Part shown: in pieces, positions 1-64,000 of the stretch
Layout: every line of letters begins with the position of its first letter
How positions within the stretch are numbered: position 1 is the first letter of the stretch
Assembly: GCA_024137785.1 (NCBI GenBank)
Contig: JAHRHZ010000268.1
Span: 16,323,206 to 16,387,205 of the forward strand
Source: Ginglymostoma cirratum
Lineage: Eukaryota
Direction: 5' to 3'
Length of the DNA: 64,000 nt
Program-made: the position numbers and the translations under genes
The notes under the pieces: generated by a model
What the model saw: the letters and a program-made list of their open reading frames with translations, nothing else
Database searches by the model: none
What the model was told of the DNA's origin: nothing

Positions 1-98
1 CCCCCATTTCTGATGAAGGGTTTAGGCCCGAAACGTCAAGTTTTCCTGCTCCTATGATGCTGCTTGACCTGCTGTGTTCATCCAGCCCCATGCTTGTT
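1..98 (+). mobile_element. Penelope-like element terminal repeat fragment with hammerhead core
   Basis: CTGATGA-A-GGGT..GCCC-GAAAC-GTC followed by the ttttcctgctcc..tgctgcttg.cctgctgtgttcatccagc tail. Nearly identical to 61117-61212 and related to the end of the GIY-YIG element at 45853-45950. Confidence 0.7.
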
Positions 99-519
99 TA
101 AAATCTGCATCCAGTTCCATTCTGTCTGCGTACCATTTGTAATTGGCAGAATACAAGGGCAGATAGCCAGCCTAGCACAGGGAGGCACGCCCATGCCTTA
201 AACAGTCTGAACATCCTTCTGGCCTCCCACAAAGTCTCTAAGTTCAAACTGATGACAGTCACTGAATGATCAGACCATCTTCTCCTACAATCGTTTTACC
301 CCAGTTAGGGTTTGGACCCTCCCAGCAATTGAAGACCACTTCATTCCTGGATCTGTAGTTCCATGGCTTCTTTCCAGTGTTCCCCATCCAACTTGAAGCC
401 AAGCCTGTCAATCAGTTTGACCTTGGATGGGTAACCTATCAACATATGCTATGGCGTTAAAACTCCACAGTGTACAGGGGAATTTTGACTTCTGAGTTTC
501 TGACATGCCACTAGACACT

Positions 520-1074
520 CAAATCCCAACTGGTCAGATGTTAAACCTTCCTTCTAATATTTTTAACATGTCTACCATTTCCTATTCTCCATATTTTCCC
601 TGTCTTTGCTCCCAAAAGAATCCATAATTCCTTTTCTAATTGCTTCCTTCCTATCTACTAATAGAAGCTCTTACAATTGTTTTTACAATTTTTGCTAATT
701 TATTCTCAATCTCTTGGTCATGTTTGGCTGATTTATAAAACTCACCCAATTTTTAGGCTTATCAGTCTATTTGACAACATTATAAACCTCTGCTTTTAAT
801 CCAATATTATCCTTAACATCTCTAGTTAGCCACAATTAGATCGCTTTTCAATGGAGATTTATTCCTCAGTGCATGTTTATTTGTCAGGAATTATGAATTA
901 TTTATTTAATTGTTCTCCATAGCTTATTTTCTATCATACTTTTCAATCTAATTTTCCAATGCACCTTAGCCAACCCACTACTTACACCACATCAGTGACC
1001 TTGGTTTTAAAGTGGGGCCCTAGTTTCAGCATAACCACATCACTCTCAAACTCCATGTGAAATTCTATCACACT
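520..1074 (-). mobile_element. Old CR1-clade LINE fragment (outer layer of a nest, resumes near 3022)
   Basis: Decayed LINE ORF2-like sequence breaks at aattctatcacactg and resumes at ctgtgatcact (~3022). Joined, it reads as an SDH..IEF endonuclease-type motif on the minus strand. Confidence 0.45.
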
Positions 1075-1487
1075 GGGGACTGTATAAAAGGTTGATTAAC
1101 AAAACTGAGCTTCATGTAAACAGAAGGTCAATCACAGGTTGGATAAAGAAAAATTGGCTCAAGAATAGAAAATGTAAGTTGGTTGTTTTTCAGACTGGAG
1201 AATGATAAACAGGGATGTTGCATAGGTTCAAAGCTAGGACCCATTGCTTTTTTGAAGAATGTATATAAATGACTTGGATATTAGGACACACATCAAGATT
1301 TTGAAAGTTCCTGATAATACCAAACTTGAAGAATTGGTCATCAGAAGTATGATACTAATCGACTACAACAGGTCATATATATGCTAGCAAAATTGGCTGA
1401 CAAGTGGTAAATGGAATGTCATATGGTGAAGTGTCAGGTGATGCATTTTGGCAAAAGGGATAGGCAATATACATGATCGACCATGCA

Positions 1488-1750
1488 AACACATAGGTTA
1501 GGAGCAGGAGTAGTGCCACTAGGCCCTCAATACTGTACTACCATTTAACAAGATCATGATTGCACTGATTGTTAACCTGAACTCCACATTCCCGCCTACC
1601 CTAATAGCCTATTATCCCTCGGTCAGCAAGAATCTATCCACCTTTGCCATAAAAATACGCAAAGACCCTGTTTCCACTGGCTTTTGAGAGAGTTCTAAAG
1701 ACTTACAATCCTCTGAGAGAAAAGATTTCACCTCATTTTTCTTACTTTTA
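1488..1750 (-). mobile_element. CR1/HER1-like LINE 3' end inserted in the + strand CR1
   Basis: taggagcaggagtag..ccattt.a.aagatcatg matches the tail of the element at 45951-46762. Confidence 0.7.
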
Positions 1751-1985
1751 AGCTTGCTGCAATTTTTTAAAATATTTTACAAGTTACTTTTTTTAAATTA
1801 TGAATGAAATGGTGTATTTCTAAGGTGGTGCAGGGATAGAAGGACTTGAGGATACTAGTGCATAGATTGTTGAAGATGACAAGAATTATGAAGAAACAGT
1901 TATCAAGCCTTATGGATCTTGGACTTCATAAATAGAGGTGTTGAATGCAATGACTGAGAAGCTGTGCTGAACAATTATAAAGCTC

Positions 1986-2145
1986 CATCTTCTAAATATG
2001 GACCGACATTTTCCTAGCTACTGTCAGTTCTGAGGAACAGTCACTCAACCCGAAACGTTAACTCTGATTTCTCTCCACCGGTGCTGGCAGACCTGCTGAG
2101 CGTATCCAGCAATTTCTGTTTTTGTTCCTGATTTATAGTGGCTGC
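1986..2145 (+). mobile_element. Penelope-derived short repeat with decayed hammerhead core
   Basis: cagttCTGAGGA...CGAAACGTTaact followed by gtgctggcagacctgctgag..tccagcaatttctgtttttg. Same family as 34585-34679. Confidence 0.65.
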
Positions 2146-2149
2146 AGTT

Positions 2150-2508
2150 TTGTTTTTTTTATTCATGGGATGAGGGCAACACTAGCAAGGCAGCATTTAT
2201 TACCCATCCCTAATTGCCCAGAGGGCAGTTCAGAGTCAACCCACAGCTGGGGGTCTGAAGTTACATGTAGACCAGACCAGGTAAAGATGGCAGCTTCCTT
2301 TCCTAAAGGACATTCGTGAACCAGATGGGTTTTAAACCGACAATCGACAATGGATTCACTGTCATCATTAGATTCTTAATTCCAGATGTTTATTGAAGTC
2401 AAATTCCACCATCTGCTGTGGCGGGATTTGAACCTGGGTCCCCAGAACATTGTCTGGGTCTCTAGATTAACAGTCCAGTGCTAATACCACTAGGCCATTG
2501 CCTCCCCT
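2150..2508 (-). mobile_element. tRNA-derived SINE with LINE-derived tail (near full length)
   Basis: Minus-strand head has an A box (TGGCCTAGTGG) and B box (GGTTCAAATCC). The tail matches the 3' end of the LINE at 48776. Other copies at 45708-48108 (split) and 51500-51705. Confidence 0.8.
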
Positions 2509-3519
2509 TTTGGTTTTTATATAGCTCTAATTGGGCCATAGATATTGTATTGGACCCTGTTTTGGTTACCACATTTTAGGAAGGGTAGAATTGTCCTTCA
2601 GAGGATTCAGACAATACCAGAATGGTTCCAAAGAATGATGCATTTTAGCTACAATTTTACGTTTGAGACAGTCAGGTTATCCTGCTTGGAGTAAAGGAGA
2701 TTGAAACAGTTTTGAAAGAGATGTACAGCATTATGACAAAGTTAGACAAGGTAAACACTGGAAAGCTGTTCCTTTTAGCTGATGGTGCAAGAACTAGGGG
2801 ACACAGGTTTAAGGTTATGCGAAGAGGTAGAGGGGAATAAGAAAAGAACTTTCTTTCAAAGCAAGTGGTAATGTCCTAGAAATTGTTGCCTATGGAGTTA
2901 GTGGAAACAAAGGTGAACAATTATTTCAATAGGAAACTGGATTGGCATTTTAAGAAGATACATTTGTATACCTAGGGGGAATAAAGCAGTGGAATGGAAA
3001 CAATGTGTATTCTCTACAGAGGGCTAGCATGGTGTTGATGGGCCAAATGGTCTCCCTCTGTATCATAGCAACTGTATAACTCTGTGATCACTACTCCCAA
3101 GTGGATCTACCAAAAGTTTACTAATGAAAACTACCTCATTACAAATTTCTTGAAACAGCCTGTTGCACTGTTGTTTCCTCAATGCATTGTCTGGGAAATC
3201 TATCTTGAACACCTTCTAAGAAATTGTTTACAAATTCCTTTTACTGATTCGCGTTGACTTTTTGTAAGACATGCATAATTGTAAATTACTTTAGTCACCA
3301 CTGCCAGTATTGGAGACCTACGAGATTCTGAATAACTGGCAGCACTCCAAAGCAAAGATGGGAACCACAACTCCAGTCAGGTAAGTGACTGATAGGTGTT
3401 AAATTTGGTTGGAGACTCAATGGACAAGGCCCAAAATTGTGAGCATTAAATTCCACCCAGTACATAAGAGAAAAGGGAAAAAGATTTCAAGCAAGTTAAC
3501 AGTAATATGATGAACAGAT

Positions 3520-4760
3520 TAACATACTTTGTGAGAAGTACTTTCTTATATCAATCTTAAATTTATCTTATGCTAGTCGGAAGGTGTCATTTTGTCCTCC
3601 TCTTGTATTTTAAGTCATTTTCTAGTTTTTCCATTTCAATGTCCTTCACTGTATTGAACAGTCCTATCTGATCAACTCTCAAGCACCTACTTTCATGGTA
3701 TAAAATCCCACATTTCGCCCATTGTACCTCATAACACAAACCTTTATTACTGGGGATCAGCCTTTGGCTTTTCTCTATTCTGCCTCCAATGCTAGAATGT
3801 CTCTCTAATTTCTCGATAACCAGAACTAGATTCAGTATGAAATGTACACAGTCTGTTCATAATATCATCTAACTTGGTTTCATAACTGTTGTAGTGTTAG
3901 TTGGATATGTGAAGAATCCGGTCAATTCAGACTCATCTCCAGTTTTCCAACTTCATTCTTTAGCCATTTGAATGCCATTCATTGAGTACTTATCTTGTCC
4001 ATTTCCCTTTTATGTGTGGGACTTTATACTTACCTGTAATAAATTTCTTCTGCAAGTTTTCTGCCTGATGCATAGATAGTCCAATTCATTTCAGAATTTC
4101 ATGCTGCAACTATCAACGTAACTTTCCTTCTTAGATTAGCATCATCTGAAAAATTAATTACATTAGTTTTTGAATGCAAATCATTAATATAAATTAATGA
4201 GTCATGCATTATTCAGCATTCCCTGATCTGATTATATTAACAGGTACTTTGTTTTTCTATATCAGCTAATTTTGTATCCATTCCCAGGATTTACCATGAC
4301 TTTTTTAACATTGTGAATTTAACTAACCTTGCATATGGATCTTTGTCAAATGCTAATTCAGACAAACTAAATCATAGGATTTTTCAGGGCACTAGGGTTG
4401 TCATTTCCTCAGATGTCAAGGAGATTTATATACAAGATGTTCCAATCTGTTGCCTTGCAGTTGCTGTTTACTGGATTATTCCTGTACAGATAAATGTACT
4501 ACTGATAATCAATTATATTGTTCTGCATGGAATTTAAGGAAGACTGGTTGATTTGTGGTTAGCTAAGTCTGTTTAGTCACCTTAGTTAAATATGGATATC
4601 ACCTTAGCCTGTTTCCAATCTAATATTTCCCCAATGTCCAGTAACTCTTTCATAATCATTAATAATATTCCTGTCTTATCTCTCTCAACACTAGGATAAA
4701 TACCATCTGCCCCGGGAAATTTTTTGAGCCCCATTAGCCTGTCAAGACTTTCCATTTACG
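3520..4760 (-). mobile_element. Very old CR1-clade LINE remnant
   Basis: Recognisable decayed RT blocks: ttagcatcatctgaaaa (FADD-like, reverse strand) and taccatctgccccggg (PGxDG, reverse strand). Confidence 0.55.
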
Positions 4761-7700
4761 TTATATCAAGCAATTAATTTTGTTTTGGATAACTATTTGT
4801 TAGGAAAGATGCGTCATTCAGATCTCCCCAAGAGAATACGTGGAGGAAGTGATCATTCAGAACTTGTGCTATTTTGCGCTTACGCTCACTTTTGAGCCTA
4901 CTTGCGTGATTATTCTTACAAAAGGAAGGATTTTCAATCATAGCGCCAAGGTGAGGTACATGTGAACTCTGAACATACCACTTTTGGATGGTGGTCCATC
5001 ATCCGCTACCTCCTTAAAATGCTTTAATTTTAAGAAGAGGACGGGAGTGGGGGAGAACCAACAATCTACACATCTCCAATTTATTTGCTGTTAAGCTCAT
5101 TGGCAAGCGTGTTAATAGACAGGCAAAGGAAGAATCAAATTTTCAATATTGATAATCTTATCGAATGGACAGTCAGGCTCAAGGGGCCAATGGCTTCCTT
5201 TTATATGTCTGCGTCCAAAAGTGAACAGTCTGTGGGACTTTAGCACACTGCAATTCAGAGTACAGCGGGAAGCCATTATTCATGATGAAACATCGCGCAT
5301 GAAACAGAAATAGACTGAGGCAATCACGCAGTGACAAAAAGCTTCCATCACTTGAGTATTTAGCTTTCACTGCTTGAGAAGTGGGCATTTGGCATCTGTG
5401 AGGACCATGAGCTTTCTTGGCCGCTGCTGTCTTGCCAATTCAATTGTCCAGGTAACTGCAAACCATTGCCCCCATTTGCCTTTTAAAATCATCCTTCAGA
5501 ACGAGACAAACCTCCCCGCAGCCCTGCTCTCAACCGGGCGCTAAACTTGCTTTGATGACAAATGCAGCCTTTGAAAATTGTGTTCCAGGGTTCAGCGTTA
5601 TGTTATGTTTGTGGTTCACTAGAACCATAAATAGAACACGAGGTAGGAAGAGGATAAACTTGAAAAAGGCATACTTTACAGAAGGTCTTCTCAGCTCCAC
5701 AGCTGGTCTCAGACTGCATCCCCAGCTCTTGCAGTGGGTCACCTGATCCATTATCTTAAAGAGGCAATACGCACCCAATTACATACATAATAGGTTGGGA
5801 CCCCCAAAACATTCTAATGTTGAGTACCCAAACCAGGCTTGATACTTTTTTGCCCACTCTCTGCCTGCAAACTTACTATTCTATCATTGAAAGACAATCT
5901 TAACATTATTTCTTCTTCAGGCTTTTTAAATATAGCTCTTCCTTTGCCCATCGGATCATCTTTTTACTGAGACAGATTTTGGTTTGTTGTGGTAATTGGG
6001 TGAACAGTAGGCATTGTAATCATGCAGCCTGCCACATCAGGAAGTCTGGAACATCGTAGTCTTCAAAACTAGTGTATAGATCTTTGGGGAAAGATGACAT
6101 TAGAGTGGAGGCTCTGCAGGGAAGAGAGGTGGCCAAAAATTCCCAAAGCAATCATCCCTTTCTGATGCTAGCAGAATGAGACAGAAAAAAAGGACAGGAC
6201 ATTTCTGAATTGGGCTTACACTAATCTTTTGAAGGACTGCTTGACTGCCCTGTGCATTCTTAATTTTATTCTTTTTCACTGGAGTAACTTCCACAGACTG
6301 TAACCTCCATTGCGATCATCTATTCTATACTAGTGATTTTGAAATCACTTGAAAAGGTTACACCTTGTTGAATGAGATATAGTATCACTGGGCTTTTAAT
6401 GGCATACCAACTTCTTAAAACTACTGCTAAACACACTCAATGGCCTGAAGAGAAACAATTTCATATTTGTATAATAATAATGATGAAAAACATTTCCACT
6501 TTATTTTTACGTAAGTCATTTGTCTGTCTTTACTTGAACTTCTATTTTAATCTAATTTCAATTTCTGAAGCTTTAAATTGAAAGCAAAAAGATTATGGTG
6601 TTTTTAAATTCTTGTTTATGGTCTGAGAGAATACTTCAAAGAGATTGATTCCTTGACGGCCTGCCAACATCACAACTGCTCAATGCCAAGATGTGCCCTT
6701 GACTTGACATCAGATTTAAACTGCAGTGAGAAAAGGAGAAAGCCCTACTGCAGAGATTGATACATTTTTGTGAGTAGTTTGTTCAAAGTCACTGGTGCTG
6801 CTCTTACCAGAGAACCACAGAGAGGTTACAGCTCAGAAAGAGGCTATTCATCCCATTGTGGTTGTATGGGTCAAAAAAGCTAGCCATCCATTCTACTCCC
6901 ATCTTCCAGCATTGGTCAGTAGCTTTATTTCACTGATGATTGCAAAATATTTGCAAATTACGTTGCATCGATATGTTTATATACATGCGCACAAATGTAA
7001 TGTAGCCCAAGTAATAGCAAAATAGAACCTGAATTGATATGTGCTTGAGCAGATGTGGCCATATTTTTAATATCTACTGGTCTAGGTACAAATTTTTCCA
7101 TTAAACAAATTAGCTCATGTCAAGATTTTTTCTGTAACATTTGTTTTGTCATTAAAAGAGCAACTTATAAAGTCTGTTCTCTAGACATTTGAGTATTCAT
7201 AAAAGTCTAGTGATGTTAGAGAGTAATTCATTGAGTATTTATTTTTTAATAAACAGTGGACATTTACTAAAATTCCCAGTGCATTGAAAAGTGCATAACC
7301 CTTTTCTTAGTAGTGTGCTCTATCCTAAATCATTCTATCTTCTCAGAGGTTTATTGTCAGGTCTGGCAGATGGGATGGGGTGTCAAGTCTGGGAGTGTCA
7401 GGGCTCAGGTGTGAACTGGGCATGCACAATTCTTCACAATTCTTTATGGGTATCTGTCTATTCCTATCCCACTCTTCGCCAGATGTATCTCCTTTTTCTC
7501 ATTTGATACTTTCTTAACTCATTGACAGTTCAACTCCTAACTATTTAACTTCCCTACCTGAGTCACTATTGAGTGGTGTTTTGGTCAATTTCCATTCTTC
7601 AGATATTTATTCCCCTCTTATGGTATCTGCATGAAAAAAGCCTTTTCTTCCTTGTTCTGGAAAACCACTGTTCAATTCCCAATTTCCCCTTTTTTACAAT

Positions 7701-9244
7701 TCTAGAATATGCCATGACCACGCAGTTACATGCCTATCTCTCTAAACAAGTCTTTTTACATTTTTTTAATAAGAACAGAGTTGGCAGGAGAGAGGGCTTA
7801 AAGGAAGTAATTCAGGGTAGAAAAGACTAATTTGTATTCGTATCATACACCAGAAATCCAGGAAACCGGATGTTTATTATGGTCTATCCAGCTATATAAT
7901 TTCTCCAAGGACTTAGAAAGGATTTGTCAGGATAGGACATGTTTGTTAGGGTGAGAAAATGTTTTGCTTTGGAAAACATTTGCTTACAATTCCTTGCTAT
8001 TCGTTGATGTTCATTAGCTCTATGAAATTTGTTTCTATTTAATACAATCCGATGGATGTTCAATTTGCAGCTTGAACATAAAACTTGCATTGCAGGTCAG
8101 ATGTCCATTACAGGAACCAAATAGTTGTCAACATCAATGTCAGTTTTACAATCAATCTTCATTTGTTTGACAGGCTGTTTTCTCCAAAGCAATATGATTA
8201 ATGCTTTGGTATAAGGTCGGTTATTGCTTATTAAATTGACACTTTATTTATACTTCTATTGCATTTCACGGCAAACCATTACTGTTATAAAATTAGTGAC
8301 TAATATTGAAAATAAACAATCATAATCCATCCATTTTGGTCACTTCTAGCAGATGACTGAAGAGTAGAAGGTCAGAGGATTGAGAACCAGCTTTTTATTA
8401 CAGTCATATCAGGGTTATGATGAGAAAAAGAAAATAGAGGGTGGATTCAAAATATTAAATGCCATCAAAAGAGGGAACAAAAATGATATAGAGCTTACAA
8501 AGTGGTGAAATGCACTCTGTAATTGTTGTCCACTTTCGGAAAGTATAATAAAATTACAGACAATGTTATTTAGGTGGTCCTCTTCCTTTGTACATTTAGG
8601 CCAAAATATTAGAGGTGGTATTCTATCTGACAGCAGACTTCTGACAGTCATTGCTAGATTTCCATTAGTGACATAATAAGGACCTTGTGCACTGCAGCCA
8701 GGTTTATTGCTACCTGTTCAGAAAAACAGGTTCAGATCAAAAGCAGTAACATCCAGGCAAAACATTCACTGGTGAGAACCTGGCTGATTTTAATGCTCAC
8801 AGACTTTCCTAATACATCAGATTATAATTTACTCGAGTATACTAGTTTGATTTAAGCAAATCAAGACTTAATGTGCTAAAATAAATTGTAATCCAATGTC
8901 ACAACTCCCAAATTCAGATCAGCTCTAGTAGAAGTAGAAATTGAACTTGAAATCTTCCTGGCCACTTCAAGAGTAAACAGAGAACTTATTCAATGAGTCA
9001 TTGCGGAAGTCTAATTTCCTATTTTGTCAATATTTTATACTGGTGGCTGGAGGATGTGTATAGTCCCAAAAGCACAAATATCCTCCCCTTTCCTACCAAA
9101 CGTCTGGCCAAATTCCATGCCTCTCTGTACAAAAGCCCACCAGTGGTCTATTCATTCACCACTGACCAAAAAAAAAGTCAAAGATTAGATATCGATTGCA
9201 CCATGCATAACAATAAGACTCATAAATAGGACTCATTTTCAGTT

Positions 9245-11138
9245 AGTTGATTTTCTTAGCGTTTTTATTATAAATAGTAAATATTCACTGTGTTTGTACA
9301 GGAAAGAGAATCTTTACATCAAGGCTGTATTTTGCAGTCAAATGTCAATCAGAAGGTTGGATGACAGACACTGCAAAAAATTCAGTTCCATCACCTTTTA
9401 AAACCAGCATGTGACAGAAGACGTCATATTATCTAGATCATTGTACTCAATGGCAGTAATTATCTAATTTGTTACTACATGCTAAGCAAAAATGTACATA
9501 TCATGAGATACATGCTAAATTCTAAGATAGTTGAATATATAGGAATAAATAATAACCTCTCTATGAATATCTATGTTGTAATGCAACAACTTAACAGATT
9601 GATATGATTATTATAATTACATTTATGGACAAGGTCCTCGGAAATGTTACCACAACCTCCTACCAGGATAGAAACATCAGGCTACCAATCTTTCTGCGTA
9701 ATTCTGGAACCATGTTGTAACAGCTTGTATGGTCATGCCCAAATTGTCACTAAATTTTAAGCACTTAGCAGAAAGCCCATCATGAACAATTCCTGAACTT
9801 CCCACTATCTACACATTCCATTTTCCTAGAGTTACTAAAATAAGATATGGTTTTCAGTCTGTGATATAAACCTTACAATATTGTTCTTCTACACCAATTT
9901 TACATGTAAGAATTTATGTACAATATCAACGAAATGTATATTTTGCTCAGCTCTTGTACATCCATTGTGATGCACAAAGTACCTGCCAGTAAACATCTTA
10001 TATAGTCAACCAATAAAATTACAATGATGTCAAGAAAAATTGAATACAGTCCAATACTTTCAAGAAGTACCATAGTAGACACAGAAGTACATAATATTGC
10101 ACATTGCTGTTTCATCACTAAAGGTGGAGTTAGTTGGTTGCTTTTGTTCTTTCTGCATTTAATACATTTTGGTCATTTACCTAATTATGGAACTTTTAAA
10201 CAGCCCCATTTATTTCTGACTAAACAAAAACCTCCCTTCATGTTACCTTGGTCCTTTATCCTAATCATTTTGATCTGTCATTGGCAGAGGCAGAAAGTAG
10301 AATGGCTGTCATTGAAAGCATTTAGATTTAAAAGGAATGAAAAGCTGCTTGTTTCGATGCTGTTTTGTCATTGACTGCTATTTCAAAATATTTCCAATGT
10401 AATTATTTCATCTATAAGCATGGCAAACAATTCTTCAAATGATCAGTGAAGTGTGCCCTTAAAGTTAATTTTGGAGATAAGCCAAAGTTAGCGTATCACA
10501 ATTTAATGAGAATCAATGAGCCGTTGTTAAACAAACAAGTACGTTTTGATACACAGGTAACCAGTAGATAAAAGTTAACGCAGTAGACGGCTACTATATT
10601 TCGGATTTGATTGCACAAGCCATGTCATTCACATTTAAATGAACATGATGTTTTTAAGCAGAATTGCTTTTGTTTTCTGAGAATTGTCCCTAGGAAGGCT
10701 CACAAAAATTAATAGTCACCAATTATAACTCAGTATTTCGCTATAATTCTGATCAAATTACACAAATATATATATAATACTGAATGCTTGAGAAATTCAC
10801 ACTATTCCATTATAGTGGCAATAAGTTGGAAAGATTTCTTACTCATCATTTACTGAAAGCTTGCCACAAATCCTGAATCATCTGTGAGGGCCACGAGTGA
10901 GAATTAATTTCCTCCTTCTTCTCTAAATAGAACAGCCAACGTCTAAGGCAACAGAAGTAATATTTATACCAAAACTTAGAACAAGGGACTCTTCCTTTGA
11001 TCACAAGTGAAAACCATTATCAAAAGAAGACAAGATTTGGCTTGTTTTTGGGGAATCCAACCGTTGTGGGTACCATTGTCCCATTATGTTTGTGGGTCCA
11101 GAACAAGGCTCGTTTCAACTTTTTATGGAAATTTTCAC
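9245..11138 (-). other. pax3: Pax3 3' UTR (approximate distal end)
   Basis: Repeat-free AT-rich stretch after the exon 9 stop, ending near TGTACA...AATATTTACTATTTATAATAAAAAC. The cleavage site is inferred. Confidence 0.6.
9264..9269 (-). terminator. Distal polyadenylation signal AATAAA
   Basis: tttatt on + with an upstream TGTA element on the mRNA strand, about 1.9 kb after the stop codon. Confidence 0.6.
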
Positions 11139-11173
11139 TCATGCTATATCTGGCTTCAGATAATGAAAGGCAC
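11139..11173 (-). CDS. pax3: Pax3 exon 9 coding part (PAX3d-type C-terminus)
   Basis: cttttacttccattacAG|GT GCC TTT CAT TAT CTG AAG CCA GAT ATA GCA TGA = (S)AFHYLKPDIA*, the known PAX3d C-terminus. In frame with the phase-1 end of exon 8. Confidence 0.95.
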
Positions 11174-12820
11174 CTGTAATGGAAGTAAAAGAAACTTAGG
11201 AATTCTTCTTGTGACAACATCGTTGCAAGGGGCCATGTCAAATGCAGGTACAATGTTGTCAGGGCTAATCATGACCTGCCAAAACTATGTGGGTTACTTC
11301 GTTTATATTAGGACAAGTTTGACAGTACCACACGGATCCAGGAATATTGTCCAAGATGATGCCTGATTTGGGTTTTATCAGAACATGTGTTTTTAATAGT
11401 GACATTCCAGTGGCTGTTTTATTTTTTGACAGACCTTGGCCTTAGGTTCTACATAAATGGCAAGCATATATTAGGTCTCAGCAATTAATCATATCAAGAT
11501 GCTGCTGACTGCACTGAAAATAATTATATGTAGTACTTTAACTCAGCCTGTCAACAAAACTGTTTTATTAGAAATAGGCAAAAACTTTTTAAGTGCATGG
11601 CAATATATTTTTGAGAATATTTTGCATGCATTATCTGAACAATTTAGCCCAATTTGTTGCCTTTCCAGTGAGCTCAATATAATGAAGCTTCTTCTTCCCA
11701 AAATAAACTTTTATTTCTTTTGTCCTAACTTTCCTTTTCGAACCAACAGTGCCTTTGTAATCACAATAACAGGTTTATTTGGATTCTCAGTCGCCTAGGA
11801 AGAAAAATTTTCAATTAATATGATCTTATCATTTGCAACATCTTTAAGCCTTCGTAAGTATAAAGTAAGTATGATGTGCAAAACTATTCACAGGTTGAAA
11901 CTCTACTCTGCTTACTAGCTAATGTGGTCTTGTAACTTTCTTCTGTTTTTTTTTAATGGCACTTGAGACCTGTCGATGTTAAAGAAACTGGTGACTGGCC
12001 AAATAACATACATTGAATTTGATTGAATGCATTAAATAGCGCATTAATAAAGAATCAAAGAGATTTCATTCTCTGCATTGAATCATGAATAAAACGAGTG
12101 TTTCTGAAGTAAATTACGATATGGCTGAGCAAATTTCTATTCCAATAAAAATTGAGATTGAAAATAATGGGGTGAAATTTTGGATGGCACACCAGTGAAG
12201 AATAAATATTGTGTCATGTAGGTAGAAAAGAATGCAGCAGCAATGTTGACTAAACTTTAGTTAGGATAGTTAAAAGCAAATATTTCTTTTTTAAAAAAAT
12301 AGCTTGTTTAAAACTATTAAAGGACAGCCTTTAAATAATTAAACAGCAATGTTTTTATTTATTAATTAAAGCCAAAGCCTAGTTAGTGTAAGAAATATAG
12401 AATCATCTGGCTGCATGCTACGAAGGCAGACATTTACAGCCATGGGGTTAAATATTTCGACAGCACCAGATTTTTGGCAGCCTACTAGAACTAAAGGGGA
12501 AAAAGGTTGAACGAAATCTGGCCAAAATACAGAAACTTCCAATGTTTAGTATGCTATCCTAATGCAGGGTGAGGCATTTTGTTTTCAGTTTAACACAACT
12601 ACATAGTACAGAAAAACGCCAACTTTTCTTTCTCAAATTTAATATAATTTAATTCTGAAATTTCTTGAAGGTGATATTGATCCATCCCCTTGTCATGGTT
12701 CCTTCGAAACAACTTAAAATGTTGACTGAAGACTAACATTTTCCTATTAACATCTGCATGTTCACTTTGTGCATGTGGCTAGGATGTTGCACTGTGTGCC
12801 AAAACATACTAAATGAACAA

Positions 12821-12826
12821 TTTATT
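12821..12826 (-). terminator. Intronic polyadenylation signal (candidate PAX3c-like isoform)
   Basis: AATAAA about 60 nt after the in-frame read-through stop at 12889, with upstream TGTA and downstream U/GU-rich sequence (TTGTTCATTTAGTATGTTTTGG). Confidence 0.45.
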
Positions 12827-12995
12827 TTGCAATTATTTCAAAACATATTGTATACAAGACTAGTAAGTTATACTGAATTTTACATTCATCAAAGTTTGTA
12901 CACTGAGTCACACATTTTTATACAAATTGATGAAGGATGGGGTGGGTAAGCATTTTTATAGGTAAACGTATTGCTTAGATTTACATGGCACTTAC

Positions 12996-13242
12996 TTTGC
13001 CCATATTGTCCATACTGGTATCCTGCAACTGGATCCATGCTGTAACCTGAGGAGCTATAAGTTGATGGGCAATATGATTGAGTGGTGGGTAAGCTGTCAA
13101 GAGGTTTCATAGGATCCAGCCGCTGACTACAGCTGGCAGAAACTGAAGTGGAAGGTTCCAGACCTCCAGTTAGTGGTGATAGAGCATAGTCAGTTTGTGG
13201 TTGGTGTGGAACACCACCAGGATTTGCCAGGAGACCCATTAC
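12996..13242 (-). CDS. pax3: Pax3 exon 8 (transactivation domain)
   Basis: tttctgcAG|[83 protein letters not shown]|GTAAGT. 247 nt. Overlaps ORF 12889-13239. Confidence 0.97.
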
Positions 13243-13589
13243 CTGCAGAAATGAAAAATAGCACTGTTAATAACATACCAATGTGAAACCTCTGTTTTAT
13301 TTGCATATGCATCATGGTTTAACAATTGTAGAGTACTTTGAAAACTGCTCTCACATATAATTACGCATCAGGTTTATGACCCTGAAGGCTAAGGTTACAA
13401 GCTTATTTAGCACTCCATGGATCCTGCGATATGAGCGCAATACAAATTACAGAACATATTGCAGTAATCCAAAGGTAGGTTTTCATCATATACTCCACTT
13501 CTAGTTCAAATTATGAGAAAGGGACAATGAGATTCAATTTCTAATATAAGGAAACTATGAGGTAAAAACAACTTGTGGCATTACTTATG

Positions 13590-13886
13590 AAATGGAATTT
13601 TTAGGATAAGGGGTAGCAGATGTAAAACAGAGATGAGGAGAAATTACATCCCTCAAAGGGTCATGAATCTGTGAATTCAATATCCCAGAATGTGGTGGAT
13701 GCTGGGATATTCAGTAAATTTAAGGAAGAGATAGACAGATTTTTAATTACCAATGTGTTGAAAGGTCATGGACAGTGGGCAGAAAACTGGAGTCAAGGTT
13801 AAGATTAGATCAGCCATGATCGTTTCAAATGGCAGAGCAGGTTCGAGGGGCTGAATTGCCTACTCCTGCTCTGAGTTCTTGTGTAG
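13590..13886 (+). mobile_element. CR1/HER1-like LINE 3' fragment
   Basis: gagatgaggagaaatt..gaatctgtgaattc..gatcagccatgatc..gcctactcctgctc, matching the tail at 16270-16925. Confidence 0.8.
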
Positions 13887-14139
13887 CTGACTTGATTAAG
13901 GGACTGGATGAAGCTCAACATTGTGGTTGATTTTCCTACAGTATACTGCCTCAAATCAGGTAGACAAATGATTGAAACATTGAGAAAAAATCAGTATTAA
14001 GTTGCTGCAACGTGACTTCTCTCCATTGCCAACTTTCACCAAGACAATTGCTGAGCGTCCTTTCCCAGCACCTTGTATGTAAAAGTCAAGAAGATCATCC
14101 TGGAATCCAGACACTTTGCTCTTGCCTACCATTCTTGCC

Positions 14140-14370
14140 ACCACTGCTCCATTTGAAACCTGGCAATAGTCTTTACAGTCCTATCGTGAATTCTGCAAAA
14201 ACTAGCAACGGTATGTTAGCTCTCTATGTTGGCCTAATCCCATATCCATTAAAGGTGTTCAGTTAGTGAGTTGGCATATTCTTCACAGCCTTGTAACCCA
14301 AATCCTATAATAGTAGACTAAGAAAATTCAGCCAACTCAATTCAAACAATGGCAGAAATTGAATCAATAA
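14140..14370 (-). mobile_element. LF-SINE-like ancient SINE remnant
   Basis: ccactgctccatttgaaacctggcaatagtctttacag..tagtgagttggc..tcacagcc resembles the reverse of the LF-SINE 3' part (recalled, not aligned). Confidence 0.4.
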
Positions 14371-15984
14371 GAAAAGAATGAGCTGGGTCCTACAATTTTT
14401 TTTGTACATTTCTGGTCTTCTTTATATTCTCATGTGGACCATGTAGAAAAATGAGAATGGTTGCCAATGAATGACTTAGAGGTTTGGCAGGAATCCATGT
14501 CACCATGCCAGGATGTAGAACTACACACAAACACACAAAAGTGAAGGCCAGGAAAAGACTAGCCGGCATATCAAACTTCTGGATTTGACTTCTCCACACC
14601 GTCACCTTATCAACCTTTCTCCCCACCCCCATCCCAACTCAACAGAGCAAGGGAAAATCTCCACTTCAACCAACCAAATGTTTCTATATTTTCCAGATGT
14701 TGATAACTTAAAAAAGACTGCTGGAAAATATCTGATTGGTTTGTGTTTAAGGTCAACTTCTGTCATTCAAATTGCTGATTTTAGAAAGCAATGTTTTAAA
14801 TTTGCATTTTTTAAAAATTCCTTAGTTTGAGGTACAACTTTAGACACAACACTAAATAGGCTCCTACAGATTTCAGAAAACTTTTGAAAGGTTACAATGG
14901 AGTGTTTCTTTGCTTTAAATTTGTGCAGTATCACCTTCCACAAACATAAAAAGCAGCACACAAAAGTAAGATTTCTGTCAGTTTACACACAGGTATGGGG
15001 CAGTCTACTGACGAGTAATTTCTTGTCAAAAGCAATTTACATCTATGGACCAATTTTAGGATCAAATAACATTGTAAAGGTGAAATCCTCATAAGAATAA
15101 TTTTAATTGAGAGTAAGTTTTTTAAAGCTTCAGAAGGAACAGTTCGACTTTTTCTGAAGAGGAACTCGATACACTCTACTATAACCCAAGGCGTTGTGGT
15201 ATTCTTTCAATTGTATGGATCTATCCACAGGCAAAATCTTAATATATTTGGAGGAATGCCAGTGAAAGGATTAAATATTTTAAAGCTTCCTGTTGCTTCA
15301 AAAGTCATTCTATGACCCTGAATGTCCACTAATGCAATGTATAAGTGCTAATCATTCTTCAACATTGTCGGAACAGAAAAAAGTTGTAAGGAAAATTTTG
15401 CAACACAATCTCCACTTTGTGTAAGTTGTTCCGTAATGCTCCAGCATAAAAAAAATGGGCATTTAGATAACTTACTGTAAAATCAACAGATTAAATGTTA
15501 AAATGGTCTGTTTCCAAATAAGTACAGTTAGATCAAAACATGTGCACTTGACATTTTGAAAACTATGGAATATTTTTTAAACCAAAATCTTTGTACAATC
15601 AAATTGCTCAATTAAAGAAAATGTGACAAAGAATGTTGAGCAAAATTATATAAGTTGGACAAAAATGATTGAAATTTTAAATTGCACCAATCCCTCTAGG
15701 CACAGTTTTGATACTGGATTAACTATATTTAGTTTGAAGGGGATTAAAATGAGAGAAAATAAATTGAAAACTTTGATGTTCAGACAAAGATTGTGTATTT
15801 AAGTGTCACATTGGAGGCTAGATGCCAAATTAGCGGTCAGTGAGGGTTGACTTTATATGTTGAAATTCAATGCTTAATGAGGATTTTACTTATAACATAG
15901 GATGACATCCCCTGAAGTTGATTTAGCACTCTTAAATTTTAATTATTTTAGTGGTTGATGCTTTGGTATTGCCGAAGGCTTATT

Positions 15985-16250
15985 AGATAAATGTACTGCC
16001 CAGCACAGTACTGAGTCCTGCAGATTTGATCATTGCTGTTTGTTTTATTATCTGATCTCAGCAGGGAAACTATGTGCTATAATTGTCTACTGTGAGCTGG
16101 AATAGACAGGTTAGTAGGGGTTGCAGGACTAGTCAGGGGGCAGAAAAATTTTAACCTGTTACCTTGACATTATCGTCATTCATTGATCCGTTCTTTATAT
16201 TCTATCTGTGATATAAGCATAGGAGGAAAAGTGAGGATTTATTTCCAATT
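15985..16250 (+). mobile_element. LF-SINE-like ancient SINE remnant
   Basis: ctgatctcagcaggg..gctataattg..gaaaaatttt..cctg..attgatcc resembles the LF-SINE core (recalled, not aligned). Confidence 0.35.
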
Positions 16251-16269
16251 TATTTACTGAGAAGGTGAC

Positions 16270-16925
16270 TATGAGCTGTAAATGGAATTTTATCCTTCAT
16301 TGCTAGAGGGATTGAGTTTAATAGCAGGGAGGTTATGTTGCAACTGTATAGGGTGCTGGTGAGGCCACACCTGGATACTGCATGCAGTTTTGGCCTCCTT
16401 ACTTGAGAAAGAATGTACTGGCACTGGAGGGGGTGCACAGGAGATTCACCAAGTTGATTCCAGAATTGAGAGGGTTGGCTTATGAGGAAAGACTGAGTAG
16501 ACTGAGATTAAATTCATTGGAATTTAGAAGGATGAGGAGGGGATCTAATAGAAACTATAAAATTATGAAGAGAATAGATAAGATAGAAGCAGGGAGGCTT
16601 TCTTCCTCTGGCGGGTGAAACTAGAACAAGAGGGCATAGCCTCAAAATTAGGGGGAGCAGATTTAGGACTGAATTAAGGTGGAACTTCTTCACCCAAAGG
16701 GTTGTGAATCTGTGGGATTCCCTGCCCAGTGAAGTAGTTGAGGCTTCCTCATTGAATGTTTTTAAAGTTAAGATAGATAATTTTTTGAACATTAAAGAAA
16801 TTAAGGGTTATGGTGAGAGGATGGGTAAGTGGAACTGCAACCATGCAAAGACCTTATTGAATGGTGGAGCAGGCTCAAGGGGCCAGATGGCCTACTCCTG
16901 CTCTTGGTTCTTATGTTCTTATCTT
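16270..16925 (+). mobile_element. CR1/HER1-like LINE, 5'-truncated, relatively young
   Basis: ORFs 16382-16618 (QFWPPYLRKNVLALEGVHRRFTKLIPELRGLAYEERLSRL) and 16704-16997 (NLWDSLPSEVVEASSLNVFK) are the CR1 ORF2 C-terminus. Tail is ttcttatgttcttat. Confidence 0.92.
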
Positions 16926-16999
16926 AAACCACCTAAGTTGATGTGGTATTGCTACCCAAAATCTTGTTTGACAGGAAGTTCCAGAATTTTGATTTAGCA

Positions 17000-17560
17000 A
17001 CAATGCAGGAACAGTGATATAATTACAAGTTTGGATTGTATGTGACATGAAGGAAAGCTTGGAAGTGGTGGTGTTCCCATGTATATGATATTCTTGGCTC
17101 TCTCAGCAGCCTTGGTGATTTGCTGCTGTGCATCTTGTAGGTGGTACACATGGCAGATACAGCAGGGTCAGTAAAATGTTTGAAATGATGGATGGGGTAC
17201 CAATCAAGCTGCCTGTTTTGTCATAGTGTCAAGTTTATTTAGTGTTGTTGAGACTGCAATTGTCCTTGTCAGTAGACACTGTTTCATCACACTTCAAATT
17301 TGTGCCGTTTAGCAGTTGGAGAGTTGTGGAAAGTCAGGAAGTGAGTCACTTGTTGCAGAATTCCTAGCCTCAGACCTGCTGTTGTAACCACAGCATGTAT
17401 ATGTAGCAGATCCAGTTAAGGTGGTTGTCAATGAGGACCTTCAGGTTGTTGAGGTTGGGGGAATTAGCTAATAACAGTGACACTGAATGCTAAAAAGGGG
17501 AGACGAGATTCTCTGTTGTGATGGTTAGTCATTGCCTGACCCCTGTGCTGCTTGAATATA
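17000..17560 (-). mobile_element. LINE fragment of the same family as 48776-50660
   Basis: Direct internal similarity to 48935-49530 (aggaacagtgatata..gtggtggtgtt.ccatgta; ccaatcaagc.g.ctg; attcctagcctc). Confidence 0.8.
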
Positions 17561-20500
17561 CTTGGAAAAGAAGTGTCCACCCAGTGTACTGTGTAGCACA
17601 AGATAAAATGCAACTAGAATCTAATCATAAGTTTACAACATTTTAGCATTCAGTCTAGGTTCACAAGTACAGAAAGGCAATTTGGATAAGGTACTAAAGG
17701 ATAGTGGCACCTGTGAAACTACAGTGGAGCTTGAGTCAGCTCCTTTTCGACGTGAACATGTGGGGAGATAGAAATTACTTTATACGTTCTGGAACTGAAT
17801 AACATGTCTTATATTTGGCTTTGCTTGAATTCATTTGGAAGCTTCATTTGTTGACGTGTCACAAGACTTTTATTTCTAAAAGATTGACTTGGATTATTTT
17901 GAAAACTCATATCAGTGATTTCGAGCAGAATATTCTCCAATCCAATCATAAAAAGTTAGGATTAAATGCTATCTTTGTGAGTTTTAGATAGTGGTCAAAC
18001 TGCTGCAATATTATCACTGGTTAAGCATCAAGCCACAAGAGCCATTTCAAATACATGTTGACAATGGAATCTATTAACCACATACATTGATTTCCAATAA
18101 TATTTTAGCATAAAAATTCAGTGAAATCAATTTTTTTTTACAGACATTTGTGATAAACCCCTACATGTCTGTTGAGTAACGTTTTCAGCCCTGAGTGGTT
18201 TACTGCTGATAAGAATGCTCCAGGAATCAACCTGCAGTTGATTAACAGCAAAATAATTAGATTTTAGTAATTTTTGCATGGTTCTTTGAGAACAAGAAAA
18301 AGAAAGTCGCCTCAAGGCACAGTGTGTCAGTTAAGGTATTTCAATGTGACCTTCTCACTTAAAGCATGGAGTTACAGGAAGGGCAGAACTAGTCTGCAGC
18401 AATTCATACTGCAAAGACTGAAAGAAAGCAAGACTAGTCTATAGCATTCACCCCCTGCCTGTGGTACCAGGGTTGTTCCATCCATAAACAGATGATTCTT
18501 GGAATGCCCAAGAGTAAAAGATGAATTTCCTGAAGAATTGATAATTTTCAGTTTTGAATTTTACTAAGCTTATGAAGCAAGGTACAGACAAAATAAGTAT
18601 GTATGTGAATTGGCATTCAGTCAACAGTGCAGTCATTACTACTTCTCTCTGAAAAAGAACCTTTCCAACATTTTCAACCTCTGGCCTCTCTCAGATGAGA
18701 TTACTAAAAAAGCATCATTTTATTCCATACACTAATGTCCACAGGGAACAAAGTTAAGATGACAAAAATTAATTTAACTTGGTATTAAACATTGAGATGA
18801 ATTCATAAATTCATAATGAAAATTGTAATGAACGGGAATGAAACTAAACCCTTCTCAAAAGTTGAAAGACTGTATTACTTTTCAATTTTATGGCAAGTTA
18901 ACCTCAGATCATTTTTAAATCACTAGCATTTTTATGATCTGCTTGTGTAACATTCTGACTGAAATCCTGGAAATGTATTATATACTGCTTAAGTCATATT
19001 ACTGCGGAAATAATGAGATTGAATCTTTATGAGTGAAAATGAATTACATCAATCTTTGATGCACACACTCTCAACATATGTTCCAATTGCAAAAGTGTTC
19101 ACGTTTCTGGCATAAATAGCCTGTGCTTTTATAAAAAAGTTTCATGTTGCATTTGAGCCTCTTCATTATTGTTTACCTGTGGCTGCATGGGTAGCATGAG
19201 CTCAACACTAAAAACATTCGCAAAACCAGTCTTTCTTTTTAGTAAGTTCTATAAATAGTGCACAAGGGAAATGCAGGCAGAACTTTAGCTGTTACGAAAA
19301 GCTAAGAGTCAACTCCTAGTTTATCTATTGTCACACTAAATTTATCTTCAACAGAAACCATAGGGGTTTTGGTTCCAAAGAACTATTGTTTATATAAATC
19401 TATTCAACATTTCAGATCAACAAGCAAGTGAACACTGCTTACTGACCCTTAACAAACTGAAGGCAGTAACCAATTCAGGTTCAGTTACAGTGAACATCTC
19501 CACGTGAGATTGATCTATACTTTATAGTACCATTATGTTGAAAATTTGGGAACTGTAGTTTCTCTGGAGTTTTAGTGTGCGAATAAAAATATTAACACGA
19601 TCACAGCCTCCTTTTTTTATATTTTGAAAAATACTAGACTACGATCGGCTTGTCTTAATAAGTAATAATCTCACGAGCAGTTAAGTCTAATTGTGCGTCT
19701 CTGCTCACATCACTCCGTAGTTGTCCTAAAGCACAGTATCAAAGAACATTGGCCCCCAAAATTTACAGGTTTTCTCCAACATAATTTCAGTTTAAGTTCA
19801 GCAGAAGTATCTAATAATTCACCAGTGTTTGGAAACAATATGACATGGCCTTCTCTGCAAATGTTCTATTTATCGATCTGTAAGGTGTCAGGTATCAAAT
19901 AAAACACAGAGAGTTGCTGCATCTCCTGCCTCCTAGCCCAGTGTTAATTAGGTGGTCATCCACTGACTCAGCAATTCTGAGTATAGCATAGCTGCCATCC
20001 AGGAGTAACTCCTGGGATTATGGCCTGTTACAACATTGAATCAATGTCTATTTTAGATTCTCAGTTTAAACTAAAATCGACTGCATTTGTAACACACATA
20101 TAGACCAAGAAAGTTCATCCTGTGGATGAACTGGAATGAATGTTCATAAAATGTGTCTGTAAATGCTTTAACTATACTAAAATCACAATAAATCATGCCG
20201 CCCTATGCAGAAAGGTAATATTTTTCTAGCAACCCACAGTTGTATTTAATTTTTGGTTTAATTTGTGCCTGTGAAGGATGATTCTAACCCACAGCAGGCT
20301 TGTAAAATATATCATCTAGCTTCCAATTGTAACTTTATTTCTAAAGTTCACTGTCTTGTCAACTTTTCCAAATCATTGGAAATTTTAATGACAGTGACAG
20401 TCAGTACATGCATTCACGTTTTTCTTCTATTCTTCTACAGTAGAATAGAGCAACATAATTTTACCTCCCTGAACACACTATTGTTTGAAATGAAAAAAAA

Positions 20501-22599
20501 GTAGCTACAGTATGTCTTCAACATTTAGCATAAGATTGAATAAGAGTAAAGATTATGTAAGATTGTAGGCACTAGTTTCCATTGATCTGTGAAATACATT
20601 AACTTCGCTTTATCAGCTAACAATGGAGATTTAGCTCTACCATGGTAAATAATCACTTTGTTATAATTACAGATGTACCTCCAAATTTATTTAAATAGTG
20701 ACTAAGACTGAAATTGTTTTATTCTAAATGGAACTTCACTGTATCATGTTCACTTTCAGCAAGTTCCACTGCAGGAGTCTTAATGCTACATCTGTACAGA
20801 ATGCTAGAAGGTAAATCAGTAAAAGCTGAAATGGTATAAGCATTACATTTAAACATTTGACTTAATTATATTCAAACTTCCATTATAACAAGGGGAAACA
20901 CCTGAAAACTGAACTATGCAGCTCTACTACTGAGCATCATAACTTTTTCCTAATGTACAATTGACCTAAAACTCTTTAAACACTGATAACACCAAAGATG
21001 AAGTATACAGTTTCCCCTTTCCTGGGCAATGTTTTCAACTGGCCCTTACAGCTGGCTTAAAGTAAATAAGCAAACAAACTTGAAAACATCACAAACTGCT
21101 CCCAGCCCATGAACTTTAATATTTGTCGTCATGGTTCCCAAAATTGATCATCTATGCAAACTTATTCCAGCTGCTACTGGCTAGGTCAATAACCAGAAAA
21201 AAAAAGACCATATTCAAATTATATAAGTCAGACAAAGATTACCAATATGAAACTTAAAGAATCTTAGTCAATACAATAAATACAACCTTAAGGTGCAGTT
21301 GACTAACCAAGATCAACTATCACTGGACCCCAGATACGATTCTCATCATCTCTGGCACAGCAGCAGAATACTTTGATGTTAACACATATATTTACTACAG
21401 AGTCACATGGCATACATTTCTTTACAATTCTGTGATTTTGTCCACTTTAAATTTTTGTGGATTTTTTAAAGTACCTGATACCACATTATTTTGTCTTCAG
21501 TTTGTAACAGAACTTCTAAGGGCTTGAGATCTGTGTAAATCTGAAGAATGAAATGGAATCTGCTCTGTGGCTTTAAGTTTAGAATATACGTATCTGATGG
21601 TGCACCAGTGCATCCAAATGAGTTTCTTGAAACAAAACGAATTTTCCATTTTCTTATCTGTGATGTTTAAGTATTTTGCTCTCTTCTTCTCATATGGTCT
21701 CAATCTTCAACTTTCATAATATTTTCATATTTAAAAATCACAATGAACTATGACTGTACAACACAGCAGGAATAGGGGTTTTTTTAAGCATTGTATCATT
21801 TTACATTTTTAATATATCCATTATGGTTGTTACATAATTTGGATGTGTACCTGTTTGGAATAAGTCAAAATACCATCTATACAAAAAAAGGGATATGTGT
21901 CAATAAATCTAAGGAGGAAAGTTGTTAGCATGAAATATAGATCAATGTAGGCAATTACTTCCAGAGACAAAATTACATAAGTAAAAGTAAATGCTACAAT
22001 GCTTAGTATCTGCCAAGATAAAATTTGAAAACTAATGTTCACACTAATAATCTTTTTAAAAATGTGTATTACATATTGGATTTTATTTTGTGTACATTAT
22101 GGTTGTGAAATATATTTTTACATTAAACAACCAGCTAGTTATTAGGTTTGTATTCTGTATCATAGAGTTTTTATTTAGTATACCAACAAATTATCCAATT
22201 GTTAAATATGGTGTATTGATAAATAAGTAAAACAGATATTGCTGTTTGGACAAATTAGATTTTAGTTATCCAGATAGACTGAAATAATACAAGGTTTTGG
22301 CCAAACTAGAGAGATAGTCATGGAATACAGGATTGTTACTCTAATCACTATATCATGTATGCAATAAGGAAGGATGTGGTCATAGATCTAGTTGTAGATA
22401 GTAATGCAGATGATAGCAGCAGGTAATGCACACATGAAATGAAAATGAGAGAGATTCTGTATGTTGTATGGAAGCTTTTCTGCACAGGTGATATTCAACA
22501 TGGAGACAATAAAGACTAAACACCATTTAAAACGTAACATAAGATACTTGGCATCAAAATTATGGTGAATGATAACATAGAGAATGTAGCCATTGGGGA

Positions 22600-23470
22600 A
22601 AGAAACAAGCGATTAGGGAAATATTGACTTTTAAGTTGGACTGGTACATCCGTGCCTCAAGGCTCTGCATTAGAATCTCTATGTTTTACATTTACATAAA
22701 TGAGTTGGAAAAAGGAGAAATGAAATTCAAGTCTACTGTTTATACCAACATAACAGCATGGCAAATTGTGAGAAAAATACAGAAAGATATGTGCAAATTA
22801 GCAAAGTGGCCAGAGAAACAGCAGATCCATTTTAATGCAAAGTAATCATCAACAATACATTTAGGGAAACAATATATTGGAATGAAGTGTACTTAAAATG
22901 ACTTTTTTAACATAGAGGAAGAGCAGAAAATTATAGAAATACTGATGTTTAAAGATAATAATGCAAAGATAAACAGATTATAAAAAAGCAAATGATCTTC
23001 TAGGTTTTACATTTAGGATCAATTAACATAAAAGCAACAAAATTACATTGAATTTTCACAAAAATTAATTCAACTATAGTTGTGTACTGCTTTCATTTAT
23101 GGGAACCCATTTTATAGGAAGACTATATGAGCAATGGAAAAGATACAGCAATGAGTTATAAAAAAGTAGACTAGGAATGAGAAACTATATCTACGAGGAA
23201 AGGCATATAAGTAAATGTCTATTTTAACTAGAACAGTGGACTTCCAAGGGAATCCAGTAAAGGTTTTCAAAATAATAAACTGTTTGTAAAAGGTAAACAG
23301 CGACTGACTAACTGAAGGCTTTAACTAGCTGATGAATTTGTAACAAATGTAGCTTCCTTGAAACATGAAAAGAGAACTTAAAAGCACTACTTTTTCACAG
23401 AGAACATGGAACATTTTACCACATGAGGCTATCAGGCAGAGACAGTGGATAGAATTTTCCTATTTCTCAG
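22600..23470 (+). mobile_element. Ancient CR1-clade LINE remnant
   Basis: ORF 22624-22845 has YINELE..KF and IQKDMCKLAKW...QIHFNAK, a decayed form of LQ.DLD.L..W...WQM.FN..K. Confidence 0.65.
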
Positions 23471-24400
23471 TTTAAAGTGTTTAATCGAGTGAAATTCATG
23501 GCATCGGGCCACCATCTCTCAAAGTGACTTTTCTCACCTAATCTTCCACTCTTCACGTCATTTGTTGTACAGCAAGGCTTTTGAGTGGCTCTTCGAGGGA
23601 GTTGTGCGGTAACACTCACCAGTTCTGGGACCCTCCAGCTTTGAACCCTTTGACATCATATTTAAAGTAACTGTGTATCATTTCAGATGCATAAGCCAGG
23701 AACTTGTTGTTATACTGTGGTGCTTGACTGTAGTTGCCAAACACATGACGCTTACTCCCCTGCTCCCATGGACAGGGATTTGGAGGTGTTGCCGGAGAGG
23801 AGGGCAGTCCTTTGTCCAGCCGATCACTGCAGAAGCCACAGCACCAGACCCTGCCAGCCTGGACATAGACTGCAGCCCAGATCAGTGATGTGTCTGGTGA
23901 AAAGGAACATTTTGCAGCACAGAGAGCTGACTATGGCAAAATCCGAAGACTGACAAGGTCACAGATCCCCAGATTCTGGTGGCATCAAGTGCCTGACTGT
24001 AATGCAATTGGACAACTCCTGTAATTGACTTTGCCAGCACCCCTGACTGACTGTAGTCCCTGTTCATCCGACTAAGGTCTCATCTTTCTTGACTTTTACG
24101 CATCTCCATTCGCTTGAGGGACATGCGATTCTTTTTGCCACATAAACTGCTGGCAGGTTTAATGTTCATGTAACATGGAGCCACAGAGCAACATGTCCAA
24201 ACTCTATCTGACTGATAGGTTGACTGTTCAGAGCTACCCACTGTCACAAGCTGCCTGCCTCCACAGAAACTGGCTGCCTGTAACTGAATATTAAAGACCA
24301 CATTCGGTAAGAAACCAATGTGAGCCACGCAAAGCCCGCAAGTCAGTCCTGAAATTAGTGAGTGGTGCTAAGAAAGCAATGAGAAGTACACAGATGCTGG
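23450..24400. mobile_element. PIF/Harbinger-like DNA transposon relic (Myb/SANT-like part on +)
   Basis: Frameshifted DRDLEVL..RRAVL.P / TLPAW..AAQIS / KRN..Q pattern typical of Harbinger Myb/SANT-like proteins, in a locally GC-richer block. Confidence 0.5.
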
Positions 24401-26169
24401 CAGCCTCCAAGTGAACAGTAATGTGTTTGAGAGCTAGGAACTGAATACTTATCCGTGCCTGTAAAGTGACCTGGCAGAAGCATACATGTCGTAGGTGTCC
24501 CTGAGCTCCAAATTATAATGTTGAAGAGCAGAAATTGTGTCTGAGTTGGTCTGAGAACAAGCATGATGTGGTGTGGTGGTCAGCAAACTTCAACTTGTAT
24601 GGATAAAAGGTCAAGGAGAATGCAGTGATGTTGTTCAGTAAGGAGTTGCTGATGGGACAAACTTTTAAAAAATTACAGCCACCAGGTACCTGCTCTATTG
24701 CGTCAAAGTTTCTCAGTGATGATGAGGGGAGTTGGAAGTGGCACATAAATAAGGCAAGTTGGAATTTTAAGAAGATCCAAATACATGAAAATAAGGTGAT
24801 CAACACTCTATATGGTAAGATTCTGAGTTCACCATTTATGGGCTTGAGGGGAAAATCAGGAGCATTTTTCCCAGTGAGAATAGATTTCTCATTCACGCTA
24901 AATTTCCCTTTTTTTTTGCCATTACCTATACAACACCAGGGAAGATGTTTCTGCCCAATATGTCACATTGGATTGAAACAAACCCGTACGTAATGAAATG
25001 GGGGCTCAGGTGTGCGCTGGGAACCAGGTTGTTCTGTCAGCCTTCTTTGGCATGGTTCCCTAACTCAACCATAGCTTAGGATTCTACTTCTGAGTGTCTC
25101 CACCAGACAGGATAGTTAGGGTGATTCACTAAATTTTCCAAAAACTGTTTTCCACACTTAAATGTATCCCATAATAGGTCAGAATGGTTGAAATCTATTT
25201 TAATTCCTAAGGCGTCAACTACCAATGCAATGGAAAGTGTCATGCCCTAATATTATGAACAGTCAGTCAATTTTTATCTTTAAAACTGGACGTGAAAGGT
25301 TACAAAAGACAGCCAATTAACTTCTTTTCTGATCAATCCAGTCCCCTGTCTCAAAAGGGAACAAAATATATGTTCAAGACTTATATGAATCAGTTATGTA
25401 CCTGAAACCAATCTAAAGAGTATACTCATTAAATTGAATGCATTGATCAAACACAAAGACACTGAATATCTCAAATTATCCAAGTGTTAAACAACATCAC
25501 AAGATGCAAAATCAATGTTACCACTTGCCTTATTTGAAAAAGGACTTTGACTTTGTAAATCATTACATGATGAAACCACCATGATTTTTGCCTACTTTTA
25601 AAATCAGCAAGAACTGTTAATAGATAGAGTCACCAGAAAAAGATCGAATTAGTTGCAAGTCATCAAAGCAGCCAAGGTAATTATCAGCATTACTTTGCAA
25701 GTAGGAAATACTAACCGTGAGAAGGATCCCGAACCCTGTTCTAATTTAGACTTCACCTGAGAATGAACCTCTTATATACCTGACAAGAGATTTCACAGCC
25801 TGCTGAGAATCCTTCACTTTACAAGACCCACATTTCAACTTTCAAACTTTAACTTTATCTGTCAAATCAGAGGCGTGTCATAAAAGAGTCAAAATATTTG
25901 TAAGCTATAACAATAAACTACCTTTATCTGTAGATAATCTTTGTGCGTGAAAGAGTGTATATGAGATTGGTAATGGAAATGTTGCACTATTTTCAGGATA
26001 AGTGTGAGATAAATAAATAACTTTTGTTGTTTTAAACTCATAAAAGTTTGCTGCTTTAGTAAATTAATTGGAGATCCACACTCAGAATAAGAAAACATAA
26101 ACTTCTCACAGACAAACGTACTTCACTAGTACTAAACAGAACAGATAAGTTATGTCTGTGACAAAAGGA

Positions 26170-26400
26170 AACCTAGGAAGTCCACATTCCTGTCTTTCAC
26201 TCTTACCTGGAGATCCTGCTGAAGGATCTGAGGAACTGAAGTGAGCAGGTGTTTGACAAAGACGGAAAAACCAAACCTGCCCAACCAAGCAGATAAGAAT
26301 GGAAGCAGCCAAGGAAGTAGGCAGTGGAACTGTGGTCCTTCCAACCTGAAGACAATGCACTGAAAGAATTCAGGACCTTGAAGGATTTGAAAGGTGAATG
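26170..26400 (+). mobile_element. Harbinger-type Myb/SANT-like pseudo-coding fragment
   Basis: FHSYLEILLKDL...AAKEVGSGTVVLPT*RQC. The DNA resembles 62920-63100 (shared tcttacct.gag..cctgctg and tgaagacaatgca). Confidence 0.5.
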
Positions 26401-28414
26401 GAGTAGTACTTTTAGCTGCCAAAGCTCCATACTCATACGCTTTTTCCAGTAATCCCCTGCACAGTACTCGCCAAACCTACTGCACCTCGCAGATACTCTC
26501 ACTCCTCTTTTTCTAGGCATTTCCTTCTATCCTTATCTGGGCAGCTAACACTCATGTCATGCTCATTCATTCATGCCTCACAGTCACACTCCACAAATAT
26601 TGTTCTTCCCTCCATCTCCATAAGCTGTTACGTGGAGGAGAAGGAACCACACAACTTTGGAGATAGACAAAAACTGACACTAAGGGCACCCCTCCAGTGA
26701 TGACCATCTTAATAGCCAGTTTTCCTATGTAGCCAGTCATACTATGACTTTACTTAAAAATAAATTTGTACAATATTTTGAAAGGATAGAATAAAACAAA
26801 AGGATAATGGAATTGGATCAGAGAAACCTAGCTGAACAGTGCACACTGGCAGGACATGATGGACCAAATGGCCTCATTCTCTGTTGTAATTTCTATAAAA
26901 ATCAAATATCTCATTTTAAGTCACCACACTCTGCAATAATTGCCCTGACACACTTTCCAACATTTAAAGCTTGTGTTCAACATCATCAACAAACCTGCCT
27001 TGAATGACTTCAACTCTGTGGAAAATATAATCAACGACTACACAACTTGCCACCAGGTGTTAAAATTAATCGGAAATATGATGTGCCTATCAGATCCGTA
27101 TTATTCAACTGGCCTATGATAAGTGCTTCAGTAACAGTTCAGTACTGTAATGAGATGGTTGTAGGTATGAATGAGAACTAGAATTTGGACACACTCCAGA
27201 AACATGTTAATTATTTTAGGAATATTATAACACCACATCACCACTTTCTAACAGGTGCAGAACATTTTTGCCTTATTCAAATAACTTAAATTTCTAATTA
27301 TTGGAAGATTTTATTCTCTGAATTTTATTTTCTTCATTGAAATCTCTGATGGAGGTAAATAATTAAAAGGCATTTGAAATTCTCATTTTTCACCACGGCA
27401 TTTAAAACATAAAGGAAGGTTACAAGGTATTTGTTTTTTGATGGATTGAAAACATCTAGTGCAAACTCGAAGAAGTTTTGTTTGCTTGTAAATTGAAATG
27501 ATTACTTGCTAATCAGTGACAACCTTCTATCTTTGCAAAACAGGAAACTAGGTAAGAGAACAGCTGTATCAGGGTTGATCTTTGTTTTAACTGATTTTTA
27601 ATAAGTGAGCCTATAACAAAGCAGCATAAATACTTTGCCATGACATTAGTAAGTTGTACGCCTTTTTTTTAAACTATTAACATTAATTGGGAAGAAACAA
27701 TGTAACTTTATTTTGAATCTATGATCTTTTTTTAAATGCAGGCAGCGAAAATTGCAAACTAAAATCTTGCCCTTAAATTATGCTGTAATACACCGATACA
27801 TGAGTATCTGAAACTCGCCAGCTGCTAACTTAACACAGTCACGAACTCAATTAAAATACATGGATTAAAAGAGCAGGGAGAGAAATATCACATAATCTCT
27901 GTGATTGGAAATTTTCATAGCAATGTAAATTAATGGTATTTAACAGATACAAAAAGATGATTTTCAATAACAAAGATATTAGCATTTTCCATATAAATAG
28001 AGAAAAAATAGAAAATTCTCATTCATTTTCTCCAAGTTAGATTCCCTTGCATTTACATTTGAAAACTAGAAAATTCAAATTGTTCAATTGGAAATAAGTT
28101 GGCATTGATCTGAATAGGCAGGCATGAGAGATGAATGTACATCTTCAAAACTTAGTTAAAAGAAATAACACGGAAATTTTTGGTTCTTGCCCTTGAAAAC
28201 ACACAAGGCATTTTTTTAATGCACTGTTCACTTGGTTTCACTGTTTTAAACATGACAAGTGACAAGAAATTATTGAAAAGATCTAGGGTGGGAAATTAGA
28301 CTTTGGTGATAATTCTCAATCACCTGTTTTGCATTATCAGTACATTTTATACCTCACCTGATTATCTTTTCTGTTGGAAGGCAATTTCATAGCTGTTTTT
28401 TACATTTTGGCAAT

Positions 28415-28712
28415 TCATAGAATCCCTATGGTGTGGAACAGGACATTTGGTCCAACAGGTCCACACCAACTCGCTGAGGAGCATCTGATCAAGACTCATC
28501 CCCCTCCCTATCCCTGCAACTCCCATGGCTAATCCACCTAACCTACACATCCCTGGACACTATGGCTAAACTACCTAACCTGCATATCTTTGGACTGTGG
28601 GAGGAAACCAGTACAGACGTTGGAAGAATATGCAAACTCCACACAGACAGTTGCCCAAGGCTGGAATTGAAGCCAGGTCCCTGGTGCCGTGAAACCACTG
28701 ATCCACCAGGCC
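28415..28712 (-). mobile_element. HE1-type V-SINE
   Basis: Reverse of tRNA head, V-domain (ctgtctgtgtggagtttgca.attct) and HER1-like tail. Similar to 40666-40950. Confidence 0.85.
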
Positions 28713-30259
28713 ACCTGTACAAAGCCACTGTTTCACCCATATTATAAACCCACAATTAAAATCAGCACTAAATAAATTAATTAACAACATTTATTTGAGA
28801 AATTAGAATCTAATATGCAAAGTGTTGTGAATTAAATAATTACTGTTATTTGATTCTAACAAAATGAACCTTTTCGGGTGCTAATATTTTGCATGTTGGT
28901 GATTTACAGAAAAAAAATTGAAGATTGTGAAATCGAGATACATTTTTATATTTAGATATGGTATCTAGATATATATCTAAGTAAGGCTTACAATGATCAC
29001 ATAACTCATTTCTGGTGGTGCCAATTTTATAATATTCAGGGTTGAGACTGAGCAGCATTTTAATGGTGACAGAGAAACAAAGGGCTGTTAGCATAAAATT
29101 TGTGAAATCAAGTTCTAATTTGTAGTAAATGAAACAGTATTGCAATGCCCATACAGATTCTGTGAGGAAGTGTTGAATTAAATTGCTCCTGACATCATTA
29201 AAATCACAGCCGTTAAGAGTAATTTGATGTGAATAAACAGTAAAATATTTCACAGCGAGATAGCACATAAAAAGCCCTTGGAACTGGTTGAGTCAGTGAA
29301 GAAATGCTCCCTTTAATACCAAAGCCCATCTGTGAAAACCATGGACCATGTTAAGTGAATCAAATTTTCTGACGGACGATTATATTTCATTTCTCTTTCC
29401 TCTGAAGCAGAAAACTGCATCGCATTAAAAAATATATTTTATTCACAGATTAATAATCGATCTTCTTCCACTGGGGTGCATCATCTCAAGAATCAAATTG
29501 CTGGCAAAACCTATACCGTATTTCATTATTCTCAAGCTAAATAAGATCTTTCTCATACATAATATATTTTCTTGCAGTGAATTAACATTCTTGTTTCAAA
29601 ACCTACTGACAGTTTTTAGATTCAGAAATGTATTATACAGGAGCTGATGACATACTCCTTTCTGACCCTTACACATTTGCTTTCTGTCATTTACAGAACA
29701 TGCTGTCAGTGGAATCCTGATAAATGCTCTTGAAGATGTCACAGCAAAGCTCAGCCTTAATGCGAAACACATGCGGGTCAGTAACCCTCCATTCATCATC
29801 AAGAAGAGGGTCAAGCTACTGCTGGATCATTGATGGTCAAAAGCAATTAACCCTTTCATTTACTATTTCTGACAAGAGTATTCAGAAGTGTGTTTCTCCA
29901 TTACCCTGAATTAATCACCAACACTGACGGTTTCATATTTTTATTGCTTTACAAGCTGTTAATGCCAGCATAAACTTTGACAGGTCAAAATCATATAGAA
30001 ATATATAATAATTCATTTTCCATAGGTGTGAGGTTATGCCCTCTTCAAGGAACTGTAATACGTTCAATACTTTGACTTTTATCTTCCTTTTCTCACCTTA
30101 TATAATCACACTACTTGCATCAAAGTGTTGGAATCCAAAAGTGGACAGCATACAAAACAGGCAACAGATCCAAACTGGTCAATAACTGGTTTTTGGAGTT
30201 GGGTTAAAAATATCCTCAGAGAATCTCTACTTTCTTTGGGTATCCTTATGGACTAGTCA

Positions 30260-31130
30260 TCTATGTGGCACTGTATCAAAAGCTTTGCTGCAAGCTGATT
30301 AAACAACATCCACTGTGTTCCTCCATCCACAGAGCTTGTTATCTCCTCAAAGAACTCTAACAGATTTGTCAGGCATGATCTCCCACTCATAAAGCCATGC
30401 TGGTTCCCTCTTTTAATGCTGTGTTTTTCTAGGTTCCTTCAAGACGCTATCAATTGCTTTCTTTGTCATCCTTTTCTTAGTTATTTTTAATGGATTGTGT
30501 GATTACACCCAAGATATTTTTAGAATTAAGTTTTCTGTGGTCTGCTGAAAGTCTCAGTTAGAGTCTCTTGTGTACGCATTTCCTCACTGCATAGCTTTTC
30601 CACATAACTCTGGTGACAAATCCAAGGATCAATTTTGTTTCCCTTTGCTAGACTCTCTTTCCACAAAATTGACAATGATCAGTATTTTGCATGATTTCTG
30701 TACTAGAAAGTTATCAGACCTTGTTTTGAACAAGTTCATTGCCACTTTCTCAGACTTTTAAACTCAACCCTCCAGCTATGCAATTCAAGATCTTGTTTTG
30801 CCATTTTTTTAAGACTGCCGCTTAACTTTTCTGATGGCTTCAGCTAGTTAGCTACGTTTATCCCCAAAATAATTATTCTGTGTTCTTTTTGTAGATTACT
30901 CCCTTTTACCCTGTCAGGTAAGTTCAATGTTCCCATTTCTGGAAAAGATTTTTGAGCTGTAATGTATACCACTGATTCTCTGATCAGTGCTCCCTTTCAG
31001 AGTGTGTCAGTGAATTTAGAGTCCTGGTCCCATTGCTTATTTTTCTTCCTCAGTCTGACCATCTATGTTATCCCACCGGATTAAATGACACGTGCCACTT
31101 GCCAAGATATCTGCATAATCCAATAAAATA
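30260..31130 (-). mobile_element. Ancient CR1-clade LINE remnant
   Basis: ggcactgtatcaaaagcttt..aacaacatccac..ataaagccatgctgg is the reverse of QHGF...VDV....F.KAFDTVP RT motifs. Confidence 0.65.
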
Positions 31131-34100
31131 AGTTCCCTTTAGAGTTACTTACTCATAATTTCTGAAATATTTTGATTTTCTATATTACATTACTGATGTT
31201 ATATATAAAGTTCTTTAACCTTTTGCAGTTACCTGTTTTATTAGTTTTGGTTATAGTTTAAGCATTTCATTCCAGCAACGATTTTGGAAGGGCAGAGGAA
31301 ACATGAACAAATTGACAAACAGAATCGACAAATGGAAAAATAGGACAAATTTTCAAAAGTTTGCAGTTTGCTCATTACTGGTGCAAATTCAGTCTGTGCT
31401 GCAGATTGATTCTGATCGATATTTTATTTTAAAACATCAATGAATTTCTTCCTTATTCACTGGTCCATGGCCAAATGATATACAAGTTACAGCAACATTG
31501 CACAAAATTACCACTAATATTTCAATTACATAGTTACTCAATCAGCAGTAAAAAATTGGATTTGTCCATTAACTGGGAAAGTCTATTTGGTTAATAATAT
31601 CAGAACTCTGTATTGAATCTGGAATTGAAATGTACAAAACAAGTTTGAAGGACAAATTCAATAATTCTGAAAGCTCAGATTTTAAATTTTATTTTTCCTA
31701 CCTGTTGAGAAAATTTCCATTTGAGTTCAGAGTGTGAGTAATTGACAAAGACTTAATTTATACCCCCTCCTGCTTAACCGTTGTAAACTTCACACTGCTA
31801 TCGCATGATTTTTAATTTAAAGAACATTGCTTTCACATAAATGAATGACTGCCAGAATAAAAGAGATAAAACTCTTACCTGAAATGTTTCAAAAATGAAG
31901 GCCTTAAGTATTGTTCAATAGCAGAATCAAAAAGGATACAGCTAAATTGATGTTTCAATGCATTGTGACACAAAGGTTGTATAGAGTTTTTCAATATTTG
32001 CTGCACCTTCAGAAGATGTACTAGTTGAAGAATATTAACAATATTATTGAGAGATGAGACGTTAATTTTATTCATCTTCAGAAAGTCAATTATAAGGAGC
32101 TTTTACATTACAGTAAGGATATGTATCAGATGTATTTTAATGTGTCAGCCAGTCTCCTCTGATGCTGGTCAAGGTAGTCTCCAGTCTGACTTTAATACTT
32201 AATTGATAAGGTTAAGTTGTATTTAAATTACCATGTCTTAAGGTGGGGGGGATATTCTGAGATATTCTCAATGTAGATATTTTTAATCCACATATTCAAG
32301 TGCGTTATGGTACACACCTCTAGAGCTGGTGGGGAGAGATATTCTCTATGTAGCCTAAATAGGTACATTCTCAGCAATTCTCAGCAATACAGGGCAATTG
32401 CTGAAGCTTGGCAACTCCTATTGTAGGAATAAAGTAGGATATCTGGTCATAAGAACTGGCAGGAAATGATTGGTTTTCTTTCTCATCAAATTATTCTTTG
32501 GATTGATAGAAGCAGGTTGTAAAAATTTTGATATTATTACTTGTTAACTATTTCAGAAAGACATGAGTGAGATTTTCCATGTTGTGTTTGGCTTGTAAGT
32601 ACATTCTCTAAATTTGTAACTGGTTCACTACAAAAGAAAATGTGTACACTTCTTCTACCAAGTATTGTAATTTGGGTATCATGTGTTGTAATATTTTTGG
32701 CACAATAGCTTGAAAGTATGCATTCTTTCAAAAAAACAAATCAGAAGGCAACAGATTATCAACAACAAACTCCAGGGACTCTAAGACAGGGGAGTCATTG
32801 AGAGTCTTAACCTTTCACACATAAAAACTGCTTTCACATGACACTCAATAAGGCTGCCTTTGGAAGCTACACAAAAAGTTAGTTAGTCAGGGATGAAGTA
32901 CAAAGGAGTTATTTTACTTCATCTTTTTATATTGAGAGTCATAAGTAGGGTGTTAGAACAGAAGTAGTGATTTTTGAACTTATTGTAAGAATATAATAAT
33001 ATATGTTTTAACATATTGTTAAAATATTTTAAAAAGGCCCGAAGTAAAGTTAAAGACATTAGCATAACTTTGTATTTCAGATGATTCAGATAAATTGTTC
33101 CAGCATCAGTCTTGTGGTTTATGGCATGGTCAAAATGCCTCAATACTGTGTGTGCTTTGTAACTCATGCCTATGTATCCATGATTCTCTGTGTATCACAT
33201 GGAGTTGAACTAGATCTTATTACCTATAATATCACTACTTAGAAGTGAAAGGGCACTTAGTTCCCACACCAATATGGACATAAATTCTAGATTCCTTCAT
33301 GGCTTCAAAACAGTAAAAGATATTTAATCCATACAGTAATAAAACTAAACATGATGGATTACATATCAGAAGAGAATTCTGATCAAAGGCTAATACAATA
33401 TTACTGCAGTGTATATATTTTAACAACTCCTGTATTACTGTCAATGAGGAAATGAAGTTTGTGCAAAAATACTCAAAAGCAAAAGACTTACTTTGAAAAG
33501 TAGATGCATTTCAGCATCTTGTGCAAACACTTCTGTTCAAAAAGACGGAAATGTTGGGATTTGTTGAAAATATTAAATGATTGAGTCTGAAAACTTTAAA
33601 CAATTTAGTGATCTAAAATAAACATAGATGGTCTTTGTCAATATCTCTTCAATAGTACTGTTCTCCAGTTTCTACTAATGTTATTCCAAGAAAGCATAAT
33701 TTGGAGGCGAAAAGAAGTGACTAACATATGCAAATGGAAGACTAAAAGTGAAGAATGAGGCCTACTGCAATTACACATTTTATGTACTATATTTGTCCCA
33801 TGAGTCAGTGATGACATAACAACTCATCCTTCCTGTGTTCCGAAGCTCAGGGTCATAAAAACAAAGGTCCTCCTTCAGAAGCTACAAGGATGAAAGTAGA
33901 TCAGAGACTTCCAGCCTGTCACCTTTGAGCAGACACTGGCTGATAACATCTACAGATGTAGAACTGCAAATTAATTCTTTATTTATTTATTCTCCAAATA
34001 AGTGCACTAACCTTTATTGACTTTGACACAGATGCTATGATAAATGGTGAATAAAATGTCAGAGGAAAATATGCTTCAAATGCCTGGATCTCAAATGCAA

Positions 34101-34523
34101 GACAACAATCAAAAAGCCTTCTTTCATTTTATGCTTTCTTACATTCTTATTTGTAAGAATTGAAAGAGCAGCCTGCTTGCAGAAGTATTTCTTTAACCAA
34201 TCCCCTGATGATATTTGTGATTATGAGGAGTTCTTTTGAAATAAGATAACATTGCTACACAAGACTTATGAAATTACAAGAATCATTTTGGCATAACTGA
34301 TAGAGACCAAGATAGTCTCCAAAATTTGAAATTTTTTTTTTTTACTGTGTTGTATGACTCAATATTCCTACCACACCTGACTATGGCCTTGCTATGTAAC
34401 TTATATGCTGAATTCCTCATCTTGGTTACATATACCTCAACATGCAATTCCCAAAAAAATCTAAACCTGTGGCAGAACTAAACAAGGCGCAACATGTGAA
34501 ACAAACAGTAAAAAATAGTTAAT

Positions 34524-34679
34524 AAAAACCAAAAGAACTGCGGATGCTGTAAATTGGAAACAAAAACAGAAGTTGCTGGGGAAATTCTGAGGAAGGGTCA
34601 GTGGACCCGAAACATAACTGATTTTTCTTCACAGGTGCTGCCAGACCTGCTGAGCTTTTCCAGCAACTTCTGTTTTTGT
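34524..34679. mobile_element. Penelope-derived repeat: inverted partial copy plus direct copy carrying a hammerhead core
   Basis: 20-bp perfect inverted repeat at 34560-34579 and 34660-34679, flanking CTGAGGA-A-GGGTC-AGTG-GACCC-GAAAC. Confidence 0.75.
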
Positions 34680-34719
34680 ACTAAAATATATTTGTTAGGG
34701 CTGGAATATCTCAAAGCCT

Positions 34720-35225
34720 TTTTAATCAATTATGGGCTTTTTTCTCAAAGGAGTTGAAATACAAAAGTGTGGTTATTAGGTATCATTGTTGCCTTGGCCA
34801 GAACACATCTGGAGAACTACAGTCATTTCTGGCCATAATCTCAAAAAGAATATATCAGCCATGGAAAGGATGCAATACAAATTTCATTGAATTATAGTGG
34901 ACATAAAGGGCTTAATTATGAGTACATGCTGCATAAACTTGGTTTCTGTCTCCTTTAGTGTGAAAAATTTGGGATGGAGGTGTGTTGTAATCTAATTGAG
35001 GTGTGAAATATATTTAAAGAATTTGATAGGGCAGATAAAACAATAATCTTTTATTCTTGTGGGGGAAACCAGAATAAGAGGGCATATACTTAATATCAGA
35101 TCTTTGTTTGGTATGATTATCAGGGAGTATAAAACAAAGATGAATAAGTGAGGAGAATGTGGCATATCTAATTGAATGACAGATGTGATTGAGGGTCTGA
35201 ATAGCCCACTCATAGTCCTATATTT
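34720..35225 (+). mobile_element. Decayed CR1-like LINE 3' fragment
   Basis: Remnants of cattgttgccttggccagaacacatctggagaactac (YxxLVRPHLEY-like), gaaaccagaataagagggcat (TRTRGH-like) and a CR1 tail. Confidence 0.7.
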
Positions 35226-37056
35226 TACAGTTTCGCATAATTTGTGGGCCTGGTTTTAACCCATTCAAAACCAGTAAACACACAGAGAGAGTTAAAATTG
35301 ACTTGTGCAATATATCTCTGTTGCAATGATACATTTATCATATTCAGAAGTTATGACATTCATGACAATGAAACTAATCATGAACAGTATTTGAGTATTT
35401 TTAACAGAAGACAAAATTTCTCATTCTATTCCAAAAGCAATCTGTTTGATACTGCTATACCCTTAATCAATTTCTTGTGGAAGAGGAAAATAGGGTGTCA
35501 ATTAATTGTGTGCTCAATGTGCACAGAAACCAGGAAGGTTCCTATTTGCCCAAAGGGGAAACTTGTTTATTCAATCTTTATACTTTTCACAATACTGTGA
35601 ACTGCTGGATCTGTGAGTTATCAGTGCGCTGCAGAAAGCAGAGACAACATTGCATGATGTGACTGCACATTAAATAAAGAATAAAAAGCCACAGATGCAA
35701 GGAGTCATTTTGGCCACCCTTTGTGCCATTAGAATCTAATTTTCTGCCTATTAAAATGTCCCTTACTGTTCAGGCGGTAGCAGTAGCCAATGATTGGTGT
35801 GTAATTGACTATAATTGTCTTTTCACTTTTCATTTATATCATTCTGTGCTTCCTTCTGTTCTTCAATTTATAGCAAGATTTTCAAGAAAATCATACCTTT
35901 AACACTCCATATCCTAGCTTTGAAATGACTCACTTTTAATTATAGGATCCAGTCCCTTGTGACCAATATTAAAAATTAACTGGTGTACATATCAGATGAC
36001 ACCTGTGTCCAACTTATGCTAACAAATGGAGACAGTATATTTTAATAAAATAATAATGTCAACTTTCCACCAGCTGGTCATACATTTAAAAACTTTAAGG
36101 CTCTCCCAACGCTCTCTGCAATTATTCTATCTGAGGATAATTTACTGATCCTCTGGTAGCAATGTGAATCTTCTGCAGAGCAATAACATTGTGATATTAA
36201 TATATTAAAGTTGCTTAACAAAGCATTGAAAGATAAAGCATACATTTTAATCAAAGGGCAAGTTGATGCTGGCAGTTCTTATTTATGCATCTAATATCAT
36301 TTCCTGAACCATTTTCAGCAAATAAAGTGGCGAATAATCATGTGGATTCACTTCAATCACACATTGAAAGAGCTTGTTAAAGTAATACATCACTTTGTTG
36401 TGAGGTACTCCTCTTTTTTAACAATTCCCTTTTGAAATTCTTTGTTCAGTTTGTAGATTTACAATATATAAAGTAACACAACCGAATCACATTTTAAACA
36501 CAATATGCTGCATATCATTACTCTCAGTAATGTCTGGACTAAAATGAAGACAATATAATAAAATATACCCATTAGGCATGATAGCAGGAAAAAAAATTAA
36601 AACATGCATTAAACAAACTAAAAGAAAAACATGAATTAGTGAATTGAAAGATAATGAACATTTATAAATTGGGTTGTGACAATAACCTCAAAATTCTCAT
36701 TGAATTTCACATTGGAAATGGTTTCTGCTTCATTTCAAATGTTTCTTTGTAAAAGTCGTCAATAATTTTTGCATCATTTTTCCTATAAATTTTCACTTTG
36801 TGACCTTATTTAATTTTCCAACACTCCTAAAGGTGATAGATGCAGCAAATGCTTGTCTTATATAGCACTGAGAAAATTAAGTGTCTGAAAGATTGGTTTG
36901 AACAATGAATAGCTACAAACTAGCAGTCACATGAGACGCACAGACAGATTTGTGCAATGATTTAAGTTCAGAAATGCTTCTTTAATTTTGCCTTGGGTAG
37001 TAAACTATTTGGTTCATATATATAGTAGACACCCTGTTTTGAATCACAAAACTGAC

Positions 37057-37271
37057 CTGAGGTGAGAGGCCGTTGCTAACCGTTGGATTCATGGGATTGG
37101 TAGACCCTGCAGGAGACACAAAGCTGTCTGTGTACCCTGAAAATCCATGCCTGCTGGTGGATAAGCAATAAGCAGAACTGCTGTCTGGAGTCGAAGGGAG
37201 GCTGCTTTGGTGAACTGATGTTGGAGGCAGAGGCTGTGGCCTGTGAACTGTGTTGCTTGGATCTGAGATTG
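37057..37271 (-). CDS. pax3: Pax3 exon 7 (Pro/Ser/Thr-rich transactivation region)
   Basis: tgctttcAG|(A)[71 protein letters not shown]|GTCAGT. 215 nt. Lies within ORF 36982-37281. Confidence 0.97.
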
Positions 37272-40200
37272 CTGAAAGCACAATAACATTTATTGTATCA
37301 TTAGTGCTGCATCTTTTCGTTTCTTAAGAAATGACTAAACTAGGTCGAAAGGTGATATCTCATGTCACAGTCAACAGTTAAATTATTCGTGATAATTTTT
37401 CACATTCACCAATGCTTTTATTTCATGCTTCAAAATAATATTGTTTAATATTGAAGTGACTTCTGAAAAAACGGGACTCATTTATAAATGCAGGTTGAAG
37501 TTATGTAAATTACATCAAAATGCACCATTATGTCTCTAGCATGTGTTGTTATGGTGAACAAAATGATTCAGAGGCAAATTATCTTAGGTTATAATGTTGA
37601 CACAGAGCATCACTAGACAAGAACACAGGTCAGAGAATCAGGTACATATTAAAGTACCTGATTAGGAGCCTTCCAATTTTCTAATAACTGACGTTAACAT
37701 GCGAAGAAATGGAAGTGCTATAAATTGGACACGCTGGCCTGGATTTTCTCGGAACAGGTTATGTTGTGATTTTGGGACCACACGTAAGTGGGCAGCAATC
37801 TTCCAGTGCCACTAAGAGAGATCACTGCTGTCAAGAACATTTTCAAGAGTCCTCACAGGAGGGGGCTCTTTCATTCTTTCTCTGTCAGGGCCGGGCAAAC
37901 AGATCTCAATGATGACAGGTTCATCCTACATGGCTCAATGGGTCACCAAGGTGGCCTTTGCTGTTGACAGGCTCCTCCTAGGGCATGGAACCACTGGCTC
38001 TCATCTTCACCACCCCCTTCTCCTCAGATCCCACAAGGAGCCTGCCTCCATGCAACTAAACCACATGATGTGGCCCCATTCACCTCTGGAAAATTTCAGG
38101 TGGCCCCATTCACTAGTTAGCTCCAGTAAGTGGTGAGCTGCTATGCCTCTCATTCCACCATTGTAAAATGGCCTAGCAGTGGAAGTGTGTGGGGAGCCAT
38201 CACACCATGGCCCCTTGATATTTTAACAAGCCCCCTATCTAATCGTCTACCACCTGAGGACCCATTTTTTTCCATTCCCAAATCTTCAATCCATCTTTCG
38301 TCAAGCAACATCTATATTGTAAGCCTTGTCTTGCAAAAATATATCCTGTGTATTTTTTATGCTTTTTCTTCCTTTTTTGAGCAAACTATTTGCCGAATGC
38401 TTTTTCAGAAGGACATGCCTTTAAAAAGATCATTTCATTCTACTTGTTGTTACAACAGCAATTGCATATCATGTCAACACAAATTAAAGTTATGTAAAAA
38501 GTAGCCTCAGTGTGATTGACATGAGGATAGCTGGATAGTCTTGTGTTATATACAGCACTGCTGGATGGAATACACCACACTGTATAAATGGCATGGTATT
38601 GTGCACCATAAACATGTAGTTAGATGTTGTATTAACACACAACTAAATATATAGACAGTGACAGAATAATATTGGACTTCAACTTTATTGACAGATATGC
38701 GCATTTGTTTGTCATCCCCAGGTTATTTGTATTTGCATAAAGAGTGGAGGTGTAGAAAAGTTTCAAAACACCAGATTTTTGACGATTCAAAACCCATTCC
38801 CTTTCACGAGATCAAATTGAGCTCGAGCTTCATGCCTACTTGGAAAGTTTGGAAAATTCGAGGACAATTTTATTATTTTCCACCATGATGGATTCTTGTC
38901 TATTTTAATATCTATCCCTCTAACATAGTGATGGTCAACCTTTTTGCATGGGGTGGGTATAGACAGTGGGGATGTTGCAGTGTTTTCTCTCCTGGAGAGC
39001 AAGGGCTGGGGACAAGTTTCAGAAAGAAACAGGTTGCTGCAACAGTTTGGATTGATCACTGCTCCTCCAATCACAGGCTGGTCCTCTCCCACATTTTCTG
39101 CTGGTAAGTTCCCTTACTGCAGCAGTGCACGCAAGAGTGAAAGGGCATATGATTGGAGAAATCCGTTACAAATGTTTCCACTCATACTTACATGTATTTG
39201 AACCTCCAGATTCAATAAAACACAAATAAAACATGTTTAAACAAAAAATTCTCTTTACACATTTTACTTAGCTTATGACCCTTCTCATTTAAGCTTTTTT
39301 TATTATTAATTATGAGATTTTGGTTATGGGATGGTAATTATTAATTATGGGAACTCTATGAATGAGTTGTAAATATGTCTACCAGTGCAGCAGACGTCAG
39401 GCCATATGAAATGCTCTGGTGGCCCACAGGCCATTGGTTTGGGACTCCTACTCTAAAGTGTTAGCTGTCAGTTCTTTTCCTTCTGGGGCCAGGTTTAAAA
39501 ACCCGCTCATGCTGATTAGATGAAAGATTCCAATATCTTCTGGCTGCAAGTTTTCCATACAAAAGAGTATTTGGCCTCTCTGAACTCAGTCCTGAGTGAA
39601 TGTAAATCCATCAAACTAATTTGAGTTAAGTTCAACATCTCAGGTATGAAATTGATTTTTGGTGATAATTCAGAATGAGCAACTTCAATGGAAGAGGAAA
39701 TTAAGCACAGTGTAAAACAGGCTGACAATTCATTTTTACTGAACTTACAGTACAGCCAAAGAATAATCTCAGCCCATCCTTCGTTCCTTATTTATAATGG
39801 AAAAGGTAACATGACAGCAGTAGATGTACAATTCGGTAAGGTATCTATGGGTGGAAAAGTTTTCTCTATTAACTGTGTTACAATGAAATGCTTAGCATTG
39901 TTTGAAAGCAAACATTTTTGCTTTTGTTATACATGGAGTGGGGAGGCAACCTTCCACCATTGTGAGGGACTATAAACAGAGTTTAACTTCCATCTGAAAT
40001 GATTGACAGCGACACTGGGTCACAAAATGGCAAGTGTTCCATTTCCTAGTGCCGACATCTCGAGTACAAAAAGTTATCCAAGAATGTTTTCTTAAATGTA
40101 CACATTAAAGTCGTTTGATAGCTATTTTGCATAACTAAAGGTTATTTCAATGCCAAGAAACATCTGGAAGAAATGACTGCAGCAGAGACTTCAAACTGCC

Positions 40201-40665
40201 TTTAGGAACCATGCAGAGAAGCCTCTTGGGCACAGAGATCAAGACAAATGGAAAAACTTTGTATTACTGGGGATCAAAAACAAATTAATAATCATTTAAA
40301 CACTTTTCAATCTCTCCACAATTTTAAGAATGCTTGAGATGTTCTTCAATATTTTGCAGAATAGCCACCAAACCACCAGAATCAGAGACTTCCAGTATTT
40401 AAATAGTGTGGAAAAAAGACGTGTCTTGGGGGAATAGAATTAGATGGACATTATAAAATCAGCTATTTAATATGTGTGTCACTTGATGTTTAGTTCTGCT
40501 GAGGACAATGGATTAGAATGTCAGGCTAGGAGTAAAACAGGTGGCCTACACTGTAATGATCATGCAATACTTTTGCTCAAGGAAAATTTCTACTGCTGTC
40601 TTTATTCTTCAACCTAGAGTAACAGAGAATGCAACTGACAGAAATATCACATGAAATAGTATAAC

Positions 40666-40950
40666 ATGGTGGCTCAGTGGTTAGCCCTGCAGCCTCACAG
40701 CACCAGGGACCTGGGTTCGATTCCAGCCTCAGGTGACTGTCTGTGTGGAGTTTGCACATTCTCCCTGTGTCTGTGTGGGTTTCCTCCCACAGTCCAAAGA
40801 TGTGCAGGCTAGGTGGATTGGCTGTGCTAAATTGCCCATAGTGTTCAGGGGTGTGTGGGTTATAAGGGGATGGGTCTGGGTGGGATGCTCCAAGGGTCAG
40901 TGTGGACTTGTTGGGCCAAAGGGCCTGTTTCCACACTGTAGGGATTCTTC
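40666..40950 (+). mobile_element. HE1-type V-SINE (well preserved)
   Basis: A box TGGCTCAGTGG, B box GGTTCGATTCC, V-domain gtctgtgtggagtttgcacattctccc, and tail gggcctgtttccacactgtagggattct. Confidence 0.92.
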
Positions 40951-41171
40951 TAATAATGATTGACAATGTATTATTTTTCTTTTCTTTAACTTCCCTATTA
41001 TAATTATAAGCAAAACAATGCTAAATCCTGTGCTTCTTTTAAAGCTTCTTGCTTTATTCTGAATGATGTTGGTGTAGACAGTTGCTGTTAATCGACCATT
41101 CTAAGATCAGATGCTGATAGAGATACAGACACTAAATATTCACATAGTTTAAACGTGAGGATTTGTTTTAC

Positions 41172-41337
41172 CCTGTGGTATGGATGTAGGAGGATAACTG
41201 GCATCAGACAGCTGATAAGGAGACAGTGCTGGCATTGCTGTGGGTGGGAATCCTCCAGGAATCAGGTGATTAAATGCCAGTAGTTGATTGGCTCCTGCTT
41301 GTTTTCTCCAACGAGCTCGGCGATTGCTGAACCAAAC
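41172..41337 (-). CDS. pax3: Pax3 exon 6 (homeodomain helix 3 with Ser50, plus linker)
   Basis: tttattAG|[56 protein letters not shown]|GTAAAA. 166 nt, the same size as human PAX3 exon 6. WFSNRR (Ser50) is diagnostic of Pax-type homeodomains. Confidence 0.97.
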
Positions 41338-44300
41338 CTAATAAATTAAACAGGATCATTTCCAGGACAGTTTGAATTGAATTACTTTTAGTACAATTAT
41401 CACCATAATTAAAGTACAAATAATAAAATGAAAATAAATGAGAGAGAACAAAGTAATGCCTAGCTCATACACAAAAAGCCCAATTGATAAGAAGTGAAAT
41501 TTTACGATAAAATCTTTTAAGTTATGAATTATATTTGCTTAATTGGGACTATTGGCAATTAGCATGGCATAACGCAAAGTACTCTGATTGAGTCAAACAT
41601 TTTATTAATTCATTATCAATACTGCATTATTTAAAGATTGATTTTCTTAGGCAATTATCTGCAGCTATCCTAACTGCAAGAATACTTAAACCACAATGTT
41701 TAAAAAAAGTCGAGATTAACTCTCTAGGATCACACCAAAGAAGATAACAAATGGTTCCTGCAAAGTGTTGCCTCCTCTAACTTTTTTTAGCCAAACTTTG
41801 CAATTGCCAGTCTGAGCTGTCTCCAAAATCACAATCCTTTCATCTGATTCAATAGCCCATGCACACATAAAATACCAAAATCGAGGAATTAGGAAAAGAT
41901 TTTTTAAAATTACATTTATATTAAAATAGGAATTTTAGTGAAAGGAAAACTTTCAATAATCTGGCACAATTCTGTGAGCATGTTCCAATTGATATGCAAG
42001 TGGCAAGACAGAACCTGAGCACTTTCTGAATTAGTCAAAGATATATTATTTTTATGAGCAAAGTGTTTGTTTTTAACCTCTAAAATAAATGTAGCTCCTG
42101 ATTAATTCTTGTATGATTTATAATGTTTGTAGAATGAAATTTTTTGGAGTTCTTCAGCATTGGTGCTGTGGTGCAGATGTTTTGAAATAGCATTCTAGAG
42201 ATTCAAAAGGAGCAAAGAATCTTTGTATAACTGTCATTTAAAAATGTGAAAATTTATTACAAGAAATAAAAGTAAGATTCAGTATTCCTACTGTCTTGAG
42301 AAAAGTTAAATTCCCATCGCTGAACCATCATGAAGAAGTCACTGATTGACTTAAATCTGTCATTCATGCTGGCTTTCGTAAAAGATCCATATGTTAGTTG
42401 TTCTGGAGAATTTAGCAGGGAAGTAGATCACAGCAAGCCACATAAAAGATGATAGGCCTCATGAGACCAAATGAAGCTGTGAGGAATGCAGAGAAGTCAC
42501 AAGGTTAAAGCTACACTGTGGCAGCTGCTGCATTAATGTGGCTCCTGCATGCATTGAAAGGCAAGCACTTAGAAAGTGTTAGTGCTCATACTTCACTCAC
42601 AAACATTCTGGAAGTCTGGAAAGTGAAATGTTTGTGTAGATATTAGACATTTTGATGGTGAATGACAATCACATTGCAGTTTTGCTATTTTCCAGCACTT
42701 TTGGTGAAGTTAAATAAATGGTCCAATTCTTCACGGGGTAATGCATATACAGAGAGGTAACTACCATTGCGAAATTACTGCTCCCAATACTTTTCCTTCC
42801 TCATCACCTAAATGAATTGAAACATGTTGGAGTCCCATAGATGCTTGCATCTCCCTATACCTCAGCAAGCAGAGTTCAAGTTTGGAATTGGTGGTCCATT
42901 CAACCTGGGTCATCATAGTTTTCTCTGATGGAGTTCCTACCTGATGGTCATTCACACACTGTCTAGCTGCATGCTGAGGTACCAGCAAGGCTGAAAGTCT
43001 GGTTAATTTCTCCCTAAAAATGGGGATCAAATCTGCCACCATTTTGGTCTAGATTACTCAGGGCATCATTAGAGAGTGCATGGTAAGCCATAAAGGTGCG
43101 ACAGAAAATGTGTTAGTGAATAAATAAAGTGCTTAATGCATTTGTGTGATTTATGCACTGCCTTATGGAGAAACAAACCATTGATTATTGTTCATTATGA
43201 TTAACTTTCTTAATTCTTGAGATCTTCATCAGGGAAATTTTAATATGAAGCATACATTGGGCAAGCAGTGAGGGGAAGGCACATGACTGTTGGGCTTCCC
43301 TTAAATTTGAAAGCAGAAATGACCATGCCTTTCCAGCACTGAGACACAGGGAATCTATCATGCGAGTCACCAGAAAGCTGAATCAGGAATCTGCAACATC
43401 AGAGATCTAGGCTCAAGTGAAGGGGGCAAGGATTGATGGAAGATGAGTAAGTAAACAAGCAATAGAATTTTATGTTGCGTAGCTAAATGCTATTATGCTT
43501 CACTGGCCTTTAAACAGAAAGCACGCAGTCGCCAGTTCTTCAGTGATTTTCAGAAATCCCATTAGGGGCTACTAGTTTGGCTGCATTCCTAAACTTGCAA
43601 TGGATGGAGATTATGCAGCAGAGGTATTACATAATTACCTTTCAAAATTGCAGCAGGTTATTATGTGCATATTAAGATCCCAATTTGCACATATCATTAA
43701 GATAGTCCTAAGACATAAAATCATGATTTGAAAAGGGAAATATGCTTACAGACTGTCTGGTCTCTTCTATGAACAACTCCCTGGAGCTTCTGCAGACATA
43801 CTGCTTTGAGGAGAATTCCAGCACATTCCCCACTTCTGACTTTCTTAGGCCATCCCTCCATTCATGCATCCCACATGTACGTATCAAGAGGAAAATGAAA
43901 CAGGAGGCCAGAAATGACCTCCCACCTCATTCAGGGACCAACTCTGGGCCTCTGCTTAATTCAGTGCAAATGCATTGATGATGAATTTAGGGAAGAATAA
44001 AAATCCATCCGGAATAGGAACAAAGAATTGATCCAAGAGTCTCTGCCTCCAGTTTCTCTTCCCTACGCACAGTGAACAGGAAAATCTGTAATACTCTCAG
44101 GGGAAAAGCAGATGAGTGGAAATAAAGTAAATGGCTCTGGAGGAAAAAAATTGACACAGGTGGGACCATTATGGGTTAACTGTTTTCCTACTGGATTGAA
44201 GTTTTCTTGTAATAGCAGGAATTTCAAATCCCTGTGGCCGCATTGTGGAAGGGAATATTGCACGATTTCAGCAATGGACTTCCAACTCTAAAGGTTAGTT

Positions 44301-44755
44301 TTATGCTCAAAATGTAACTCGAAAATGCCACACCCACACCCAACTCCAGGAGTTTTGATGGTAATATCTATACTTCTTTAAATCTGTAATGATATATAAT
44401 GTGACATATTGTCATGATTCTTCAAAGCATTTTCTCATGCAGATGGATAGCTAAGGACAATAATGACTTCGAGGGAGCTTTAACCAGAATGCATCAATGT
44501 GCGGCAATTTCTCCAGTCCAGGGTTTAACCCACATCGTTCACGTAAATAAAACTACAGGTATTAAGTACTTTCATTTATGTTGATCATAAAACAGAATGT
44601 AAAATACTCTTAGCTACAGTTATCAGCAAAGAAGAGGCCACTACTGGACTACAGTGCCCTCATCTAGGCTCAATCGCAAGCATAATATCACTTAGTCTTG
44701 AGTGTTATATGCAACTTAGCACAGGTGAGATCCCTGCATAAGACAAAAGTTATCT

Positions 44756-44796
44756 ACACACACACACACATATATGTGTATGTATATATATGTATA
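44756..44796. repeat. Compound (CA)n/(TA/TG)n microsatellite
   Basis: acacacacacacacatatatgtgtatgtatatatatgtata. Confidence 0.85.
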
Positions 44797-45112
44797 AAAA
44801 TATAAAAGAAATATGTATGGTCCAATACAAGATATTCATATAGATCAATATGCTTTAAATATGTTTGAAATCATCAAAAAAACTTTAATAAATAGATTGG
44901 TTTATTATGGGGCACTGTATTCAGCAATGTAGTGGTTTTATTTATTAAAGACATTCTTTCATCATGAGATGTGGTTCTCCAACAAAGTATCTCAAATTCA
45001 GTCAACAAACCAAACTGGATTACTGGATTTTTCAAGTAATTTAGTAATTTAATGAACAAATAAAAATTCATTTTGAATAATATGTAATCTGTGAAATTTC
45101 AGATGTTGTTTA

Positions 45113-45391
<279 letters not shown>

Positions 45392-45476
45392 TTAATGATC
45401 AGTAATATGGAAAAATATAATACCAGATCTGGTTTAATTCACAAAAGCGAAAGTTTGAAACATGGCTTGTGTTTAT

Positions 45477-45494
45477 ATGCAAATCCGTCACGGG
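45477..45494 (+). promoter_or_regulatory. Octamer (ATGCAAAT) directly next to a paired-domain core (CGTCACGG) in Pax3 intron 4
   Basis: ATGCAAAT at 45477-45484 and CGTCACGG at 45486-45493, about 105 nt from the exon 5 acceptor, in non-repetitive DNA with retained CpGs. Confidence 0.45.
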
Positions 45495-45852
45495 ACATCC
45501 ATTCATGAATTCAATTTGTATGAAAATTACTATTCAAGTTACAGCAGAAAGGAAATGTGCCACTGATAGTAAAATTTGAATCTTCATGAATTTTATTTCA
45601 GGTATCTGTTGATTGCAGCTTAAGGAAAAGAAAGACTTGCATTTATGTTATATCTTTCATGATCTGAGTACACAATAAGGTGCTTTACAACTAATGAAGC
45701 AATTTTAAATTCATTCACATGGTTAGGACATCGCTGGCTAGGCCACAATTTATTGCCCATTCCTAATTGCCCAGAAGGCAGTTAAGAGTCAACCACATTG
45801 CTGTTGGTCTGAAGTCACGTGTAGGCCAGACCTGGTAAGGATGGTGTCATTA

Positions 45853-47890
45853 AGTGTGGAGCTAGAAAAGGACAGCAGGTCAGACAGCATCCGAGGGCCA
45901 GGAAAGTCAACATTTTGGGCCAAAACGTTCATCAGCACTGGGGAGAGAGAGAACATAAGAACATAAGAACTAGGAGCAGGAGTAGGCCATCTGGCCCCTC
46001 GAGCCTGCCCCGCCATTTAATAAGATCATGGCTGATCTTTTTGAGACTCAGCTCCACTTACCTGCCCACTTACCATAACCTTTAATTCATTTACTGTTCA
46101 AAATTTTATCTAGCCTTGCCTTAAAAACATTCAGTGAGGTAGCTTCAACCGCTTCACTGGGCAGGGAATTCCACATACTCACAATCCTTTGGGTGAAGAA
46201 GTTCCTCCTGATCTCAGTCCTACATCTGCTTCCCTTTATTTTGAGGTGATGCCCTCTAGTCCTAGTTTCACCTGCTAGTGGAAACAACCTTCCTGCCTTC
46301 ACTTTATCTATTCCCTTCATAATCTTATATGTTTCTATAAGATCTCCCCTCATTCTTCAGAATTCCAATGAGTATAATCCCAGTCTACTCAGTCTCTCCT
46401 CATAATCCAACCCTCTCAACTCTGGAATCAACCAAGTGAATCTCCTCTGTACCCCCTCCAGTGCTAGTATATCTCTTCTCAAGTAATGAGACCAAAACTG
46501 CGCACAGTACTTCAGGTGTGGCCTCACCAGGACCCTATACATCTGCAGCATAGCCTCCCTCAAGCGATAACAGACAAAATTCCACTCGCCTTTTTAATCA
46601 CCTGCTGCACCAGCAATCCCACCTTCAGCGATTCATGCACAAGGACACACAAGTCCCTCTGCACAGCAGCGTGCTGCAATTTTTTACCATTTAAAACATA
46701 GTCCATTTTGCTGTTATTCCTACCAAAATGGATGACCTCACACTTATCAACATTGTACTCCAGGGATCCCAGAAATAAATAGAGGGACGGGGTGGGGCTG
46801 AGGGGATGGTTCGTGAGATAGAGATAGGTGGATGCAGGTGGGGGTTATTGTGGTTGGTTAGTGAGAAGGGTGGAGTGGATAGGTGAGTCAGAAGATGGAC
46901 AGGTTGGGGATGGAGAGATTTTAAAGTTGGTGAAGCCAATATTCAGGCCATTGGGCTGTAAGCTCCCAAGGCAAAATATGAGATGTTGTTCCTCCAGCTT
47001 ACTTTTGACATCACTCTGACAGTGGAGGGGCCAAGGATGGACATGCCGAAGGGGAGTGGGAGGGGGAGTTAAAATGGTTGGCAATCGAACGTCGGGTTGT
47101 TTGGTGCATGCAGATCATGTATACTCCGCAAACCGGTCCCCAAGTCTGAGTTTGGCCTCCCTGATATAGTGGAGACCACATCAGAAGCAACCGGTACAGT
47201 AGATGAGATTAAATGAAGTGCAGGTGAATCTCTGCTGAATTTAGAAGGATTGTTTGGGGTCCTGGATGGAGCTGAGACAGGAGGGGTGTACGGGCAGGTA
47301 TAGCACCTCCTGCATTTGCAGGGAAAGGTACCGGGGAGTGGTGAAGGGGTTGGTGGGGAGTATGGAGCTGATGAGGGAGTCACAGAGTGAACGGTCCCTG
47401 TGGAAAGCGAACAGGGGTGGGGAGGGAAATCTTTTTGGTGGTGGGGTCTGATTGGAGGCATTGGAAATGTTGGAGGATGATGTGTTGTATTCGGAGGGTG
47501 GTGGGGACCAAGGGAACTCTATCCTTATTGTTGTTGGGGAAAAGCATTTGAGGGCAGAAGTGCAGGAAATGGCAGAGATGTGGCATCCTTAATAACAGAG
47601 GAGGAGAAATTGTGGCCCCTCAAGTAGGTAAGGTAATAGAGTAGAACACCTCATTCTGACAGCAAATGCAGAGGAATTGAGAGTACAGGATAGAATTTTT
47701 GCAGGAGGGTGAGGAGACATAATCATGGCAGTTAGTCGGTTTGAAATGGATGTCAGTGGTGAGTCCAGAGTCAGAAATGGTCCAGGTGCGTTTGAGGGCA
47801 CAGTAGAAGGAGTTGTTTGAGCTCCTCACAGGAGCATGAGGCAGCACCAATACAGTCATCAATTTAGCAGAGAAAGTGTTGGGGGCATAA
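45853..47890 (-). mobile_element. Penelope-like retroelement (RT C-terminus, GIY-YIG endonuclease, terminal repeat), split by a CR1
   Basis: ORF fragments TDIHFKPT (RT thumb), FPCKCRRCYTCPY (Cys motif before GIY-YIG) and KLEEQHLIFCLGSLQPNGLN (GIY-YIG C-terminus). Body at 46763-47890; terminal repeat with a decayed hammerhead at 45853-45950. Confidence 0.88.
45951..46762 (-). mobile_element. CR1/HER1-like LINE, 5'-truncated, innermost insertion
   Basis: ORFs 46357-46563 (YRVLVRPHLKYCAQFW) and 46087-46353 (RGDLIETYKIMKG..TRTRGH). Tail gaacataagaacataagaac. Confidence 0.93.
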
Positions 47891-48775
47891 TGATGGCAGT
47901 TTCCCATCCCTAAAGGGCATTAGTGAAACAGATGTGTTTTTCCCTGACAATCAACAATGGTCCATCATTAGGCTCTTATTTCCATATATGTATTGAATTT
48001 AAATTCCACCATCTGCCATGGTGGGATTTGAACCCAGGTCCTCAGAATATTTCTAGGGTCTCTGGATTAACAGTCCAGTGATAATACCACTAGGCCATCA
48101 CCTCTCTCTTTAGGAAGTATGTAGAAAACATAACCAATTTAAGCACAGCAAGCTCACCAAAACAAAGGATGTACTGGTCAGTTTATCCTGTTTTTTTTAA
48201 TGGTATTGGTTGAGGAATAAATATTTCTCAGGAATAAATAATGTCATGTGATTCTTTGCATCCTCCTGAGACTGCAGATGAAACCTTGATTTAATGTTAA
48301 TCTGAAAGATGGCACCTCCAACTATGCAGCATTCTCTCAGTATATCTATTTCTTGTTTCTAGCCTAACATGTTCCTTAAAAACAATGGGGTAAGTGAAAA
48401 TGCATTAAATCAAAAGAATGTTCTCACTAAACATTGTAATAAGGGGAGGTTATATTCCTATAATTTTTAGATTTAGAACCTTTCTTGATTGATTTAATAT
48501 ACCTGTACTTTGTTATAATTGAGTTTGTAAGATTGCAATATTTTGAAACCATAGATTAATTTAAGGTCATGAAGGAGCTTATGTGACCAGTTCTGAAGTC
48601 TGGTTTGCTGGAAGGCTAAGTGATATGAGAGATCTAAAGAAGATCTTAAGAAGGCTTAGACTATTTTACTGAGAAAAGGATGCAATGTAGTTATGCATGG
48701 AGACAGCACAGCAGCCTCTGGGTTTGCAATGTGTAGACTTTCCACACGTCCAGAAAAGTTTTTTTCCAGATTTTT

Positions 48776-50660
48776 TCTTATTCACTCCTGGGACATAGAT
48801 GTCACTAGCTGGCCAGCATTTATTGTCTGTCTCTAGTTGCCCTTGGTCGTGGTGAGCTGCCTTCTTGAACCGTATGTTGTAGGTAGAACCACAATGCCCT
48901 TAGGGACGGAACTCCATGAATTAATACCCAGCAATACTGAAGGAACAGTGATATACTTCCAAGTCGAGATGAGGAGTGACTTGGAGGGGAACCTGAAGGT
49001 GGTGGTGTTTCCATGTATCTGCTGCCCCTGTCCTTCCAGATAGAAGTGGTCATGGGTTTGGAAGATGCCATCTAAAGATCTTTGGTGAATTTCTGCAGTG
49101 CATCTTGTTGATTGTACATACTGACGCTACTGAGTGTTGGTGGTGGAGGGAGTGGATGTTAGTGAATGTGGTGCCAATCAAGCAGGCTGCTTTGTCCTAG
49201 ATAGTATCAAGCTTCTTGAGTGTTGTTGGAGATGTACCCATCCATGCAAGTGGGGAGTTCTCCATTACACTCCTGACTTGTGCCTTGCAGATTATTGACA
49301 GGCTTTGGGAAGCCAAAAGGTGAGTTACTCACCATAGTATTCCTAGCCTCTGATGTACTCTTATAGCTACTGTATTTATATGACTAGTCCAGCTCAGATT
49401 CTGGTATATGGTAACCCCCAGGACATTGACAGTGGGGGTATCAGTGATGGTAACACTATTGGTGGTTAGATTGTCTCTTTTTGCAGATGTTCATTGGCTG
49501 GCATTTGTGTGATGCAAATGTTACTTGCCACTTTGTCAGCCCAAGTCTGGATACTGTCCAGATGTTGATCCATTTGAATATGGACTGCTTAAGTATCTGA
49601 GGATGCTGCTGAACATTGTGCAATCATCACAAACAGCCCCACTTCTGATCTTATGATGGAGGGAAGGTAATTGATGATGCAGCTGAAAATAGTTGGGCCT
49701 AAGACACTACCCTGACGAATTCATAAAGAGATGTCCTGGAACTGAGATGACTGACCTCGTAAAACCACAACATCTTCCACTGTGCCAGGTATGACTCCAA
49801 TCAGCAGAGAGTTTGCCCACTGATACCCAGTGATTCCAGTTTTGCGAGGGCTCCTTGATGCCACACTCTGTTGGGTGTGGCCTTGATGTCAAGGGCTGTC
49901 ATTCTCACCTCACCTCTGTAATTCAGTGCTTTTGTCCATGTTTGAACCAAGGCTGTAATGAGGTCAGGACCTGACCGGTCCTCATGGAACCCAAGCTGGG
50001 CGTCACTGAGCACGTTATTGCTGAGCAGGTGCTGCTTGATAGCACTGTTAATGACAGCTTCCATCACTTTACTAATGATCAGGAGTGGACTGATGGGATG
50101 GTAATTGACCTGATTGGATTTGTCCTTCCTTTTGTGTACGTGGGCAATTTTCCACGTTGTCGGGTAGATGCCAATGTTGTAATTGTACTGGAAGAGCTTG
50201 GTTACAGGAGCACAAGTCTTCAGTACTGTTGCTGGAATGTTGTCAGGTCCCATAGCCTTTGCAATATCCAGTGCCTCCAACCGTTTCTTGATATCTTGTG
50301 GAGAGAATCGAATTGGTATGAAGACTGGAATCTGTGATGCTGTCAACCACTAGAGGAGGCCAAGGTGAATAATCCACTCAGCGCTTCTGGCTGAAGATTG
50401 CTGCAAATGCTTCAGCCTTATCTTTTGCACTGATGTGCTGGGCAGTTCATCATTGAGAATGGGAGTATTTACGGAGCCTTCTCCTCTTGTGATTTGTTTA
50501 AGTACCCACCACCATTCACGGTTGGATGTGGCAGGACTGCAGAGCTTAGATCTGATCCATTGAATCTGAGATTTCTTAGCTGTTCTATCACTTGCTGCTT
50601 ATGTTGTTTGGCATGCAAGTAGTTTGGTAGCTTGACCAAGTTGTCACCTCATTTTTATGT
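48776..50660 (-). mobile_element. LINE (CR1/L2-group) 3' 1.9 kb with reverse transcriptase remnant
   Basis: ORF 49801-50346 (KAMGPDNIP..WKIAHV..NYHPIS..ISKVME..QLGF..ALDIKA). A-rich 3' end near 48760-48780. Confidence 0.92.
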
Positions 50661-51499
50661 GTCTCTATTATTTGTAACAGTTTGTAAACTGTTGGCCTTA
50701 ACAAGTTAACATCTCAAATTAAAGGAGTTTGTGATCAAGGAGAGCAAGCTAGATCTCTATCTGAATGCAAATACATTAGAAGAAACAGGACAGAGGTAAG
50801 ACAGTTTTGAGATTAAATTTCAATCTGATTACATGTTTTTGCTACAAATCATAAAGGCTTCCACCTGTATAGCACAAAACTTCAGTTTAATGTAGAAGTA
50901 ATAAAAGAATGCGTGATATCATTCTAATCACATTTAACAGATATATTTTCCACTTCAACAGTTAAAATACAAAGTAATATTTATGTGAATAATGGAACTA
51001 CATCATTCTAATGAAACTTCAAAGGAACCCAGCGAATATTAAGTTTAAGTCACAGCAGCGGCTTCGACTATGTCTCCAACATAGTGGCTTCATTTTACCT
51101 GTACTATTGTATCAATTCTGCAAATTCTATTTCACTCTTCACAAGCAGACACTGGTCTGTTTGCACAAATTTACATCAGAGAAAAAACGAAGGCCTTTTC
51201 AAGACTTCATACTTGCATGTCTCTGACCCCATGTTCCCCTGTGTCTATCTCTAACCTTTACCACACACTTTTATTTCCATGCAGCAACTTAATAATTTTC
51301 ACCCCTGCAGTGTCATTCAGCGTTATACAGGATTTGGCACCTGGTAATCCACAGAGCACAAAGAACATGGAGAAATGGGTTTAGGAGCTCTGGAAATGAA
51401 ATCCAAATGCTTTTCAGCTGAGTCAGTGACATCAGAGTTCTCCTGAGTCACAGGCTTTTTTCTGGAAATATCATTTAAACACTATGGACTTGATGTTGT

Positions 51500-51705
51500 T
51501 CCCTAATGATGACCATGAAACCATTTCCTACCATCAGAAATGGTCCACTAACGTCCTTTAGGGAAGGAAATCTGCAGTCCTTACCTGTGACTCCAGACCC
51601 ACAGCAATGGAGTCAATTCTTCATTGTCTTCTGGGCAATTAGGGACGGGCAACAAATGCTGGTCTAGCCAGAGATGTCCACATCCCAAGAATGAATAAAA
51701 AAACC
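51500..51705 (+). mobile_element. 3' part of tRNA-SINE (2150-2508 family)
   Basis: gtcctttagggaaggaaatctgc..gggcaattagggacgggcaacaaatgctgg..gaatgaataaaaaaa is the reverse complement of 2150-2330. Confidence 0.8.
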
Positions 51706-53002
51706 TTGTTTTGGCAAAATTAAGTGTGCCAATCATTATGAAGGTGACTTGTTGCCATCCTGTAACAATTGTACTGTAATTTGCAATGAGATTTAGGACT
51801 TCCATGTAAGAGTTCCAGATATGGATAACAGAATTCAATGTAAGTTTAATGTTACTTTAACACCAGGGAATTCAAAAATTGCCATAAGTCAGCTTATTGT
51901 TTCCTTAGCACCATGAGGTCCCATGTGTCTTTATGATTCCTTCCTTCCTATTTTAGTGCTTTACTTTTGATGTATCTTGAGGACCAGTATTGCCCCTGTG
52001 TTTTAAAATGGTTCATGGGTTGTATTTAAGTCTCTTCTCATGACATTTTAGGGCTGGGGTTGAGGTACAGGTTGGGGGGATGTACCACTGGCTGCATCTC
52101 TAAAGTTGGTGCCTTGGCACCAAATGTCAACTGTCACATTCCACTTGGTGTATGATCAACAGTCTGGATAATCTGAGACCTAGTAGTCTGCCTCCCAGCC
52201 CACAGGATCTAAACATCTGTAGAAAGAGTAATGTTTACTCCATCTCCGTCTTCTGCCATGGAAACAGACCACACTTCTGGATATAAAAGGTGAACACACC
52301 AAATAATTCCCAACTGCCCACCATTGCACATCCTTGAGAATTTCTCTCACATCTTTCATATGGATGAGATATTCCTTTATTATCCTTCCTTTCACCCACT
52401 TACCAGTTAGCATTGTGGGATCTGAAAATGGGCAATGAAAAAAGTGATAGATCGTCATCTCACTTCTCCACCTCCCTTGTCCTCTGTCTCGATTACCCAG
52501 TTAGCATTGAAGATTAGCAAGGCATCACTGATACTTTCTGAAAGGCCCCGTAAGGATGAAAATTATTTGGGCTGATGTATGGAAATGAAAGTGCATGGCA
52601 AAGACAAGAGGCAGTAATATTTGGTGCAGGGAAGCCTGGGGTCAAAACTTGTCCCTAGGATTCCTGTGCAGACTGGTTCTCAAGATTATCTTCTTTTTCA
52701 TCGTCAAAGTCCTACCCAACAAAAAATTTCTTTCCTCCTGTTCGTCCACCTCACCATAATCATTCATTTCCTTTGCTTCTTCATTCTCTGCCCCCATAAA
52801 GGTAAGGATGGCATAAGTTAAGAATTCACAAGGATAACACTATTGGGAATAAAAAGACAAAGGAGAGTATGGAAGCTTTGGCCTACATGTTGCTTCACAT
52901 ATTACTGTGGCTGCTCTGTAAATGTCCACACACTTACCTTATACCTGCACCATCTCACCATGTTCACCATATTTTATTACTTGAGCAAAATGCTCTTGAA
53001 TA

Positions 53003-53190
53003 GAAAGGACTTAATTCATAATGGGCCATTTACAACCTCAGGACATCAGACAGCACTTTATACTTCAGTGAAGTGCACTTGAAGTACAGTCACAGTTGTA
53101 ACGTGGCAACTATTTGGTACATAGCAAGGTAACACAGCAATCAAAATATAATTAGTTAGATAAACTGTTTTAGTGATAAGGATATACAGT
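53003..53190 (-). mobile_element. DeuSINE-like remnant
   Basis: acctcaggacatc..gcacttta..tgaagt..agtcac.gttgtaa..atagcaag..ctgttttagtgat. Related to the 45625 and 48110 pieces. Confidence 0.6.
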
Positions 53191-53979
53191 TTCCTCAGTA
53201 CCATGATGAAGGATCAGTATAATTAGGGGTTAAAGTGTTCAAAGCTCAACCCTGCAATCTACTGATTAGGTTGTAAGTATATGAAAAGTGCTATGTGAAT
53301 GCAAGTCTTTTTTTCAAATTCTTTTGTAGGAGAGAGTACTACCACTGAGAGAAAGCCGGTATTGTTATTTCTGCCTCTTGAAAATGATCAACTCCCTTCT
53401 TTGAATGACTTCCAGATCCTCACTTGAAAACATGCTTTAGAAATGGCATTGAATTGCATATGAACCATCCATTCCAGCTACCTGAAGGTCACTCTACTGT
53501 GTCAAACACTTTCCTGCTTATCTGCTGCTCCTCAAGCCAGCTGTTAAATTCTTCAGTTTTTCCTTTTAAAGGTGGTACTCCTAATTTACAGGCCTCTTCC
53601 CGCAGGTTCCACTGCTGAACTACAAATGGATATTTAAATGAACTGACCCCACCATTTACAGCAGGTCAATGCTGGAGAGGATCAGTGAACACAATGTTTG
53701 CCTCCAAGTACTGCAGCAATATAATTTAACCTGTGGATTTTCAGTCTTTAACTTTATTGAATATGTAGCAAGCTCATGGTGTGCAACTTTAAAATACAGC
53801 AAATGTAATTCTTGAACATCGAAATGAAAAAAACCTATACTTGCTGCAGAGGAAGTTTTACACATTGGAATTCATTGCAAATTGACAACTTACAAAGTGA
53901 AAGTTATCGGAAAAGAATATTCAATGCAAAGGAGGATTGGCTGTGACTACAGAGTACTGATAAATGGATATTTCATTAC

Positions 53980-54410
53980 CATAAGACTATAAGACCAAGG
54001 AGCAGAATTAGGCCATTTGACCCATTGAGTCTGCTCCACCATTCGATCATGTGATATATTTCTCAACCCAATTCTCTTGCCTTCTCTCTGTAACCCTTGA
54101 TGTATGAACGGAGAAACAGGATATTCAGTCTAACTGGATCACACCAATATATTCCATTTGAATCTCTGCCTATCTTTTCTTGTCTAAATCCATCATCATT
54201 GTCATCTATTCCATTCTTCCCTTAGTCATCTGTAGCTTCCCCTTGGATACATCTCTACTGTTCAACTTCAATCACTCCCTAAGGTAGCAAGATCCACATT
54301 TTATACCACTCTTTGGGTGAAGAACTTTCTTCTGAATTTCCAATTGGATATCTTGGTGACTATCCTATATTGATGTCTTCTAGTTGTGCTCTTATTCGCA
54401 AGAGGAAATG
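53980..54410 (-). mobile_element. CR1-like LINE 3' fragments
   Basis: ataagactataagaccaaggagcagaattaggccatt tail and accactctttgggtgaagaac. Confidence 0.75.
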
Positions 54411-54411
54411 T

Positions 54412-55670
54412 AGCAGGGAAATTCATTGCAAGTAGTAATTTTACCAAAGGGGAGTTTCACAAGGGTGTGCACTTCATTTACAGTTTCCCTGTTCTGCCCA
54501 ACATATATGTTCATTAAAAAACCCCTCGACATAAACTTTCATTTATAGACAAAGAATCCATCATCAGTTTTGAGCGAATCTCCTGACATGGAGACTTTTT
54601 AACCATTGCAGAATCCATCATAAGTGAACAAGCTATACAGGCAATTTTATTCAAATTGACAATTTCTACATGAGGTTCACTGTTAATAGGCCACTTATGC
54701 GGGAGAGATTCACTTTAATGGAATAGTTAATGGTGGGGGGAGGAGTGGTGATGGTGATATGCCCACTTTAAGTGGACTCTCTCAATATAAAGTGAATTCA
54801 CTACAGATAAACTCTTTGTGAGGAACAGAAATTCACTAATTCACTAAACACTACAAAGGGTACATCATAAAAATACATTTGTTGAAGGTGGATATACACT
54901 GTCCAATTTGAGCAGGAAGGCCCACTATAATCATATTATTTATGCAAGGCAGTATACTAGGCTACCTATACAGAAGTTTTATTTTAAGTAAATAAGAAAA
55001 CTTTAAGAAAATATTTCATCAAGGGGAGGTTCACTCTAGATAAATAATGCAAACAAATCACTGGTCAGTGAGAACTTTGCAAGAAGATTTGGTGATTTAA
55101 CATTTCCTATTCAGAATTTGCAGTAAGTGAACCTTTATACAGGAATTTTAAAACAAACTGACACTTCAGAGATTCACTGTATGCAGGCATTTAGTGCATG
55201 GAAATTCACATACACAGAAAATCATTGTGAATGAACACTGCTGCAGGGGATTCAAATTAACACTTTGTTGGTAAAAGCTTCAATATGGATCATGCTGTTT
55301 GGGATTATTTTGATTCAGTACAATTATACATAGTAAGGAATTAACTGTAGAGGACAGTACAGTGGATGATTTCTTTAATTACTTATTTAAGAGTTTATTG
55401 AATATAGGTTGATGGGCTACCAGTACAAAACCAAATTCACTGTAAATGGATTCATTGTATTCATTGAGGTAGATTCACTGAATTGATATATCATGTAAGG
55501 AGCAATTTACTGTGAATAGACTCTACACAAGGCGTTTATCATCAATTATATGAAAGATTCACATAACAGAATATTTTGCAGCAGGTTTAATTCATATGAA
55601 CATGTACAGCATTTGAAAGGACTCACTGTTAGGCAAATACTTTATGCAGAAGGATTTACTGTAGTTCAAG
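54412..55670. repeat. Highly degenerate minisatellite with an (R)RTTCACTGT-like core
   Basis: Recurrent gattcactgta, aattcactgt, ggttcactgt and gactcactgt variants at roughly 30-35 nt spacing or multiples of it. Confidence 0.55.
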
Positions 55671-56364
55671 TGTTCAAATAATGGACTATGGTCTAGCTAT
55701 GCATCTGAACATCAGCAAACAATCTTGTAAAGATCATTAACTTGTCTCTCCCAACATATAGCCACACATTTCTGTTTCTAGTTATAAATTGTATGCTGCT
55801 GTTTGAATGTGGAGAGACTGGAGATTTCAAAATGCTAGATCTGCCAGATTTAAACAAACAATTCTGCAACATTAAGATATAAAAACAAAGCAATGTATTT
55901 AGCAGTCCCACCAAATTCAATAGCTTAAATCAATAAAGAATGCTTTTCGATATTTTAACATACACAGCATAATCAAATTTAAGTCAGAGACTTAACTTGA
56001 GGCATACATCAATGGGTTTATTTAACTACACAAGTATTTAATTTAGTGAAGATGATCAGTTAGGACAATGGCTTTGCATCAGCCAAAACATTTCTTCTGC
56101 TCAGTCTGCAATTGTGACCCCAAGTTTCCTGCCATCTGTCAAAGGTGATAATATTGCCATTTTCACACATGGTTGAAAAAAAAGGGTAATCTACTAAGAC
56201 AGAAGGTTTGAATTCCAATCCTTTTATAGGGGAGAGCTCAGTGCAAATTGACAGATTTCACTAAATTGAAAATATTAATTGGAAAAGCATACTTTATATA
56301 AGGTTTGTTCCAAATGGATGGTTTGTAGAGGAAGATGCACCACGCACAAGCAAATTATATTGGA

Positions 56365-57130
56365 TTAAAAACAGAAAATGCTGGAAGTACTCATCAGGTC
56401 TGGCAGTACTGATGGAGACAGAAGAGAGAATGTTTCAGTGGTTTGTGGCCTTTCAGCAGGACTGGGAGTAGTTAGAAATAGAATAGATTCTGTGATAATG
56501 GAGATAGGAGGAAGAAGAAAAAGGAAGGTCTGTGATAGGGTGAAGGACAGCAATTCAATGACAAAACATTTCATGGTGCATTTACAAAGTTAGTCGGAAA
56601 GGGCCAAGTGCGAAACTTCCTCAAAAGGCGAGGTGAATGGCAAGACCATGAATTGCTGCTAACTGGAAGCAGAGGAAATAAGAGAGGAAGCAAATGAAAA
56701 AAAAACTGAAGAAAATTGAAGTACAATGGGCAGAGAAATTACATTCTAATGTAATTTAAGTGATTGTTGAGTCCAGAAGGCTGTAAATTACCCAAACCAT
56801 GCAGTGCTGCTCCTTCAGCTGGGTGTTGAGCTTTAGTAGAATACTGCAGCAGACCAAGGACAGAAAGATCAAATTGAGGGCAAGGTAAATAATTAAAATG
56901 ATAGGAAACTCAGTATCATGTCTGCACACTGGACAGAAGTGCTCTATGGAGGAGTCAGCCAGTTTGCATTTGTCTCTCCTATGCAGAGGAGACCACAACA
57001 TGAATATTGAATACAGTATGAGAAGCATTGACAAAGCATTTCACTCAGAGTGAGTGTCTGAGAACTTCGACAGTGTAAAGAGAGGAGGGGAAAAGACAGG
57101 CGTTGCTGCATTTCCTGCACTTGCATAAAC
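56365..57130 (-). mobile_element. Decayed Penelope-like element (GIY-YIG plus terminal repeat)
   Basis: YCIQYSCCGLLCIGET (GIY-YIG) and QLKEQH in minus-strand ORFs. Terminal aaaacagaaaatgctgga..tca.caggtctggcag as in the other copies. Confidence 0.75.
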
Positions 57131-57994
57131 ACATACTTGAGAAGAATCTATAGATCCTGACACTTAGTGCTTCCAGAAATCCATTCCAACTACTACAACA
57201 TTTTAATCATGAATGCGAAATGGCTCAGTAACTAGTTATCCCACAATGGATTGTTTAAAAACAATAACAGGATTTGGGGCTTTTGAGCTGGGTCCTCAAA
57301 GTGAGGATTAAATGGAGGTCTCACACCACACTATGTAGGGAGCAGTAACCTGGCAGTGATGTTCCCTGAATTGACCACCTTACAACGCTGCCTTCAAGAC
57401 CCCAAACTGAAACTCCAGGAAACTAGTCCAGAGCAGGATGATGCTGGCAAACCAATATGCCAGTCAACCGCACAAATTTCCATGACTATCAAGGGCTAAA
57501 AGTTCCACCCAGTTTGAGTACCTTTATGTCAAATATCAATACATGCAAAACTCAATAACCTATCCCCTCATTCTATTTCAAGCCATTGAATCTGGAATTC
57601 TTGCAACAAAACCGTACTTGATTATTGATTCAATGTGATCCTAAGTATAAATTATGCCTGTTTTGAATATGAAATTGCTCATCAGTCTGCCTATGTATAC
57701 AATCATATTTTTGATCTATCTGAATCATGCCAAAGTGCATGAAGGAAAGATTAAAAAAAATGTGAAAATATGAGTGTAGCTTGACAAATTATTCATCTGA
57801 CACTGATTTCTAATTGATATTTTAGGAAAACTTTTAAATTGTTTAATTAACTCCATTGGTTTATAACCAGAAACAGTGGTAAGTTAATACCTTCTGCTGT
57901 CTTTTTAAATGTTTCAGATTACCATAGAATGATACAGCACAAAAGAAGTAATTGAGCCTGTTTATCTTTGTTAGAGTTATCCAATTAATTATTA

Positions 57995-58287
57995 TCGAAT
58001 CATAGAATTCTTACAGTGTGGAAGCAGGCCACTTGGCCCATTGAGTCCGCACCGACCACCTGAACAGCATCCTTACCAGACCCACGCCCCTACCCTATCG
58101 GTGTAACACTGCATTTCCCATGGCTAATCCACCTAGCCTGCACATCCCTGGACTGTGGGAGGCAACTGGAGCAAACCCACACAGATGTGAGGAGAATGTG
58201 CAAACCCCACACAAACAGTCACCTGAGGGTGGAATCAAACCAAGGTCCCTGTCTCTGTGAAACAGTAGTTATGCCACTGTGCCATTG
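57995..58287 (-). mobile_element. HE1-type V-SINE
   Basis: Reverse complement of the 40666-40950 family (ggagaatgtgcaaac.ccacaca.acagtcacctgagg). Confidence 0.85.
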
Positions 58288-58700
58288 CCCTGTTCTTCTT
58301 CATAGTCCTCAAATTTTACTTTCCTTTTGAGAATTTATCCCATTGTGTCTGAATTTTACTATTAAAACTGTCTCCATCCCATTTTAGGCAATGCATTCCA
58401 AATTACGGTGAACACTGTACAAAACATATGTCCTCATGGGTTCCTTTGCTTATCTCTTTAAATCTATGCCCTTTTCAGGTTCTAAGTTTTCTACCACTAG
58501 AAACAGTTTCATCTTATTTACTGTAACTATATCATTCATCAACTCTCGAAGCATCTCTCTTGAATCTCCCCTTGGCCCTCCCTGCTGTAAAGAAAACAAT
58601 CTCAGCTTCTCCATTCTAGTAAATTTCGTCCTTATTCTTCCAAAAAATTTGGCATCCTACAGTGTGGTGCTCAAAACCGAACTTAACTTTCCTAGGTATT
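58288..58700 (-). mobile_element. Decayed CR1-like LINE 3' fragment (left part at ~57920-57990, interrupted by the SINE)
   Basis: ggcaatgcattcca, gaaacagtttc, aacaatctcagcttctcca and gtgtggtgctcaaaac. Confidence 0.6.
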
Positions 58701-59899
58701 AAAGGCCATGAGCCTCATTGATGAGAAAGCTCAGAAAAATTGCATGAGATGCCCAGCAAGGAGCTTCTCAACATCGAAATTAAAATGTCTCAATTTCTAA
58801 CCATGTTGAACAACAAGATGAGATTCTCACTAGCAAGTAGCGACAGGCCTGGTTGCATGGCATTAACATCTCATTGTTACCTAATCTCACCTTATTTATG
58901 TGCAGTTTTTCACAAGTATTGGGTAGAAACTAGATGGCAAAAATTCCCAACCTGAAAGTCAGAGTGGTTACCTGGCAACTCCAGCTCTTCATATGCTCCT
59001 CCACACTTCTATCTCGGACACCAGTTACCAACATCTTAGGGCATATTCCAAAGACATTGACCACATGCACTCCACATAGACTGATATGCCACTCAAAGCA
59101 AACTCACCACATCATCATGGCTCATCTCCAAATCACTAACAATATAGTTCTGCACTTCAATGCTGCATTTTGGAGAGCACTGACACTTTTCCTTGTAATG
59201 CTGCTATTGGGACATTTTGCATACAGAAACTGGCACAAATCTCACAGATTCAGGCAGAGAGCATCTAAAAGCTGTGCATTTGCTCTCTTGGTGCTAACTT
59301 TCTGCTTATTTTAATGCTCACAGCATCCCTACCCTGCTTTTCCTTTTTGCACTTTGTCCCATCAGCCAGACCTTAAAAGCTCGCAGTGCTTCTGTCTTGC
59401 GTTACCTTTTCAACACAGACATAAAACCAGTCAGTTCCTCATGATTGCCAGGTATGATTAGTCAACTCCGTCCACACGTTGCAGTGTGGCACAGTGCAAT
59501 GTCAATTTTATACATGTGGCACATACCAACAACCTATGCTGCAAAAACAAAACATGTGCTTCAAGAAAATGGCCATGTCTCAAAGGCTAACTCAAAGGAA
59601 ACTGTCAGTTGACCACTTAGGGTGTTCATGGTCCAGTAAGTCAACTGCATTGTCCAATCTTAGTGCAAGGGCTTGGACACAGTCAGTCAACCATTTAGGC
59701 TGGTCAAAGTCCTGAGTGCAAATCTCTACAGTCCAGTGAGTACCATGATCAGGCTTGCAGGTCTAGTGCATGCAGTGAGGGAATTTGTGGTATGTCAGTA
59801 AGGGAGCTGCACAGAGAACAGTCAGGGGTCTGACTCCTCTGTCAGGGCTGTTTATCAAAGTTGATTGAGGGGGTGGGGCACAGTTTGTCTTGGAGGGGT

Positions 59900-60720
59900 C
59901 AGCTCAAAGAAAGTCACAGATTATTATCAGGGGCTGTAGTAGGCAAGTGGGAAACTCAATTCTGAGGATGGAGGCAGCATGCTGGGATGCAAAGGGGGAA
60001 ACATTGTGAAGAGGTGAAATTTGAACCATAAGCAAGAGGACAAGGCATAGTGTGGTAGTTTGGGGTTATTGGTCACAACTAGCAAGGCCTCGATGGGGGG
60101 GAAACTGTATATCATGATTAAGTCGTAGGGCCAAGTCTCAAGGGATGGAGATGTAATTCCAATTGGTGTTGCAAAACATGGTGAATCAGTACTGATGGCT
60201 TCAACAGGAAGTGCCAGGAACAAAAGCAATGGGAAGGTTTGGTTGGGAGGGGGTGATTTGATGACCAAATTGTGCCTGAAGTACCTGAGATATATTGTGT
60301 CAATGCCAACAGTGTGGCCTTGAATACTCATGGGACGCATTAATGCGCATTGCAACTGGAAAATGGCTGGGATGAGACCCAGAGTAACTTTCTTTTCTGT
60401 CTGAGCACACTGGCTCTACATGTGAGCATTGTGAGGGGCAAGAGGCATTTTCACAGTCCAGTTGAAAGTCATCTGTAATCATAGAATTAAGCATATGAAA
60501 TCCCAGCAGTGTCCAACTGCATGGGACACAAATCCTAGTCACAAACCATCTTGACTATGTCATTATTCACTGCGTATTATAGGATAGACATCCCTGTGAA
60601 GCAGAAGTAATCACAGTCAACCTTAAGACTGGCAACTGCGGGGCACAATTCACAATGCACAATTTCACAGGCTGCACATGGGCACGGGACTGGTTCACTC
60701 GCACCTTAAACTGGAAGTAT
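59900..60720 (-). mobile_element. Harbinger (HARBI1-type DDE) transposase relic
   Basis: Frameshifted motifs in the expected order: GFHMLNSMITD (~GFHSLNVQ..CD), DRKESY (~GDKGY), INASH (~YN..H) and IYLRYFR (~LK.RFR). Confidence 0.5.
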
Positions 60721-61116
60721 TTGCCAACATGCTTTTATATGCAATGATGTTTTTCTTTGGTGATGTTGATCTAGGAGAAGATGATGTCAGTACTCATACA
60801 AGACTTACAATCCCCTTTTGTCTCTTTGCAACATGACTTAATTGCAACAAGGTCGCTATGTCAGAGCTCCATGTAGAAGCATTCCAGACAGAGTGCTGTC
60901 AGTGTGCAAAGTGCTGTAACATGCTGTGCACTGCATAGCTGGAGTAGGCAGAGGGGATGTGATGGATGCTGAAGAACTAGGAGAGTGGAAGCAGTCTTCT
61001 GAAGAGGAAGGTGAAGACATTGAAAAACAGGAAAAACATCATGTCCTGCCAAATAGAGTTCAACTGCATCAGATGCAACAACAGGCTGGACTTAATTGAC
61101 TTCTGGACTTAATTGA

Positions 61117-61212
61117 TTTCTGATGAAGGGTCTAGGCCCGAAACATCAAGTTTTCCTGCTCCTATGATGCTGCTTGGCCTGCTGTGTTCATCCAGCCCCA
61201 CGCCTTGTTATC
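61117..61212 (+). mobile_element. Short Penelope-derived insertion with hammerhead core
   Basis: Near identical to 7-98. Flanked by copies of TGGACTTAATTGA(C/T)TTC. Confidence 0.75.
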
Positions 61213-62424
61213 TTGGACTTAATTGACTTCTGGTTCTAGTAGATGAAAACTGGGTGGAATGTTGACTCATTGACTATAAGTGGTTTGGTGCTCAAGAAGC
61301 AAGCACCCTGTTTCTGTTCCCAGAGGCAAACAAAGATTCTGTTTGTTTAATTTTTGATCGCTTTTGCTGAATAAAAGTGAAAGTTTTGAGCCATTTAAAG
61401 GCTTTCCAGTGTGTGATAATCTCTCATTAAACAATAAGAAGATGCTTAACTACACTGGGCACTGGGGAAAGAATGACATTAACATGGACAAGAATGTAAA
61501 AAGGCATGAGGCTCAGGATGGGTATTCTGTTTGGCTTGGTTCTTAAATAGCTATAGATGTACACATGTGCACTTGTACATGCAATGGAGCATCAGCATGT
61601 CACCTTGGTGCCCTGAGAAGTGTTAGTTTGTGATTGTACTGCCACCATGTGTACAATGATGGACTGCCAGCACTTGACCATGTAAATGACTGGCCTCAAA
61701 GTTGGCTCCGAAACCAGAGGTCCTGGGATGTCCTGGCTGTGGAAAGTACATATACATTACCAGGACACTATAGGGTTGAAGTGCATGGGTAGTGAGGTGA
61801 TTTGAGAAGATAGTGTAAAAATGTTTGGTCAGATTCTCCATGAAACTCAAACAGAATTGGCACTTAGCTGATTTCTGGTAGAATTCAATTCCATTTTGGG
61901 GTTAAATAATGAGGGAAATTTTCAACCTTCACAGACACAAAATTCCTTTCAGAAACAGGTTATCCATCCATTATACACAGTGCCTTTTATTTTTCTTCCT
62001 AATGAAATAAATGGAAATCAGAGAGGCGTATAATGAATAGCTGAAACATTACCTGGTATTCCTGCCTCGCTGAAACAGAGGGTAACCTCCAATACAATTG
62101 AAATTGCTACAAACTTAGAACCAGGGAAATAAGATGAATCTTGAGGACAGAAATAGTTGGTGGTGAACATGTGGAGAACGGTTCTAGCTGGAGACAAATA
62201 TAGAATGTTTAAGGAATAAACAAGGATAACTTAAGTAAATTAAGGATAAATAAATAAGTCAATAATTGAACATCATTCATTTTTCCGGGACCAATCAGAT
62301 GGACTGCACATTGCTGTACATACCTGTGTTCTCAGGTTGTTGCAATAGCTATTTATTGAATTCCGATCACCATTTTTCAAAAGGAACAACAATCCTCCAT
62401 TATAATCTCTGTCACCATAATATC

Positions 62425-62622
62425 AACATACAAAACAGGAACAGGGTAGACCATTTGACCCCTTCAGCCATTCCTCAAGATCACGGCAGATCTGCCTGCA
62501 TTTCGAACTCCACACTCCTATCTATCCACAACAATCTTAGGTTCTTACTAGGTAAGAAAATAAATCTACCTCTGCCTTAAAAGTATCCAATGATCCTGAA
62601 TCCACCACTTTGTGGGGCAGAT
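62425..62622 (-). mobile_element. CR1-like LINE 3' end
   Basis: acaggaacagggtagaccatt..agatcacggcagatct..tctacctctgccttaaaa. Confidence 0.7.
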
Positions 62623-62649
62623 GAAGAAAATAAGAACGAAGTCAAACTA

Positions 62650-63900
62650 TGGGTAAAATTTTCAGCTGATGTTCCCTGTGAAAATAGTCAGATCATTGAA
62701 GAGTCAGGAACACATTGACATTCAGCATTGCGGTTCCTTCACTGAGCCATAAGACTACCATCCAGCCTTCAGGCTCCCCAATTAATTAAAGAGGGATTTG
62801 GGATGATGTGTCAAATCTGTCAAAGAAAGGATTTCTAATTGATTCTAATCACAATGGCTAAACTGTACATTGGTTTTGGGGCTACACAACCTGAGGAATA
62901 AACAGGACACCTGGAGTTTTGCCCCAAAGTCTCTCATTCTTACCTTGAGGACCTGCTGCAGCTTCTGAAGAGCCACAGTGAGGTGACCTCTCCCAATGGT
63001 AGGAGGAAGAGAAACACATTCCATCCATGCCAATGTAAGTGGTTAAGAAAGTCAGCACCACCCAACTTGAAGACAATGCATCAAGAGAACCAAGATTTCA
63101 GGAGGAAGGAAAGTGAGTCTGGAGCAGGTACCAAAATGCTCACTGACTTTCGTAGGATTCCCCAGTGCATCATTTCCCACAGGGCAATACTTTACAGTTG
63201 TACTTGTCTCTCTCGGTCTGTCTAGGTGTCTCTCTTTCCTATCTCAGCAGTCAGTAGTCCATTCACTTCACCCTATTGTCTCCCACATTCATGCCTCATA
63301 GTTAACTTCACAAGTGTTGTTCTTCCCTTCTATCTACACAGGACATTCCCAACACTCTCAATTCTGCTCACTCTATCCATGAAGTCTCCAGATGTCAGCA
63401 ACAACCTGCAGCAAAATCTGAGCCTCCTGAGTGACACGTCAGAAAAGCTGATCCTCTGCTTGTTCAGCTTGTGTTCATTCTCACCTCCATCAAGCTGGAT
63501 TACTGTATCCATACTATACCCTGTGAAGCAGCATATGACTGGGGAGAGGAAAGCTGATACAATTCTTACTGGTATTGTGGACGTTGGTACAGCTACTCCT
63601 CTCATTTCTCAGCAGAGGTGCAAGGGTACAGCTGTACAAGCTGCTTCCATGACATGGTAAAGCCTCACAACAGGGAAGTGCAGCTGAAGGTGAATGAAGT
63701 TCAAGATAGGTGAACTAACTTTTGACAAGTTGACAATCACATGCCATCAAGTGAAATCTCTGCCTCCGAGGACGGGTGCTGTGAACAGCAGCCTCTTATC
63801 TGGTTATGGCCAGAACGCTTCAGGTTCATGGACAGGCCATCTAGATTTTGATCAATTTTGCTGTAGTGGTCCCCATTTTGCTCTCCATTCACCAACCTAG
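62650..63900 (+). mobile_element. Harbinger-like relic with Myb/SANT-like fragment
   Basis: APKVSHSYLEDLLQLL...EV..PNGRRKR...*RQCIKR in shifting frames at 62920-63100. Element boundaries are uncertain. Confidence 0.45.
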
Positions 63901-64000
63901 TTAAATGACAGACAGTTTAATAAATAGGTCCACTGGCCTATGTAGCCAGAATTCCTTGGTTAAGAATGCCTATTAGGACAATAAGATACCTTAGAGCTGC

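Follow-up and report, generated by a model that had tools for sequence, protein, structure and literature searches.

Introduction

Minimal type I hammerhead ribozymes are a described component of Penelope-like elements (PLEs): the pairing was reported by Cervera and De la Pena (2014, PMC4209133), in whose account the PLE hammerhead monomer is inactive and dimers are weakly active. In the anole PLE the hammerhead cuts only in the presence of protein, the uncut RNA is the main template, and two reverse-transcription start sites bound the tail (PMC11167929). A further account (PMC8557442) calls the role of the ribozyme for PLEs unclear, and gives a CX2-5CxxC linker as a mark of the Neptune and Nematis elements.

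Here we describe a hammerhead motif at the start of a 64,000-nt stretch of the Ginglymostoma cirratum genome (contig JAHRHZ010000268.1, 16,323,206-16,387,205; the window, meaning the whole stretch of DNA that was analysed). The hammerhead-PLE pairing being already described, the motif is correctly recognised but ordinary. Its many genomic copies narrow the role of the PLE ribozyme, since the RNA that was copied appears to have held the whole ribozyme, and copies stop at its first base.

The hammerhead motif and its host element

The features at the window edge are as follows.

1..96, plus strand: right arm of an inverted PLE insertion, comprising the 3' part of the pseudo-LTR (pLTR) and ending without the ~35-nt tail
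6..41, plus strand: minimal type I hammerhead of family A, identified from its sequence, cross-family pair counts and the descriptor features in the accessible text of PMC4209133
12..58, plus strand: predicted short reading frame of this subfamily, with its ATG within the catalytic core and 14 codons to TGA
97..108, no strand: right copy of a 12-bp target-site duplication (13 with a shared G), with the left copy at 4634-4645 of stretch L031

The first-pass annotation had read hammerhead parts at 6-41, including an extra A, a 4-bp stem I and a palindromic stem III, and the sequence reads exactly so. Stem I joins 6-9 to 38-41 (A-U, U-G, U-A, U-A); the core CUGAUGA occupies 10-16 and is followed by the unpaired extra A17; stem II (18-21/26-29) has three G-C pairs, one U-G pair and a 4-nt loop; GAAA lies at 30-33 and the zero-loop palindrome ACGU at 33-36. 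C37 is residue 17, and the cut is predicted directly 3' of it. The motif thus has the CUGANGA core, GAAA and NUH of PLE minimal hammerheads, their unpaired base separating positions 9 and 10.1 (A17) with a G10.1-C11.1 pair (G18-C29), and their palindromic helix III without a loop, and it is almost certainly one of them. The loose pattern CUGANGA...GAAA matches 17 times in the window against 6.08 expected, a count reached in 1 of 100 shuffles; this excess and the genome-wide count of the core (below) show that the motif is not due to chance. Rfam gave no gathering hits across the window and no hammerhead at E up to 10 in positions 1-300, which is not evidence against a hammerhead because Rfam models expect a loop 3. 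The view that this is the most canonical core in the window also stood, as 6-41 alone among its window relatives keeps core, stem II and palindrome. In the predicted fold of the monomer, core U11-G15 pairs with C34-A38 (probability 0.58-0.69) and the stem I pairs have probabilities below 0.01.

The core ATG opens a 14-codon frame in young subfamilies and a longer frame, running through the tail, in an older subfamily that has one A fewer after the cut (stretches L082 and L093). The single A that lengthens stem I also shifts the frame opened by this ATG.

A Penelope origin, proposed in the first-pass annotation, was borne out by long copies that run upstream of the same repeat into a GIY-YIG domain, a CX4CX2C linker and a reverse transcriptase (RT). 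The profile matches (RVT_1, E 8.4e-05; GIY-YIG, E 2.7e-04) are both below the Pfam curated cut-offs. The arrangement is that of endonuclease-bearing (EN+) PLEs: GIY-YIG is C-terminal, follows the RT and contains two cysteines, and the sequence between RT and endonuclease fits the CX2-5CxxC linker as CX4CX2C. One broken, near-full copy (L252) carries the N-terminus, DKG, RT, linker, GIY-YIG and 3' hammerhead in that order. The main ORF opens with an ATG ~166 nt downstream of core C3 and ~138 nt downstream of the cut, past the end of the window 6-41 copy, and from this position and the ordered parts of L252 the element unit is ~3.4 kb, ribozyme to ribozyme. The hammerhead thus lies inside the pLTR of a PLE, and the best explanation overall is that its host is a Neptune/Nematis-type element, an assignment that we consider probable. 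Neptune is preferred over Nematis because the accessible text of a preprint (10.64898/2026.07.22.740005) lists Neptune and Poseidon in vertebrates.

Insertions of this element carry the signature of EN+ PLEs, namely an inverted 5'-truncated arm, a one-sided tail and a target-site duplication, both at the window locus and in a sample of inverted pairs. In that sample the tail was on one arm alone in 62 of 68 pairs, and 55 of the 68 shared a flanking word of at least 9 bases (median 14).

The insertion and its neighbourhood

The window copy is the right arm of a head-to-head insertion of the usual inverted PLE type. It runs upstream into 5,000 N directly before the window start, which is read as an assembly gap because other places in the genome, often inverted copies, also have runs of 10, 100, 400 and 5,000 N. 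The left arm lies outside the window (stretch L031, 4646-4906, minus strand) and holds the tail, an intact hammerhead and 147+ nt of native upstream sequence. Since the two visible hammerheads are on opposite strands, no dimer in cis can form between them. The first-pass annotation had placed the window copy within tandem terminal repeats; its visible partner is instead inverted, and the 5,000-N gap may hide more. In any read-through RNA from the locus, the single sense copy would pair with its own antisense arm, which would block folding. The window hammerhead is likely inactive at its locus, and the copy is very probably a relic without a role.

The coding sequence of a paired-box homeobox gene on the minus strand ends ~11 kb short of the insertion (stop codon at window about 11,140), with exons at 11140-45400 of the window (minus strand) and at 1600-4400 of stretch L136 (Pfam PAX, E 2e-43). 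Most of the window DNA is intronic to this gene, the exons of which include the following.

~45307 and 41334, minus strand: homeobox exons
~36985-37323 and 12892-13266, minus strand: later exons
~11168, minus strand: last coding exon

By its C-terminal words, we take the gene to be PAX3.

Related copies, families and decay

The 28-nt core has 55,464 exact matches in the 4.36-Gb genome and none when read backwards, while the 31-mer just downstream has 156,717 matches. Perfect head-to-head palindromes of the element break the assembly into 400-N gaps and duplicated arms, as at L032-L036, L013/L014 and many other places. The effect is to raise copy counts artificially and to imitate an element of 455 bp. 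Many inverted pairs are spaced ~455 bp apart; this spacing, an artefact of the 400-N gaps at palindromes, was rejected as an element length. Copies with an ORF start, 20 of which were examined out of 1,857, often jump from the first 20-130 codons directly to the pLTR (L231-L250), and in 13 of the 20 a hammerhead on the same strand follows within the next 1.5 kb, at a distance that differs each time.

Relatives of the motif within the window belong to family A and to a second family, B.

2011..2160, plus strand: family B pLTR copy, with core and palindrome kept and stem II broken (motif at 2030)
34524..34679, plus strand: family B fold-back copy, with an inverted arm at 34524-34579 and a forward arm from stem I at 34585
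45856..45943, minus strand: old degenerate family A copy, 71-77% identity
56367..56478, minus strand: degenerate family B copy
61116..61209, plus strand: another family A copy (94.7% identity), which begins with the initial base of stem I

The motif at 61120 has its palindrome decayed to ACAU, and ACAU also stands where the palindrome was in the motif at 34587. The copy at 61116..61209 is flanked by a 20-bp direct repeat (61087-61106 and 61214-61233), and within 61087-61233 part of the target sequence is additionally duplicated at the 5' junction of this short, stem-I-starting copy. Two further traces of PLEs were seen: a decayed endonuclease region of the same cysteine-linker type but from an older family (window 47072-47588, minus strand), and a different hammerhead in stretch L139 (4481-4534, minus strand) with a 7-bp stem II, a 6-bp stem I and the same ACGU palindrome, located ~600 nt downstream of an RT remnant from another PLE type.

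Families A, B and F were gathered by downstream sequence rather than by fold (20,544 exact matches of a downstream 35-mer for B; 3,148 exact matches of the downstream sequence for F), and the core could be placed in 154 of 243 family A, 35 of 60 family B and 23 of 38 family F copies. Pairs were counted by motif anchoring because MAFFT alignments shifted family F by one column and put family E in the wrong place. The 15.2-16.2 pair is C-G in A (118) and B (17) and G-C in F (20), a swap that preserves the palindrome, which reads ACGU in A and B versus AGCU in F (20 of 23 copies). Helices I and II also covary across families: stem I pair 1 is U-A in A and B and C-G in F, stem I pair 3 is U-G in A, G-C in B and C-G in F, and stem II pair 3 is G-C in A and B and A-U in F. 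G10.1-C11.1 and A15.1-U16.1 are common to all three families (the latter present in 152 of 154 family A copies, where C17 stands in 99%), and the extra A at 9/10.1 is found in 99, 97 and 87% of A, B and F. Two single copies from further families fit the fold, both having been chosen for having stems. This three-family covariation in stem I, stem II and the palindrome indicates that the fold is selected in source elements. The dimer logic of the first-pass annotation gains from the same comparison, in which the palindrome was kept through compensatory change between A/B and F.

Inserted copies, judged by their substitutions, decay neutrally. Among the 60 of 100 sampled copies that reach the motif start, divergence within family A was 1.8% at the 11 core positions (1.0% without CpG), 1.5% in the downstream flank and 3.2% in the upstream flank, and core, stem II and palindrome were all kept in 28 of 91 uncensored family A copies. 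The comparison of core and flank across copies, put forward in the first-pass annotation as a test, thus found no difference within the family (1.8% versus 1.5%), while the comparison between families supports the fold; the absence of a within-family difference is not a refutation because it is expected of neutrally decaying copies.

Stem I of family A is the weakest of the families seen, with pair 4 formed in 38% of copies (truncated copies included) and only 2 bases paired in the older subfamily. The computed folding energy of the family A target dimer is -5.1 kcal/mol versus -28.8 for an inactive duplex, in a nearest-neighbour model that ignores tertiary contacts and protein. Given the weak stem I and this unfavourable dimer energy, family A may be a poor ribozyme.

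Where copies begin

The 5' ends of copies were mapped in the first 100 plus-strand matches of the downstream 31-mer, taken from the first 3 Mb of one contig (C1); 13 of these copies are cut by gaps, 21 extend beyond -150 and at least one is an assembly duplicate. Ends pile up over the opening bases of stem I. Of 60 copies at risk, 28 stop at -33..-29 from the cut (9.3% per base), and a lesser peak lies at -28..-19 (1.9% per base). Stopping rates elsewhere were 0.36% per base at -60..-34, 0.36% at -18..-3 (5 of 88 at risk) and 0.47% at +3..+17 (7 of 99 at risk). The cut site left no footprint in this sample, as stops at -2..+2 (3 of 92, or 0.65%) were not above the neighbouring bins. Across the genome, 29,143 of 55,464 exact cores (52.5%) keep 7 native upstream bases, against ~83% expected from the per-base decay. 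The pile-up recurs in family B, where 16 of 29 ends fall at -5..-1 from C3, and family F is suggestive (6 of 30 at -5..-1 and 8 at -10..-6) but blurred by divergence.

Fold-back junctions tell the same story genome-wide: 1,362 strand matches, many of them counted on both strands, have arms ending at stem I, whereas 92 lie around the cut and 56 and 43 in two downstream control stretches. Of the 92, 47 have no templated letter past the cut, as read from the lists. Because two T are shared with the other arm, these 47 cover three positions, or ~16 each, against 24 for position +8 alone, and there is accordingly no excess of fold-backs at the cut.

Reads from a poly(A) RNA run, presumed to be from the same species and possibly unstranded, cover both strands of the pLTR equally (4,738 versus 4,911 at the ribozyme), and 87% of pLTR reads continue into other sequence, consistent with these reads being passengers in host transcripts. 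The run showed no position where many molecules start or end, a weak test in a fragmented library. The ends predicted just after position 37 therefore did not materialise as an excess in copy ends, fold-back junctions or poly(A) reads.

An extra G, as might come from a cap, was considered and set aside: G precedes 6 of 10 ends at -32 in the mixed sample, and the cleaner set had too few and too irregular copies to build on. The junctions of 23 non-inverted copies, 7 of them with a duplication of at least 9 bases, had neither a constant extra G nor a constant leader.

These patterns suggest that the element RNA likely starts at the ribozyme and that uncut RNA is copied. The stem-I stop occurs in two families of different sequence without an excess at the cut site, and the question is thereby sharpened to where the RNA starts and whether cutting removes its cap.

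Proposed mechanism and alternative readings

In a source element, transcription would begin at, or close to, the initial base of stem I, and two RNAs, or the two pLTRs of one RNA, would pair via the palindrome to form helix III. The paired hammerheads would cut slowly after residue 17, probably aided by the protein of the element. That protein would nick both target strands ~14 bp apart, and reverse transcription would be initiated from two tail positions and proceed to the RNA 5' end. With mostly uncut RNA as the template, short and fold-back copies would result. Slow cleavage in source elements, aided by dimers or protein, seems to us fairly likely. A bolder extension is that transcription initiates on the first base of the hammerhead and that the ribozyme serves as a 5'-terminal switch, in which uncut capped RNA is translated and copied while palindrome-paired RNAs lose a 32-nt capped leader. 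We regard this as doubtful; if true, the switch would act as a concentration-dependent brake on transposition with cut RNA retired, and the tens of thousands of stem-I-starting copies would be a fossil map of the transcription start.

Other origins for the window copy and its short relatives fit less well than insertion by an autonomous PLE. Co-option of the window copy for processing or regulating the transcripts of the nearby Pax gene could be imagined from its place ~11 kb past the stop codon and from the left arm, which is sense to the gene and has an intact core. However, motif 6-41 is identical, letter for letter, to thousands of young copies, so it is intact because it is young; the minus strand has 21 AATAAA hexamers between the Pax stop and the insertion, and the inverted arm would pair with the hammerhead arm, making such a role extremely improbable. 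The short copies might instead constitute a non-autonomous retrozyme family, whose tandem transcripts would cleave themselves into monomers that are then circularised and reinserted, along the lines that the first-pass annotation had entertained. The ribozyme is present in 64 of 100 sampled copies, and 5 of these 64 have a same-strand partner within -700/+430 bases, compared with 19 that have an inverted arm and 12 a gap; hammerheads stand on both sides of 6 of the 20 ORF-start copies (~220-570 nt), and the accessible text of the preprint 10.64898/2026.07.22.740005 derives animal retrozymes from PLE pLTRs, in one case in a chondrichthyan. Yet unit lengths and junctions all differ, so there is no amplified unit, and copies run from stem I to tail rather than from cut site to cut site. 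Retrozymes carry a canonical type I hammerhead with a 6-bp helix I and loop contacts, whereas the helix I here has 4 bp and the motif no Rfam match; no tandem array of one hammerhead-bearing unit was seen in the window, the partner of the window copy that is visible outside the gap is inverted, and no circle closing at the cut appeared among the 15 joints shown of 220, in a poly(A) library unsuited to circles. The retrozyme idea is thus very unlikely to hold. The same-strand tandems look like one-off template jumps, and the short copies result from insertions of the autonomous element that were inverted or truncated at the 5' end.

What the stem-I pile-up and the conserved fold signify is less settled. 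That the pile-up marks the RNA 5' end is the simplest reading, and one on which we are evenly divided. It could also come from splicing, from a reverse transcriptase that stops there or from an endonuclease that cuts the DNA of the element itself, alternatives that together are credible although we lean against them. Family A has at this point the ATT that the anole endonuclease favours (PMC11167929), with C-runs shortly before it and, 23 nt upstream, TTTCAG, which resembles a splice acceptor; in D. virilis an intron ends at helix I (PMC4209133), with the start ~120 nt further upstream (a 46-bp exon and a 75-bp intron). Families B (AGTT) and F (CAC), however, lack both ATT and C-runs, B breaks at the same position, and no constant exon is joined upstream of the copies, all of which argues against these alternatives. 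As for the ribozyme itself, the fold may be real while family A no longer cuts, the motif persisting as a passenger or serving as promoter, leader or protein-binding element. The weak stem I, the competing core helix and the missing cut-site footprint would suit such a loss, as would the catalytic mutants of the anole element, which leave insertion in vitro unaffected (PMC11167929), and the success of PLE clades without hammerheads (PMC8557442). Against it, 11 of 11 core positions are free of subfamily-level changes (few sites, and not significant alone), such changes falling at N7, loop 2, stem I and the flanks; three families retain the palindrome, with residue 17 remaining C or U, and younger subfamilies lengthen stem I stepwise, with 2, then 3, then 4 pairs. 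We therefore consider a non-cutting family A unlikely, and slow, aided cleavage remains the preferred reading.

Comparison with known systems

In the openly accessible article text, our search returned no report of shark PLE hammerheads or of 5' ends at stem I; where the word shark turned up with PLE hammerheads, it referred to the name of the fold. The closest match to the motif is the set of PLE hammerheads of Cervera and De la Pena (2014, PMC4209133), which share the absent loop 3, the palindromic 15.2-16.2 pair, the extra nucleotide between 9 and 10.1, the G10.1-C11.1 pair and a helix I of 4-5 bp, and whose copies are likewise mostly solitary, with opposite-strand pairs 100-700 bp apart. 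That paper names fish Neptune and Poseidon elements; its accessible text does not name sharks or map the 5' ends of copies. The shark element differs in its short stem II (4 bp) and in abundance, with 55,464 exact copies compared with ~4,000 in coelacanth and 9,000 in Xenopus.

Metazoan non-LTR retrozymes (PMC7229834; 10.64898/2026.07.22.740005) share the type I hammerhead, the PLE connection and occasional tandems of a few hundred bases. The retrozymes of PMC7229834, however, have canonical hammerheads with loop contacts, long one-unit arrays and abundant circular RNA, none of which was seen here. Whether the tandems qualify depends on the definition: they would pass the loose one of the 2026 preprint (two tandem units), as far as its accessible text gives it, but not the 2020 description (PMC7229834: canonical ribozyme, arrays and circles).

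Another close system is Poseidon of Anolis carolinensis (Frangieh et al. 2024, PMC11167929), which has a pLTR hammerhead, two tail ends matching two RT starts, nicking and extension of both strands, an uncut RNA template and, in its accessible text, no RNA-seq reads ending at the cut, all as in the picture drawn here. Poseidon belongs to a different clade, and its ORF starts at stem II and spans the cut, whereas the shark element has its main ATG ~138 nt after the cut and a short frame opening in the core.

The insertions themselves resemble those of EN+ PLEs (PMC3846280, PMC8557442) in that their arms lie head to head, one end carries a tail of 30-40 bp, the target is duplicated, the assembly breaks at inverted structures and the CX2-5CxxC linker of Neptune and Nematis is present. 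Duplications are longer than in the rotifer examples (~14 bp versus 8-10 bp), and many insertions in the shark retain just the two pLTR ends, the start being fixed at the ribozyme.
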